A DNA stretch of 64,000 nucleotides. Source: Eledone cirrhosa (taxonomy: Eukaryota). The notes below the pieces were generated by a model. It did not search any database. It was not told the origin of the DNA and saw only the letters and a list, made by a program, of their open reading frames with translations. This document shows positions 1-64,000 of this stretch, piece after piece. The number at the start of each line of letters is the position of its first letter. Within the stretch, counting starts at the first letter, position 1. The translations under genes and the position numbers were made by a program. The stretch spans positions 192,076,001 through 192,140,000 of the forward strand of contig OZ024743.1 of NCBI GenBank assembly GCA_964016885.1. Reading direction: 5' to 3'.

Positions 1-88
1 GTTGATTCAGTTTCATGTAGAACAGAAAATTAAGAGGTAAATACATTGTGCAATCAAAGCCAAAGTTCAAGGAAGGCATATAACTTAC

Positions 89-207
89 AAATAAAGCTTC
101 TTTTCCATATACTGGTACATAGGTGCTGACAGAGGAACATCTATTGTTGTTATTGTATTCATTTTAAGGGTGAAGATTCTTGAACCAGAAAAACCAACAA
201 CAAATCC
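89..207 (-). CDS. IFT122: IFT122 internal exon (39 codons + 2 nt); gene continues beyond the left edge of the window
   Basis: tttttag|GFVVGFSGSRIFTLKMNTITTIDVPLSAPMYQYMEKKLY+TT|gtaagt, 119 bp. It resembles IFT122 [35 protein letters not shown]. This frame is not in the supplied ORF track. Confidence 0.93.
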
Positions 208-1079
208 CTAAAAAAAGATTGAACATCTTAAAAAAATTAGGCAGAACTATATTAATAACAAAAGGTACCTTAGATGTAAAGGGGATCATTTTGTATGTAT
301 ATGTGTGTGTGTATGTGTATATATATAGGGGCATTAACACTAACATAACTTTTATATGAAATACAAGAATTTGTATATCTAGTGACATACAGTATGTTTA
401 TAAATAAACATTTTGAAAGCCTTCAGCTATGAACTTGAAAACTGATGGTGTAGCGTCATCTAGTGTGTTCCAGCAGAAGCTAAGGACAGGTAACTAGCAA
501 TAACGTCATCATCATTTCTGACTCTGGTCGTTATCCAGCTAGTGCTCCCTGCCCCGCTCACTGCTGAAACTTAACATAGGTGAAAACATGTAGATTAGAA
601 GCCTATGTATATGGGCTGATCAGCCTCATTTGCATATAGAGAGCTATTGGCTGGCACGGCCAGAAGATAAAATAAGGGTATTAGCTGTAACATAGCTTTG
701 TCTATGAAATACATAAATTTGTATATCTGGCAATATACAACATGTTTATAAAGAAACATTTTGAAAGCCTTCAGCGATGAATTTGGAAACTGATGGTGTA
801 GTACCATCAAGCATGTTCCAGCCGAGGCTAAGGGCTGGTAACTAGCAATAACGATGTCGTGATTTCTGACTCTGGTTATTATCACTGCACGTAACATGTT
901 TTGCACTACATTAAGTTTCGAGGCATAGGTTTGGCAGCAACTTCAGACTACTTGATAGTGAAGAATGTATGAAGCATTAGTACAACATTTAAAACTGAGA
1001 CAGGATGAATGTCTGAACAAGATCTTATTTTGAAATCATGTGTGTAAAGGGCCAAAAAATATGTTGATCCATTTTCTAA

Positions 1080-1384
1080 GGGAAGAAACTGATGCCGGCA
1101 CTTGCCAATAAAATCACATGCACATGTTGGTTTTCACTTCAATTTATTATAAATTTCCAGTAGGTTAGTTTAATAACTTGATGGTTGTTTATTTGGGTAT
1201 TGTCAAAGGAGACACAAAATAACAAATTAGTCACCGAGGAGGTCAGAGAATGCGTGATGAAAGAGCTTTGACAATAAACAAATAAACAACCATCCAGTTA
1301 TTAAACTAGCCAACTGGGAATTTATAATAAATTGAAGTGAAAACCAACAGGTGCATGTGTTTTTATTGGTAGCATCATCTTCCC
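1080..1384. repeat. Diverged palindrome (arms about 120-130 bp, 57-bp spacer)
   Basis: catgttggttttcacttcaatttattataaat...attgtcaaag pairs with ctttgacaat...atttataataaattgaagtgaaaaccaacaggtg. Confidence 0.85.
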
Positions 1385-1417
1385 AAAGTATAACAATATA
1401 TATATATGATGATGATG

Positions 1418-1482
<65 letters not shown>

Positions 1483-3169
1483 TATATAACACAAACAAAT
1501 CTGCTAACAAAGAAGATCAATGTTATATTTGATATATTTTGTTAATTGCAACATTGAACATGTTAGAACATACCGTCGTGCACATATAATAAACTTTTAA
1601 GGTGCCATTTCAAACTATAAGCATGGCTATCTGAATACCTATTTATCTCTGAGAATATACTTTGCTCTCTGAGGCCCAGGAAGCAATATATTGCAGGCCA
1701 TCATTCCATGGCTTTTGTTCAATAAATCAGAAACTGGGAGAGCTGTGAAACATTTCTTGTTTTCACACCCGATAACTGTGGACAGAAGTTTCTTCTCAAA
1801 GATTTATCTGACTACAAAAATAGTCTGTGAAAAAGCGAAAATCAGTATGATGGTAATAAATTTTAAAGAGAAAAGGTAAAAAAAAAAAAGGAAAGAAAGA
1901 AAAATAGTAACAAAGAGAAACAAATAAACAAAAAAGACTGAATAAATGAATAAAATTCTCTGCAAAAGTGAATATAAACAATGACCTTCCTGATAAAATT
2001 GCCAAGTGTGAGTTGTCAGAAGCCTATCTTGATTGCAGCACTTTCAACATAGAAAAGGTAATAAAATGGAAACAAAGTTATTCTGTTTTCCTTCATGCAT
2101 ATTTTTAATGATAGTTGTCATTGCTGTTTTCGTTGTTGTTATTGTTTAGCCCGAGGTCAGCTTTGATCAAACAGACCAATAACCGAAACACATTCCAGCT
2201 GTAACCATACAGTCTCTTTAACTTTTTTTTTTTCAGACATTGTATTTATTAATACATTCAACATCACCATCACCGTTTAACATCTATTTTCTATGCTTGC
2301 ACGGGTTAAACATGGTGTCACATTCTGTGACTTGACTAGTCAGGTGACCATGTTTTGCTCACATGTCCAGTTTCTATGACTGGATGCCCTTCCTAACACC
2401 AATCACTATACAGCATTTTTTAAAAGACAATAGTGTGTCAGGTGAGAGAGATTTTATCGCTATTTCTAGTAAGCAACTGTGTAGAAACCTCCTTGTTGGT
2501 TTCAACTGATAATCGTTGTGGATTTAGATAAATAAAATAGGAAGATACTTAGTGTTTGTGTTATTTCAGCTGTTATTTAGCCACAAGTCACATTTAACTG
2601 ATCAGGTATGATCAAAATTATTCCAACTGTGACCATTGAATCCTTTTTTAGCTTGTGTCAACATGGACCTCGTAATTCACAGTAAGATTGTAAGGGTGAT
2701 TTGGCTGCTATAATCCAGTCAATTCAGTGACAACCTAAATAGAGGCACTCCAATTCTAAGTCAGCATTGATTCAGCAAACAATCAGAAGTATTCTAGTCA
2801 TAACCATGCATTAATTTCAAATAAATTCTATATAGATATATAGATATATATATAGGGTGTGTAATGAGTGCAGGCTAATCACTGTAAATGTTATATTGAC
2901 ACCATTTTTAAAAAGCACCCAAAAGTGACAGCTATTTATGTCATTCTGCTGTGTATTGCTTTGACAAAAGTCAGTGATATATATCATACTTAAAAAATAG
3001 GCATTGGCTGGATGTATCCTTTATACAACCAGCACTAGAGACAACTCAAGGGTCTTTTATATCCTGTATCAGTTTTTATTCAGAGTGACTACTCTCCTAG
3101 ATGGGTTGCTTTCACTATAACTTACAAAGCCCATGTCTGCCCTATATTATCATATTGTTACATATTTTA

Positions 3170-5257
3170 TCATCATCATCATCATCATCATTATCATCAA
3201 CGTTTAACGTCCGTGTTCCATGCTTGCATGGGTTTGGACGGGGGTAGTCCCACTTGAGGCAAGAGTGATTGTCTTGCTCGCATAGGACTGTCTGGCAGGT
3301 TTTCTACAGTTGGATGCCCTTCCTAACACCAACCACATTTACAGTGTGGGTCTGGGAGGTTTTTACCGTGTTGCCTACACGGCCACATTACAGCGTGGAC
3401 TGTGTGTTTTTTTGTCGTGACACCTACACGATCTCATTTGTTTCGGCCTGGATGGTGCGGCACCAACATAACTTTACATAGAAGGGGGCGGTGTGGATGG
3501 GGTGGGGGGGTGTATTTTGTTAGAGATACCTACTGACTGTAGTAGGTTTTACTTTGTATTTAGGTAAGGCGGGTCTTCTCTGTTACTGAGTACCGCCAAA
3601 GGTCTCGGTCCAGTGACATTGTCTTGGTGAGGTGTAAGTGTGTGAGGTCGGAGTTTATCAGCTCGTCCCAGGTTTTTCTGGGTCTGCCTATTCCGTGGCT
3701 ACCGTCTATCTTTATTGCCCTGCACTTTGTTATACAGCTATCGACTTTCATGCGCATCACGTGTCCATACCAACGTAGCCTTCTCTCGAGTAAACAACAT
3801 CTGATCCCTCTTATTTCTAATTTTTTCCTTAGTTCGTTTATGCTTTGTCGTTCACATATATTACTATTACACATCCAGCGGAGCATGCAAGCTTCGTTTC
3901 TCTCTAGTCTGCGTATATCCTCTGCACACAATGCCCAGGTCTCACTGCCATGCAACATTGCTGTTCGTATGCAGGCATCATACAGCCTGCCTTTCATTTT
4001 TAGGGAGAACCCTTTAGCGGCTAATAGTGGTATAAGCTCTCTGAACTTTTTCCACCCAGTTCTGACTCTAGCTACTGTACTTTCAGAGCACCCTCCCCCA
4101 CTGCTGATTTTGTCACCCAGGTAACGGAAGCTGTCCACTATTTCTATAGAACCCTCTGCGCAGTTGAAAGAGCTAGTATTTTGTGGGCACTTGCTGCTAC
4201 TTATTGCCCCAGAACACCGGCCACATGTAAAATCTATGTTCTTAGTTAGCTTACCTGTGATCCCACTACATCTTTTATGCACCCAAACTTTGCATTTGGG
4301 ACACAAAATGGAATTTCTACCTACGCCTTTCCTACACTCTGCGCATGGCCACTTCCCGGAGGGGACCGCCGCCTTATTTTCTTTCTTACAAACTAGAACT
4401 TTAGTCTTAGCCAGGTTAATTTTAAGGCCTTTTGATTCTAGGCCGTGCTTCCATGTTTGGAATTTCTTCTCTAGCTCGGCCATTGATTCAGCTATGAGCG
4501 TTAGATCATCTGCGTATAGGAGTTCCCATGGGCAGCCGGTCTTGAACTCCACTGTTATAGCCTGGAGGGCAATAATAAATAGTAGGGGGCTAAGAACAGA
4601 GCCCTGATGAACACCAACTTTTACACTAAACTCTTCACTATATTCGTTGTTAATTCTAACCTTGCTGACTGTCTCTTTATACATGGCTTGTATAGCTCTC
4701 ACAAGCCATTCATCAACACCTAGTTTTCTAAGAGCCCACCAGATAATGGAATGGGGGACTCTGTCGAAGGCCTTCTCCAAGTCGACGAAAGCTAAGTATA
4801 GGGGTTTACTTTTAGCTAGGTACTTCTCCTGTAGTTGTCGTACAATGAAAAGAGCGTCTGTGGTACTTTTTCCTGACACAAACCCGAACTGCATTTCATC
4901 TAGATCAATTCGCTCTCTGATTAGTTGCGCTATTACTTTTTCCGTGACCTTCATGACCTGGTCGATTAATTTAATGCCTCTATAGTTACTCCTATCTAGG
5001 GCATCTCCTTTACCCTTATAACAGTTAACGATAATGCTGCTACGCCAGTCCTTCGGAACAACCCCATTCTGTATGACTTGGTTGACTATCCGGGTGACCA
5101 TGGTGTGTCCCACCGTACCAGATGCCTTCAGCATCTCGGCAACTATTTCCGAAGGCCCAGCCGCCTTGCCTGTCTTGATATCTTTGATTGCCTTACTTAT
5201 TATACTACCCTCGACTAACACTGCTGGTCCCTCTATTGGGTCTATGTGGGGGAAATA
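3170..5257 (-). mobile_element. RTE-clade non-LTR retrotransposon, 5'-truncated (family A), open RT/C-terminal ORF 3560-5221
   Basis: RT motifs NYRGIKL, QFGF, FVDLEKAFDRV, GVHQGSVLSPLLF, YADD. RTE-type C-terminus MLHGSETW, RLRWYGHV, GRPRKTW. (TGA)n tail at about 3170-3198. Confidence 0.92.
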
Positions 5258-8200
5258 TTAATATGCTTTTCTGTGATATGTTTGCCTTGTCTGTGTTTTA
5301 CCTCTTCATCCAGGCAAGTTCTTTGTTTTGTCTTGTTTTTCTGTACAATTACTGAGTAGAGTTAAAATGAGGTTTTAACATTACTGACACCATTTAATGG
5401 AGTGGTATTGCCTTTAGTTTCAAAACCATGTAGATATCTAATTCACAGTCAATGATGAGAACAAGTTTATGTTCATTCATTTCCTCCATTTGTTGCAACC
5501 ATCCATAGACATTTTTTCAATATCTCCATCCATATCATTGCCTTTCCCAGCCTGGCTGAGGACTCAACAAGTGCCCCAGTATTGTAAAGGGGTAGTACTG
5601 GTACCATGATAAAATGCACCCAGCCTACCAAGTAAATCAGTAGTGCTGGTGCCATTAAAAAATGTATCCAGTCTACCATGTAAAACGGTAGTGCTTGTAC
5701 TGTGATAAAATGCACCCAGTTGATGCTGTAAGGTAGTTGACATCAGGAAGGGCATCACCTGTAGAAACCAAGGCATGGTCATCTAACCTGTCAAATCACA
5801 GAACATGACAATCCATCTAACACATGCCAGCATCGAAAATAGATGTAAAACAGTGAGGATGATCATTATGTGTATGAGAAAGAGAGAGAGAATGGTGGTA
5901 CTAACAGAAGGCAACTCACATGTTTGCACAGACCAAGTGACTGACTTTAATATCAGACCTAGTTAGTCAAATTGAGAAAAGTAATAGAGATAGAGAAAGT
6001 AATAGAGATATTTATCAAAGAATATTACTGATAAATATAACACGTAAATGGAGTTATCATCATCATCACTGTTTAACGTCCATTTTTCATGCTTGCATGG
6101 GTTAGATGGGTCATCCACGACAGGGGAAAAGTCTGGCCAGATTGGCTATGCCATACCTTGCTCAGACGGAACTGTAAATTTGGCCAGGATTTTTAGAGCT
6201 GGATGCAATTCCTAAGACCAACCACCTGAAATTATTACAGAATTTACAGAGAATACATCTTATAATTCCTGCTATTGTTAGGGCAGTGGATTAGCAAAAA
6301 TCACTAGACTATCTGGCAAAATGCTTTGCAGCATTTAGTTATGACCCTTTACAATCTGAGTTCAAAGGTGAACTTTGCTTTTCATCTGTCTGGGATCAAT
6401 ATAAGTGATTTTCTCCTTCTCTCAAACAAATTGTTGCCCTTGTGCCTGAATTAGAAACCATTACTACTGCTATTGTTGTTGCTGTAAACATTGATGGCAT
6501 TGGTGGAAATCATGCTGCTTGTAGAGGAGCAGAAGACTACATGGCTATTTGATTTATTGATTTCAAGATTACTTAAATGTCTGAACAAGCTAACCTGCCT
6601 ACAAAAAGAAACTATGGAGAATAAGAGAGAAAGGAAAGAAAGAGGGGGGGGGGCTGAATCTGTAATTATGTATGCTTGTGTATATAAATATATGTATATC
6701 TATATGTATCTGATAGTGTAAATTTTCAAAGAAGTCTAAGAAGGAATAAATAAGGTTGTTGTTGTTAGGTAAAACTTCATAGTGTTAGTACTTAAGCACA
6801 TGTAATGCAATTAATTAGATGATCAACCAAATCATTCAGCCGTTATTTCTAGACATGGCAATTTTGATATTATTCAGAATGCATACTGTCCTTAAAACAA
6901 GTAGTCTCCATTACTAAGGTCTGTTCAGTGTGTATTAAAAGAGATTTGCTGCTACACTGCTTAAGCCCAAATAACACCCTATATGTTCTCTGGACAAGGG
7001 ATTATGAAGTTCAGAATCGTAAGGGTAAAGACTCCCTTCGGTCATGAATGACCACGGGATTTGCACCTAGGAAGTTCCCCTCCGAGACACAAATCCGGTC
7101 AAGTTTATTTTGGAAGACCACCAGTCACCCATGAATACCAGTCTCCCCTCCCCACACCACCAATGTTGTCCAAGGGAAAGGCAATGGGCAATACAGCTTT
7201 AATGTAATTCTCAGGAAGATTCAGTATGAGAGGTGTGAAAACTGTTTGTTTTTTTTATTTATAGGAACAGTCGATTTTGCATTTTAATCTAAATAGCTGA
7301 ATATTCCAATGACACTTGTATCTTTAGATTGGTTCGGTGTGACAGGTTTTGTAATAAGGCTCAACATTTGTATCACTAGTACACTAAGTAGATAAGAGAC
7401 AAATCTCTCTCCAGACAGAATGCCAGTCTATCTCAGCTAATACAACCAGCATCTGGTCAGCTGTTATCTCTTCTCAACAGCTAAATAAACTGAGCCAAGT
7501 ATGATAGAATTAAGTATATGCACAATAAAATGCTTGGACTCAATTTCAACACACAATCTTTCAGTCTTAAGTTTGATACCATATCTATTTGGCCAAGTTT
7601 CATCAAATTACATTGTTGGTGAGCAAATGTGTACTCTTGAATTTTGTGTTTACAACGAGGAGGTCTAATTAAAGAATTGTAGTTTCCCAAATAGAAACAA
7701 CACTAATTGATTTAGTATTATAAAATACAAAGCATAACAAGATTTGTCTTTCTCTCTGCACAACATTCCTCATAAGACCTCTTATTGACATTTACTACTT
7801 CAACTTACAATCACCCATAAATGATGACATCCATCAGCAGCATCTGTACTCAATATCAGCATTCTCTCTCTCTCTCTCTCTCCACACCAAATGAAATGCT
7901 CAGCTGACATTTATCACCCTCTCTTCTCTGTGGCAATCATCACTCACTATTGTGACACACTCTTATTGGTATCTTGTCACATTGCTCATGCTGTTTTCCT
8001 TTTCACCCCTTACCAACCACTGTTATTTTTCTTTCACTACCAATCTATCACCTCTTCCAAATCATACTTTCTTCTTTTTCAACTCTTGGTCATCTCTTCT
8101 ACAAATCACTCCCTCAATAACATTTGCTTTGAACAAAAGAGTGGATGCTCTTTATACTTGCAGTGAACTAAACAACCTTTCTAATGTTGGTGCCATAATA

Positions 8201-9541
8201 AAATGCACTTAGTAGACTCTGTTAAGTGGTTGATATTTGAATGGAGACAACATAAGAGAAAAAGACTTTAGTGCTGGTGCTATGATAAAATGCACCCAGT
8301 ACACTTGTTAAAGTGGATCACTGATTGAACAGAGATAGCAGACGGCAGTGAAGAGTCTTCCATCTTGACATCACAACAATTTCAGGAATAAATAAAAAAG
8401 AAAACAATAGTGACAGCGACTGTAGAAGTCATGGCGACTGCAGTAGTGTTGGAAGAAGAACCCTTTTCTAGGCTTCATATTTTGTATACAGAAAGGGCTT
8501 TATTTCTGTATGTATGCCATATACTGATCTGCTAAGCACTCAATTCCTTGAGACACAGGTACTATATAACATTTTGCATGCTTGCCAAATTATAGTTATT
8601 GCTGATAGTATTTTCATTTATGTAAATACATAAATTTATTTTTTCCAATTACATTTCCATAACATGAACAAAAATATCTTCATAAATATCTAATGCAATA
8701 TCAGCGTTGTCCAGCTTTACCTATATTATTTATTCACACACTATACACATAAAATTATCTAACTTATCACCTAAAAAATGTCCTCATTTCCATTACCAAG
8801 GTTTTATAATATTTAGACTACCTAGCCATTTTAAAACTAAGTCAAATTTTCTAAAACTTAAAATTCATATAATGTGAGCTATAATGTTTGATGTTTCATG
8901 TTCATTGGGAATAAAAGCAAGAATCCAGAAATGCATACACTGTATCAAGTGAATGTATAATATCATCCTCATCATCAGCAGGATAAGCAATTTATATCTT
9001 CTTTCCACAAGCATTGGTTGGAAAGGTTGTCACTGTCTGAGACCAAAGGAGTTGGAGTGACCTAGTCTTATTCATACATTCCATATTTGTCATGAATTCT
9101 ACAGTTGGATGTCCTTCCTACTGTCAATCACCTTATAAGGTGTATTTGGTGTGTTTCTCCATGGCACTACCATGCATTTTTGTGGCACCAGCACTAACAC
9201 TTTGCAAGGTAGCCTGGATAAGTTTTATCATGGCAACAGCACTAGAGTGGTTATCATATGTTCATCCAGAATGAAGAGTCCACTCAAACCTATATTGCCT
9301 CTGGTCTCTCACTAAGATTACTTTTACTGATTGGAGTATTTGTGAGTTAGAGTTTAGATCAAGAGGCAGAACAAAGGGTTTAAAGTGTTTCAGCTTTGCT
9401 GATAAATAGAAATAATATATAATGATATAAATGAATCTCAATACACAATTGAACCTTCTCTCCATTGTAAGAAAAGGTGATAAAAAGTAGAATGGAATAC
9501 ATAAAACATATATATTGTTTAAACTTCAAAGAAATATTTAC

Positions 9542-9661
9542 ATTTAACTTCTGTTGGTGGACAGGGAAATTGCTGGCTTTGATATTTAGATAGCCATTAC
9601 CAGAGAAACACAACATATCTTCATATTCCGTATTCCAAGCAACACTATTAGCAGCTGGTTC
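9542..9661 (-). CDS. IFT122: IFT122 internal exon (40 codons)
   Basis: aacag|[40 protein letters not shown]|gtaaat, 120 bp, phase 0/0. It resembles IFT122 [40 protein letters not shown]. Confidence 0.95.
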
Positions 9662-9851
9662 CTGTTTAAAGTGAAAAAATTGAAAGATTCAAGCTATGTT
9701 TCAAACATTATTCTAAGATATTATAATGAGAGGACTCAAAACAATTATCACAAATAAATGGATTATGAGAAAGAAAAGACATTAATGCAGCAATAGAAAT
9801 GTATGTATCCTATATGGTAATGTAGAAACCAATTAATACATATGACAACTG

Positions 9852-10200
9852 GAGGCACATGGCTTAGTGGTTAGAGCATTGGCCTTGCAATCGAAAGGTT
9901 GTGAGTTCAATTCTCAGACCGGGTGATGTGTTGTTTGCTTGAGCAAGACACTTTATTTCACATTGCTCCAGTTTACTCAGCTGTAGAAATGAGATGATAG
10001 AGACTGGGGTCCAAATCATTCCACTGCAAAAGTGGTCGTGGAGGTGCCACGGCAAAAAAGCACCCAGCACTCACTGTAAATGAGGTTGGTGTTAAGAAGG
10101 GCATCCAGCTGTAGAAATCAAGCCAGAATCAGTTCCCGTCCCACCCTTGCAAGCAGGGAAAAAGCAGACGTAAAATGAAATGATGAAATGATGATGATGA
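9852..10200 (+). mobile_element. tRNA-derived SINE with RTE-derived 3' tail
   Basis: A box TGGCTTAGTGG, B box GTTCAATTC, central ttgagcaagacactttatttcacattgctccag domain. The 3' part is shared with the RTE 3' UTR at about 29130-29245. (TGA)n tail. Confidence 0.85.
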
Positions 10201-10254
10201 CAACTATGAAAGATTTCCTCAAAATTTAAATTTTATACCATACAAGTCATTTAA

Positions 10255-10458
10255 TCCTTTAGCATTCAAAGCAGCCGTATCCAACCAGAATTCTGTCACC
10301 TCTTTCTGTTCAAACTGGTTGTAATTGGCTGCTCATACTGATGTTAAGGTATTGTTCTCAAAATCTCCTAGATTCGATATTATGAGATAATTATGTACGA
10401 TAAAGCCTTTATCACAAAAATACAATTGCATATATAGAGTAATGTAAATGCTAAAGGG
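10255..10458. mobile_element. piggyBac-type MITE
   Basis: TTAA tcctttagcatt...aatgctaaaggg TTAA. Confidence 0.72.
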
Positions 10459-11528
10459 TTAAAGGACAAACATTTCATTCTTACTACTATGAAATCATAG
10501 CTGGCATGTATTTTCTTGACCAAATTTCCCCAAAGATATTCAGTAAAAGTATGTTTATTTCAATTATTGGTCCCTAAGTATGATTTTAAGTTCAGTAGTA
10601 CAAAGCAATGGAACAACATCAACTACACACTAGTAGTGTTGCAAATAGTCCAACTCCTTCTTAGCAGGGAAAACAAATGCTAAAGAATGATAATGATGGG
10701 AAGGAGAATGATAGTGATGAACTCTAGAAGTCTACAGTAAGGTGAGTAGAGTTGTTTAGTGTCAGTTAGAGGATACAGCACTTATTCTGAATCATGCTAT
10801 GTAAATGGTATATATCACTAGATGAGTTTGTAGAGCTGTGGACACAATGTGACTTGCCCTATTTAGTTATCTAATTAAATATAGGTAATTAATTCTGTAA
10901 TGAAAGAGATAGATATAGGGAAATGTAGAAAAAGTGACATCTGAACAAATATCCTCCACTTCCAACTAACTTTCACAATATCAGCCTTTTAGTCAGTAAA
11001 CTAACATTTTACTAACTCAGCAAACTGTAACGATCAGAAGTTTATGTAAAACATCATTATATAAGCAACAATAGCAATATATTCATCACAAAGGTGGTGG
11101 ATTGGCAGAATCATTACAGTGTTGGGCAATATTCTTCACAGCTCTTTACATTTTGAGTTCAAATCCCACTGAGGTCAACTTTGCCTGTATCCTTCTGGGA
11201 TTGATAAAATAGTAGCATGCAGAGAGGGGGCAGAGAATGCAACAGCCTTGGACAGCTATATTGGGGAAGATGGTGGGGGCATCCAACTAATATGTCATGC
11301 AGGGTTCTCTATTCAATGTGGCTGCAGAGCTCAGTGCGCACATTTCTCAAGCACCCACCCAAAATATGCACTCAGTTTTCCAGCTAGATTAAAAAGGCTC
11401 TGTATTTGAGTTTTAGGGGCATAAAATCAAAGAGTTGGTCCCTGGTATCACCAAACCACTGAATGCTACTGAGTACCAGTCAAGTACTTGGGTCAACATA
11501 ATCAATTGCAAGAATAGGAATTCTGTAA

Positions 11529-11749
11529 CCCTTTAGCATTTATATTACTCTATATCTACTATTGTATTTTCATGGTAAACATTTTATTTCACAAAATTAT
11601 TTCAAGTAATACTGAATCTAAGAGATTTTGATATTATTTATTTCAAGAACAATACCTTAACATAAGTATGGGCAGCCAGTTATGGCTGTTTTGAACAGAA
11701 AGAGATGAGAGAATTCTGGCCGGATACGGCCGGTTTAAATGCTAAAGGG
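11529..11749. mobile_element. piggyBac-type MITE
   Basis: ccctttagcattta...taaatgctaaaggg followed by TTAA. Opposite orientation to the 46527 copy. Confidence 0.75.
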
Positions 11750-12030
11750 TTAATCTGATTGGTGAAGAAATTAAGTTGGCTTTGAATCAGTGTTTATGTA
11801 GTTCATTCCAAATATTTATTTAATTAATAAAATCAGCAGACTTCAACAATACATTGATACAGCAGTAAAAAAGAATTAAACAAACTAATTTCATAGTGAC
11901 ATAGTACAAAAGTGGTAGGAATTTAATTGCAGAAGTGTTTCATTCACACATCTGTCTTTCCAATATCAGCATTGGTTAAGCAAAACATTATCTTTCCATT
12001 ATTTATTTTTAAAATGTCAATATTACACAC

Positions 12031-12195
12031 CTGGAATAATAGTTCTTTGTTATTCAGATCATATACCAAGCATGTACTTTGTTCATCAATTGCTGCCAAT
12101 TTTGTCCGGTTGGCACTTAAATCAAGACAACGGATTCCAACTGATAACTTCAGCAGCAGAATTGGAAATGGGTTATTCACAAATATTTTCAGGAT
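12031..12195 (-). CDS. IFT122: IFT122 internal exon (55 codons)
   Basis: tttag|ILKIFVNNPFPILLLKLSVGIRCLDLSANRTKLAAIDEQSTCLVYDLNNKELLFQ|gtgtgt, 165 bp, phase 0/0. It continues the previous exon and resembles IFT122 ([25 protein letters not shown]). Confidence 0.95.
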
Positions 12196-12714
12196 CTAAA
12201 TACAGAAAAAAAATTTAACAGGTAATTCAAATTGCTTTGTCCTTGTTGTGTAAATAGCAAGAAAATGTAAGTAACTCTTAGAGTAAAACATTCAAGTAAA
12301 AATTTTGAATATTACTCAAAAGCCAACAAAAATACATTAATTTAAGTATAAATATTTTATTACATGAGAAAAAAATAGAAATTTTCATTATATTTATTCA
12401 AGATTAATCTAATTTAATGGGTTTTTTCCACAATAACGATACACTTTATAAAAGTTATAAAAGGTGATGATCTGCAATATAAATTTTGATTTAGGTAAAC
12501 ATCTCTAATAGTGATTGGTTTAGGTACCTTAATTAATTCTTTACATGCAATTTACATTAATATCATTTTTTAATTAAATTTAAAACAAATGTTTTGCTAA
12601 GCAATAAACAAATGTTGTTGAGATGAGCAAATGAAAAAACAATTTTCTGCAATCTGATAAAGAAGCAGACAAGTACTGAATTGAATTAATATCAATTCTA
12701 CTGGAATAATATAT

Positions 12715-13125
12715 ATTCTTCTTTGCCCAATTATTCCTGAGAGGGTCATGGGGGCAGAGTCCTCAAACACTCCTTCCAGCAGGTCCTGTCAGAAGCAACC
12801 ATCTTCAATTGATCTGGCTGGATCCCAATGAAACAAGCTGAGCTCATGAATGTTATCCAACAATCTTACTCAAGGTCTATGCCAGCAGGTTTTGGCCATA
12901 AAATCTGACCAGCAATTCTCTCCTGAGACATTCTGACCACGTGTCTGTAGTATTGGAGCTGTGATCTCTTAATTCAAAGAAATAGCAGCTCTACCTGGAG
13001 TGAATCTGATTGCTGAGCTCTGCACTCTATCGAGTAAGGTTACTCCAAAGACCTTTTCGAAGAACCCCATTTTGGCCAGTTGTATTACCAATCATATTCT
13101 TTCAGTCATAACCCAATGGCATGAA
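12715..13125 (-). mobile_element. RTE family B 3' end fragment
   Basis: Reverse complement is homologous to 15625-16015. Confidence 0.72.
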
Positions 13126-13884
13126 TACTGAATTGAAGATTGCAAGTTTGACTTTTGCACCTTTTATATGAATAAAAATAACTTTGATAACTGATTTTTT
13201 AACAACAATGAGAATCTTAACCATCTAAAGTTTAGCAACTGAGGAAGACTTAACATACTGGCACACCACTGCACAAACACAGTTGTTAAATCTTCTATAA
13301 TACACATGTTCCCTGTTTTAAAATGGAAGCTACATGATTTATGTCCTAACTCTTAGGACAATATACCAAAATGAAGTCCCAATGATCAGAATGGAATGCT
13401 GATTGAATGCTTGAATTCAGCTATTTCTAGCATCTTGAAATTGATTAGTTAGTTAGTTATCACAATTACAATGCTACAACATCTATTTAATCTCCTTTTT
13501 ATATACAACCTAAGTATATTACTATATATCCCCAGCAGTTCTATCACAAGCTCCCTGTGTTAAAAAGCATGGAAGCAATAAGCTTGACTTCAATGATAAA
13601 CATTATTCCTTCCAATTAATATTTGCATCATTTACCAGTTACTCTATACTATTCTAAATTCATCACCAACAACCACTGGGTGAGGCTCTATGTTGTTGCT
13701 TAACATGCTAGAAATAATAGCCAGATCTTCCTCAAATCAAATTCTACTGTCTTAAAATCTAAGGCTAAATTGGACAAAGTAATTTTTAGCATCTTATGCC
13801 AGAATGGTCATATTGAAATACTTTTAACTATAAGTCTGTATGATTAGACAACATTTATCATCATGTTTAAAAGAATATATATTC

Positions 13885-13936
13885 GTGTGTATGTATGTAT
13901 GTGAGTGTGTGTGCGTGTGTGTGCGTGTGTGTGCGT

Positions 13937-14012
<76 letters not shown>

Positions 14013-14020
14013 GTGTGTAT
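13885..14020. repeat. (TG)n microsatellite
   Basis: Direct inspection. Confidence 0.97.
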
Positions 14021-14699
14021 TTCTGTGTGCACATTTTACTAGAATAGATAGACTGGCTTTAAAAAGTTTGAACATTTGGATATTATTAGAGCAATGACAT
14101 TTACAGCTGGATAGAATTAATAGTGCTGGTGATCTTCACAATAAAAGCACTCAGTGCATGCTATAAAGTGGTTGGTATTAGGAAGGGCATCCAGGTATAG
14201 AAAGTTGGACAAACAAAGCATTGGAAAGTCCCTTCAGTTTGTGTCAAAAGACACAGCATCTCCTCTGCACTCGATAGAAAGTATGACCATACATAAGCAG
14301 AATGCAGAGCCCTTGACTTGTCTGGGAGGTCAATAGCCCTACTTCAGTACTGACTGTCTATGTAGACCCATCCAAACCTTGCTAGCAGGGAAAGCAGGTA
14401 TTAAATGATAAAGGTGTGCAAGATTACAGCATAATAGATTGCACCATGGTGTAAATATGAGAAGTATATGCAGTAATTTATATTTGGATGTATAGAAGAC
14501 CTTTGATGGATGGAACCAAACTTGGGCACTGATTCTTATAATAATCTCCAAACTTTGTGCCACTACATGGCATAGAAACAGCTATCTTCTTTATCTCATG
14601 TTATGACTAGGCACTGCAACAGTCTGGGATTCAATGGACTACAGATCTCCAATCAATTAATCAATAAGTTGCACTGCTTGCATGGATTCCCTTGATGCT

Positions 14700-16015
14700 C
14701 TGTCACCATCCAATGCTATTGTTCATCATATTCAGCAGGTCAGAGGGATTGCAGTTTATGTTGTCACAAATCTGCTTGATATAAGTCTTGGCTTGTTGTC
14801 CTCTGATAGCTCTTCCTTGTATAGGCTGCCACAAAAGAACTTCACAAACAATTTCATCTTTAGCTCTCCGGTAAAGTCTATGCTAAGTGTCTGGCAAAGA
14901 AATGCAGGCAGATTGTTGAGTCCTAGCAACCTGATGAACAGTGCAGTTTTTGCCCCAGATGCAGCACAGCTGACCAAATATTCACACTGTGGCAGGTCTT
15001 TGAGTAAATCGTGGGAGTTTTGTCGACTTTGAAAAGGATTATGACCATGTTTCTCGGGACTTGCTGTGGAAGGTTTTGCAGAAGTGTGGGATCGATGGTC
15101 AGCTTCTTGCTGCCCTGATGTCTCTATACAAGTGCCCAAGTATTTGAGTTTGGATAAATGGTGCTAAATAGAAAGCATTCAATGTGGGAGTCGGACTCCG
15201 CCAAGGGTGCATACTGTCACCTCTCCTGTTCATTATTTACATGAACAAAATTGACATATGCAGCCGGGTTGGAAGTAGTATCATAGCTGATGGGTGTAAA
15301 ATTAGTTGGCTTTTGGAATTTGCAGATGACATGGTGTTACTTAAATTGACAGAAGGTGATCTCTGACTTGCACTTGATAGGTTTGATGCTGAGTGCTGCA
15401 AGGCTGGAATGAAAATCAGTGCTGTGAAAACTGAGACACACATCTCCTCAAGGAAACTTGCATAGAGCACTCTACATATGAATAAAGTTCCACTGAAGCA
15501 GGTAGAGAAGTTCAAGTATCTTAAGGCCATGTTTACAAGTGATGGAAGGAAGGAGGCTGAATTAAGTGCAAGAATTGCAGGAGCTGGTGCAGTAGTGCAC
15601 TAGCTTCAGCATTCAGAAATCAATTCGGTAATGACCAAAAGAATACGATCACAAATACAAGCGATTAAAATGGAGTTCCTCCGAAGGGTCTTTGGAGTAA
15701 CATTACTCGATAGAGTACATAGCTCAGTGATCAAAGAGTCACTCCAGGTAGAGCCACTACTTCTCTGAATTGAGAGATCACAGCTCCAATATTATAGGCA
15801 TGTAGTCAGAATGCCTAAGGAAAGAGTTACCAGGCAAAACCAGCCAGCAAGAGACTCGTAGGTAGACCCTGAGCAAGGTGGTTGGATAACATCTCGTGCT
15901 TGGGAATCCAGCCAGATCAGTTGGAAAACAGCTGCTTCTGACAGGACCTGATGGAACGAGTGTTTGAGGACTCTGCCCCCATGACCATCTCAGGAATATG
16001 TGGGCAAAGAAGAAT
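14700..16015 (+). mobile_element. Decayed RTE-clade LINE (family B), RT to 3' end
   Basis: Fragments FVDFEK, GVGLRQGCILSPLLFIIYM, FADDMVL, VEKFKYL, IERSQLQYYRHVVRM, with many stops. Confidence 0.8.
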
Positions 16016-16426
16016 AGATACCATTTAACATATTGAGAAAAAGTTAGTGCAAATTATAAGTGATAGCATAATGAGATACTGTGTAAATATTCCTTCTGAA
16101 TGAGATATGTGGCTTTCTTATTTAAACATATGTGGATTGTCAGCATTATTCAAGCATTGGATATATGCTTAGCAGTATGTTTTCCATTTCTTTCCATTCT
16201 GAAATCAAATCTTGCTGAGATCAACTTTGCCTTTTATCTTTCGATAAAATAAAGATAGTAGTCATGTACTGGTTGATGTAATCAATTTCCCTCCCCACAA
16301 ATTGTTGGCTCTGGGCCTAAATTAGAAACTATTATCTAAATATTTGTATTTTTTCTTTAGTGAATCATGTCTCCTTGTATAATGTGCAACCATTCAGTTT
16401 CAGTGAAGACATTTTTTTGTAATCTG

Positions 16427-16860
16427 TCACATAGTTTCTATATATGTAGTTGTATACTTGTTGAACCCATTGTAAAAACCTTCTAGCCCATAATTAGATA
16501 TTGGAATTTCTAATGAGTTGTCTCCAGTATTGTATACTATTAGAAAGAGTGGGTAGACTTTTCTTTTATCTTCTAGTTGCTCCATAACAGATGTTATTAC
16601 ATCATGTATAAATGCAGTTCTGTCAAATTTAATTGCAAAATTTTCAACTTCCCATGCTTCAAACATTGCACCTGATACTGGGTATGTATTGCTTCCAGGA
16701 CAAAAAACAACTTCCCTTTCAGCACAGGTAAAAATTGCATGAATACATGCTTTACAAACATTATAAAAGTGCTCACATCTCCAATAAATCTTCATTTTTA
16801 TGGTATTATCCTCATGCTATTCATAAATATAATTAACTGCATCACAAAATAATGGTTTTC
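16427..16860 (-). pseudogene. FLYWCH-type / Mutator-like (MULE) transposase relic, internally deleted
   Basis: KPLFCDAVNYIYE*HEDNTIKMKIYWRCEHFYNVCKACIH is FLYWCH-like (YWRC..CKA.IH). Downstream IPISNYGLEGFYNGF resembles the MULE C-terminal TNNxxEG[WF]H motif. Confidence 0.55.
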
Positions 16861-17136
16861 ACTTTCACGTTTCACATGCAATAGGCATCAAAATCATAAT
16901 ACAGGGGTAAGCAACAAAAAGCTTACCACTTCAAAGATTTAAATGGAAATAAAAATAAATAATAATGTGTTTATAAAAAGAATAATATGTGTTGATGCTG
17001 TATTTTATTTCTGAAAATTGTCATTCCAGTGTGCGAATATTGCTCAAAGTAATATCAGATATCCCATCATGAAGAAGATTGATTATTCCATCGGACATTT
17101 CAGATGAAGTTTTAGGGACATTGATATTTAAAAAAG

Positions 17137-17196
<60 letters not shown>

Positions 17197-17292
17197 GAAG
17201 TTATATTTAATTTGTTGGGATACAACAAGCAAATATTTTTATAACTGATATAAAGCACTCAACAAATTATTGGAGTAAAAATACGATATATT

Positions 17293-18166
17293 AACAAATG
17301 GAAACTATATTTATAAAACCATATTTATTTCATTATACATATTTCAAGGACACCAAGTCAAATTATGGTGCGCTTTCATCAGATAAAATATAATATAGAT
17401 CAGTTTTATAAATAAATATTGACATACCCTTAAAGAATGCAACCATTTCTGTTGGAAGCTCGCAGATAGTGGAGTTAGTAAATTTATTTAGTCTATTATG
17501 CAAATTAGTGTCGGATAGGTTTAAATCCCAGTAGATTTAAAATAGGCCGTTGGAGTATGGAAAAAAGAAAAAAGAAAAAAGAAAAAAGAGAAAGAAAAAG
17601 AGAAAAAGAAAGAGCAAACTCTAAGGAGGAAAACAAAAGAAAGAGAAAGAGAAAACCCTAAGTGAGAGGTTGTATTAACGTAAATTTTAAGATGAAGCGA
17701 TGAAGCTTATTTACTCCGCCTAACTCATCCACTAAATATTTATTTTTTCGCTTCATCTTAAAATTTACGTTAATACAACAACCTCTCACTTAGGGTTTTC
17801 TCTTTCTCTTTCTTTTGTTTTCCTTCTTAGAGTTTGCTCTTTCTTTTTCTCTTTTTCTTTTTTCTTTTTTCTTTTTTCTTTTTTCTTTTTTCTTTTTTCC
17901 ATACTCCAACGGCCTATTTTAAATCTACTGGGATTTAAACCTATCCGACACTAATTTGCATAATAGACTAAATAAATTTAGTAACCCCACTATCCGCGAG
18001 CTTCCAACAGAAATGGTCGCATTCTTTAAGGGTATGTCAATATTTATTTATAAAACTGATCTATATTATATTTTATCTGATGAAAGTGCACCATAATTTG
18101 ACTTGGTGTCCTTGAAATATGTATAATGAAATAAATATGGTTTTATAAATATAGTTTCCATTTGTT
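17293..18166. repeat. Long near-perfect palindrome (arms about 410 bp, 47-bp spacer)
   Basis: 17293-17700 is the reverse complement of 17748-18166. Confidence 0.92.
18070..18130 (+). ncRNA. Degenerate hammerhead-like motif (mirror copy on the minus strand at about 17330-17390)
   Basis: CTGATGA aagtgcacca...tggtgtcctt GAAA tatgta. Good stem II, but the cleavage-site/stem I register is not canonical. Confidence 0.4.
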
Positions 18167-18489
18167 CGCTACTTCTCTGAATTCAGAAATGACAGCACCG
18201 ATACTATGGGCATGTGGTTATAATGTTTCTGTAAAGAATCGCTGGACAGATTTTACGGGTAAAACCAATCGGCAGGAGACCCAGGAGAAAACTCTGACGA
18301 GGATGGTAGAACGTATATATATATATATATATATAGAATTGGTGCTCTGAAATAGCGATGTATACATGAATGTATATATAGTATACTTGGCAATATACTG
18401 TATGCTTAATTAAAAACATTTTGAAGACCTTGCGCTATTATTTTAAAGTAGTGACTATGTCACTTCTTTTTTCAATAAACAAAGGGAGA

Positions 18490-18535
18490 TAAGCTGACAG
18501 ATATGTTTCATACTGTTGGTAATCATCAGAGCTTA
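18490..18535 (-). ncRNA. Type I hammerhead ribozyme (second family)
   Basis: Reverse complement reads taagct CTGATGA t-tac-caaca-gta-t GAAAC atatct GTC^agctta. 6-bp stem I, GUC triplet, short stem III. Confidence 0.8.
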
Positions 18536-18905
18536 GCACCCGCCTTTGCCTGTTGAAAATTATAGATGTTGGATTCTTATAGAATTCCAGTGATAATCAG
18601 GAACTGATTATACAGAGCGATTGCCGGTCCAGCAAAAATTGAAAATTAGAATTGGTGCTCTGAAATAGCGATGTATATATGAATGTATATATAGTATATA
18701 TATATACATTACTTTAAAATAATAGCGCAAGGTCTTCAAAATGTTTTTAATTAAGCATACAGTATATTGCCAAATATACTATATATACATTCATGTATAC
18801 ATCGCTATTTCAGAGCACCAATTCTAATTTTCACTGGAATTCAATCCTGATTATCACTGGAATTCTATAAGAATCCAACATCTATAATTTTCAACAGGCA
18901 AAGGC

Positions 18906-19364
18906 GTGAGTACCACTCGGAAACTGCGCAGGTCCACCAATTATCGGTGAACCGGGCGACGTGTCCAGCCCATCTGAAATTGCTGCGCATATATTCTGTG
19001 ATGACGTCCCTCACACCGGACTTCTGTCTGATGACTTTGCTCCTGATGTGCTTTCTCAACGAGATTCCTAGCATTGATCTCTCCATGGCTCTTTGAGCCG
19101 TTACCAGTCTCTGCTCTTCTCTCTTCGTTGTAGCCCAAGTTTCACTGCCATATAACATTGCAGGTAAAACTGTGCTATTAATGAGGTTGGCGTGGGTGGT
19201 CTTGTCCAACCTCCCCTTGAGCACATCCCTTATGCCGTTGAATGCCTTCCATCCAGCCCTTACTCTCCGCGAGATCTCCCTCTCAATGTCTCAGCACATG
19301 TTCACTTCTTGTCCCAGGTAGACGTATTCCTCCACCTCCTCTATTTCATCACCGCCAACCACCA
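18906..19364 (-). mobile_element. Inverted 3' continuation of the family C RTE element
   Basis: VVGGDEIEEVEEYVYLGQ...RAGWKAF...VLPAMLYGSETW...FRWAGHVAR, the sequence expected immediately after DNVPTGQI where the plus-strand piece ends. Confidence 0.88.
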
Positions 19365-21910
19365 AAATCCTACTTCACCTCTGCAAAATCCTACTTCAGT
19401 ACCTCAAAAGTGGCGCAGCGATGACCCTGGCTCTCTGATAGCTATGGTAGCAGGACTCAATGTCCTGGCAGGTTTTACCATGCTACACAAGTATCAGACT
19501 ATTTGTCCGAGAGATGATTCATCATCTAGAGTTCAAAAGCTAGCTAAACTGAAGAGGTACCGGCCTGTCCGCCCAGCCAGTGGGATGGTGTCATCTTATG
19601 GCTAAAACAGCACAAAGAAAAGGGCCTCAGTACCCTGCGCGTCAATCAGGCCACTCCACGATGGAGGAGTGCAACCCAAGTGACGAGAGGCTGCTAAGAA
19701 TCACAGGTTCCCGAAGGCCGCCAAAGAACAGGACTAACCTTGCCATATGCACCTACAACTGCAGGTCTTTGGCAGGGGAGCAAGGACTGAACCACCTAAT
19801 GGAGGAGAAGAACATCAGGTGCAACGTGTTAGGGCTGTGCCAGACCCGCCAGAAGAAGGAGGCAAGTTCACGATGGCAAGATGGATGTGCCGTGAGACTC
19901 TGTAAAGCAGAGGGTACCAGATCGGTCGGAGGTATAGGGTTCATCATAAGTAAGGAATGGGCTTCGGAGATCGCTTCTTGCCAGTTTATATCGTCACAGA
20001 TTGGTGTACTGAACGTGAACCTCTCAGGGAAGGCCACCCTCAAGATCATCCAGACCTATGCTCCCACGAGTGCCAGCAACGACGATGAAGTGGAAGAATT
20101 CTATCGCCAGCTAGACAAAGTGCTAGCTGTGAAGTCCACTTACACTGTCGTGATGGGAGACTTCAACGCAAAGGTCAGACAGGGACGGCAAGGGGAAGAG
20201 TATGTTGGAAGATTCGGCCTAGGAGAGCGAAATGAGAGAGGAGAACGTCTGGTCACCATGGCGGAGGCGAGACAGCTCTACTTCGGAAACAGCCTATTCA
20301 GGAAGAAGAAGGAGAAGAGATGGACCTGGGTATCGCCAAATTCTGAGCACCAAAACGAGATTGACTACATCTTGGTCGACAAGCGATGCATACTGCAGGA
20401 CGTCTCTATCATAACGCCATTCAAAACAGGCAGTGATCATCGTCTGGTGAGGGCGAAGGTCATCATCGACCGGACGAGGGAGAAGAAGGCGCTGCATTTG
20501 GCGTCGAAGGGAGAACGCGCCCGGGTCTTCAACGACGCGCAGTTGCAGGAAGCCATCATGCAGGAAAACAGGTGTCAAGGAGACGGCATAGACGTTGACT
20601 ACGACTCACTGATAAGGGAACTGAAGGGGTGTTTGAGGAAGGCTAAGGGTGTGTGCCCGAGGGAGCAGAAGGGAAGAGTCTCGGAGGAAACTATGAAGTT
20701 GCTTGAGAAGAGGAAGAATATGAAGAGGACACCTGAAGATCACCTCGAATATTCCCTTCTCGGCAGAGTGATACGTTAACAAGTGAAGAGAGACTTTGAG
20801 GCATACCGGATGGAGAAGCTCCTGAAGGCCACAAAGGAAAAGAAGAGCCTCAAGAAATGAGAGAGAGACATGACAATGTACAGATCGGAGGTGACAACCC
20901 TGAAAAACAGCTGGAGTACTGGTCAGCGACAAGAGTGAGGTGGAAAAGGTTTGCGAAGAATTCTACACCAAGCTCTTCAAGTCTGCCGGGAATGTGCAGC
21001 CATTGCCGTCACTCCAACAGGAAGAAAATGTGCAACCCATCCTTGTCAGTGAGGTCGAAAGAGCCGTCGGCTTGATGAAAAGCGGGAAGGCGCCAGGGAA
21101 AGACGGCATAACATCGGAGGTGTTGAAGTCAGACGGAGAGTAGCTCTGGAAAATCCTCGCCAAGCGATTCACACACTATCTGGACGAGGGAAGAATACCC
21201 TCGCAGTGGAAAGAGTCGAATACCATCCTGCTATACAAGAAGGGTGATAGAGAAGATCTGAAGAACTACCGACCCATATGCCTGCTGTCTCACATGTACA
21301 AGCTGTTCATGAAGATAATCCTGAACAGGTTATCACATCATCTGGACGAACAGCAACCGAGAGAGCAAGCCAGCTTCCGGAAAAACTACAGCATGATGGA
21401 CCACATATTTACTCTGACACAACTGCTTGAGCGAGCAAAAGAGTACAAGATGCCTCTTTGCATCGCGTTCGTAGACTACGAGAAGGCCTTCAACAGCGTT
21501 GAAATCAACGCAGTGCTGAACTTGCTGCAGAGGCAAGGAGTCGAGGCGCAATACGTTCAACTGCTCAGGGAGCGGGTTGCGGATGCACCACTGACATAGC
21601 TCTGCTGTCATCACCCGTACAAGTGCCGGTCGAGAAGGGAGTGAAGCAAGGAGATACGATCTCTCCAAAACTTTTCACCGCGTGTCTCGAGCAGATCATC
21701 AGAGGCATTGACTGGCAAGGCGGTGTCATCATCAACGGCGAGATACTTACCCACCTCCGTTTCGCTGATGACATCGTACTCATCGCTGAAACCACGGATC
21801 AGCTTCAGACCATGCTGACGGAGCTCGACATCAAAAGCTCTGCAGTAGACCTCAAGATGAACCGCATGAAAACGAAGTTCATGCAGTCCGACAACGTACC
21901 AACAGGTCAA
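19365..21910 (+). mobile_element. RTE-clade LINE (family C), 5' UTR + AP endonuclease + RT, disrupted
   Basis: APE motifs CTYNCRSL, IIQTYAPT, MGDFNAKV, NEIDYILV, GSDHRLV. RT motifs NYRPICLL, FVDYEKAF, KGVKQGDTISPKLF, LRFADD. Several stops and frameshifts. Confidence 0.92.
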
Positions 21911-22056
21911 ATATACTATATATACATTCATATATATATATATATTTAACCCTGCAATGGACTGGCGTCCTATCTTGTACTCTCAGTCGCTTCACGCCAT
22001 GAAACCGGGATAAGCACTGGCCAAATGAGCCTTCTGGCTTAAGACAGACTTTAGAC

Positions 22057-22113
<57 letters not shown>

Positions 22114-22429
22114 GTAAAAAACTGGGAGGTTATATCCTTAGTAAATAGAGCACTCAGTCCAGAGGACGAGTTTGGTATAGAGTTAGTTCCACAACAAATT
22201 AACAAAATATACTTGAGGACGCACATTTCACTGAATGGATTTTCAACCCGTGTATGGCTGTGGTGAGAACGAAAATGTATATGAGCTGACTTAATTCTGT
22301 GCAATAGATTGGTGACAAGGGAGACAATTCAAATTAGACTGATGCTGGGGGTGACAATTTTCGTTTGAGGTAGTTTATTCCAAGTAAGATTTATGGTTAT
22401 CCCAGATCTTTCCAGTTACATAACAGATA

Positions 22430-23300
22430 CTTCAAAGCATGGGAACAGCAATTAAAAAGTTGGCTCTTAAGTTAAGGGAAGTACTATTGCATAACCTCTG
22501 CAAGATATTCACTCTTTCATCAATACACAGCTTACAGGACATTTCTCCATTTCAATATGACTTGGATTTGACCAGAACTTTCAATGAGAAATTCACATCT
22601 GCATCTTTGAGTGACCATATGTGGCTTGCCAGTTTCATAGATGATCACTTATTTGAGTGTCTAAAGGTCGTCAGATGGTTAAGAAAGTGTTCTTTAAACT
22701 GGCCCTCTGACATACCTACATATGTTTTGACCTCTTGCTGTTGATTCAGATGAGTGGCTGTAACTTTAGCCTCAAAGACGACTGCAGATATGTTACACTG
22801 TTGTTGAAGAGGGCAATCTTCTAGCCTTCTGCAAGAGCATCCAGGTGGGGGAGAGATCTTGGGGTTGGTGGTGATGTGGGCTTTTATATTTTTAGCACAG
22901 GAATATCTAAGTTTCATCCTGTGTCTATTGAAGATAGGTCTGTATTTATGTCCTTTGGGGAAGTGTTTGTCTGGGAGTGCCAAGAATGTCCTACCTACAT
23001 TGGTTCTAACACTGAGTAAGAATGGTGAGCAGAAGCAAATTATTTTCTTATTTATATTTCTCTTTCTACTGGTAGTGTGATTAGGAGGGGAGTAAGAAAT
23101 GTTATCCAAGAAGCCAATGTTGGCTAACGCAGTGTTATAGTAAGGTTCCACTCTTACTCAAAGATGGCCTTGTTAGAAAAAAGATTAGAAATCTTAGTGA
23201 TGATGTCTTTAATGAATTTTTTAAAGACGGTAAGTGGGTGACATGAGTTCTTGTGGATATAAGTTAACTTTTCATTAAGTTTGTGGAAAGGTTTGAATGT
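22430..23300 (-). mobile_element. Penelope-like element relic (RT thumb, linker, GIY-YIG endonuclease)
   Basis: TFKPFHKLNEKLTYIHKNSCHP; TNVGRTFLALPDKHFPKGHKYRPIFNRHRMKLRYSC; CSCRRLEDCPLQQQC; VVFEAKV...TYVGMSEGQFKEHFLNH; HMWSLKD...CKLC. This is the typical PLE order, with stops. Confidence 0.82.
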
Positions 23301-24057
23301 GTATATTTAAATGTAATTTCTTTTTTAAATATATATATATATCAATATGTGGTTGATGGCTGAGATAAAGAATACTTAATACCAATGTAGAGTTTAAATA
23401 TTCATTTTATTTAAGGCTAAATAGTGAGTCTTGTTACTCTCGAATTTCACCAGTTTATCACAGGGTCATCAGACAAAAACTCACACTGAATAGCAATGAC
23501 AGAACAAATAAGGGAAGACTCAGGGGGAAGGGGATTAATTGAGGAGGAGGAATTAAGACAAAGTGGACAGGATGGTAGTGGCAGTGGGGGAGGAGTAGAG
23601 CTGTGTGATGAAGATGATAATGGAAACTGGTATGAAATAATTTTAAGCTGGTCTGTGGCAGTAGAGAACAGCAGTTGGTGAATGTGAAGGTGGGTGTGTT
23701 GGGGGTAAGTGAAAAGGAGGAAAAGGTTGGTAGAATTGGCAGAATAAAATGGGGGAGGGAGTATATACAAACATACATATCTATACAAGTACACATGTAT
23801 GCACAAAGATTCATATGCATATATACATACACATACATATAAACATATATACACATAGATACATTCTGTCACTGCCCACTTTCCTGTCTTTGTAATCTTC
23901 TTTAATTTCTCATTCTGTTTTCTGATGAAGGACTAGCATCCAAAACCTTTTCCTACTATATTAAGAGTAAAACTAATAATATATTTGTTCGTTGTACCAT
24001 GTTATTTGCTTTATTATTTCTGTTTGCCTTGTGCATATATTTATATATATATATATA

Positions 24058-26163
24058 TCATCATCATCATCATTTAACGTCCATGTTCCACACTTGCATG
24101 GGTTTGGACGGGAGTTTTCCCACTTGAGGCAAGAGTGGTTGTCTTGCTCGCATAGGACTGTCTGGCAGGTTTTCTACAGTTGGATGCCCTTCCTAACACC
24201 AACCACATTTACAGTGTGGGGCTGGGAGGTTTTTACCGTGTTGCCTACACGGCCACATTACAGCGTGGACTGTCTGGCGGGTTTTCTACAGCTGGATGTC
24301 CTTCCTAACACCAACCACATTTACATTGTGGGGCTGGGAGGTTTTTACCGTGTTGCCTACACGGCCACATTACAGCGTGGACTGTGTGTTTTTTGTCGTG
24401 ACACCTACACGATCTCATTTGTTTCGGCCTGGATGTTGTGGCACCAACATAACTTTACATTGAAGAGGGCGGTGTGGATGGCGTGGGGGTGGTGGGACGG
24501 GGTGTATTTTGTTAGAGATGCCTACTGACTGTAGTAGGTTTTACTTTGTATTTAGGTAAGGCGGGTCTTCTCTATTACTGAGTACCGCCAAAGGTCTCGG
24601 TCCAGTGACATTGTCTTGGAGAGGTGTAAGTGTGTGAGGTCGGAATTTATCAGCTCGTCCCAGGTTTTTCTGGGTCTGCCTACTCCGTGGCTACCATCTA
24701 TCTTTATTGCCATGCACTTTGTTATACAGCTGTCGTCTTTCATGCGCATCACGTGACCATACCAACGTACCCTTCTCTCGAGTAAACAACATCTGATCCC
24801 TCTTATTTCTAATTTTTTCCTTAGTTCGTTTATGCTTTGCCGTTCACGTATATTACTATTACACATCCAGCGGAGCATGCAAGCTTTGTTCCTCTCTAGT
24901 CTGCGTATATCCTCTGCACACAATGCCCAGGTCTCACTGCCATGCAACATTGCTGTTCGTATGCAGGCATCATAGAACCTGCCTTTCATTTTTAGGGAGA
25001 ACCCTTTAGCGGCTAATAGTGGTTTAAGCTCTCTGAACTTTTGCCATCCAGTTCTGACTCTAGCTACTGTACTTTCAGAGCACCCTCCCCCACTGCTGAT
25101 TTTGTCACCCAGGTAACGGAAGCTGTCCACTATTTCTATAGAACCCTCTGCGCAATTGAAAGAGCTAGTATTTTTTGGGCACTTGCTGCTACTTATTGCA
25201 CCAGAGCACCGGCCACATGTAAAATCTATGTTCTTAGTTAGCTTACCTGTGATCCCACTACATCTTTTATGCACCCATACTTTGCATTTGGGACATAAAA
25301 TGGAGTTTCTACCTACGCCTTTCCTACACACTGAGCATGGCCATTTCCCGGAAGGGACCGGCGCCTTATTTTCTTTCCTACAAACTAGAACTTTAGTCTT
25401 AGCCAGGTTAATTTTAAGGCCTTTTGATTCTAGGCCATGCTTCCATGTTTGGAATTTCTTCTCTAGCTCGGTCATTGATTCAGCTATGAGCGTTAGATCA
25501 TCTGCGTATAGGAGTTCCCATGGGCAGCCGGTCTTGAACTCCTCTGTTATAGCCTGAAGGGCAATAATAAATAGTAGGGGGCTAAGAACAGAGCCCTGAT
25601 GGACACCAACTTTTACGCTAAACTCTTCACTATATTCATTGTTAATTCTAACCTTGCTGACTGTTTCTTTATACATGGCTTGTATAGCTCTCACAAGCCA
25701 TTCGTCAACACCTAGTTTTCTAAGAGCCTACGAGATAATGGAACGGGGGACTCTGTCGAAGGCTTTCTTCAAATCAACAAAAGCTAAGTATAGGGTTTAC
25801 TTTTAGCTAGGTACTTCTCCTGTAGTTGTCGTACAATGAAAAGAGCGTCTGTGGTACTTTTGCCTGACACAAACCCGAACTGCATTTCATCTAGATCAAT
25901 TCTCTCTCTGATTAGTTGCGCTATTACTTTTTCCGTGACCTTCATGACCTGGTCGATTAATTTAATGCCTCTATAGTTAAACCTATCTAGGGCATCTCTT
26001 TTACCCTTGTAACAGTTAATGATGATGCTGCTATACCAGTCCTTCGGAACAACCCCATTCTGTATGACTTGGTTTACTATCCGGGTGACCATGGTGTGTC
26101 CCACCGTTCCAGAGGCTTTCAGCATCTCAGCAACTATTTCCGAAGACCCAGCCGCCTTACCCG
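24058..26163 (-). mobile_element. RTE-clade LINE, 5'-truncated family A copy with a disrupted frame
   Basis: Near-identical protein to 3560-5221, split into ORFs 25784-26125 and 24552-25694. About 110-bp tandem duplication in the 3' UTR and a (TGA)n tail. Confidence 0.92.
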
Positions 26164-26473
26164 ATATATAAATATATCGAGTGAGTTAATCGGCCGGGCG
26201 CACCGAAAATGATAAATGGAAAAAATGAAATGAAATTTCATTTCTCACTCTTAGTACGGCTGTTACTTAAATATAAGTATGTATACGTACATACATATAT
26301 GTATACAGACATACAGTAGTATGTATATATATACATACATGCACACATATATATATGTACGTATGGATTTACCGAACATTTATTATAATGCTCGGTTTGT
26401 TTGTAAACAAACATCCCAGATTAAGCCGTAGTGTCTCGCAAACATTGTTGCCCTTTTGTTCAACACTGACAAA

Positions 26474-26528
26474 GGAACGATGTACTAGTTTCAAGCTTAT
26501 TAGCTATCGTCAGCACCGTATACCTTCC
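26474..26528 (-). ncRNA. Type I hammerhead ribozyme
   Basis: Reverse complement reads ggaa-ggtata-cggtg CTGACGA tagctaataagctt GAAA ctag TA^catcg-ttcc, with all core positions present. Confidence 0.88.
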
Positions 26529-27191
26529 TGCCAGTTGATTGAACGTCTGAAAGTATATACTTTCCTTAAGCATATTAACGGCTGAGCAGCCTAATTTGCA
26601 TATCGAGTGAGTTAATTGGCCGGGCGCACCGGAAATGATAAATGAAAAAATGAAACAAAATTTCATTTCTCACTCTTAGTACGGCTGTTACTTAAATATA
26701 AGTATGTATACGTACATACATATATGTATACAGATGTACAGTAGTATGTATATACATACATACATGCACACATATATATATATTTACGTATGGATTTAGC
26801 GAACATTTATTATAATGCTCGGTTTGTTTGTAAACAAAGGGCAACGATGGTTGCTAAACACTGTACGACTTAATCCGGGATGTTTGTTTACAAACAAACC
26901 GAGCATTATAATAAATGTTCGGTAAATACATACGTACATATATATATGTGTGCATGTATGTATATATACACATACTACAGTACGTCTGTATACATATATG
27001 TATGTACATATACATACTTATATTTAAGTAACAGTCGTACTAAGAGTGAGAAATGAAATTTCGTCTCATTTTTTCCATTTATCGTTTTCGGTGCGCCCGG
27101 CCGATTAACTCACTCGATATGCAAATTAGGCTGCTCAGCCGTTAATATGCATAAGGAAAGTATATACTTTCAGACGTTCAATCAACTGGCA

Positions 27192-27246
27192 GGAAGGTAT
27201 ACGGTGCTGACGATAGCTAATAAGCTTGAAACTAGTACATCGTTCA
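27192..27246 (+). ncRNA. Type I hammerhead ribozyme
   Basis: ggaaggtatacggtg CTGACGA tagctaataagctt GAAA ctag TA^catcgttca. One mismatch in distal stem I. Confidence 0.85.
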
Positions 27247-27420
27247 TTTGTCAGTATTGAACAAAAGGGCAACGATGGTTGCTAAACACTGTACGGCTTA
27301 ATACGGGATGTTTGTTTACAAACAAACCGAGGATTATAATAAATGTTCGGTAAATCCATACGTACATATATATACATACTACTGTATGCCTGTATACATA
27401 TATTTATGTACATATACATA

Positions 27421-27460
<40 letters not shown>

Positions 27461-27988
27461 CAAGGTCTAGCAAATAGAGAAAAAGTTTTAAAATAAATTT
27501 TAAAAAATTCGCTGTACTTACTATATGTGCCTTTACCGCGGTTTCAAGCTCCAGAATAAACAGAAAATCAAAGCGGACTTCCATTGAGAAGGGAGCTATC
27601 TTCAGAAGACTCTTCTCTCTCGGAGAATATAAAATTCCCGAGTTCAAATCACAAACTGACGCCATACAAAAAGCACATAACTATATATGTGCTTATACTA
27701 GTATGTTAATGTAAAATACGTTATGAACTGTATATTCTTAGAGTAACTGCATGCCATCTTACTGCTGTGAAAAACAATCAGACTTCACACTTCGATGGCT
27801 ACAATTTCCAATCGAAACAACCACACCTGTGATTTGCCTCATTAACTATATTACTGCTTATTTCAATAAAACTAGGCAAGAACTTTATATGACTTTTAAA
27901 AAGCAAAATGTAAACTTGTTTATACATTTTTAAAAAAAGGAAGGAAATATAAGTGAAATAGAAAAAAATAAAGAAAAATAATAGTTAC

Positions 27989-28126
27989 CTGGCCAGCTTT
28001 TAATCCAACAAGCAAACTTTCTTGGCCAACAGCACCACCAATCACCTTGATGTAACGCATTTGACTTTCTAAATCCCATTCACGCACTTTGATTCCTTGT
28101 AATGTAAAGCATTGCAAACGTTTATC
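27989..28126 (-). CDS. IFT122: IFT122 internal exon (46 codons)
   Basis: Minus strand reads ttcag|[46 protein letters not shown]|gtaac, 138 bp, phase 0/0. It resembles the remembered vertebrate IFT122 segment [46 protein letters not shown]. Confidence 0.95.
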
Positions 28127-28476
28127 CTGAATAAAACAATATTGGTTTAATTAATAATGACATTTGATTGTAGCATATTACAAGATATTAAAGATATAGA
28201 TATATAGAGAGAGAAAGAGAGAGAATATGGAGTTAACCGAACAGGAATGTGCAGACCACATTATGGTCGGTTGGTTGTGAAGCAAATAAAAAGAAGCCCT
28301 CAACGACCTGTATAAATTATGCAAGCCGGAGCATTATATATTATTAACAGATCCAAAGCCTTAATCAGTTGATTCAGGTTTATTTAAAACTCCATTATAC
28401 ATATTTTAAATAAACCTGAATCAGCTGATTATGACCTCCGATATTTTAATTATATATATATAACCCTAACCAAACT

Positions 28477-29347
28477 CTGGGAGGGCTCTGTAGAAACAGT
28501 AGACAGCTTCTGCTACCTAGGTGACCGAATTAGCAGCGGAGATAGGTGTTCGGAAAGTACAATAACTAGGGTAAGAACGGGATGGAAGAAGTTCAGGGAG
28601 CTACTGCCACTGCTAGCTGCAAAAGGCTTTTCCCTCAAAATGAAAGGCAGACTATATGATGCGTGTATCCGAACAGCAATGTTACATGGTAGTGAAACCT
28701 GGGCGCTGTCTGTAGAAGACTTGCATAGATTAGAAAGAAACGAAGCCTGCATGCTCCGATGGATGTGTAATAGTAATATACATGAACGGCAAAGCATAAA
28801 CAAATTGAGAGAGAGACTGAGCATAAAAGGAATCAAATGCTGTGTGCAGGAGAGGAGGTTTCATTGGTATGGACATGTGATGCGTATGAAGGGTGACAGC
28901 TGCATAAAAAGGTGCAGAGCAATAGAAGTCGATGGAAGCCGCGGAGTGGGGAGACCCAAGAAGACCTGGGATGAGGTGATAAAAGCCGACCTTACCCAAT
29001 TACACCTCTCAAAGGTGATGACACACGACCGTGACCTCTGGCATCACGCAGTAATACAGAAGACCCTACCCCCCCACAGGTACAAACCGAAGCTGAAGCA
29101 TATAGACACTATGCCCCCACCCCCTCCCACTGCAAAATGGTTGTGGAGGTGCCACGGAAAAAAAGCACCCAGCACTCACTGTAAATGAGGTTGGTGTTAG
29201 GAAGGGCATCCAGCTGTAGAAATCAAGCCAGAATCAGTTCCCGTATGAGCAAGACATGGTCAGCCGATCGGCTACTGCCAACAACAGGACAACCCATCTA
29301 ACCCATGCTAGCATGGAAGAACAGACATAAAATGGTGATGATGATGA

Positions 29348-29350
<3 letters not shown>
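28477..29350 (+). mobile_element. RTE family A 3' fragment
   Basis: ORF 28640-29188 MKGRLYDACIRTAMLHGSETW...GRPKKTW, followed by a 3' UTR ending in (TGA)n. Confidence 0.88.
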
Positions 29351-29395
<45 letters not shown>

Positions 29396-31129
29396 TCATC
29401 ATCGTTTAACGTCCATGTTCCACGCTTGCATGGGTTTGGACGGGCGTTTTCCCACTTGAGGCAAGAGTGGTTGTCTTGCTCGCATAGGACTGTCTGGCGG
29501 GTTTTCTACAGCTGGATGCCCTTCCTAACACCAACCACATTTACAGTGTGGATATATATACATACATACATATATTAAAATAAAGAAAACTAAATAAACA
29601 GAGAAAAAGATTAAAATATACAATTTATTACTTAATATTAGATTCCTTTTACTTAAGCACAAGGCCTCAAATTTAGAGGAGAGAATAAACATGTGTGTCT
29701 AATGGTCATGCATTTTAGCATGCTAGTAATAGTCAATCAGAGAAATAGAGGAAATGCTGATGATCTTTGCAGCTCCACCCCCTAAATGTGCCATCATTTA
29801 ACATCTAGTTTCCATGCCTGCATTGGGGGCTAGACAAGCTCTCATGTACCATGGCTAGATAGGTCAGGGGTCCACATCTTATTTGCGTGCTCCATTTGGG
29901 GTTTGATTTCTATGGCTCTCCCTAATATCAACCACTTTACAGTGTATACTAGGAGCATTTTTCTACCACAGTACATAAATTAGAAATATCTGAAGTAGAA
30001 GAGCAACAAACAGAAATCAAAGCATTTTATGCTTTTGATATACTTGAGGTTTATCTGTAGCATTCTACATTGATGAGCTATACACTGATGAAATATAATT
30101 CAACTTGTTCCTTTCAATGTATTGTCATAGCTTCCATGAAGTAACCATAATTGGCTGTTTTCTGAAACCTAATATAAAGTGGTAGCTAATCAAAATCTTT
30201 ATAGCAAACCCTTCTCATATCTAGCACCCATATATACATATTCAATTTGTTCTGGGATCATATTTTACACCCTGCCAAATGGTGATTGATTACCATATAG
30301 CAGTCGGAGCCAGTTGTATTTGTTTTACATTGTAGTTAGTTTGCGACCAAAATCTTTTGTGATGGGAGCGATGAAGTTGGAGAAATTGAATTCAGTTAGC
30401 ATATGACAGTCTCAATTTTTCAGAATATATTTCACAAAGCTGGTTAGCAACACATTGCATTCTCTGAGAGATTGAAGTTATTTTGATATGCATGTCCACC
30501 CCATGTTTATTTGCTTAAATGGGAACAATAATTATTTTAGTATAGTGCAGTAGCATTGTTCTGCAGCATCATTAATGTATTTAGATGTCTGAACGTGTAT
30601 TTGCAGATTCTATGTTGATATGATCCGACTGTAGCTATGAACAATACTCTTCGCATGAATAAGAGGCTTTTCCGTTTCAGTATTTTTAATCCATTCAGTT
30701 TTAAGCAGATTCTTCGACATGCAAGAACTATATTGCTGAAAAGTAGTTCCTTTAGAATTATTCTTTTCACTTAATTGTGAATTCTGAAAAGGTAAATATA
30801 TGCTACGACTCTTTCATTTATAACTGGAACAAATACGCTGTTGCTGCACCAAATATAAATGTAGTTTCTGAAAAGAAAAACCTACTTACAAAATATCAGT
30901 ATCAACACTACCGATTTTTCTGGAATTTCAGACAGAACTAATAGAGTAAAAACAAGAAGAATAAGGAGAAGAAAAATTTCCTCCTTTAATTATAAGTCTG
31001 AATTTTTTAATATCATTCTTAAATTAGATTCCATAAATAAATAAATTTAAAAATATTGTAATCATTTGAAGAATAAAAACATGATGTTACTGGAAATATT
31101 GTGTAATTGAAAAAATAAAAAATGAATTA

Positions 31130-31745
<616 letters not shown>

Positions 31746-33151
31746 AAAACCCAAAGGAACAGGCTCTTGTTAACATTAACTGTTTCTATTTGTAACCTTA
31801 AGCAAGTTATTTTGAGCAAAGAAGTTCAAACAATGTGAAATAGAAATACAAAATTATCCTGCCACTATGTTTTGAAAATTTATAATTTGCACAACTGATA
31901 ATTGAGCATAACTTTCCAAAAGGAACTGTAAATAACTCTTCTCTCAGTTCTTCTAATACACATTTCCGGCAGAGTCTTTAAAATATTTTCTAAATTCATA
32001 CAAGTTCTTGCAAAATAGAAATAGCCTTATGGTAATTATATATGTAACTGGTATCAAAGAAAATCAACTGTGACTGCTGATCAACATGAAACCATCAATC
32101 ATGACCAATACACCATAATTTTTAAGCCGCTTTCAGTAGATTTTTCTGTGTTAGCTTAATGAACTGACAGTGTCTTTTCTTTTTATCTTCCATTTGTTCT
32201 CTCTCTCTCAATCTCTATTTATTTCTTTGTTCTCCTACTAGACACACACACACTTGCGTGTGTGTGTGTGTGTGTGTGTGTGTTTGTGTTTGTGTGTGTG
32301 TTTGTGTGTCTTAGGCTTTGTTTGCTGAGAAGAAATGGGGAAACGAGAAAAAATAATTTTTTTTCATTTTCCTGAATAACTGGTTTTCTAGTTTACAACA
32401 ATATAACATCATTTACTTAATATATGTCTGAGTGTGATATGAAAATACATATGGTGTTCAGTATTTCACTAAATAATGAGAAAATTCTAGCAAATTAGTA
32501 GTTTACATATCATTTTTGTATATAAAGTATAACCAGTGCTACCATCCCCATCATGCATGCCATTATCAACAAACTCACTTCAACTACTACTACTATTACT
32601 GCTGCTGCTACGACTACCACCTCCACAACAGGAGAGAGAGGAAGGAAAGATATCACAAGACAGAATGATATAAAAAGAGGAATGAAAAAGATGGTAATGA
32701 ACAGGAAGGCAAATATGGGAACGAGATAGTTCAATAAGAATTCTTAAGAAATTATCATAGAAGAAAAAATATATTAACACAAATATTTTCACCCCAGAAA
32801 GTACATATATTTTACACTGGTGATGAACAACCTTTTCCAGAAGGTCATTTACAAAATTCATGAGTAAAACCTCACGAACCATCAAATTTAAATTTACTTT
32901 TAATTGCATTATACAACACTATTGTACATAAATATTTAAAAATAAAAAAAATCAATCATGCATTGTATAATAATATAGAGGCAACAAATTGGCTGGGTCA
33001 TTAGAACGTCAAATAGAATGATTTGCAGTGTTCATTCCAGTTCTCTGCATTCTGAGTTCCAAATATGCTCAGGTCAACTTTGCCTTTTATCCTTTTGAGG
33101 TCATTAAAAAACAGTACCAGCTCTATACCCCTTTTGCCACTTCCTCTCTTA

Positions 33152-33184
<33 letters not shown>

Positions 33185-33188
<4 letters not shown>

Positions 33189-33570
33189 CTTTAAGTCGTT
33201 TGGAAGCCTCGACAATGCAAATGGGTAAATCTCCGGGTAACAAGGTCCGGTGGTGGAGAGAGAGATGTAAGTGGGTGTACGTTGAGATGCGTGGTGTGTA
33301 TAAGATGTGTGAGATGTGTAGAATGGAGGGAAGAGTATAAAGGATAGAATAAAAATAACATATTAAATCTCTCCCAAGGTAACTCTCTCTTGTGTTGTTA
33401 TTTTTATTCTATCCTTTATACTCTTCCCTTCATTCAACACATCTCACACATCTTATACACACCACGCATCTCAACGTACACCCACTTACATCTCTCTCTC
33501 CACCACCGGACCTTGTTACCCGGAGATTTACCCATTTGATTGTCGAGGCTTCCAAACGACTTAAAGATAT
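33185..33570. repeat. Palindrome (arms about 175 bp, 35-bp spacer) between (TA)n tracts
   Basis: 33185-33360 is the reverse complement of 33396-33570. Confidence 0.92.
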
Positions 33571-33613
33571 TTACTTATTGTTCCACAATGCTTCAAGCAA
33601 ACTTCAATACTCT

Positions 33614-33656
<43 letters not shown>

Positions 33657-33829
33657 TTGTCTGGAAGAAATCAGTCATGTTCAGACCTGGAGAGGGGATG
33701 GGTTTAGCCAGGTTTATCAAATGCCTATCATGTTGTATGTCACAACACACCTACAACTCCATCAGGAGTTACAAGCCCCTATGTATGTATAATATCTAAA
33801 AGTCTAAAGTCTGTTTGAGCCTGGAGGCT

Positions 33830-34083
33830 CATCAGACCGGTGCTTATTATCCTCGTTTCCATGACATTAAGCGACTGACAGTACAAGACTCCCCCTTGGA
33901 CGTGACACCAGTCGCATCACAGGGTTAAAGCCCCAGCTATTGCTGGCACTCATTTTCAGCTAAGTATACTGGAGCAATGTGAAATGAAGTATTTTGCTCA
34001 AGAACACAACACACAACCCATTCCAGGAATCAAACCCACAGCATTATAATAGTAAGTCCAACACCCTTACCACTTGGCCATGT
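33830..34083 (-). mobile_element. tRNA-derived SINE (related head and central domain, different tail)
   Basis: Reverse complement has tggccaagtgg (A box), gtttgattcc (B box) and ttgagcaaaatacttcatttcacattgctccag. A related tail lies at about 21945-22055. Confidence 0.65.
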
Positions 34084-36298
34084 ACCTCTACTGTGTATAA
34101 TATGATACATGTAAATTTACTTTTAATTGATTTAGATTGTAAAAGTTTTTTGATTTTCAAAGTCTTATGGAACTTGTCATGAACCATCAAAATCTTGATA
34201 TGATCCACTGGTGGGCTACCTGGATAATGCTGTGCACATTTCATCTTCATTACAAAGCCCAAATATTTCCCACTACAGAGTACTGCACTGGCATCAGGAA
34301 TGACATATCCTTGAATGACTGCTGTTCTACAATTGATGACAGCCAAGAGAAAACTAATTTTGATTAGAATCTTAACCCATGTTGATCACTCACTTTCTCT
34401 CTCTCTCTCTCCTACTGCTTTGCTGAAGTTACAGAAATTGATTTTAAACTGAACACTCAAGCCTTGATGATTTTCCCAAACAATAAGATTTTTTCTTCCA
34501 TATGTTATTTCAAGCAATATATACAATTGTTCATTTCAAAGAACCTTACACCATAGTAATTTCTCCCATGCATTCCCAAATGTTACTGATCTGTTCTCAT
34601 TGCTAGCCTCCGACTGACTTAACTTGGTGATAGCAAGCTGCCCCTTTGGTCTATAATATATATATATATATTTTCTAAAAGCTTTCCACCATAATTTTAT
34701 GTAAAAGTCTTAGTCAAGTTATATTTCAAACACCATTGTAATAATGAGAAAGTTAGTTATATTACTAAATCCCCCAAATTCCTGATTATTTGAAGAGCAA
34801 AAACAGTGCCTTTCATTAGAATAATGGTAACAAACGGGTTAAAGCTTAATTTACTCATCACAAATGATCATTGATTCACTAAAAGAGCAAAACCAAAAAA
34901 GAAATACATTACAAAAGAACTTCAGATATTACTCTATACATACCATACAGCTGTACTAAACTGTATATCAGATCAAATCAACAAGGGGCACTGTGGCCAC
35001 TTGATCTGTTAAACATAGCAGCAGCAAATCTTCCTCAAATTCCACCCCTACCACCTTACAAAGAAAATGCACTGCATAATGTGGTTCTAATTCCTCTGTC
35101 ATAATAAAAGGCAGGATGTTCATGGCTGGGACATGTTTGCTCAACCAAGGATGATTCAGGTCTAAACAACAAAAACTGTATACCAAGCCCACCTCTTATC
35201 GTTTGTGTGTATATTACACATGTCAGAATTAAGAAACACAGCCAGTAGCAAAATATACAGAACTATAAATATCCCTGAAGAAGTTGAAGTAGGATATTAA
35301 TATTTCGGAGAAATATATTGAAATTTTTGTCCTTACAGTTGGGTCATAAATAGTTTCCTAGTTTCCTTAGAGCACAAAAACTTTTCTCATTATTTGTGGT
35401 GTACTCAGTAAGGCAGACTTTTGGATCAATGCTAGTTTTGTTGTTACTCCTATGTCTTTGAATAATATTTCTACTCTATTGGTAACAGCCCCTAATGCAC
35501 CAATAACAAAAGTGTATATGGTTAAATTTTGTGAAAAAAGTAAAGGATATCTATCCTATTATTTTTAAGTGATTGATTTTACACATTTCCTGTTTTTTCA
35601 TCTTTCTTCATTTATCATCTTTTATGTAGGTTTCTAATTCATGTTTATTTTAGTGATTTTAAATCTACTCAAACCACTTCTGCCCAAGTCTTCCTTGGTC
35701 TTCTAGTGAAGCTTCCTTCAACTGGAAACTCCTGGCATCCAGTTCACCTCCCAACATAACCTAGTAGTTAACAACTTTAAAGTTAAAAAGTTAGAGCTAG
35801 ATGAACTTGGAAACAGAAGGCAATTTAGATTAGGAAACAAAAATACGCATATATCTGTGTGTGTCTAGATCTAAAATTAGCTGTTCTTTACGTTGTATCC
35901 CTTTATGTTCCATAACTTAACAGCTCAATAAATAGGGATCATTAAAGAAAAAAAAGTACCACACTGGAATCAGTAATGGAATCAGTATGATTGACCTTAA
36001 CTTCTGATGACAGTACCCCAGCATAGCAGCAGTCCAATGCCTCAAACCATTAAAAGAAAAGAATATATATATATATATATATATTTGACCCGAATTACTT
36101 AGTCGTTTCTATGGCTGTGCGGATAATGGTTTAACCATCGTCTCAGTGTGTTTGGCCTTTTAACGTATGTTGTAGCTCTGGCTCGTTAGAATCTATTGAG
36201 CGCTTGCCACACATCTTGGAAGTTGTTTTTCGCTAATTTCCAATAGCCGAAATACGATTCTCGCTAATTTATATTTGTATATATATAGATAGATAGAT

Positions 36299-37652
36299 AT
36301 GTTTCTTTATTAGCCACAGGGGCACAAAAGAAGGGGACAAATACAAAGGGGGAAGTTTACATACAATAAAAACGTGTAAAATAATATCACAAATGCAATT
36401 TAAAATTAGTCGATTTTCCCCAATAGGGGGAGACAGTTCATATGGGTAACACATACCCCCGAAAAAATGTGCAACCCTCATCTCCAGGAGTACGAAGAGT
36501 TTGTACTCCTTTCCTCTCCTCCTCCTTTTCCTCAACCTACAGGCTGATATAGAGAGAAGGCCCATTCTCTCGGGCCATTCTCGCCACTTTCACCCACCTT
36601 TCATAAAACTTGCTGGGATACAGCACCTCTCTCTCCATCTTGATTCTTCTTCCAAAGTGGTATTTGAAAAAAAGAATCAGTTGTTGGCCGCAGAGAAAGG
36701 TGTCTGACCTCAGCCCTTTCAACCTTGTCCCCCATACAACCTCTTTCGCCATAGCTATCACACAAAGGAAAACCGCCTCTCCTTCGTTTTTGAAGGAGGG
36801 TGGCGGTTTGATCATGACAATGGACTCGGTGGTCAACTGGATTGGTCCCACCCGTGACAATAGTCATTCTGCATAGCCCCACAGGTCAGTGACGCCCGGG
36901 CAGTGTATGAATGCGTGTGCGATGGTTTCTTCGTCTCGCATGCACCTCAGACAGATCTTTTTTGCAGGGTCAATGCCCGGGCGCCCATGTCTGTAGAGCT
37001 TGTCTCGAACTGGTAGAGCTCCTCGGTAGCACTGCCAGGCCAGGGACTTTTGGAAGTTGTCCATCGGGCCCGGGCGGAAGGTCCTACCGAACAGACTGGC
37101 CAGTTCATCTTCCTCTACACCTAGAGTTTCACCGAGCGCGTCGTCGCACTTGCTGCGGATCAACCCTCTATAGAATGACGAAGTGCAGTCTCCACTGATC
37201 ACCAGGTCCGCCTGCCAGAAGACTGTGAGCGCCTGAGCACATTCGATGTGCCAGTCGCCCATTTTCCTCGGTCTTTGCTTGACCCAGGACTGCAGCTCGG
37301 TCAGCGAGACGTCGTGGGAAGGCTCGCCTCACGAACGGGGCCCACACCGGTTGTCTGGTGAGGAATACGTAGAGATGCCGCAGCCTGAGCGCGTGTTTGC
37401 GCATCGTCAGCCACGGCATCCCCAGCCCTCCATTGGAGGGTGTTGGCAGCAGATGGATCTTCTCACCAAAGGAGCCCGCCTCTTCCAAAGGAATTGGAAG
37501 AGCGTGCGCTCCATTTTGGCAGGCGTTTTGGCTGGACAAGGCACGACGGTCAAGCAGTAGTAGATGGCGGACGCTATAAAAGGGTTCGCCACCTCCGCTC
37601 AACCTTTCAAGGATAGTTTGCACTCGGCCCACTTCTGGGTGAGTGCAAACAC
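36299..37652 (-). mobile_element. 5'-truncated second copy of the Tx1/L1-clade element, in tandem
   Basis: Homologous to 37676-39000. Carries CLRCMRDEETIAHAFIHC and the same 3' end (aataaagaaacat-atctatct). Confidence 0.9.
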
Positions 37653-37675
37653 GATAGATAGATAGATAGATAGAT

Positions 37676-40600
37676 ATGTTTCTTTATTAACCACAGGGGC
37701 ACAAAAGAAGGGGACAAATACAAAGGGGGAAGTTTACATACAATAAAAATGTGTAAAATATTATCACAAATGTAATTTAAAAGTTAATCGATTTTCCCCA
37801 ATAGGGGAGACATTTCATATGGGTAACACATACCCGCTGAAAAAAATGTGCAACCCTCATCTCTAAGAGTACGAAGAGTTTGTACCCCTTTCCCCTCTTC
37901 CTCAACCTACAGACTGATATAGAAAGAAGGCCCATTCACTCAGGGCATTCTCGCCACTTTCACCCACCTTTCATAAAACTTGCTGGGGTACAGCACCTCT
38001 CTCTCCATCTTGATTCTTCCAAAGTGGTATTTGAAAAAAAGAATCAGTTGTTGGCCGGAGAGAAAGGTGTCTGACCTCAGCCCTTTTAACCTCGTCCACC
38101 ATACAACCTCTTTCGCCATAGCTATCACACAGAGGAAAACCGCCTCTCCTTCGTTTTTGAAGGAGGGTGACGGTTTTGATTATGACAATGGACTCGGTGG
38201 TCAACTGGATTGGTCCCACCCGCGACAATAGTCGTTCTACATAGCCCCACAGGCCGGTAACGCCCGGGCAGTGTACAAATGCATGCACGACGGTTTCCTT
38301 CGCGCACGCATCTCGGATAGATCTTTTTCGAAGGGTCCCTGCCCGGGCACCCGTGTCTGTAAAGCTTGTCTCAAACTCATAGAGTCCTCGGTAGCACTGC
38401 CAGGCCAGGGACTTTTGGAAGTTATCTATCAGTCCCGGGCGGAAGGTTCTACCGAACAGACTGGCCAGAGTTTCTCTGAGCACGTTGTCGCACTTGCTGC
38501 AGACCAACCCTCTATAGAATGACGAAGTGCAGTCTCCACTGATCGCCGGATCCGCCTGCCAGAGGGCTGTGAGCGCCTGTGCACATTCAATGTGCCAGTC
38601 GCCCATTTTCCTCAGTCTTTGCTTGACCCAGAACTGCAGCTCGGTCAGCGAAATGAGTCGTAGGAAGGCTCGCCTCACAAACAGGGTCCACACCGGTTGT
38701 CCGGTGAGGAATACGTGGAGGTGCCGCAGCCTGAGCGCGTGTTTGCGCATCATCAGCTATGGCATCCCCAGCCCTCCGTTGGAAGGGTGTTGGCAGCAGA
38801 TGGATCTTCTCACCAAAGGAACCCGCTTCTTCCAAAGGAATTGGAAGAGCGCGCGCTCCATTTTGGTGAGCGTTTTGGCTGGACAAGGCACGACGGTCAA
38901 GCGGTAGTAGATGACGGACGCTATAAAAGTGTTTGCCACCTCCGCTCGACCTTTCAAGGATAGTTTGTACTCGGCCCACTTCTGGGTGAGTGCAAACACC
39001 TTGGCCGTCACCTCGTTCCAGTTCTTCTCCACCTGGAGGTCCGGATCAAACCAGACCCCGAGCAGCTTTACCGGTCCTTCCGTCCAGCATCCTATGATGC
39101 CATCGGAAGGCATCAGTTTGCCTCTCCACCATCCGAGTTGCAAACCGATGGACTTGTCCCGGTTCAGCTTCGCTCCTGTGAACCTTTCGTATTCCTTCAG
39201 TAAGGTGCCAACTTCCTCGATTTGCGAGGTGCTCGACACAATTACTGTCACGTCATCGGCGTAAACCGACGCCGCTTTCACAGTCCCGGTTCAAGAGGGA
39301 TGCACTGCAATAGCTCCAGCTTCCGCAGTAGTGGCTCGAGAGTCAGTACGTACAGAAGGGAGGAAAGAGGGCATCCCTGTCGAATGGATCGTGTGATATG
39401 GAACGGCTCTGAGAGGTAGCCGTTCACCTTGACCCTTGAGCAGATGTGCTGTTGTGCATTGCAGCAATCCAGCCCCTGAACACGGGTCCGAAGCCTGCCG
39501 CCTCGAACACCGCATCCAGGTAACGATTGTCAACCCTATCGAAAGCCTTACACTGATCCAAGTTGATCAGGGCTCCACCGAAGCCGGGCTTACACCCTAC
39601 CCTCTCTATGATGTATCGCATGAGGTGGAGGTTGCCGTGTATGGATCTGGTCGGGATTGCGCATGTCTGCGCTTCTCCCATCAGGTTTTCGACGACAAGC
39701 ACCAGCCTCTTTGCCAACACCTTGGCCAAAATCTGTAACTCTGTGTTCAGCAGAGTTATGGGCCGGAAGTTGCCTATGTCATCCGCCTTATTCTCGTCCT
39801 TCCTGACTAGTGTGACTACGCCCCTGGTCACAGAACTGGAAATTCTCCCGTTCTGCTGCCAGTTGCAGTAGACCGCTTCCAGGAGACCGGAGAACAAGTC
39901 CGGCATTGCTACGTAAAATTTGTAGGGTTGACAATCGAGACCTGGAGATTGCATTTGTCGCATTGGCTCAGCGCATCCCCTATCTCATCGGCTGAAATCG
40001 GCTTTTCGCAGAACTTCACCTCACTGTCCGAGAGTCGCGGTAGGCCGTCGAGGTATGGACCTAAATCCATAGCCCCTCCCGGCGTGCCGCCCTGCCCGAA
40101 CAGCTGAGTAAAGTGCAGCTGAAAGGCCGCGCACATCTGCTTCGGCTCACGTATGACGCGTCCGTCTTGGTTCTTCAAAGACCGAATCGTGGACTTGTTG
40201 CCACTTTTCGCATCCGTCACACGGGCCGAGCTAACAGCTTTGGCTCCCTCGTTACCCAGAGCACGTATTTTGCTTCTGACAATGCAGCCCTCATGCTTTG
40301 CGTCGAAGAACTGGTCCAAAACCGTTCTCGTTGCTGCCACTTCTAATTGCCTCTTCTACTTTATCTACCAGTTCCTTCTCGGTCCTATTTCTATCTAACT
40401 AATTCTTTACTAAAAACTAATGAGAGTACCACCTTGAGAGAGTACCACTATCTGTTGTTGACAATGGCCCCTGTCAAGTGCTGTTTAACTAAAGTGCTAA
40501 TCCGTCTACTGTAGGCTTTGCATGTCGGTAACGACAAGTTCAGCTTCCAGTAGCCGGGTCCTTGTCTATGGGTTCTATCAAGGTTGACCACGCAAGTCAC

Positions 40601-43280
40601 TAGTTTGTGATCTGAATAGGCAACCATGAACATTTGTGGACAGCTTAACATGTCCTTATCCTTATTTCTAACTAGAACCCTATCTAGGTACGATCTAGAT
40701 GTTCCGCTGCGATTAGTCCACGTCCACAGTGGTACAGGTCGGAAAATCTAGTCGATATCTATCGGCCAGTTCAAATCGGCCGATTAACTGTTTGAGGCTG
40801 TTACACCCCCCCCCCCCTTATCGGGACATGCTCCTACATAGTCCCAACGTGCATCTAGGATTCCATTCCAGTCCCCCACTAAAAGCAAGGAGCGGGACGT
40901 TCCCAGAAAAGTCTCTAGACGTTTGAAGAAGTCTGGCCGCGATGTCCCGTCAACGTCTAGGACCACCAGTCGACCCTCCGGGTCCAGATGTGCCGTCTGC
41001 GTTATGAGGTCCAGGTGTTTCCGCAGCAAAATGGCAACCCCGCCCCCACCTCCCGGCTGACAGAGAGATGCGTAGATCTCAAAGTCGTTGAAGATGGGGG
41101 CCAGATGTCACTCGCTGTGGATCCTGGACTCGCAAACGGCTTCTACATCCATACTGTGTGAACTGAGGTCGTTTAAGAGTTTGCCCTGTTTCCAGGGCAT
41201 CCCCAGGCCGCGTACGTTCACACATCCAACTCTTATATTGGCCAAGTTGGTGCTGAAAAGTTAAAAGAAGAGGAAAAGAAATCACTCACCCTTCGTCTCC
41301 TGGGGACCAGGCTACAAGATTTCCATGGGGGTGTTGGAGGGGTTGTCTGGGTGGGTGGTGGTTTCCGGCGGGGTGGAGACGGAGATGTTTGGTGGGAAGG
41401 GTGTGTCTGGGGTGGGGAGACATTTGAGAAGGACGCGGTTAAGTGGTTTCACGCAGGAATTCCCCACATCCTTTTCAAATGTTTCTTTTAGGGACCTATA
41501 AGTTTGTATAGGGACCCTAATCAGTTTTAGGTTCAGTTTTTTGTTATTTTTAATAGAGTTATTTTTAATAGGGTTCTTCATGATGGTCTCCATTAGTGTT
41601 TTGTTTTCAGTGTTTATGTATGTGTAAGTGTAATTTTCTTGTGTTGTATTTGTTTTTGTCTGTAGTTCTTGTGTGCTTTCGTTTTGTTGTAAGTATTTTG
41701 TTTTCAGGAGGTGGGGGTTTTGTTTGTGATGTTTTTGTTGTTTGTGTTGGTGGTTGTATGTTTGTGGTAGTGTTTGCTTGTTTTTTGTTTTTATGGTGTC
41801 TTTTCTTTCTTTTCGAGCGATGGGGTTCTCCCTCGTCTTCACTGGGTGATGACGAGATAGCCTCATCTGTTGTATCGTCTGTGTGATTGGTGAGGGGTAT
41901 GTCTTGGGGAGCTGTTGTGTCTGTATGTGATTTTGCAGTGGTTTTAGGTGGAGTGGGGTTGGGTGGGACTGTGTTTACAGTTTGGTTTGTTTTTGTTATT
42001 TTTGTGTGTTGTTGCTGTTGTGGTGGTGGTGGTTGTGTTGTTGTGTTGGGTGTCGGCAGTAGTGCCTTTTTTTTTAATCCAGTTGAGGACAGGAAGCCCT
42101 CAGGTGATCACTGCTTAAACACTGGTAACATGAAGGCCACCTACCCTCAACAGAAATGTTTATGTAGGAATTTCCATCCAGAGGCACACGTTGTGGTATT
42201 CTAGCTATCTGTTCTGGTCTCATTTGGACCAGAACTTCTAAGCTTGTACCGTTGAATATGCCTCTGGAGGACTTTCCCACCGAAATTACTGTATCTTCAT
42301 CAAAATTGATGAAACCAGCTAATATCCACCAGATGTTTACATTTGGTGTGAAATTTGTTACTTTTATATTTTGAGTCATTTTTCCCATATATGTGGGGGA
42401 AAAATGTGTAGACACAATTTGCGACACAGAATATTTCTGTGCTGTCAATTGGTCTTTCATTATTATTGATAAACTCCCGAAGAGTTTTCCCTTCTGTATG
42501 AAGGTAATGTCCTTCATGGAGTTTCTTAGAACCAGCTCAATTTCGTTTTGAGTTAATTGAGCTGGTTTTCTGGTGGTATTTGAGATTGTCCTAAAAACTA
42601 TAGTTTTCAGGACAGTATCTCTACGCAATTCTTGCGGAAAAGTGATGCTAAAAGCGCCATTCTCCCCAACAGTTATATATTGCTTGGCATCTCTTAGCAA
42701 TTCTCCGGCATTATAGTTGTGTATATAGTTCTGTCTTTTGGACAGTTTGTGCAAACGAAACCTTTTTTTCCTTGTTTGTGGAGTTGTTCTTGTTGGTGTT
42801 GTTGTCATTACTGTTGCTGCTGTTGGTGTTGTTGTCATCATGTTTGCTGTTGTTATTGTTATCATTGTTGTCGTTTTTGTAGTTCTAAATTGCTTGATTT
42901 GTGGTTCTGGAATTCATTTGTGAAGTTGTGTTTTTCTTTTGTTCAATATTTTTTTTGTGCCGTATGTGTTTCCATACTTTTGTTTTGGTGTGATTTATCT
43001 CGGTCACTACCTGTTGCCATGGTGACATTCATTTCAACGCTCCCATTTCCATTTTTGGCGGGAAGCATTTTAATGTTAACATTCATAGATAAACAAGTTG
43101 TTATAAATTTTTATATGAAAATTTTTATGAAAATTTCAATGAACCGCTCACTGACAATTTAGTCAGAGGGTCAATCTATATAGTGGTATATTTTTTTAAA
43201 ACAATAATTTTTGTTTTTTATAAATAAAAGACAAAAACTTACCAACGTGACTGGCACACAACTTCCTCTATTTCAGACAG
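37676..43280 (-). mobile_element. Near full-length Tx1/L1-clade non-LTR retrotransposon (ORF1 zinc knuckle; ORF2 APE-RT-zf), disrupted
   Basis: ORF1 42074-42865 with CYQCLSSDHLRASC. ORF2 pieces IRVGCVNVRGL, VGDWNGIL, YSDHKLV, GPGYWKLN, FRPITLLN, LDQCKAFDRV, YADDVT, GGLGMP and a C-terminal Cys/His motif. AATAAA then (ATCT)n at the 3' end. Confidence 0.9.
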
Positions 43281-44091
43281 ATAGATAGATTAATAGATAG
43301 ATAGATAAATAGATAGACAGATCAGGATTAACAGTTTTAACCTAGCAAGACCATTATTCAGCAGAGAACTTAATACGGGATAGTAGAGTGTATATTATCT
43401 AAGAGAGTCTGGGCCCTGAGTTTGGAATTTGCTGTTGAAATGGCAAGAGCTCAGGCATCGGGCCCCAACTCTCTGATATATATACGCAAACTTCCATATG
43501 GTTCCTGAAATTCGTCAACATTACACCTGATATGCGATGTCTTCATATTTTGCTGTTGTTCCTATCTATTTGTTGCTGTACCGATAAGCGTTTTGGCATT
43601 GATACACTGGTTGGATGCTCTTCCTAACACCAGCACCACTTTACAGCATGGACTGGGTGCTTTTATTTGTGCCACCAGCACTAGAGAGGATGTCTTACTA
43701 GACTCAAGGGCCCTCTCTACCCCTCCATTTTATACCATGGTCATAGAAAAAATTATTTTAAATAAAAAAAACCCACTTATTGACACGACACGCACACACA
43801 CACACCAACACTCATGCAAACAAACACACACACCACTCACATACATACATATATATAGAGAGAATTAGTACATCTACCAACATATGCGTACAGATGTACA
43901 CTAATGCTAGCAAATATATAAGTTATGTCAAAGTACCTAGGTGGTTCTATGCAGGATCAAAATCATGTCAACTGTTGACTTTTCCCAGTTCAGTTCAGTT
44001 TTTATATAATAATAATAATAATTGTTTGCTTTACGCTGGTGATGGTGGTGGCGAATGGTGGTGGTGATGCTGGTGGATGTGTCAGTGATGG

Positions 44092-44125
<34 letters not shown>

Positions 44126-44333
44126 AGTGTGTGTATACAATATGATGTTATGGATCGATACAATAATATAATGAATCAGGCATTATATAATGTCTGAAAG
44201 CAAACACTCATTAATTTGCTCAATAATTACAGGGATAAATTCTGAATTAGAGCTTAGTCATTTAGATAAAGTAGTGAAGTGATAATACCCAAAGAAAGAA
44301 GACCAGATAGAATTAATATTGAACACATTAAAA

Positions 44334-44346
44334 TTATATATATATG

Positions 44347-44384
<38 letters not shown>

Positions 44385-44438
44385 TATATACATATGTGTG
44401 TGTGTATGTGTATATATATATATATGTATGTTTGTGTG

Positions 44439-44499
<61 letters not shown>

Positions 44500-44502
44500 G
44501 TG

Positions 44503-44549
<47 letters not shown>

Positions 44550-44643
44550 GTGTGTATATGTATACCCCCCACTCTCAAGAGCGTGAAACTAATAAACCTT
44601 TGTTCGTACTGCCTCTCTGTTTTGTTCCTGTTCGATTTTACAC

Positions 44644-44678
<35 letters not shown>

Positions 44679-44895
44679 ATATATATATATATCATCATCA
44701 TCATTTCATTTTACGTTCGCTGGAACTGATTCTGGCTTGATTTCTACAGCTGGATGCCATTCCTAACACCAACCTCACTGTAAATGAGGTTGGTGTTAGG
44801 AAGGGCATCCAGCTGTAGAAATCAAGCCAGAATCAGTTCCCGTCCCACCCTTGCAAGCAGGGAAAATGGACGTTAATTGAAATGATGATGAAATG

Positions 44896-44992
<97 letters not shown>
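44334..44992. repeat. (TA)n/(TG)n microsatellite cluster with embedded RTE/SINE tail fragments
   Basis: Direct inspection. Confidence 0.92.
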
Positions 44993-44994
<2 letters not shown>

Positions 44995-45337
44995 CACATG
45001 GCTTAGTGGTTAGAGCATTGGCCTTGCAATCAAAAGGTTGTGAGTTCAATTCTCAGACCGGGTGATGCGTTGTGTCCCTGAGCAAGACACTTTATTTCAC
45101 ATTGCTCCAGTTTATTCAGCTGTAGAAATGAGATGATAGGGACTGGGGTCCATATCATTCCACTGCAAAGTGGTCGTGGAGGTGCCACGGCAAAAAAAGC
45201 ACCCAGCACTCTCTGTAAATGAGGTTGGTGTTAGGGAGGGCATCCAGCTGTAGAAATCAAGCCAACATCAGTTCCCGTCCCACCCTTGCAAGCAGGGAAA
45301 AGCAGACGTAAAATGATGATGATGATGATGATGATGA
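44993..45337 (+). mobile_element. tRNA-derived SINE, same family as 9852-10200
   Basis: Near identical to 9852-10200, inserted after (TA)n. Confidence 0.85.
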
Positions 45338-45442
45338 TATACACATATATATACAGAGAGAGAGAGAGTTCACAAATACCTATCTGGATAAGTGCATACG
45401 TTAATAGCACGGTCTTTCAAAAGAGTAAGTTCTGCTTTATAA

Positions 45443-45480
<38 letters not shown>

Positions 45481-45487
45481 GTATAAC

Positions 45488-45525
<38 letters not shown>

Positions 45526-45528
45526 AAC

Positions 45529-45574
<46 letters not shown>

Positions 45575-45926
45575 CTTTCTGCTACAATTCTTCAAACATA
45601 CCTCAATCATTAAATAGCCATTTACTTACTGTGTGAGGTTAAGTAAAGTTCAATAAAACTAACAATATTATAATGTAATGCAATAAGTTAGGTTCTGGGT
45701 TGAACTACCTCAGTAATTAGTATGGTTTTCTTATGCATCAATTATTGCTTTCACTCTATCAGGCATTGATTCAGTAAGTGTGTTGGGGAATTATTTCCAG
45801 TCAGAAGCCATTCTACTATAATTGACAGGTTGTTACAAAATCTCTTTCGACAGGTAATTTTATATGTATGTGTGTGTGTGTGTGTGTGCGTACATTTACA
45901 TATATATAAATGTGTATACACATATA

Positions 45927-46027
45927 CAGGGTGTCCCCCAAAAAGGTATACACACTTTGATTCCCTGTACAGGCAATATTTATTAGAATGCTGTTGAAGT
46001 GTGTATACATTTTGGGGGGACACCCTG
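45927..46027. mobile_element. Tc1/mariner-type 101-bp MITE
   Basis: TIR CAGGGTGTCCCCCAAAA / TTTTGGGGGACACCCTG flanked by TA on both sides. Confidence 0.78.
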
Positions 46028-46153
46028 TATAGACACACACACATACATATATATATGTGTGTGTGTGTGTACTGGACATTACTATATATATATATATATA
46101 TATATAAGGGTGAAAGCAGCGATTCTTTGCTTAAACTTTAATCTGTTATTTTA

Positions 46154-46223
<70 letters not shown>

Positions 46224-46526
46224 GTGTACACACATATGTGTGTGTGTGTGTGTTATCTGTTTGTTTTTCTCATCTACTTTACCAATCTTCCTATAAATGT
46301 TCTATTGAGTAGAGGTCTGAAGAGAATGAACTATTATGGATGATAATGAAATGCACCATGACATTCTGTTGTTGTTAAACTGTTATCTATAGATACTTTG
46401 TATTAATAAAGGCTGGGAAGGTCAACCTTGAAATTCAAGAGATGACAGGAAAAGATTTTTTATTCATAATGATATGAGAAGATTTCCCAAGGATGTTCTT
46501 TGTGAAGTGGGTGCTAACATACTTAA

Positions 46527-46748
46527 CCCTTTAGCATTTAAACCAGCCATATCCGGCCAGAATTCTCACACCTCCTTCTGTTCAAACCAGCTGTAACCGG
46601 CTGCTTATACTGATGTTAAGTTATTGTTCCCAAAATAAATAATAGAAAATCTCATAGATTTGATATTATGTGAGATAATTATGTGAGGTAAAGCCTATAC
46701 CATGAAAATACAATAGTATATATATAGAGTAATGTAAATGTTAATGGG
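46527..46748. mobile_element. piggyBac-type MITE (related copies 10255-10458, 11529-11749, partial near 48730-48860)
   Basis: TIR CCCTTTAGCATTTA / TAAATGCTAAAGGG with TTAA flanks. About 200-220 bp, with shared internal sequence among copies. Confidence 0.78.
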
Positions 46749-48118
46749 TTAATAATGTAGTGAGCCAAAAATTAAATTTGATTCATTAAAATTACACCCA
46801 TAATGAAAATGTATAGATGCATATGTGTACATACACACATACATGCACATCTATATGGAGGAATATACATACAACATACAAGATATGATAATGATAGTAA
46901 TGTCCAGTACTTGCTAAAACAACAATATCTCTAGGTTCATCTATCAATATTTCTAGACTTTACTAAAACTTATCTTCTGCATGAAATAGTTATTAGGGCT
47001 ACTGGTGGTATTTATTATTGACACTGTATTGTCAATTGTGTGTGTGTGTGTGTGTGTTTGGTTATGTGTGTGAGTGTGTGTGGTTGTGTGCATACATACC
47101 TGGAGGTTCACAGTTATTAGTTTCTACCATAGCCACACAATGTATCTCAAATCGAAATGCACATGCATCAGACAAAATATATCAAGTGCCTGGCAGTAAG
47201 CATTTGGGTATGTATCGTTAATTGTTTATTTTAATGAGTTAAATAGATTGAAGCTTAAAATATCTATACATTATAGTTATAATGGTAATAAAACATTATT
47301 TTTTTGCTATTTACAATGAGTTCTTTATAAATTCTTTACACCAATACATTTTTAAACAGATTCATTTATGGCGCAAAATGTTATTGGTAAATGACAATCA
47401 ATGTTTACAACTTGATGTATCCTAACTTAGTTCCAGTTGTCATATCATGTCGCAAACATTGATTGCTTTTTAAATAGATGTGAAGTGTTAGTTCTACCAA
47501 TGGTCTTTGTGGCTGAGTGGTATGAACCACAGGAATGGGAAACAAGACCACACACTGGAGGAGAAAAAACGCAGCAGGAGAACACCTAGGAGTCATGACC
47601 TAAGTGGGCTAGGCTCCCTTACAGTGTTAGGGGGACTCAAAGGCTGAAAAACTTGCTTGATGAGTGTTCTTTCTCTGAAGATCCACCTGTTGTCTGCTCA
47701 CCCCCATCACGAGTTTCTGCCTACAATAAGTGCCTGGCTGTAACCATTTGGATATGTATAATTAGTTGTTTATTTTAATATATTTAAGCTTGAAATATCT
47801 ATAATCAAATAAAGACATTATTTTTGCCATTTTCAATGAGTTCTTTATAAATTCTTTACACTAATACATTTTTAAGCAGATTTATTCATAGAGGAGGAGG
47901 AGGAGGAGGAGGAGGAGGAGGAGGAAATGAAGTGCAGTGATGCTTTAGTTCTATACACATACAATCAACAAAGTAAATGAACAATAACAATAAAATGAAT
48001 CAAAACTTTCACTGGTTTGGTTTTGGTCATTTGACTAGTCTGCGATGATACAGAGGCAGTGTCTTAAAAAGTTTTGGCAACCATCTCAATGACAACACTT
48101 ATTTTAATTTATTACTTA

Positions 48119-49392
48119 CTAGCAGAATGGCCCGGCGTTACTCGGGATTTGCTCTACGGTTCTTATATATTTGATATATATTTATCCTTATTGAGCCTCG
48201 TGAAATAAATACGTTTATTTATATTTTGTTATTGTGTATGCAAAATATCTGTACACAGATATATAATTATATATATATATATCTATATATCTAAAACAGA
48301 GAATGTCTGTCTGCCTGTCAGCTCACTAAAACTTGAGAACCACCCAACCGATTGTTTTCAAACTTTACACGTGTAACACTTATGGTCCTGTGAGTGTTTT
48401 GAGCAAAAAATATTTCAAATTTTCAATGCCCTAGGGACCGCATTAAGCGATTTAGCGATCTCTCTCTATAATTCTTAGTCTTTCTTTTTAGATAGATACA
48501 TAGATATAACGTTGCGCCCTTATAATATATGTCTGTATGTCTGTCTGTCTGCATTACGTCATTATGACGCGATCAGTGTGTGTATAGATATGTATCGTAA
48601 TGCAGACAGCAAGACATATAGCTTTCCTTCCCCTCTTCCAGCGTCTCTCTCTCTCCCGCTATCCCCCTCTTTTAGTCTGTCTGTTTCTTTCACTCTCACT
48701 CTTTCTCTTTATAACTCACTCACATTAATACTAAAGGGTTAAGGTATTGTTCTCAAAATAAATAATATTAAATCTGAGATTTTTATATTATGTGAGATAA
48801 AGCCTTTACCATGAAAATAATATCGTATATATAGAGTAATGTAAATGCTAAAGAGTTAATTCCATCAGACCATGTGAGAGAGTTTATAATCACTCACATA
48901 CACACTCACACATGCAAACGCACACAAACTCACACATGTGCGCACGTACACACACACGCAATAGTTATTCCACTGTCATGTATCTTTGACGCATACAACT
49001 CTCAAAAGACGGTGTCTGTCACTCTCTCTCTCTCTCCTGCTATCCCCCTCTTTTAGTCTGTCTGTTTCTTTCACTCTCACTCTTTCTCTCTGTAACTCTA
49101 TCGAAAAATGCTATGACGAATGGGGAGAAGGAGGAGGAGGAGTAGAGAACCACTTCTTCACTTCGCCTCTCCGTTTCTTTCTCTCCCCTCTCACTCCCTC
49201 ATTATGTACAGACATTGGCCACTTCACTAATTCGATCCCTAGGTCAGAATAATTTGAAATTTTTTTTTGCTCAAAACACTTCCGGGGTCAAACAGGTTAC
49301 ATGTGTAAAGTTTGAAAAAAAACGGTTGGGTACTTCTCGAGTTTTAGGGAAACAGACACACAGACAGACATCCTCTGTTTTATATATATAGA
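48119..49392 (-). mobile_element. Non-autonomous Helitron
   Basis: The minus strand begins A^TCTATATATATAAAA with (CTGT)-like repeats and ends with hairpin cccgagtaacgccggg + CTAG^T. A/T insertion site, no TSD. Confidence 0.78.
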
Positions 49393-49700
49393 TTATCAAT
49401 ATCCATTTGCCAAACTACTACATTATGGGGTAAAAGCAGGAATACACACACACAAACACTGCATATAAAAGTGTTTCAAATAATATATTTATGCAAAGTT
49501 GCAATTATTATTTTCCAAGAAAATAGGGGTTGATAGAATAAAGTACCAGTAATGCATTGAGTAATTGCTGGCCTTGTGCCAAAAGTAGAAACAATTATTT
49601 TCCAAGAAATTATTTACTGATTGAGTCACTTGTTTCCTGTTCAATGCTGGGAACTACTGCTAGTATATATATATATGTACATAATAGACTTAGAATTAAT

Positions 49701-49750
49701 GCGATCGTCCTGACGAGAACCAGTTGAGTTTGAAATGCATCAACGATTGT
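49701..49750 (+). ncRNA. Hammerhead ribozyme (first of two tandem copies)
   Basis: gcgatcgtc CTGACGA gaac-cagttga-gttt GAAA tgca TC^aacgattgt. Palindromic stem III ATGCAT. The first stem I pair is a C/A mismatch. Confidence 0.7.
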
Positions 49751-50043
49751 CCCCTTAGCTTCTGCCAGGCACCGCCTTGTGGCATTAGCTGCCAGTGTTA
49801 TTCATAGTTATGGCTTTCTAAATGTTTATTTATAAACATACCGTATTTTTTTAGAAATACAAAATACAAATACATATTTGTGTACATCTATGTTCGAAGC
49901 TAAATTCTAATTCTTTTCTATTATAAGTTGAGCCAACTTATACAGCTTCATATGCAAATGAGATAAATCACCTCATTTACATAGACAAAAAATATATATA
50001 TTTTTGCCTGTTTTCAAAGTCCAGCAGTTACAAGAGTGGGAGA

Positions 50044-50091
50044 GATCATCCTGACGAGAGCCAGTTGAGTTTGAAATGCATCAATGATTGT
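50044..50091 (+). ncRNA. Hammerhead ribozyme (second tandem copy, 341 bp downstream)
   Basis: gatcatc CTGACGA gagc-cagttga-gttt GAAA tgca TC^aatgattgt. Stem I atcat/atgat versus atcgt/acgat in the first copy. Confidence 0.7.
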
Positions 50092-50739
50092 CCCCCTTGC
50101 TTCTGCCGTGCACCGCCTGGTGGTGCTAGCAGCCAGTGTTATTCATAGCTATGGCTCTCTAAATGTTTATTTATAAACATACCGTATTTATTTAGAAATA
50201 CAAAATTCAAATACATATATAGATATATATATAGGTTAATAGGTCGGTAACTTGTAGTTACTAGCGGCGACACTGGTCGAAGCACTTTATGCTGTTACTG
50301 TGTCCGTCCCTCGTTAGGTTGTGCTCCAGGTTTAAGATGGCTGTAGTTTGCAGAGTGTAATAAAGTGACAATAAGAATTGCAGCTTTTTGTAAACTTTAT
50401 AATATATTAGAATTTGTTTCCATATCGATCAGCTCAGGTTTGATCATGCGATCGGAATCCGACTCTTAATTAACACTTCTTCAGATAGGAGAGTTTACAT
50501 GGGTGGTCCCATCAAAATTGTGGACATATGTCCCGTATTCGATTTATATATATGTTATTAGTTTATGGTGGTTGGATGGGAGTGGGTTGATGGTGAATAG
50601 TGGTTTTCAATGCAACAGAGGTGATGAATTGTAAAGAATTAGCAAACCATAGTATGGTTTTCTAATTTGTTGTGAAACCCTCTCTCTCTCTCTACATATA
50701 TATATACTAGAAAATATGTTCTGACTATGGAAGCAGAAT

Positions 50740-51600
50740 TTTTAATCAAAAGGTCTGAGAGTAAACGTAGCCAAAACTAAAGTGCTAGTAAGTAGGAAAG
50801 AAGCTAAGTGGCCCTACTCCATATGGTGTACAGAATGTAAATCTTAGGTACACAAGAGATGTAGTGGAATAATGAGTAGACTAACAAGAAGGGAGAACTT
50901 TGCATGTAGATGATGCACAGGAGTAATCAAAAGGAAGAGTGGCAGTAATATAAACCTCTTCAAGTCACAGGAAGGGTCCATAGAAGTGATTGACAGCTTC
51001 TGCTATCTAGGTGACTTAATCAGTAGTGGAGGAGAGGGTGCTCTGGGAGCATAAGAGCTACAATAAGGATAGGCTGGAATAAGTTTAGAGAGATATTCCC
51101 ACTGTTGACAACAAAAGGTTTCTTGCTACATAAAAAAAGACAACTGCATGATGCCTGTGTGCAAATTGCAATGCTGCATGGTGGTGAAACATGGGCAGTG
51201 ACCGTAGAAGACATGCAAAGAATGGAGAGAAATGAAGCAGCCATGCTTCATTGGATGTGCAATGTAAGTTTGAGAGAAAGGCAGAGCTTGGATGAACTGA
51301 GGGAGAAATGGGTTGAAGAAGAATCCGAGGTGGCGTGCAAGAGAGAAGACTCCATTAATAAAGACATGAAAAACCCATGAATGATGACCAATGGGTGAAG
51401 AAGTGCTAGGAAATTCCAGTGGAAGGAAGTTGGAGTAGAGGTAGACCAAGAAAGACCTGAGCAGAGGTGGTGAGAGCTGACCTTAAATCACTGAAGATGT
51501 CAAAGAAACACAGTGAGTGGGGAGATGCTGTGCTGGAAAAAACCTGTAAAACCCATGCAAACACAGAAAAGCAGACATAAAAATGATGTTGATAATGACA
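50740..51600 (+). mobile_element. Decayed RTE family A-like 3' fragment
   Basis: DACVQIAMLHGGETW..MERNEAAMLHWMCN, with stops and frameshifts. Confidence 0.8.
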
Positions 51601-51807
51601 ATGATCTATATAAAGCAAGACTAAAACAATATATAACTCAATCTGTATATAGAGAGTTCTATATAAGAGCATATAATTTCCAAATATTTTCAGAGTGAGA
51701 TCAATGTGTTTATGCAATATTGGTTGATAGAATAAGAAATGTTTTAAGGAAAAAGGTGTGGAATGAAAGAGGTAAACCGAGAGCATATATAAGGAAATAG
51801 AAAGATG

Positions 51808-52119
51808 GAATCGAAATTCTACATAGGTTTAATGCTTTACATATATTTCAAGTGTGATATAATCATTACACATTTAGTTACAAATAGGATCTTACAAGTA
51901 ACTTGTGTGAGTGAAAACAATTTTTATACTTCACTACCCTCAGAAGCAGTTTAAACAAAAGTAAATATTACAAATACAGATTAAAGTCAATCGCCACATG
52001 GCATACAGTATTTGTAATGTTTACTTTCGTTTAAACTGCTTCTGCAAGATCCTATTTGTAATGATTATATCACACTTGAAACATATCTAAAACATTAAAC
52101 TTTTGTAGATTTTCGATTC
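51808..52119. repeat. Diverged palindrome with deletions in the right arm
   Basis: ttcaagtgtgatataatcattaca / tgtaatgattatatcacacttgaa and cagaagcagtttaaac / gtttaaactgcttctg, 30-bp spacer. Confidence 0.8.
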
Positions 52120-52151
52120 TAGCTTTCTATTTGCTTATATATATATATATA

Positions 52152-52209
<58 letters not shown>

Positions 52210-52409
52210 TATGTACACGTACATACATATATGTATACCGACGTACAGTAGTATGTATATATATATATACATACATGCACACATATATATATGCACGTAT
52301 GGATTCACCGAACATTTATTATAATGCTCGGTGTGTTTGTAAACAAACATCCCGTATTAAGCCGTAGTGTCTAGCAACCACCGTTGCTCGTTTGTTCAAC
52401 ACTGACAAA

Positions 52410-52464
52410 GGAACGCTGTACTAGTTTCAAGCTTGTTAGCTATCGTCAGCAACGTATACCTTCC
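52410..52464 (-). ncRNA. Type I hammerhead ribozyme (first of 3 minus-strand copies; also 52832-52886 and 53254-53308)
   Basis: Exact reverse complement of the motif at 53603-53657. Confidence 0.9.
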
Positions 52465-53602
52465 TGCCAGATTGTTGAACGTATATACTTACCTTATGCA
52501 TATTAACGGCTGAGTAGCCCAATATGCATATCGAGTGGGTTAATCGGCCGGGTGCACCGAAAACGATAAACGGAAAAAATGAAACGATATTTCATTTCCC
52601 ACTCTTAGTACGGCTGTTACTTAAATATAAGTATGTACACGTACATACATATATGTATACCGACGTACAGTAGTATGTATATATATATATACATACATGC
52701 ACACATATATATATGCACGTATGGATTCACCGAACATTTATTATAATGCTCGGTGTGTTTGTAAACAAACATCCCGTATTAAGCCGTAGTGTCTAGCAAC
52801 CACCGTTGCTCGTTTGTTCAACACTGACAAAGGAACGCTGTACTAGTTTCAAGCTTGTTAGCTATCGTCAGCAACGTATACCTTCCTGCCAGATTGTTGA
52901 ACGTATATACTTACCTTATGCATATTAACGGCTGAGTAGCCCAATATGCATATCGAGTGGGTTAATCGGCCGGGTGCACCGAAAACGATAAACGGAAAAA
53001 ATGAAACGATATTTCATTTCCCACTCTTAGTACGGCTGTTACTTAAATATAAGTATGTACACGTACATACATATATGTATACCGACGTACAGTAGTATGT
53101 ATATATATATATACATACATGCACACATATATATATGCACGTATGGATTCACCGAACATTTATTATAATGCTCGGTGTGTTTGTAAACAAACATCCCGTA
53201 TTAAGCCGTAGTGTCTAGCAACCACCGTTGCTCGTTTGTTCAACACTGACAAAGGAACGCTGTACTAGTTTCAAGCTTGTTAGCTATCGTCAGCAACGTA
53301 TACCTTCCTGCCAGATTGTTGAACGTATATACTTACCTTATGCATATTAACGGCTGAGTAGCCCAATATGCATATCGAGTGGGTTAATCGGCCGGGTGCA
53401 CCGAAAACGATAAACGGAAAAAATGAAACGATATTTCATTTCCCACTCTTAGTACGGCTGTTACTTAAATATAAGTATGTACACGTACATACATATATGT
53501 ATACCGACGTACAGTAGTATGTATATATATATATACATACATGCACACATATATATATGCACGTATGGATTCACGTATGGATTCACGTTCAACAATCTGG
53601 CA

Positions 53603-53657
53603 GGAAGGTATACGTTGCTGACGATAGCTAACAAGCTTGAAACTAGTACAGCGTTCC
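53603..53657 (+). ncRNA. Type I hammerhead ribozyme (first of 9 plus-strand copies, repeating every 422 bp to about 57033)
   Basis: ggaa-ggtata-cgttg CTGACGA t-agct-aaca-agct-t GAAA c-ta-g TA^cagcg-ttcc. Intact core, stem II agct/agct, palindromic minimal stem III (ACTAGT), GUA triplet with cleavage predicted after 53648, stem I cgttg/cagcg plus ggaa/ttcc around a bulge. Confidence 0.9.
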
Positions 53658-56600
53658 TTTGTCAGTGTTGAACAAACGAGCAACGGTGGTTGCTAGACAC
53701 TACGGCTTAATACGGGATGTTTGTTTACAAACACACCGAGCATTATAATAAATGTTCGGTGAATCCATACGTGCATATATATATGTGTGTATGTATGTAT
53801 ATATATATATACATACTACTGTACGTCGGTATACATATATGTATGTACATGTACATACTTATATTTAAGTAACAGCCGTACTAAGAGTGGGAAATGAAAT
53901 ATCGTTTCATTTTTTCCGTTTATCGTTTTCGGTGCACCCGGCCGATTAACCCACTCGATATGCATATTGGGCTACTCAGCCGTTAATATGCATAAGGTAA
54001 GTATATACGTTCAACAATCTGGCAGGAAGGTATACGTTGCTGACGATAGCTAACAAGCTTGAAACTAGTACAGCGTTCCTTTGTCAGTGTTGAACAAACG
54101 AGCAACGGTGGTTGCTAGACACTACGGCTTAATACGGGATGTTTGTTTACAAACACACCGAGCATTATAATAAATGTTCGGTGAATCCATACGTGCATAT
54201 ATATATGTGTGCATGTATGTATATATATATATACATACTACTGTACGTCGGTATACATATATGTATGTACGTGTACATACTTATATTTAAGTAACAGCCG
54301 TACTAAGAGTGGGAAATGAAATATCGTTTCATTTTTTCCGTTTATCGTTTTCGGTGCACCCGGCCGATTAACCCACTCGATATGCATATTGGGCTACTCA
54401 GCCGTTAATATGCATAAGGTAAGTATATACGTTCAACAATCTGGCAGGAAGGTATACGTTGCTGACGATAGCTAACAAGCTTGAAACTAGTACAGCGTTC
54501 CTTTGTCAGTGTTGAACAAACGAGCAACGGTGGTTGCTAGACACTACGGCTTAATACGGGATGTTTGTTTACAAACACACCGAGCATTATAATAAATGTT
54601 CGGTGAATCCATACGTGCATATATATATGTGTGCATGTATGTATATATATATATACATACTACTGTACGTCGGTATACATATATGTATGTACGTGTACAT
54701 ACTTATATTTAAGTAACAGCCGTACTAAGAGTGGGAAATGAAATATCGTTTCATTTTTTCCGTTTATCGTTTTCGGTGCACCCGGCCGATTAACCCACTC
54801 GATATGCATATTGGGCTACTCAGCCGTTAATATGCATAAGGTAAGTATATACGTTCAACAATCTGGCAGGAAGGTATACGTTGCTGACGATAGCTAACAA
54901 GCTTGAAACTAGTACAGCGTTCCTTTGTCAGTGTTGAACAAACGAGCAACGGTGGTTGCTAGACACTACGGCTTAATACGGGATGTTTGTTTACAAACAC
55001 ACCGAGCATTATAATAAATGTTCGGTGAATCCATACGTGCATATATATATGTGTGCATGTATGTATATATATATATACATACTACTGTACGTCGGTATAC
55101 ATATATGTATGTACGTGTACATACTTATATTTAAGTAACAGCCGTACTAAGAGTGGGAAATGAAATATCGTTTCATTTTTTCCGTTTATCGTTTTCGGTG
55201 CACCCGGCCGATTAACCCACTCGATATGCATATTGGGCTACTCAGCCGTTAATATGCATAAGGTAAGTATATACGTTCAACAATCTGGCAGGAAGGTATA
55301 CGTTGCTGACGATAGCTAACAAGCTTGAAACTAGTACAGCGTTCCTTTGTCAGTGTTGAACAAACGAGCAACGGTGGTTGCTAGACACTACGGCTTAATA
55401 CGGGATGTTTGTTTACAAACACACCGAGCATTATAATAAATGTTCGGTGAATCCATACGTGCATATATATATGTGTGCATGTATGTATATACATATATAC
55501 ATACTACTGTACGTCGGTATACATATATGTATGTACGTGTACATACTTATATTTAAGTAACAGCCGTACTAAGAGTGGGAAATGAAATATCGTTTCATTT
55601 TTTCCGTTTATCGTTTTCGGTGCACCCGGCCGATTAACCCACTCGATATGCATATTGGGCTACTCAGCCGTTAATATGCATAAGGTAAGTATATACGTTC
55701 AACAATCTGGCAGGAAGGTATACGTTGCTGACGATAGCTAACAAGCTTGAAACTAGTACAGCGTTCCTTTGTCAGTGTTGAACAAACGAGCAACGGTGGT
55801 TGCTAGACACTACGGCTTAATACGGGATGTTTGTTTACAAACACACCGAGCATTATAATAAATGTTCGGTGAATCCATACGTGCATATATATATGTGTGC
55901 ATGTATGTATATATATATATACATACTACTGTACGTCGGTATACATATATGTATGTACGTGTACATACTTATATTTAAGTAACAGCCGTACTAAGAGTGG
56001 GAAATGAAATATCGTTTCATTTTTTCCGTTTATCGTTTTCGGTGCACCCGGCCGATTAACCCACTCGATATGCATATTGGGCTACTCAGCCGTTAATATG
56101 CATAAGGTAAGTATATACGTTCAACAATCTGGCAGGAAGGTATACGTTGCTGACGATAGCTAACAAGCTTGAAACTAGTACAGCGTTCCTTTGTCAGTGT
56201 TGAACAAACGAGCAACGGTGGTTGCTAGACACTACGGCTTAATACGGGATGTTTGTTTACAAACACACCGAGCATTATAATAAATGTTCGGTGAATCCAT
56301 ACGTGCATATATATATGTGTGCATGTATGTATATATATATATACATACTACTGTACGTCGGTATACATATATGTATGTACGTGTACATACTTATATTTAA
56401 GTAACAGCCGTACTAAGAGTGGGAAATGAAATATCGTTTCATTTTTTCCGTTTATCGTTTTCGGTGCACCCGGCCGATTAACCCACTCGATATGCATATT
56501 GGGCTACTCAGCCGTTAATATGCATAAGGTAAGTATATACGTTCAACAATCTGGCAGGAAGGTATACGTTGCTGACGATAGCTAACAAGCTTGAAACTAG

Positions 56601-57293
56601 TACAGCGTTCCTTTGTCAGTGTTGAACAAACGAGCAACGGTGGTTGCTAGACACTACGGCTTAATACGGGATGTTTGTTTACAAACACACCGAGCATTAT
56701 AATAAATGTTCGGTGAATCCATACGTGCATATATATATGTGTGCATGTATGTATATATATATATACATACTACTGTACGTCGGTATACATATATGTATGT
56801 ACGTGTACATACTTATATTTAAGTAACAGCCGTACTAAGAGTGGGAAATGAAATATCGTTTCATTTTTTCCGTTTATCGTTTTCGGTGCACCCGGCCGAT
56901 TAACCCACTCGATATGCATATTGGGCTACTCAGCCGTTAATATGCATAAGGTAAGTATATACGTTCAACAATCTGGCAGGAAGGTATACGTTGCTGACGA
57001 TAGCTAACAAGCTTGAAACTAGTACAGCGTTCCTTTGTCAGTGTTGAACAAACGAGCAACGGTGGTTGCTAGACACTACGGCTTAATACGGGATGTTTGT
57101 TTACAAACACACCGAGCATTATAATAAATGTTCGGTGAATCCATACGTGCATATATATATGTGTGCATGTATGTATATATATATATACATACTACTGTAC
57201 GTCGGTATACATATATGTATGTACGTGTACATACTTATATTTAAGTAACAGCTGTACTAAGAGTGGGAAATGAAATATCGTTTCATTTTTTCC

Positions 57294-57337
<44 letters not shown>

Positions 57338-57407
57338 CAAGAAGTAACTATAATGTGGTATCAAATACATACAGACACAGTTATCTGTAGATTTATACAC
57401 ATGTACA

Positions 57408-57470
<63 letters not shown>

Positions 57471-57798
57471 TGTTGGGAAGGGCATCCAGCCATAGAAAAC
57501 CTACCAGAGACAGTTCTGTACGAGCAAGACATAGTCTCCCGACCAATTTCGTCTTAAGTGGGACAAAACCGTCCAACCCATGCTAGTGTGGAAGATGGAT
57601 GTTAAACGATGATGATGAGGATGATATATATATATATATATAGTTTCGTTGACAATTATACTAATGTGCACAGACACACAGATATATTGTCCTTGGTATG
57701 ACAGTGTGGTTTTAGCTCAATGTATGATAACTAGTATACTAGAGCCATTATAAGTTTAGGAATAACCAAAGAGTGCTTTGAAATACATTGTTTTATTT

Positions 57799-57843
57799 GC
57801 TAACAGTGTTTCATCCATACCCTACGGCAGGAATCATCAGAGC
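57799..57843 (-). ncRNA. Hammerhead ribozyme (solitary variant)
   Basis: Reverse complement reads gct CTGATGA t-tcc-tgcc-gtag-ggta-t-gga-t GAAAC act GTT^agc. Extended stem II, GUU triplet, proximal stem I only 3 bp. Confidence 0.65.
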
Positions 57844-58152
57844 CCATAAACAAAAATATATCAAAGGTTGCAGGCTCCATCGAGCCTAGTCTTCAGAACA
57901 AGGAAGAAGGACAAGTAGGGAGATCCCAGGCCAGCGCTGTATAGAGCAACACACAATACATCTTTGGATTTTAGTCTTCAAATTTATTATTATTACTATA
58001 TTATTCCAGGTTCAATCAGGGGTAACCACAGTAAGTAAGGTACTCAATACAAACAGAGTATAAATGTTTTAATATAGAAAAGCTTCTACAGGACTAGAAC
58101 TGTTTCATTCGTGAGAAATATATATATATACACTCATATATATACATTTACC

Positions 58153-58207
<55 letters not shown>

Positions 58208-58611
58208 TCATATATATACATTTACATATATATATATATACACACACACTCATATATATACATTTACATATATATATATATACACACACATGTATATATA
58301 TTCCCTCTATATTTATTTTTTAAATAATAATATATAAGAAAAAAGATGTAGTTATTTGGAGAGAAATTACTATTGAGAAGATTTAAGCTCAATGTGTTTA
58401 TACAGATAGAAATATAGTGAGTAAACATTTAAAGGTTAGAAGAAATGTTGCAATTTTAACAGAGCATATAAAATAAATTAAGATAATAGTAATAAGTTTT
58501 TAGTTTAATTCTTACAATTGTTTCAGTAGAAGTCTTTTCCTGAAACACATAACAAGGCAAATGTAATAATAATCATAATGAAAATAATCATAATATAGAA
58601 CAGGAACATTT

Positions 58612-59230
58612 TCAAATGCGAGTAGGACCTATAGAGGTGGTTGATAGCTTCTGATACCTAAGTGATCAGATTAGTAAGGGAGGAGGTATCCGGAAGAAGG
58701 ACGGGTTGGAAGAAGTTTAGGGAGCTGCTTCCTCTGTTGACAAAGAAGGGTTTCTCCCTACGAACGAAAGGCCGGTTATATAATGCCTGTGTGAGATGCA
58801 CGATGCTGCATGGTTGTAAGACATGGGCAGCATCTGTAGAAGATATGTGACAGCTGGAGAGAAATGAAGCAAGCATGCTCCATTGGATGTGCAATGTCAA
58901 TAGGTGTGAATGACCAAGCATAGACGAGTTGAGAGAGAAACTGTGTATAAGAGGGATAGGCTGTAGTGTGTGGGAGAGAAGACTGCGTTAGTATGGACAT
59001 GTGATGCGCATGGAGGATGACCGCTGGGTAAAGAAGTGCCAAGAAATCTCAGTAGAAGGAAGATGCAGTCGAGGAAGACCACAAAAAATATGAGCGGAGG
59101 TGGTGAGAGCAAACCTCAGATCGCTGAAGCTCAAGGAGGAGATGAAAAAGGACTATGACGAATGGAGAGATGCCGTGCTTAATAAGACCCGTCCCACCCT
59201 TGCAAGCAGGGAAAAGCAGACGTATGATGA
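58612..59230 (+). mobile_element. Decayed RTE family A-like 3' fragment
   Basis: RTGWKKFRELLPLLTKKGFSLRTKGRLYNACVRCTMLHG, followed by a 3' end ending gatgatg. Confidence 0.82.
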
Positions 59231-59244
59231 TGGTATCATATATA

Positions 59245-59686
59245 CATTAAGTCTCCACCTTACAAACATTCTACTTTCGAACTTCCACAGATACGAACCA
59301 TCTTACGAAGAAAAAAAAATAATGCCCGTCTTTGTTTTTTAGGGCTCTTTCAGGCTGTGGGTTCTTTCTTTTGAGGAATAAAAAGAAGCTGAAATCATAC
59401 CTACGGTATGCAATACCATTCTGCTTTCGCAGAATTGAAAAAGTCCTTATTTTCTTTAACAAATTTATTGTTTTACAGTATTTTAATTCTGTTATATCTA
59501 CCTCTTATATCTACCTCTTCTATATACTGTATATATATATATATATCACTTATATGGAAATCTGCAGTATCAATGTAACATATATGGGCTTACTGGTATG
59601 TACTGTGTTAGACTATCGACTTACGAACAAATCAACTAATGAACGGCCTCTTAGAATGTAACTTGATCGTAAGTCGGGGACTTACT
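59245..59686. mobile_element. Tigger/pogo-like MITE, decayed
   Basis: The right TIR (reverse complement CAGTAAGTCCCCGACTTACGA) matches a degenerate left end cattaagtctccaccttacaa. Confidence 0.5.
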
Positions 59687-59781
59687 GTGTATGTATATAT
59701 ATATATATATATATATTTATGGGTATAAATCAAAGTTGTAGCCACAGTGTTGGAGCAGATATCAATCAATCGAACTGTGTG

Positions 59782-59860
<79 letters not shown>

Positions 59861-61089
59861 GCCTTACTAAATGGAAAAATGGACATTAAATGATGATGAT
59901 ATGTATTATAAGATAGATATGCCTTACAGTCAACCTTGAGTCATTTAGTTTCAATTTTATCTATACATGTGGATGTGTGTTCCACTTTTTTAACTCTAGG
60001 CAACAGTGATTTGATAGAGTCACTTTATAGAAGTTTTGCATATTTATATGCATATGTATACACATATCTATGTGAGACTGTGTACAGTTATATATATTTT
60101 CCTTGTATTGTATATTTTCTCTATATATAACTTATCTATAATAGTTATATATATACATAATTAAAGCACATTGATGTTCTCCATAATCTTGAGCAGTTTA
60201 AAAGTAAATTTTCATTGAAAACTTTGAATGGACTAAATATTGACTTTAATAGGTCTAATTTGGTAGCATATGGAAGATACATTTGAATGCCAAATGTTAT
60301 AAAGATAAAGAAATAAAAATAATTGATTCTGTCTTGATTTGTATTTTAGCTTGCATATCATCTTTCTTCAAGAAGGGGACAACATATTTCTTTGATCTTC
60401 TCATTGAAATGGAAAACTATTGATTTCACTTCAATTTTATAGACAGTTTAACAATGGTGATTATTCAAAGAAGTTTGGGTAGAAGATGCAGCATTGATTT
60501 GTATAAAACAATGAAAAGGAGAAGCAAAGGTGAAAAGGTTCTCTTCGGATAACAAAAGTACATTTTTTTTTCAAAATTATTCTTGAATAAAATCAATTTG
60601 AAATTTGAACAAGTCGGTTTCAAAAACAGAAAAAGAAATAAAAACCAAAATAGTCCATTCTGCTCTGCCACCCCAAAATTATATTCTGATGAAAATATAA
60701 AAGGAGATTAATTGTTCTTTCGTTTTTCTTCAATGAAGAACATTAATGAAACATCATAATTTATGCAACGACAATGGATTTATTATTATATTTTAAGCCT
60801 CAAGGAATATCTTTAGCCACAAATGTTTTCACTACTATAAATGGTCATATAATAATGCAATGAACACACAATTATCTTTTCAAACTTAACCAAATGCCAT
60901 TTGTATTGTATATCAAAGGACACTAATTAAGGTGCTTTAGACTAGATAATAGCTCTTATTTTATATGTTATTCATGTAGTTCACTGAGTGATTGTACTAT
61001 GATATTATCTATAAATACATCATAAATGCATTAATTCTTAAGCGCATGCATACACACACACATGCATGCATACACACACAGTCATTCTT

Positions 61090-61126
<37 letters not shown>

Positions 61127-62019
61127 TACAAATGCCTACACACACATAATCTGTCTCATCATTTTCTAATGGTTTGTTTCTTTTAATATAAAGTTTCAAA
61201 CTGAAAGAGTAAAACTTCTATTATAATATGAAGGTTAAAGTAAAGAAAGTTTCCAAAACAGATATCTAAAATTTTATATTGCACACAAAGAGCAGATAAA
61301 TTGATTGTAGGATATAACTTCTAAGATTTTTTTAATGATTTCATATTTCTCCATCATTTCTTCAAATCAAACAAATCTACAAAATCTAGGACATGGGGAC
61401 ACGGGTTGGGATGCAGGGAATCCTAGTTCTGCAATTGAGGTATTAAAAAAAAACTTCATAAAAGAACACTGTTCTTGAAAATAGAGCTTGTGACAAGAAT
61501 TTTTTGTTAAATAAAGAAATAACATATTCAGTATGTTAATATTTCTACATCTATAAAGACAAAATAAAAGGTAAAAAAACTAAAGGGTTTTCATTCTTAT
61601 CTGTAAGTAGTCATTGGTTCTCCAAGTTAAATACATAAACTATATAAAGAAAAACTGTGATATGAAAAATTGGAGTTTATGAAATAATAAAATGTTTCCC
61701 ATCACCACATCATGTGTATAAAATTTTCTAATTTACAAAGCTGAATGAAATCAAACAGTAATGATACATATATTTATGTGACAAGTAAACAAGCAGTAAT
61801 TTGGTACTGCTTAAATGCATTACTAAAATTACTATCAATTCCAGAATATTGCAATATCTTCAGACAAAAAGAAACGAAGTCAATTTTCTTGCTCTATTTA
61901 TCAAGATGTAGAATGTATTTAACTATAGGTAATCATAGCAAGACTAATTTAGAAAAGAATTCAGATACATAGAATTCACTTCAAATTTATTCTAAGATAT
62001 CTTCTTCATTCACTTATCA

Positions 62020-62435
62020 CTTATTCCTGGGAGGGTCGTGGGGGAAGAGTGGTCAAACACTCCTTCCAGTAGGTCATGTTAGAAGCTACTGTCTCTAATT
62101 GGTCTGACTGGATCTCTAAGCAAGACCAGCTAAGTCCATAAATCGTATCCAACCATATTGTTTGGGGTCTACTCCAGGGTCTCCTGCTGGTTAGTTTTGC
62201 CCATAAAATCTGTCCAGCAATTCTTTCCTGAAACATTCTAACCACATGTCTATAATATCGGAGCAGTGATCTCTCAATTCGGAGGAGTAGCGGCTCCACC
62301 TGGAGAGACTCTCTGATTTCCAAGTTACAAACTCTATCAAGTAACATTACTACAAATACCATTCAGCGGAACACTATTTCACCCACTTGTATTCACAATC
62401 ATATTCTTTCCGTCATTACCCAAGATTCACAACCA
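62020..62435 (-). mobile_element. RTE family B 3' end fragment
   Basis: ORF 62021-62362 IRESLQVEPLLLRIERSLLRYYRHVVRM, homologous to 15650-16000. Confidence 0.78.
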
Positions 62436-62539
62436 TTCTAAGATATTATGTGTCTTGAGAAACAACAAAAGAAATACTTAATAAAATACATCGCTACTTT
62501 GTTATAATTTACCTGCAGAAAAACATTGACAAAGTACCC

Positions 62540-62930
62540 TATTCTGTAGCTTTCCCTTCAGTTTCAGTGACACTTCCCCCCTCATTAATATGCCACTCAG
62601 TTCCTGAAACTTCCTTCATGCACTTCTCACTCTAGCCATTGTCACCGAGTCTGATCTCCTTTCTCCATTCAACATGCATCTCACATAACAAAATGTCTTC
62701 ACACCTATCTTCATGCCATTTCCAAGATGCATCTCAACATCCTCTCCATCTGCATCTCCCACCATACATACTTTATATTTAAATGTATCCGCCTCATTAT
62801 CTAATAATTCTCTCTCACTACTACATTTTCCATGTACCCACCAAGTGCATATTGCAGATTTAAAAGAGTTCAATCTAACACACTTCCTGCATACAACACA
62901 TAACCACCTTCCTGTTTATTCTACCTTACC
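62540..62930 (-). mobile_element. Old RTE fragment (Cys-rich linker region)
   Basis: NSFKSAICTWWVHGKCS...TFCYVRCMLNGE...ARVRSA aligns by eye to the family A linker. Confidence 0.6.
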
Positions 62931-64000
62931 ACTGAAGGGAAAGGTTGAGCAGCAGAAGAGGCGGGAAAGAATTGTTTTAATATCACAAAGAGAAGACAAA
63001 TAATGAATTGCAGAGGTAGATGAGAATAAACCCAGTCATGAATGTTGTGAAGAGAAATGGAATGAAATGGTTAGGTCATGTACTGAGGAAGGATGAAAGT
63101 AATTGGGTGAGAGGAGTAATGGAAATGGTGTGGAAGAAAGTAGAAGGGGAAGATCAATGAAAGCTGCTAGGGCGTTGGTGAGAGGGGATACAGAGGACAG
63201 GGCAAAATGAAAAAGCCGTTCATGGGGCACTCAAGGTTAATCCCTGCTTTAGCAGAAAATTACCTGAAAAGGCTTGCTTTTTCTGTGTTGTATACTATTC
63301 TGTAGCTTTTGATCAATGAGACAGTTTGGTAAAGGTGAAACTTTTATGACCTAGTAAGGCTACACAAAATAATATATGCAGCTCTCTATCCAAATACATA
63401 TGTGCAATTCTCTATCCCCACTATCACACCTCTAGGAAGAGCTTTCTTATCAATTCACAAGCTTTGTTACAAGAAACAGACTTTCATTAATCACTACTTT
63501 TATCCAGCCCCTCCATATGTTTTAGCTGAGATAGTCACACAACTTATAAGCAATAGCATTTCCCTCTTGGAGACAATTTAAAATTAACTATAGAAACATT
63601 CAATATGTACACTGCCAACATACATAATCAGGGGATATATTCAAGTCAATATTAACTGAAATGCTAATGAATGAAAACAAAAGACAAAATGTATTCAGTA
63701 TGTGAATATAATTTCTAGTAACCATTAAAGTTACCAATATCTTAAATAAGCAGTATTTTATCGTTAATAATATATTCAAGAAGATATTTGAATTATATTT
63801 CATTTTTGCACAACTGATTTTCTTTCTTTTTTTCAGTTTACCTAACTAATTTAATTTTACATATAACTCACAGTTTATCACCTATCATATGTCAATATGA
63901 TTTTTAAAAGGAGAAAAAATATGTACATTTATTTTATTTAGCAATGATTTATAAAATGATTCTGACTTCTTAGCAATATAAAATGATTCTGACTTCTTAG

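Follow-up and report, generated by a model that had tools for sequence, protein, structure and literature searches.

A head-to-head insertion of a hammerhead repeat in Eledone cirrhosa: a likely retrozyme whose subfamilies probably keep a predicted RNA fold

The route by which animal retrozymes are copied, and the importance of their hammerheads, are open questions in the field. They are raised here by a locus of Eledone cirrhosa, in a window of 64,000 nucleotides (contig OZ024743.1, positions 192,076,001 to 192,140,000; coordinates below are those of the window), where hammerhead motifs on opposite strands differ in stem I from those of an array of the same unit at 52-57 kb. Is this an independent array in which a compensatory change reports selection on the RNA, and how did the unit get there? 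The answer that we give with good confidence is that 26174-27430 is an ageing head-to-head insertion of an abundant hammerhead repeat. This repeat is likely a retrozyme, with a reverse transcriptase-endonuclease of the Penelope type copying it into TA microsatellites, and the G·U and U·G states of stem I mark subfamilies whose source RNAs were probably under selection for the predicted fold.

Structure of the insertion and of a young array of the same unit

The left arm of the insertion (26174-26838, minus strand, RNA sense leftwards) holds about 1.55 units of subfamily D, and the right arm (26833-27430, plus strand) about 1.4, its TA-rich tract carrying a deletion. The arms meet 5' to 5' at 26833-26838 through an overlap of about 6 nt (microhomology), which confirms the head-to-head geometry described in the initial annotation. 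By contrast, its description of 26176-27425 as an array does not hold: the locus is one insertion with about 1.4-1.6 units per arm and one hammerhead per strand, no two hammerheads share a strand, and it is not a true ribozyme array. With one ribozyme per strand, the locus alone could not release unit-length RNA.

The left-arm type I hammerhead motif (26478-26518, minus strand, core at 26513) consists of the core CUGACGA, a U·U and 4-bp stem II with an AAUA loop, GAAA and the palindromic ACUAGU of stem III, with a predicted cut after GUA at 26483. The second motif, in the right arm, lies at 27202-27242 (plus strand, core at 27207) with a predicted cut after 27237. Both are flanked by the G·U stem I cggtg/catcg, whereas the 12 cores of the 52-57 kb array all have cgttg/cagcg (U·G), so that the reported stem I swap is real. 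For the minus copy, loop II (aaca to aata) was described as the sole further change in the hammerhead, which is correct; the plus copy also carries a C>A change at 27246 that disrupts one base pair in the distal stem I of the predicted structure. The two arms differ at 16/307 sites (5%) and each has 7-13 differences from the subfamily D majority. With the C>A change in distal stem I, these differences make the copy an older, decaying insertion.

The right arm ends (3') at 27430, monomer position ~219 (a fixed site, S1), and runs into a (TA)n target remnant at 27431-27456. The outer (3') end of the left arm, at 26174, corresponds to monomer position 313 and abuts a short AT-rich remnant. This end is atypical, positions 301-320 holding 1 of 244 arm ends, and reflects either atypical priming or a deletion. 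Truncation by a neighbouring LINE was considered and discarded, as no remaining part of the arm was found within the window. The element concerned is a 5'-truncated LINE-like reverse transcriptase element at 24060-26165 (minus strand) that adjoins the left end of the insertion, with a 391-aa frame at 24552-25727 extending to ~26170. Its (GAT)n end at ~24060 lies next to a TA run, and it therefore probably split the TA tract left of the repeat.

The comparison locus is a young insertion of subfamily F with the same head-to-head geometry and 3 + 9 cores. Its left arm (52200-53574, minus strand) carries three hammerheads and its right arm (53585-57299, plus strand) nine, in 8.8 units of 422 nt, all with the U·G stem I. 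All 10 full monomers of the two arms are identical outside the TA-rich tract, and the right arm ends near the second fixed site (~275) at (TA)n. A 12-nt duplication is seen at the head-to-head junction (53560-53588). Neither locus (26174-27430; 52200-57299) contains an open reading frame of at least 200 aa.

Hammerhead motif, subfamilies and changes in the predicted fold

The motif begins with stem I, whose 5 bp can be extended beyond a bulge; CUGACGA, a U·U with the 4-bp stem II, GAAA, ACUAGU and the GUA cut site follow in that order. All 13 positions of the consensus core, as given in the consulted part of PMC3088659, and the GUA site are present, and the type I core C3 U4 G5 A6 N7 G8 A9 / G12 A13 A14 A15 / U16 H17 is found at both 27202-27242 and 26478-26518. 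Helix III, a 6-nt palindrome, requires two copies in order to form. In all subfamilies stem II opens with U10.1·U11.1, not with a paired G10.1-C11.1. Natural hammerheads with U10.1-U11.1 exist, U·U being the most active mispair according to the same part of PMC3088659; by analogy, the mispair would lower hammerhead activity without abolishing the possibility of it. Rfam gave no hammerhead match at gathering score; a search relaxed to E = 5 returned 100 hits, none of them a hammerhead, and its sub-threshold miRNA models on the TA-rich hairpin were discarded as composition matches. Other strings resembling the hammerhead core (CTGATGA...) occur in unrelated repeats, at ~23920-23945 in the window and at ~5010 (plus strand) of locus L240.

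In folding predictions, the 422-nt monomer reached z = -8.0, and its cut ends re-form stem I. The isolated ribozyme region folded no better than its shuffles (z -0.6 to -1.7), its predicted minimum being an inactive register. The probability of the closing pair of the active stem I, for one real copy per state, was 0.60 for A-U, 0.46 for U·G, 0.10 for G·U, 0.02 for U·U and 0.00 for G·G, values that are a hint only because the folded copies carry other private changes.

The exact hammerhead core occurs 25,007 times in the 3.0 Gb genome (reversed control, 0), and matches to the repeat, a non-coding unit of ~420 nt (422 nt in the 52-57 kb array), are spread over many contigs. Dispersal by mobility, which the initial annotation had proposed, is thus borne out. 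Subfamilies were assigned by hand from a tree of 196 arms and diagnostic columns, with 148 of 205 loci retained; those dropped all overlapped, 30 as slices of four young arrays and 27 elsewhere. They form a ladder, the direction of which we infer since the tree is midpoint-rooted, from A (A-U stem I pair) through D (G·U, including 26174-27430) and E1/E2 (U·G) to F (U·G with an AACA loop, 1% divergence, including the 52-57 kb array), with B and C (G·U) as a side branch.

Exact 41-mers, counted genome-wide on one background (C7/AAUA), gave 4,370 U·G, 1,723 A-U, 975 G·U, 146 U·U and 45 G·G; the one AACA class covered, type F, gave 1,719. The 114 cores in the first 21.7 Mb of contig C1 comprised 57 U·G, 41 G·U, 11 A-U, 2 U·U and 3 others. 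Under free combination of G and U states about 800-900 of each mismatch would be expected, against the 146 U·U and 45 G·G found. Compared with neutral decay, on the other hand, the mismatches are 2.5-3 times commoner than predicted (G·G 45 vs 18, U·U 146 vs 46), which indicates that such copies are not strictly purged. They show no expansion and are located at the D/E transition. G·G and U·U copies (loci L131-L180) cluster on D and early-E backgrounds, which suggests either true intermediates or chimeras: the two bases of the pair flank the cleavage junction, so that a D unit fused to an E unit would yield G·G or U·U. The G·U/U·G swap itself is a single subfamily-diagnostic event, inherited and then amplified. 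As a marker common to thousands of copies, it did not arise independently at this locus, contrary to the earlier reading, and as one inherited event it cannot by itself show selection.

We compared, on predicted helices, the changes fixed between the seven subfamily majorities with the changes private to single copies, excluding the TA-rich tract (positions 112-225) and indels and counting each pair once. Fixed changes kept pairing in 19 cases and broke it in 3 (19/22), whereas private changes kept it in 68 and broke it in 216 (68/284; p = 6e-9). Controls relying on the structure of a single subfamily are less circular, the structure still being a prediction. With the structure from A, fixed changes kept or broke pairs 18/12 and private ones 78/249 (p = 1e-4); with that from F, applied to branches A-B-C only, the counts were 11/4 and 21/75 (p = 2e-4), and with that from C, applied to branches A-D-E-F only, 7/2 and 63/185 (p = 2e-3). 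Private changes kept ~22-25% of pairs in these controls. Double changes are found at pairs 3-389, 242-303, 55-230 and 91-108, and pair-keeping changes are in excess throughout the monomer. RNAalifold, run on 36 real low-divergence copies, predicted 64 pairs, of which five show changes on both sides; at the stem I pair 17 copies have GU, 14 UG and 5 AU, with none broken, and a second pair was AU in 27 and GC in 9.

Regarding the core alone, which had been described as invariant within more diverged flanks, the two loci differ at 1/31 core and 3/41 (7%) ribozyme positions against 26/266 (10%) and 22/267 (8%) in the remainder. This is not beyond chance, with ~2.8 core changes expected and P ~0.2 by hand calculation. 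Among the seven subfamily majorities no catalytic core position differs, and variation in the 31-nt core is confined to N7 and loop II, at 2/31 columns against 54/277 (p = 0.087). Substitution rates in the core and the rest, the comparison first proposed as a check, were 1.4% and 2.8% in raw form (p = 0.003) for 37 copies picked by overall similarity; after restriction to singletons and correction for composition, 12 core mutations were observed against 17.2 expected, and the difference was not significant (p = 0.13). The proposal that the fold is under selection is probably right in view of the fixed/private comparison, even if the evidence originally offered for it, one swap and a core/flank contrast, is insufficient. 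This comparison locates the selection in the source RNAs, not in the genomic copies. Judged from the whole fold in source elements and not from single copies, selection probably acted on these RNAs to maintain the predicted fold, and source copies likely kept it while inserted copies decay.

Insertion ends and the proposed route of copying

Complete insertions numbered 156 (7 more ran off their locus) and comprised 80 simple head-to-head pairs, 72 single arms and 4 compound cases, with no simple tail-to-tail pair; in the unbiased C1 subset, 27 of 63 insertions were head-to-head. The junction points of the pairs are scattered. The unit is present in contigs of sequencing runs coded organisms A, B and C, and in contigs of the four runs searched, positions of the minus arm are joined to positions of the plus arm in many different places; as one of these runs may come from the window's own source, this was not counted as independent. 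The recurring inverted geometry, the scattered junctions and the 16/307 differences between the two arms of 26174-27430 support the claim that it is not an assembly artefact.

The 3' ends of the arms are not scattered: 106 of 244 fall at positions 199-225 and 107 at 259-280, which places 213 of 244 at two fixed sites ~56-60 nt apart, and only 3 of 244 lie within 15 nt of the cleavage site. The 5' ends, by contrast, are scattered. TA-rich sequence makes up 135 of 239 outer 3' flanks, against 13 of 73 outer 5' flanks. The two arms end at different sites in 59 of the 80 pairs and at the same site in 2, the other 19, among them 26174-27430, having one atypical end; informative pairs therefore use different sites in 59 of 61. 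Variable 5' truncation, an inverted head-to-head copy, an optional 3' tail and an AT-rich target, the features of insertion by Penelope-like elements (PLEs), are all found, and the footprint of one fixed start site per arm (59/61) makes a definite prediction about the mechanism of Penelope elements. The cleavage junction is crossed repeatedly within arms, which together with the 10 identical monomers indicates that the template was a circle or an uncleaved multimer. Two loci, L116 and L128, contain alternating ABAB units, which a dimeric circular template or a later two-unit duplication would fit.

In the route that we propose, multimeric transcripts of source arrays would self-cleave at GUA through paired hammerheads, pairing being needed because stem III is only a 6-nt palindrome. 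Cleavage would yield unit-length RNAs, probably circularised. A PLE protein would nick both strands of a (TA)n target, and reverse transcription would start at two fixed internal RNA sites (~219 and ~275), one per strand, and pass the cleavage junction to copy from part of a unit up to nine units. The two cDNAs would finally be joined 5' to 5'.

Open reading frames beside insertions revealed two abundant PLE-like families in the genome, with putative reverse transcriptase and GIY-YIG-like motifs recognised by eye; Pfam returned no family for the two C-terminal fragments of these frames. The young family has a 1,217-aa frame with an asparagine-rich insert and is arranged in 4.1-kb tandems and minus/plus pairs (L231 2083-5736; also L230, L232-L234, L242 and L243). 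All 145 of its scored hits are 100% identical over the 263 aa queried. Its spacer holds a minimal hammerhead-like motif (~L231 1880-1915), and no 3' end was reached within 175 nt of this motif. The second family has a 713-aa frame (L235 2131-4272), with copies 96-98% identical and 83,299 first-look candidates. No sequence similarity was found between the repeat unit and the two families (14 loci). The young family is a candidate partner.

Other origins can be weighed against these data. It is very improbable that a satellite was dispersed through slippage or recombination of DNA, or that the inversions are assembly artefacts: the ABAB higher-order periodicity of some arrays (L116, L128) would suit a satellite, but fixed 3' ends with variable 5' ends, the strict asymmetry of one site per arm, dispersal over many contigs and the 5% divergence between the arms of 26174-27430 do not, and as an origin of the insertions this account is largely refuted. 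A subtler objection concerns the covariation, which might reflect shared ancestry only, with drifting source elements, a transition bias and a structure predicted from the same sequences. The stem I swap is indeed a single event, G·U wobble makes many transitions seem pair-keeping, and U·U and G·G copies exceed the neutral expectation and sit at the D/E transition. Private mutations, however, which share the same spectrum and structure, keep pairs in only 22-25% of cases, and the excess remains when the branches tested do not include the subfamily that supplied the structure (11/4 and 7/2); we consider this objection improbable.

We also regard as unlikely, though somewhat less so, that the repeat is mobilised by PLEs from uncleaved linear multimers, with selection acting on a fold recognised by the reverse transcriptase, a weak or vestigial hammerhead and no circles. 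In the Anolis PLE, according to the consulted part of PMC11167929, hammerhead mutants did not affect insertion in vitro and unprocessed RNA was the main substrate. In keeping with this, arms do not end at the cleavage site, the pair-keeping excess extends over the whole monomer, the U·U opens stem II and the core constraint alone is not significant. Against it stand the lack of any catalytic core difference in seven subfamily majorities (0, vs 54/277 other columns), the pairing of stem I kept through three states, and insertions with 12 ribozyme copies and identical units in both arms, which fit one circular template; moreover, related repeats of mussel, coral and axolotl give circles, as stated in the part of PMC7229834 used here.

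The preferred retrozyme reading can be extended, tentatively and with rather less than even confidence, to a genome-encoded ribozyme circle that would evolve as a viroid-like lineage, structurally selected in its own right, with inserted copies decaying while seven successive subfamilies keep the whole RNA fold. Each head-to-head insertion would then record a PLE dimer priming one circle from two fixed sites, one on each DNA strand, and the swap from G·U to U·G would have been favoured by weakening a competing inactive register of stem I, for which the predicted closing-pair probabilities of 0.10 (G·U) and 0.46 (U·G) may be cited. The natural variants of the repeat family form a ranked series, each with its copy number; if the viroid-like extension were true, they would provide a natural allelic series for how ribozyme folding sets the success of a retroelement.

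Relation to known systems

By sequence definition, the repeat is likely a further member of the animal non-LTR retrozymes: it is a non-coding, low-GC tandem repeat whose unit falls within 150-450 nt and carries a type I hammerhead, and its many copies are dispersed. One feature of the class is absent from 26176-27425, with its one hammerhead per strand, and present in the 52-57 kb array. Animal non-LTR retrozymes, as described in the parts of PMC7229834 and 10.64898/2026.07.22.740005 consulted, likewise consist of AT-rich non-coding tandem units of 150-450 nt with one type I hammerhead each, occur as thousands of dispersed monomers to multimers, have a highly self-paired monomer and co-occur with PLEs. 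For the present repeat no pLTR homologue was found in the two PLE families examined, and it differs in its U10.1·U11.1 at the base of stem II. Of nine Xenopus retrozyme dimers, eight did not cleave in vitro (10.64898/2026.07.22.740005), a point against the reading preferred here. Head-to-head geometry, two fixed ends and TA targeting were measured here; the words "inverted" and "microsatellite" are absent from the main text of PMC7229834. Literature on retrozymes or hammerheads in octopus and cephalopods gave no description of this family, which supplementary species lists could include, and nothing relevant on compensatory change or subfamily selection in retrozymes appeared among the matches listed.

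EN+ Penelope-like elements, with their pLTR "tail" (sections consulted of PMC8557442 and PMC3846280), resemble the repeat in their inverted, 5'-truncated head-to-head copy, optional tail and AT-rich or (TA)n targets, and the PLE of PMC11167929 also starts reverse transcription internally at two sites. In vitro, the purified protein of that work cleaves AT-rich DNA and extends each of the two strands, with starts at two internal sites of the RNA. Unlike these elements, the repeat has no open reading frame, its end sites lie ~56-60 nt rather than 30-40 nt apart, and its arms consist wholly of repeat units. With dimer-dependent type I hammerheads (PMC4209133, in part) it shares the core consensus and a short palindromic helix III; its helix II of 4 bp is that of canonical motifs, as opposed to 7-8 bp in the minimal motifs of PLEs, and lacks G10.1-C11.1. 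The retrozyme class, covarying hammerhead families and inverted PLE insertions are already published; the additions made here are lineage-level evidence for structural selection and the two-site insertion footprint.

What the first reader, a model, noticed from the sequence alone, without database searches (positions are those of the whole stretch)
53555..53600. Array geometry suggests double-ended, rolling reverse transcription into a (TA)n break
Seen: the ribozyme-sense 3' directions of both arms point outward. The outer ends stop at different monomer positions, each at TA microhomology (aatataagt to tatataagt at about 52207; ccgtttat to ccgtttatata at about 57298). The central junction has a 12-nt duplication (cacgtatggatt x2), and arm lengths are non-integer. 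Inference: both ends of a cut (TA)n site primed cDNA on a circular or multimeric RNA, went round several times, and were then joined. Unequal crossing-over alone would not explain the inversion plus permuted ends.
Basis: inference. Interest (0 to 1): 0.8.

Follow-up and report, generated by a model that had tools for sequence, protein, structure and literature searches.

The report
Two-armed hammerhead retrozyme with Penelope ends
This 5-kb mirror-image array of a 422-base repeat with a ribozyme-like motif sits in a (TA)n run and ends at two fixed sites, one per side, as most sampled two-armed copies and this genome's Penelope-type jumping genes do, so it was likely copied into a DNA break from both sides by a Penelope enzyme, probably running round a small RNA circle.

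Summary
The geometry is confirmed: a 3.3-unit antisense arm (52203-53574) and an 8.8-unit sense arm (53585-57299) of a 422-nt hammerhead-like monomer, head-to-head, between (TA)n runs, with a 12-nt local duplication at the join. The outer ends are not permuted. They sit at two fixed monomer sites, A (216) and B (275). Of 84 sampled head-to-head insertions, 66 have one A and one B end, 1 has A+A, none B+B, and 17 have an off-site end. Inner ends are random. A young autonomous Penelope-like element (RT + GIY-YIG) in this genome shows the same footprint in 14 of 14 complete two-armed copies. Arms cross the predicted ribozyme cut without indels (94 passes). In one insertion two near-private variants are in all 9 units of both arms. 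Best reading: a non-LTR retrozyme likely inserted by a Penelope enzyme priming both ends of a (TA)n break, probably on a monomer circle. The circle, the ribozyme activity and the driver are not shown, and some long arrays clearly grew later. The scan found this family and pattern before on other DNA of this genome (e1-8665316). Known kind, new variant.

The parts
52136..52207 (.). (TA)n target remnant, left
   Evidence: TRF 36 copies
52203..53574 (-). Left arm, about 3.3 units of the 422-nt monomer (monomer 111 to 216); outer end at fixed site A
52203..52207 (-). Site A (monomer 212-216): 5-nt overlap with (TA)n; in the loop of a small predicted hairpin 208-223
   Evidence: same end in 29 of 76 arm ends of the end-unbiased set
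52414..52454 (-). Type I hammerhead-like motif, first of 3 antisense copies (period 422)
   Evidence: core positions; manual structure
53560..53588 (+). Central join: 12-nt unit x2.4; 10-nt insert 53575-53584 copied from the left-arm end; 4 nt shared with the right arm
53585..57299 (+). Right arm, 8.8 units (monomer 359 to 275); outer end at fixed site B
53613..53653 (+). Type I hammerhead-like motif, first of 9 sense copies: CUGANGA and GAAA core, U-U at the base of helix II, minimal palindromic helix III, predicted cut after 53648
   Evidence: double-sided changes in helix I; no Rfam hit
57241..57299 (+). 59-nt 'tail' between site A and site B, present at the right outer end only
   Evidence: compare 40-nt and 58-nt tails of two PLE families
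57297..57332 (.). (TA)n target remnant, right; 3-nt overlap with site B
26174..27444 (.). Second, older (87-90%) head-to-head copy of the same family in this window

Best explanation
This is one young insertion of a non-coding 422-nt repeat with a hammerhead-like motif, arranged as two outward-facing arms that end at two fixed sites in a (TA)n run; it was likely made by a Penelope-like enzyme in trans that cut (TA)n on both strands and primed a cDNA from each DNA end, probably on a circular monomer RNA. Shown: orientation, fixed sites, one-of-each pairing, random inner ends, the same footprint in autonomous PLEs of this genome. Inferred: the enzyme (probably a dimer) holds the RNA so that one DNA end starts at site A and the other at site B; both cDNAs run for a variable distance, often more than one round, straight through the ribozyme cut site; their free 3' ends are then joined by microhomology or a short templated patch (the 12-nt duplication here), and each serves as template for the other's second strand. 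Predicted, untested: self-cleavage as a dimer and ligation to a circle. Odds: PLE-type double-ended priming about 0.85; circle, given that, about 0.7.
For: Ends: 67 of 76 arm 3' ends in the end-unbiased set lie in the A or B window (4.3% expected), and 62 of those 67 run into TA. 22 monomer positions end an alternating A/T run of 3 nt or more, but only 2 are used. Genome-wide exact end motifs: B 2929, A 1254, reversed controls 0. Pairing: 22 A+B, 0 A+A or B+B, 5 off-site in 27 end-unbiased head-to-head insertions; 50, 1, 0 and 10 in all 61; 16, 0, 0 and 7 in a second set of 23, from 40 loci of which 39 lie on other contigs. A and B arms are equally long (25 of 50 A longer), and 16 of 50 fit neither fold-back order. 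Inner ends are uniform (p 0.74), with 6 of 122 near the cut against 5.8 expected. 94 passes over the cut show 0 indels. Arms of one insertion agree at 500 of 569 diagnostic sites, against 0.73 in age-binned shuffles (max 0.81 of 1000). L008 has two variants in 9 of 9 units of both arms; one of them has 13 exact hits in the genome, 8 in L008 and 5 scattered singles, so no other source array is in this assembly. PLE-a (860 aa, RVT_1 + GIY-YIG) has one end of each of two sites 40 nt apart in 14 of 14 complete two-armed copies, all in (TA)n. In vitro, a PLE cuts and extends both strands and starts at two internal sites that bound the tail (PMC11167929).
Against: No driver identified: the monomer has no similarity to PLE-a's non-coding region (scores 25 and 34, shuffled mean 26, max 45), and its tail is 59 nt against 40 (PLE-a) and 58 (PLE-b). 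Rfam does not call the ribozyme, and the isolated 66-nt fold is not special (z -0.13). L099 and L038 carry alternating-unit variants and L001 a subset variant, so some arms grew or were heterogeneous. In L251 a variant is in both units of one arm but not in the other arm. 17 of 84 two-armed insertions have an off-site end, and 18 single arms without a detected partner are in the end-unbiased set. In vitro the PLE used uncleaved RNA and saw no start-site difference between strands (PMC11167929). The L008 source could be missing from a haploid assembly. No A>G excess among rare locus-fixed variants (4 A>G, 5 T>C).
Confidence: 0.6

Rival explanations
1. Same PLE-driven priming from both ends, but the template is an uncleaved linear multimer transcribed from an existing array, so no circle is needed.
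For: Seamless passage over the cut fits equally well. The minimal helix III predicts weak monomer cleavage (PMC4209133). Unprocessed RNA was the main substrate in vitro (PMC11167929). Long arrays of 7-19 kb exist (L009, L011-L013, L231).
Against: L008's haplotype has no other multi-unit array in the assembly. Variants shared by matched rounds of the two arms are not enriched (A1/B1 2 of 2958, A2/B2 2 of 3107 site comparisons, within the 0-3 per 1000 of other pairs, low power). Many variants are fixed across all units, which needs repeated single-unit bottlenecks.
Confidence: 0.22
2. The insertion was short (about one unit per arm) and the arms grew afterwards by unequal crossing-over or slippage.
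For: Period-2 variants in L099 and L038, and a subset variant in L001. Median arm is only about one unit (461 and 382 nt); 16 of 100 arms exceed two units.
Against: In this locus and in L003, L007, L008, L030, L034, L035 every difference is confined to one unit, a star pattern, though with few mutations each. Both arms are multi-unit in near-identical young copies (L008, L030, this locus). It does not explain the inversion or the fixed ends.
Confidence: 0.1
3. One cDNA (or an antisense RNA) folds back and primes on itself, giving the inverted arm, as proposed for PLE palindromes.
For: Proposed for head-to-head PLE structures in PMC3846280 (passages). 8 of 61 joins overlap by more than 6 nt, several at monomer palindromes or hairpins.
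Against: A cDNA fold-back copy cannot be longer than its template: only 23 of 50 pairs fit B-first, 11 fit A-first, and 16 fit neither. Most joins start at unrelated positions. It may be a minor route.
Confidence: 0.06
4. The inversion is a long-read or assembly chimera.
For: This locus's own junction was not bridged by the laid runs.
Against: Arms end at different fixed sites and start at different inner positions, which a fold-back read would not give. Other head-to-head joints of the family appear in Illumina reads of two 2026 runs and in short-read contigs. L004 and L100 hold the same join twice in duplicated segments.
Confidence: 0.02

Closest known systems
Metazoan non-LTR retrozymes (Cervera and de la Pena 2020, PMC7229834, passages and Discussion read; Li, Clavereau and Pollet 2026, 10.64898/2026.07.22.740005, parts 1-3 of 5 read)
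   Same: Non-coding tandem unit of a few hundred nt, GC under 45%, one type I hammerhead-like motif per unit, strongly self-paired circle predicted, PLEs in the same genome; circle-templated tandem cDNA and PLE mobilisation are proposed there.
   Different: The text read describes neither head-to-head arms, two fixed ends, nor a (TA)n target. Here no pLTR homology to a PLE was found, and expression, cleavage and circles are untested.
EN+ Penelope-like elements (Craig et al. 2021, PMC8557442, passages and section 15; Arkhipova et al. 2013, PMC3846280, passages; Frangieh et al. 2024, PMC11167929, parts 1-3 of 4)
   Same: Inverted 5'-truncated copy head-to-head, a tail at one end only, partial tandems, (TA)n bias, two internal RT start sites bounding the tail, both strands cut and extended in vitro.
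   Different: No ORF; tail 59 nt rather than 30-40; up to 9 rounds of a short unit. The papers read explain the inversion by self-priming or the tail by endonuclease resolution, and give no count showing one site per end.
L1 twin priming (as summarised in PMC10760644, passages)
   Same: Two primings at one target, outward-facing segments, microhomology join in the middle.
   Different: In L1 it is an occasional outcome, with one priming at the poly(A) tail (recalled) and non-overlapping segments. Here it is the commonest outcome, both starts are fixed internal sites, and both arms copy the same sequence.

Membership tests
Metazoan non-LTR retrozyme | Short non-coding tandem unit (about 150-450 bp), low GC, dispersed at many loci | tested here: met
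   422 nt, GC about 38%; 1809 exact core hits genome-wide
Metazoan non-LTR retrozyme | Type I hammerhead motif in each unit | tested here: met
   Manual: core boxes in all 12 copies; helices I and II form in the circular MFE; helix I middle pair TG 135, GT 7, TA 7, AT 4, CG 3, TT 3 among 162 distinct copies. Rfam did not call it.
Metazoan non-LTR retrozyme | Self-cleavage of the RNA | not testable with these tools
   Needs in vitro transcription of monomer and dimer
Metazoan non-LTR retrozyme | Expressed as linear and circular monomer RNA | not testable with these tools
   No run on record as RNA was offered; only the predicted fold is available (-146 kcal/mol, z -9 against 25 shuffles, partly from TA/TG tracts)
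Non-autonomous PLE-mobilised element | Head-to-head inverted 5'-truncated partner | tested here: met
   61 head-to-head against 4 tail-to-tail neighbours, the latter all microsatellite-spaced
Non-autonomous PLE-mobilised element | Two fixed 3' ends bounding a tail, tail at one end only | tested here: met
   66 of 67 insertions with two on-site ends are A+B
Non-autonomous PLE-mobilised element | Intact, recently active PLE with the same target in the genome | tested here: met
   PLE-a, 860 aa RVT_1 + GIY-YIG, copies up to 99.9% alike, (TA)n flanks; clade not tested
Non-autonomous PLE-mobilised element | Sequence homology to the pLTR of a partner PLE | tested here: inconclusive
   None to PLE-a or in the PLE loci searched (L041-L070, L131-L210); many PLE families were not examined
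Autonomous PLE | ORF with RT and GIY-YIG endonuclease | tested here: not met
   No such ORF in the array
Plant LTR retrozyme | LTRs with type III hammerhead and 4-bp target duplication | tested here: not met
   Tandem units with type I topology, no LTR pair; a duplication cannot be read inside (TA)n

The most novel reading that the evidence does not exclude
Penelope-type integration is by rule double-ended and asymmetric: one enzyme dimer cuts both strands of (TA)n, loads the two DNA ends on two different fixed sites of one RNA, and on a ligated ribozyme circle both polymerases roll for several rounds before the cDNAs are joined. This single rule would explain the PLE tail, the inverted partner copy and the tandems, and these arrays would be direct genomic records of rolling-circle reverse transcription in an animal.
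Probability: 0.5. Interest if true: 0.8.

Novelty: new variant of a known kind. Interest (0 to 1): 0.6.

Why it matters
How PLEs make their tandem and inverted structures and their tail is named as open in PMC8557442, and rolling reverse transcription of retrozyme circles is proposed but not shown in the papers read (PMC7229834, PMC4209133). Here a short, very young, abundant substrate gives exact predicted start sites (monomer 216 and 275), an exact target, and an intact candidate enzyme from the same genome. That makes double-ended priming and rolling on a circle testable in the published in vitro assay.

Tried and rejected
DNA search of the genome with part of the monomer returned nothing because common words are skipped; exact patterns were used instead. 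Rfam at gathering and at E up to 10: no ribozyme family, only TA-rich miRNA look-alikes. No RNA holder listed, which says nothing on expression. Laying runs on this locus's junction: no depth over 53490-53580, no verdict; no empty allele could be read because contigs break at (TA)n. Random permutation of outer ends: rejected. Template jumping on cleaved linear monomers: no pile-up of inner ends and no indels at the cut. RNA-editing scars, a lead from e1-8803865: no A>G excess; A97G occurs on several backgrounds but is often in one unit only. An apparent one-unit offset between arms in three loci was not upheld. The PLE-like family L041-L070 as driver: it targets another repeat and shares nothing with the monomer. 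The strict junction caller scored 39 of 61 joins as insertions against 21 by BLAST boundaries, so its microhomology test rests on 22 joins only. PMC12910113 (passages) and the search gave nothing relevant. A genome-wide orientation count was not obtained; all orientation counts come from samples.

Full report
Observation. The window is G000:C4:192076001-192140000 in a 3.0-Gb genome. TRF finds two arrays of period 422 at 52203-53574 and 53585-57299, a 12-nt unit x2.4 at 53560-53588, and (TA)n at 52136-52207 and 57297-57332. Numbering the monomer from the base after the predicted ribozyme cut, the left arm is antisense and runs 111 to 216 over about 3.3 units; the right arm is sense and runs 359 to 275 over 8.8 units. 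The overlaps with (TA)n are 5 and 3 nt. The 10-nt insert at the join is a copy of the adjacent left-arm end. The units differ by 4 interior substitutions, each in one unit.

The unit. Each unit holds the two hammerhead core boxes in type I order, with a U-U at the base of helix II and a minimal palindromic helix III. This is the kind described for metazoan repeats and said to cleave as a dimer (PMC4209133 passages; PMC7229834 passages). Rfam does not call it and the isolated 66-nt fold is unremarkable (z -0.13). Helices I and II do form in the circular MFE (-146 kcal/mol, z -9 against 25 shuffles, partly from TA/TG tracts). The middle pair of helix I shows double-sided changes among 162 distinct copies (TG 135, GT 7, AT 4, TA 7, CG 3, TT 3). 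The exact 37-nt core has 1809 hits. This fits a non-LTR retrozyme. Cleavage and expression are untested.

Samples. (a) End-unbiased set: 38 of the 41 clusters among the first 100 listed core hits (L001-L040), plus the two copies in the window. (b) 40 regions from the first listed B-end hits and 20 from the first A-end hits (L071-L130), biased for one end. (c) 40 loci picked through an internal variant, 39 of them on other contigs (L231-L270), unbiased for ends. Three rows were dropped from (a) and (b) as segmental duplicates (L004 twice, L100 once).

Orientation. In (a) and (b), 61 neighbouring arms are head-to-head and 4 tail-to-tail; all 4 are separated by 30-117 nt of microsatellite. In (c), 23 are head-to-head; the 2 tail-to-tail rows are a pair with 66 nt of TA between and a 51-nt low-complexity hit. 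Head-to-head joints of this family also appear in Illumina reads of two other runs (for example 52563|53633: 29 and 17 reads, 5 and 3 starts) and in short-read contigs. This locus's own join was not covered.

Outer ends are fixed. In (a), 67 of 76 arm 3' ends fall in two windows, A (29) and B (38), against 4.3% by chance, and 62 of the 67 continue into TA. TA microhomology alone does not pick them: 22 monomer positions end an alternating A/T run of 3 nt or more, some much longer. Exact end motifs have 2929 (B) and 1254 (A) hits, with 0 for the reversed controls. Pairing is asymmetric: 22 A+B, 0 like pairs and 5 with an off-site end in (a); 50 A+B, 1 A+A, 0 B+B and 10 off-site in (a)+(b); 16, 0, 0 and 7 in (c). 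Some off-site ends are interruptions or long satellites (L016, L011). 18 single arms in (a) have no detected partner and 3 have a tiny one.

The footprint is that of PLEs. Published PLE insertions are head-to-head, carry a 30-40-bp tail at one end, and favour (TA)n (PMC8557442 passages; PMC3846280 passages). A purified PLE cuts and extends both strands, is predicted to be a dimer, and starts at two internal sites that bound the tail (PMC11167929). In this genome a protein search led to a young family, PLE-a, with an 860-aa RVT_1 + GIY-YIG ORF. I fetched 20 regions (18 loci) chosen for opposite-strand pairs, tandems or long frames, not for their ends. 14 are two-armed with both ends visible, and all 14 have one end at each of two sites 40 nt apart, in (TA)n (one is 6 nt off); 1 has an end in a gap and 3 are single. 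A second family has a 58-nt tail and one end of each type in 4 of 5 copies with both ends seen. Neither is shown to be the driver: there is no similarity to PLE-a's non-coding region, and monomer hits in PLE loci were separate insertions.

Two primings, not a fold-back. The A arm is longer in 25 of 50 pairs; 23 fit a B-first fold-back, 11 an A-first one, and 16 neither. Inner ends are uniform on the monomer (122 ends, p 0.74). By BLAST boundaries, 28 of 61 joins overlap by 1-6 nt, 8 by more, 4 are blunt, 5 have 1-3 extra bases and 16 have 4 or more, of which 8 are locally templated at p under 0.05. Among the 22 joins that a strict caller scored without insertion, 15 have 2 nt or more of microhomology against 18% in simulated joins; that caller misreads older copies. 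The pattern resembles microhomology-mediated end joining with templated patches (recalled) and the L1 twin-priming model (PMC10760644 passages). The 8 long-overlap joins may be self-priming or annealing at the RNA's own palindromes.

One template, and is it a circle? The two arms of an insertion agree at 500 of 569 diagnostic sites; shuffled partners give 0.59, and 0.73 within age bins (max 0.81 of 1000). 46 of 100 arms exceed one unit and 16 exceed two. Arms pass the predicted cut 94 times with no indel and no excess of mismatches, and do not tend to stop there (6 of 122 against 5.8). This excludes cleaved linear monomers with sloppy jumps, but not uncleaved multimers. The best case for a circle is L008: two variants in 9 of 9 units of both arms. 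One of them has 13 exact hits genome-wide, 8 in L008 and 5 single; the one other place where both markers lie close is an unrelated background (L231). Matched rounds of the two arms do not share rare variants more than other pairs (low power). Against: L099 and L038 have alternating-unit variants and L001 a subset variant, L251 has an arm-specific variant in two units, a source array could be absent from a haploid assembly, and the in vitro PLE used uncleaved RNA. No editing signal was found. I put the circle at about 0.7, given double-ended priming at about 0.85.

Novelty. The element class, the proposal that PLEs move it, and the proposal of circle-templated tandem cDNA are in print (PMC7229834 Discussion; PMC4209133; 10.64898/2026.07.22.740005 parts 1-3 of 5). 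Head-to-head structure and tail are in print for PLEs, explained by self-priming or endonuclease resolution. In nine searches and the texts read I found no report of two-armed retrozymes or of a one-site-per-end rule; the library lacks most subscription journals and I opened no supplements. I recorded the fixed-end result before consulting earlier scan notes. Those notes report the same family and pattern at another locus (e1-8665316) and the same architecture in a 310-nt family; they are unchecked AI notes and are not counted as evidence.

Verdict. Observation confirmed; interpretation partly supported, with the ends fixed rather than permuted. New variant of a known kind. Interest 0.6, because it turns an open question on PLE integration and retrozyme spread into a defined assay, while the circle, the catalysis and the driver remain inferred.

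Noticed in passing
window 26174-27444: Older head-to-head copy of the same family (87-90%); the right end runs into (TA)n near site A, the left end stops at monomer 313.
   Followed up: partly
L161-L180, e.g. L170:1766-4345(+): Young autonomous PLE family (3127-nt unit, 860-aa RT + GIY-YIG ORF, minimal hammerhead-like motif upstream of the ATG, 40-nt tail across the start codon); arms of up to about 2.7 units.
   Followed up: yes
L146-L160, L211-L224: Second (TA)n-targeting PLE family with a 58-nt tail; 4 of 5 two-armed copies with both ends seen have one end of each type; nearest copies 94-98% alike.
   Followed up: partly
L041-L070: PLE-like family without a Pfam hit, with a long-stem hammerhead-like motif, whose ends often abut one dispersed repeat rather than (TA)n: possible repeat-specific targeting.
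   Followed up: partly
L181-L210: Several further GIY-YIG PLE families, many followed by (TA)n; not classified.
   Followed up: no
L099:1013-5325; L038:3287-5601: Arrays with alternating-unit (dimeric higher-order) variants.
   Followed up: partly
L009, L011-L013, L231: Long satellite-like arrays of the same monomer, 7 kb to about 19 kb, 90-96% to the query.
   Followed up: no
L004, L100: Whole two-armed insertions present twice with the same inner junction, i.e. later segmental duplication.
   Followed up: no
L015, L025, L029, L256: Separate insertions stacked in the same microsatellite, giving the only tail-to-tail neighbours.
   Followed up: partly
window 3563-5257(-), 19553-20776(+), 24555-25727(-), about 22722(-): Long frames that look like LINE-type RT/endonuclease remnants and a GIY-YIG-like remnant; not scanned.
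   Followed up: no
L170:4945-5190: A 66% match to the monomer, probably a related ribozyme-repeat family.
   Followed up: no
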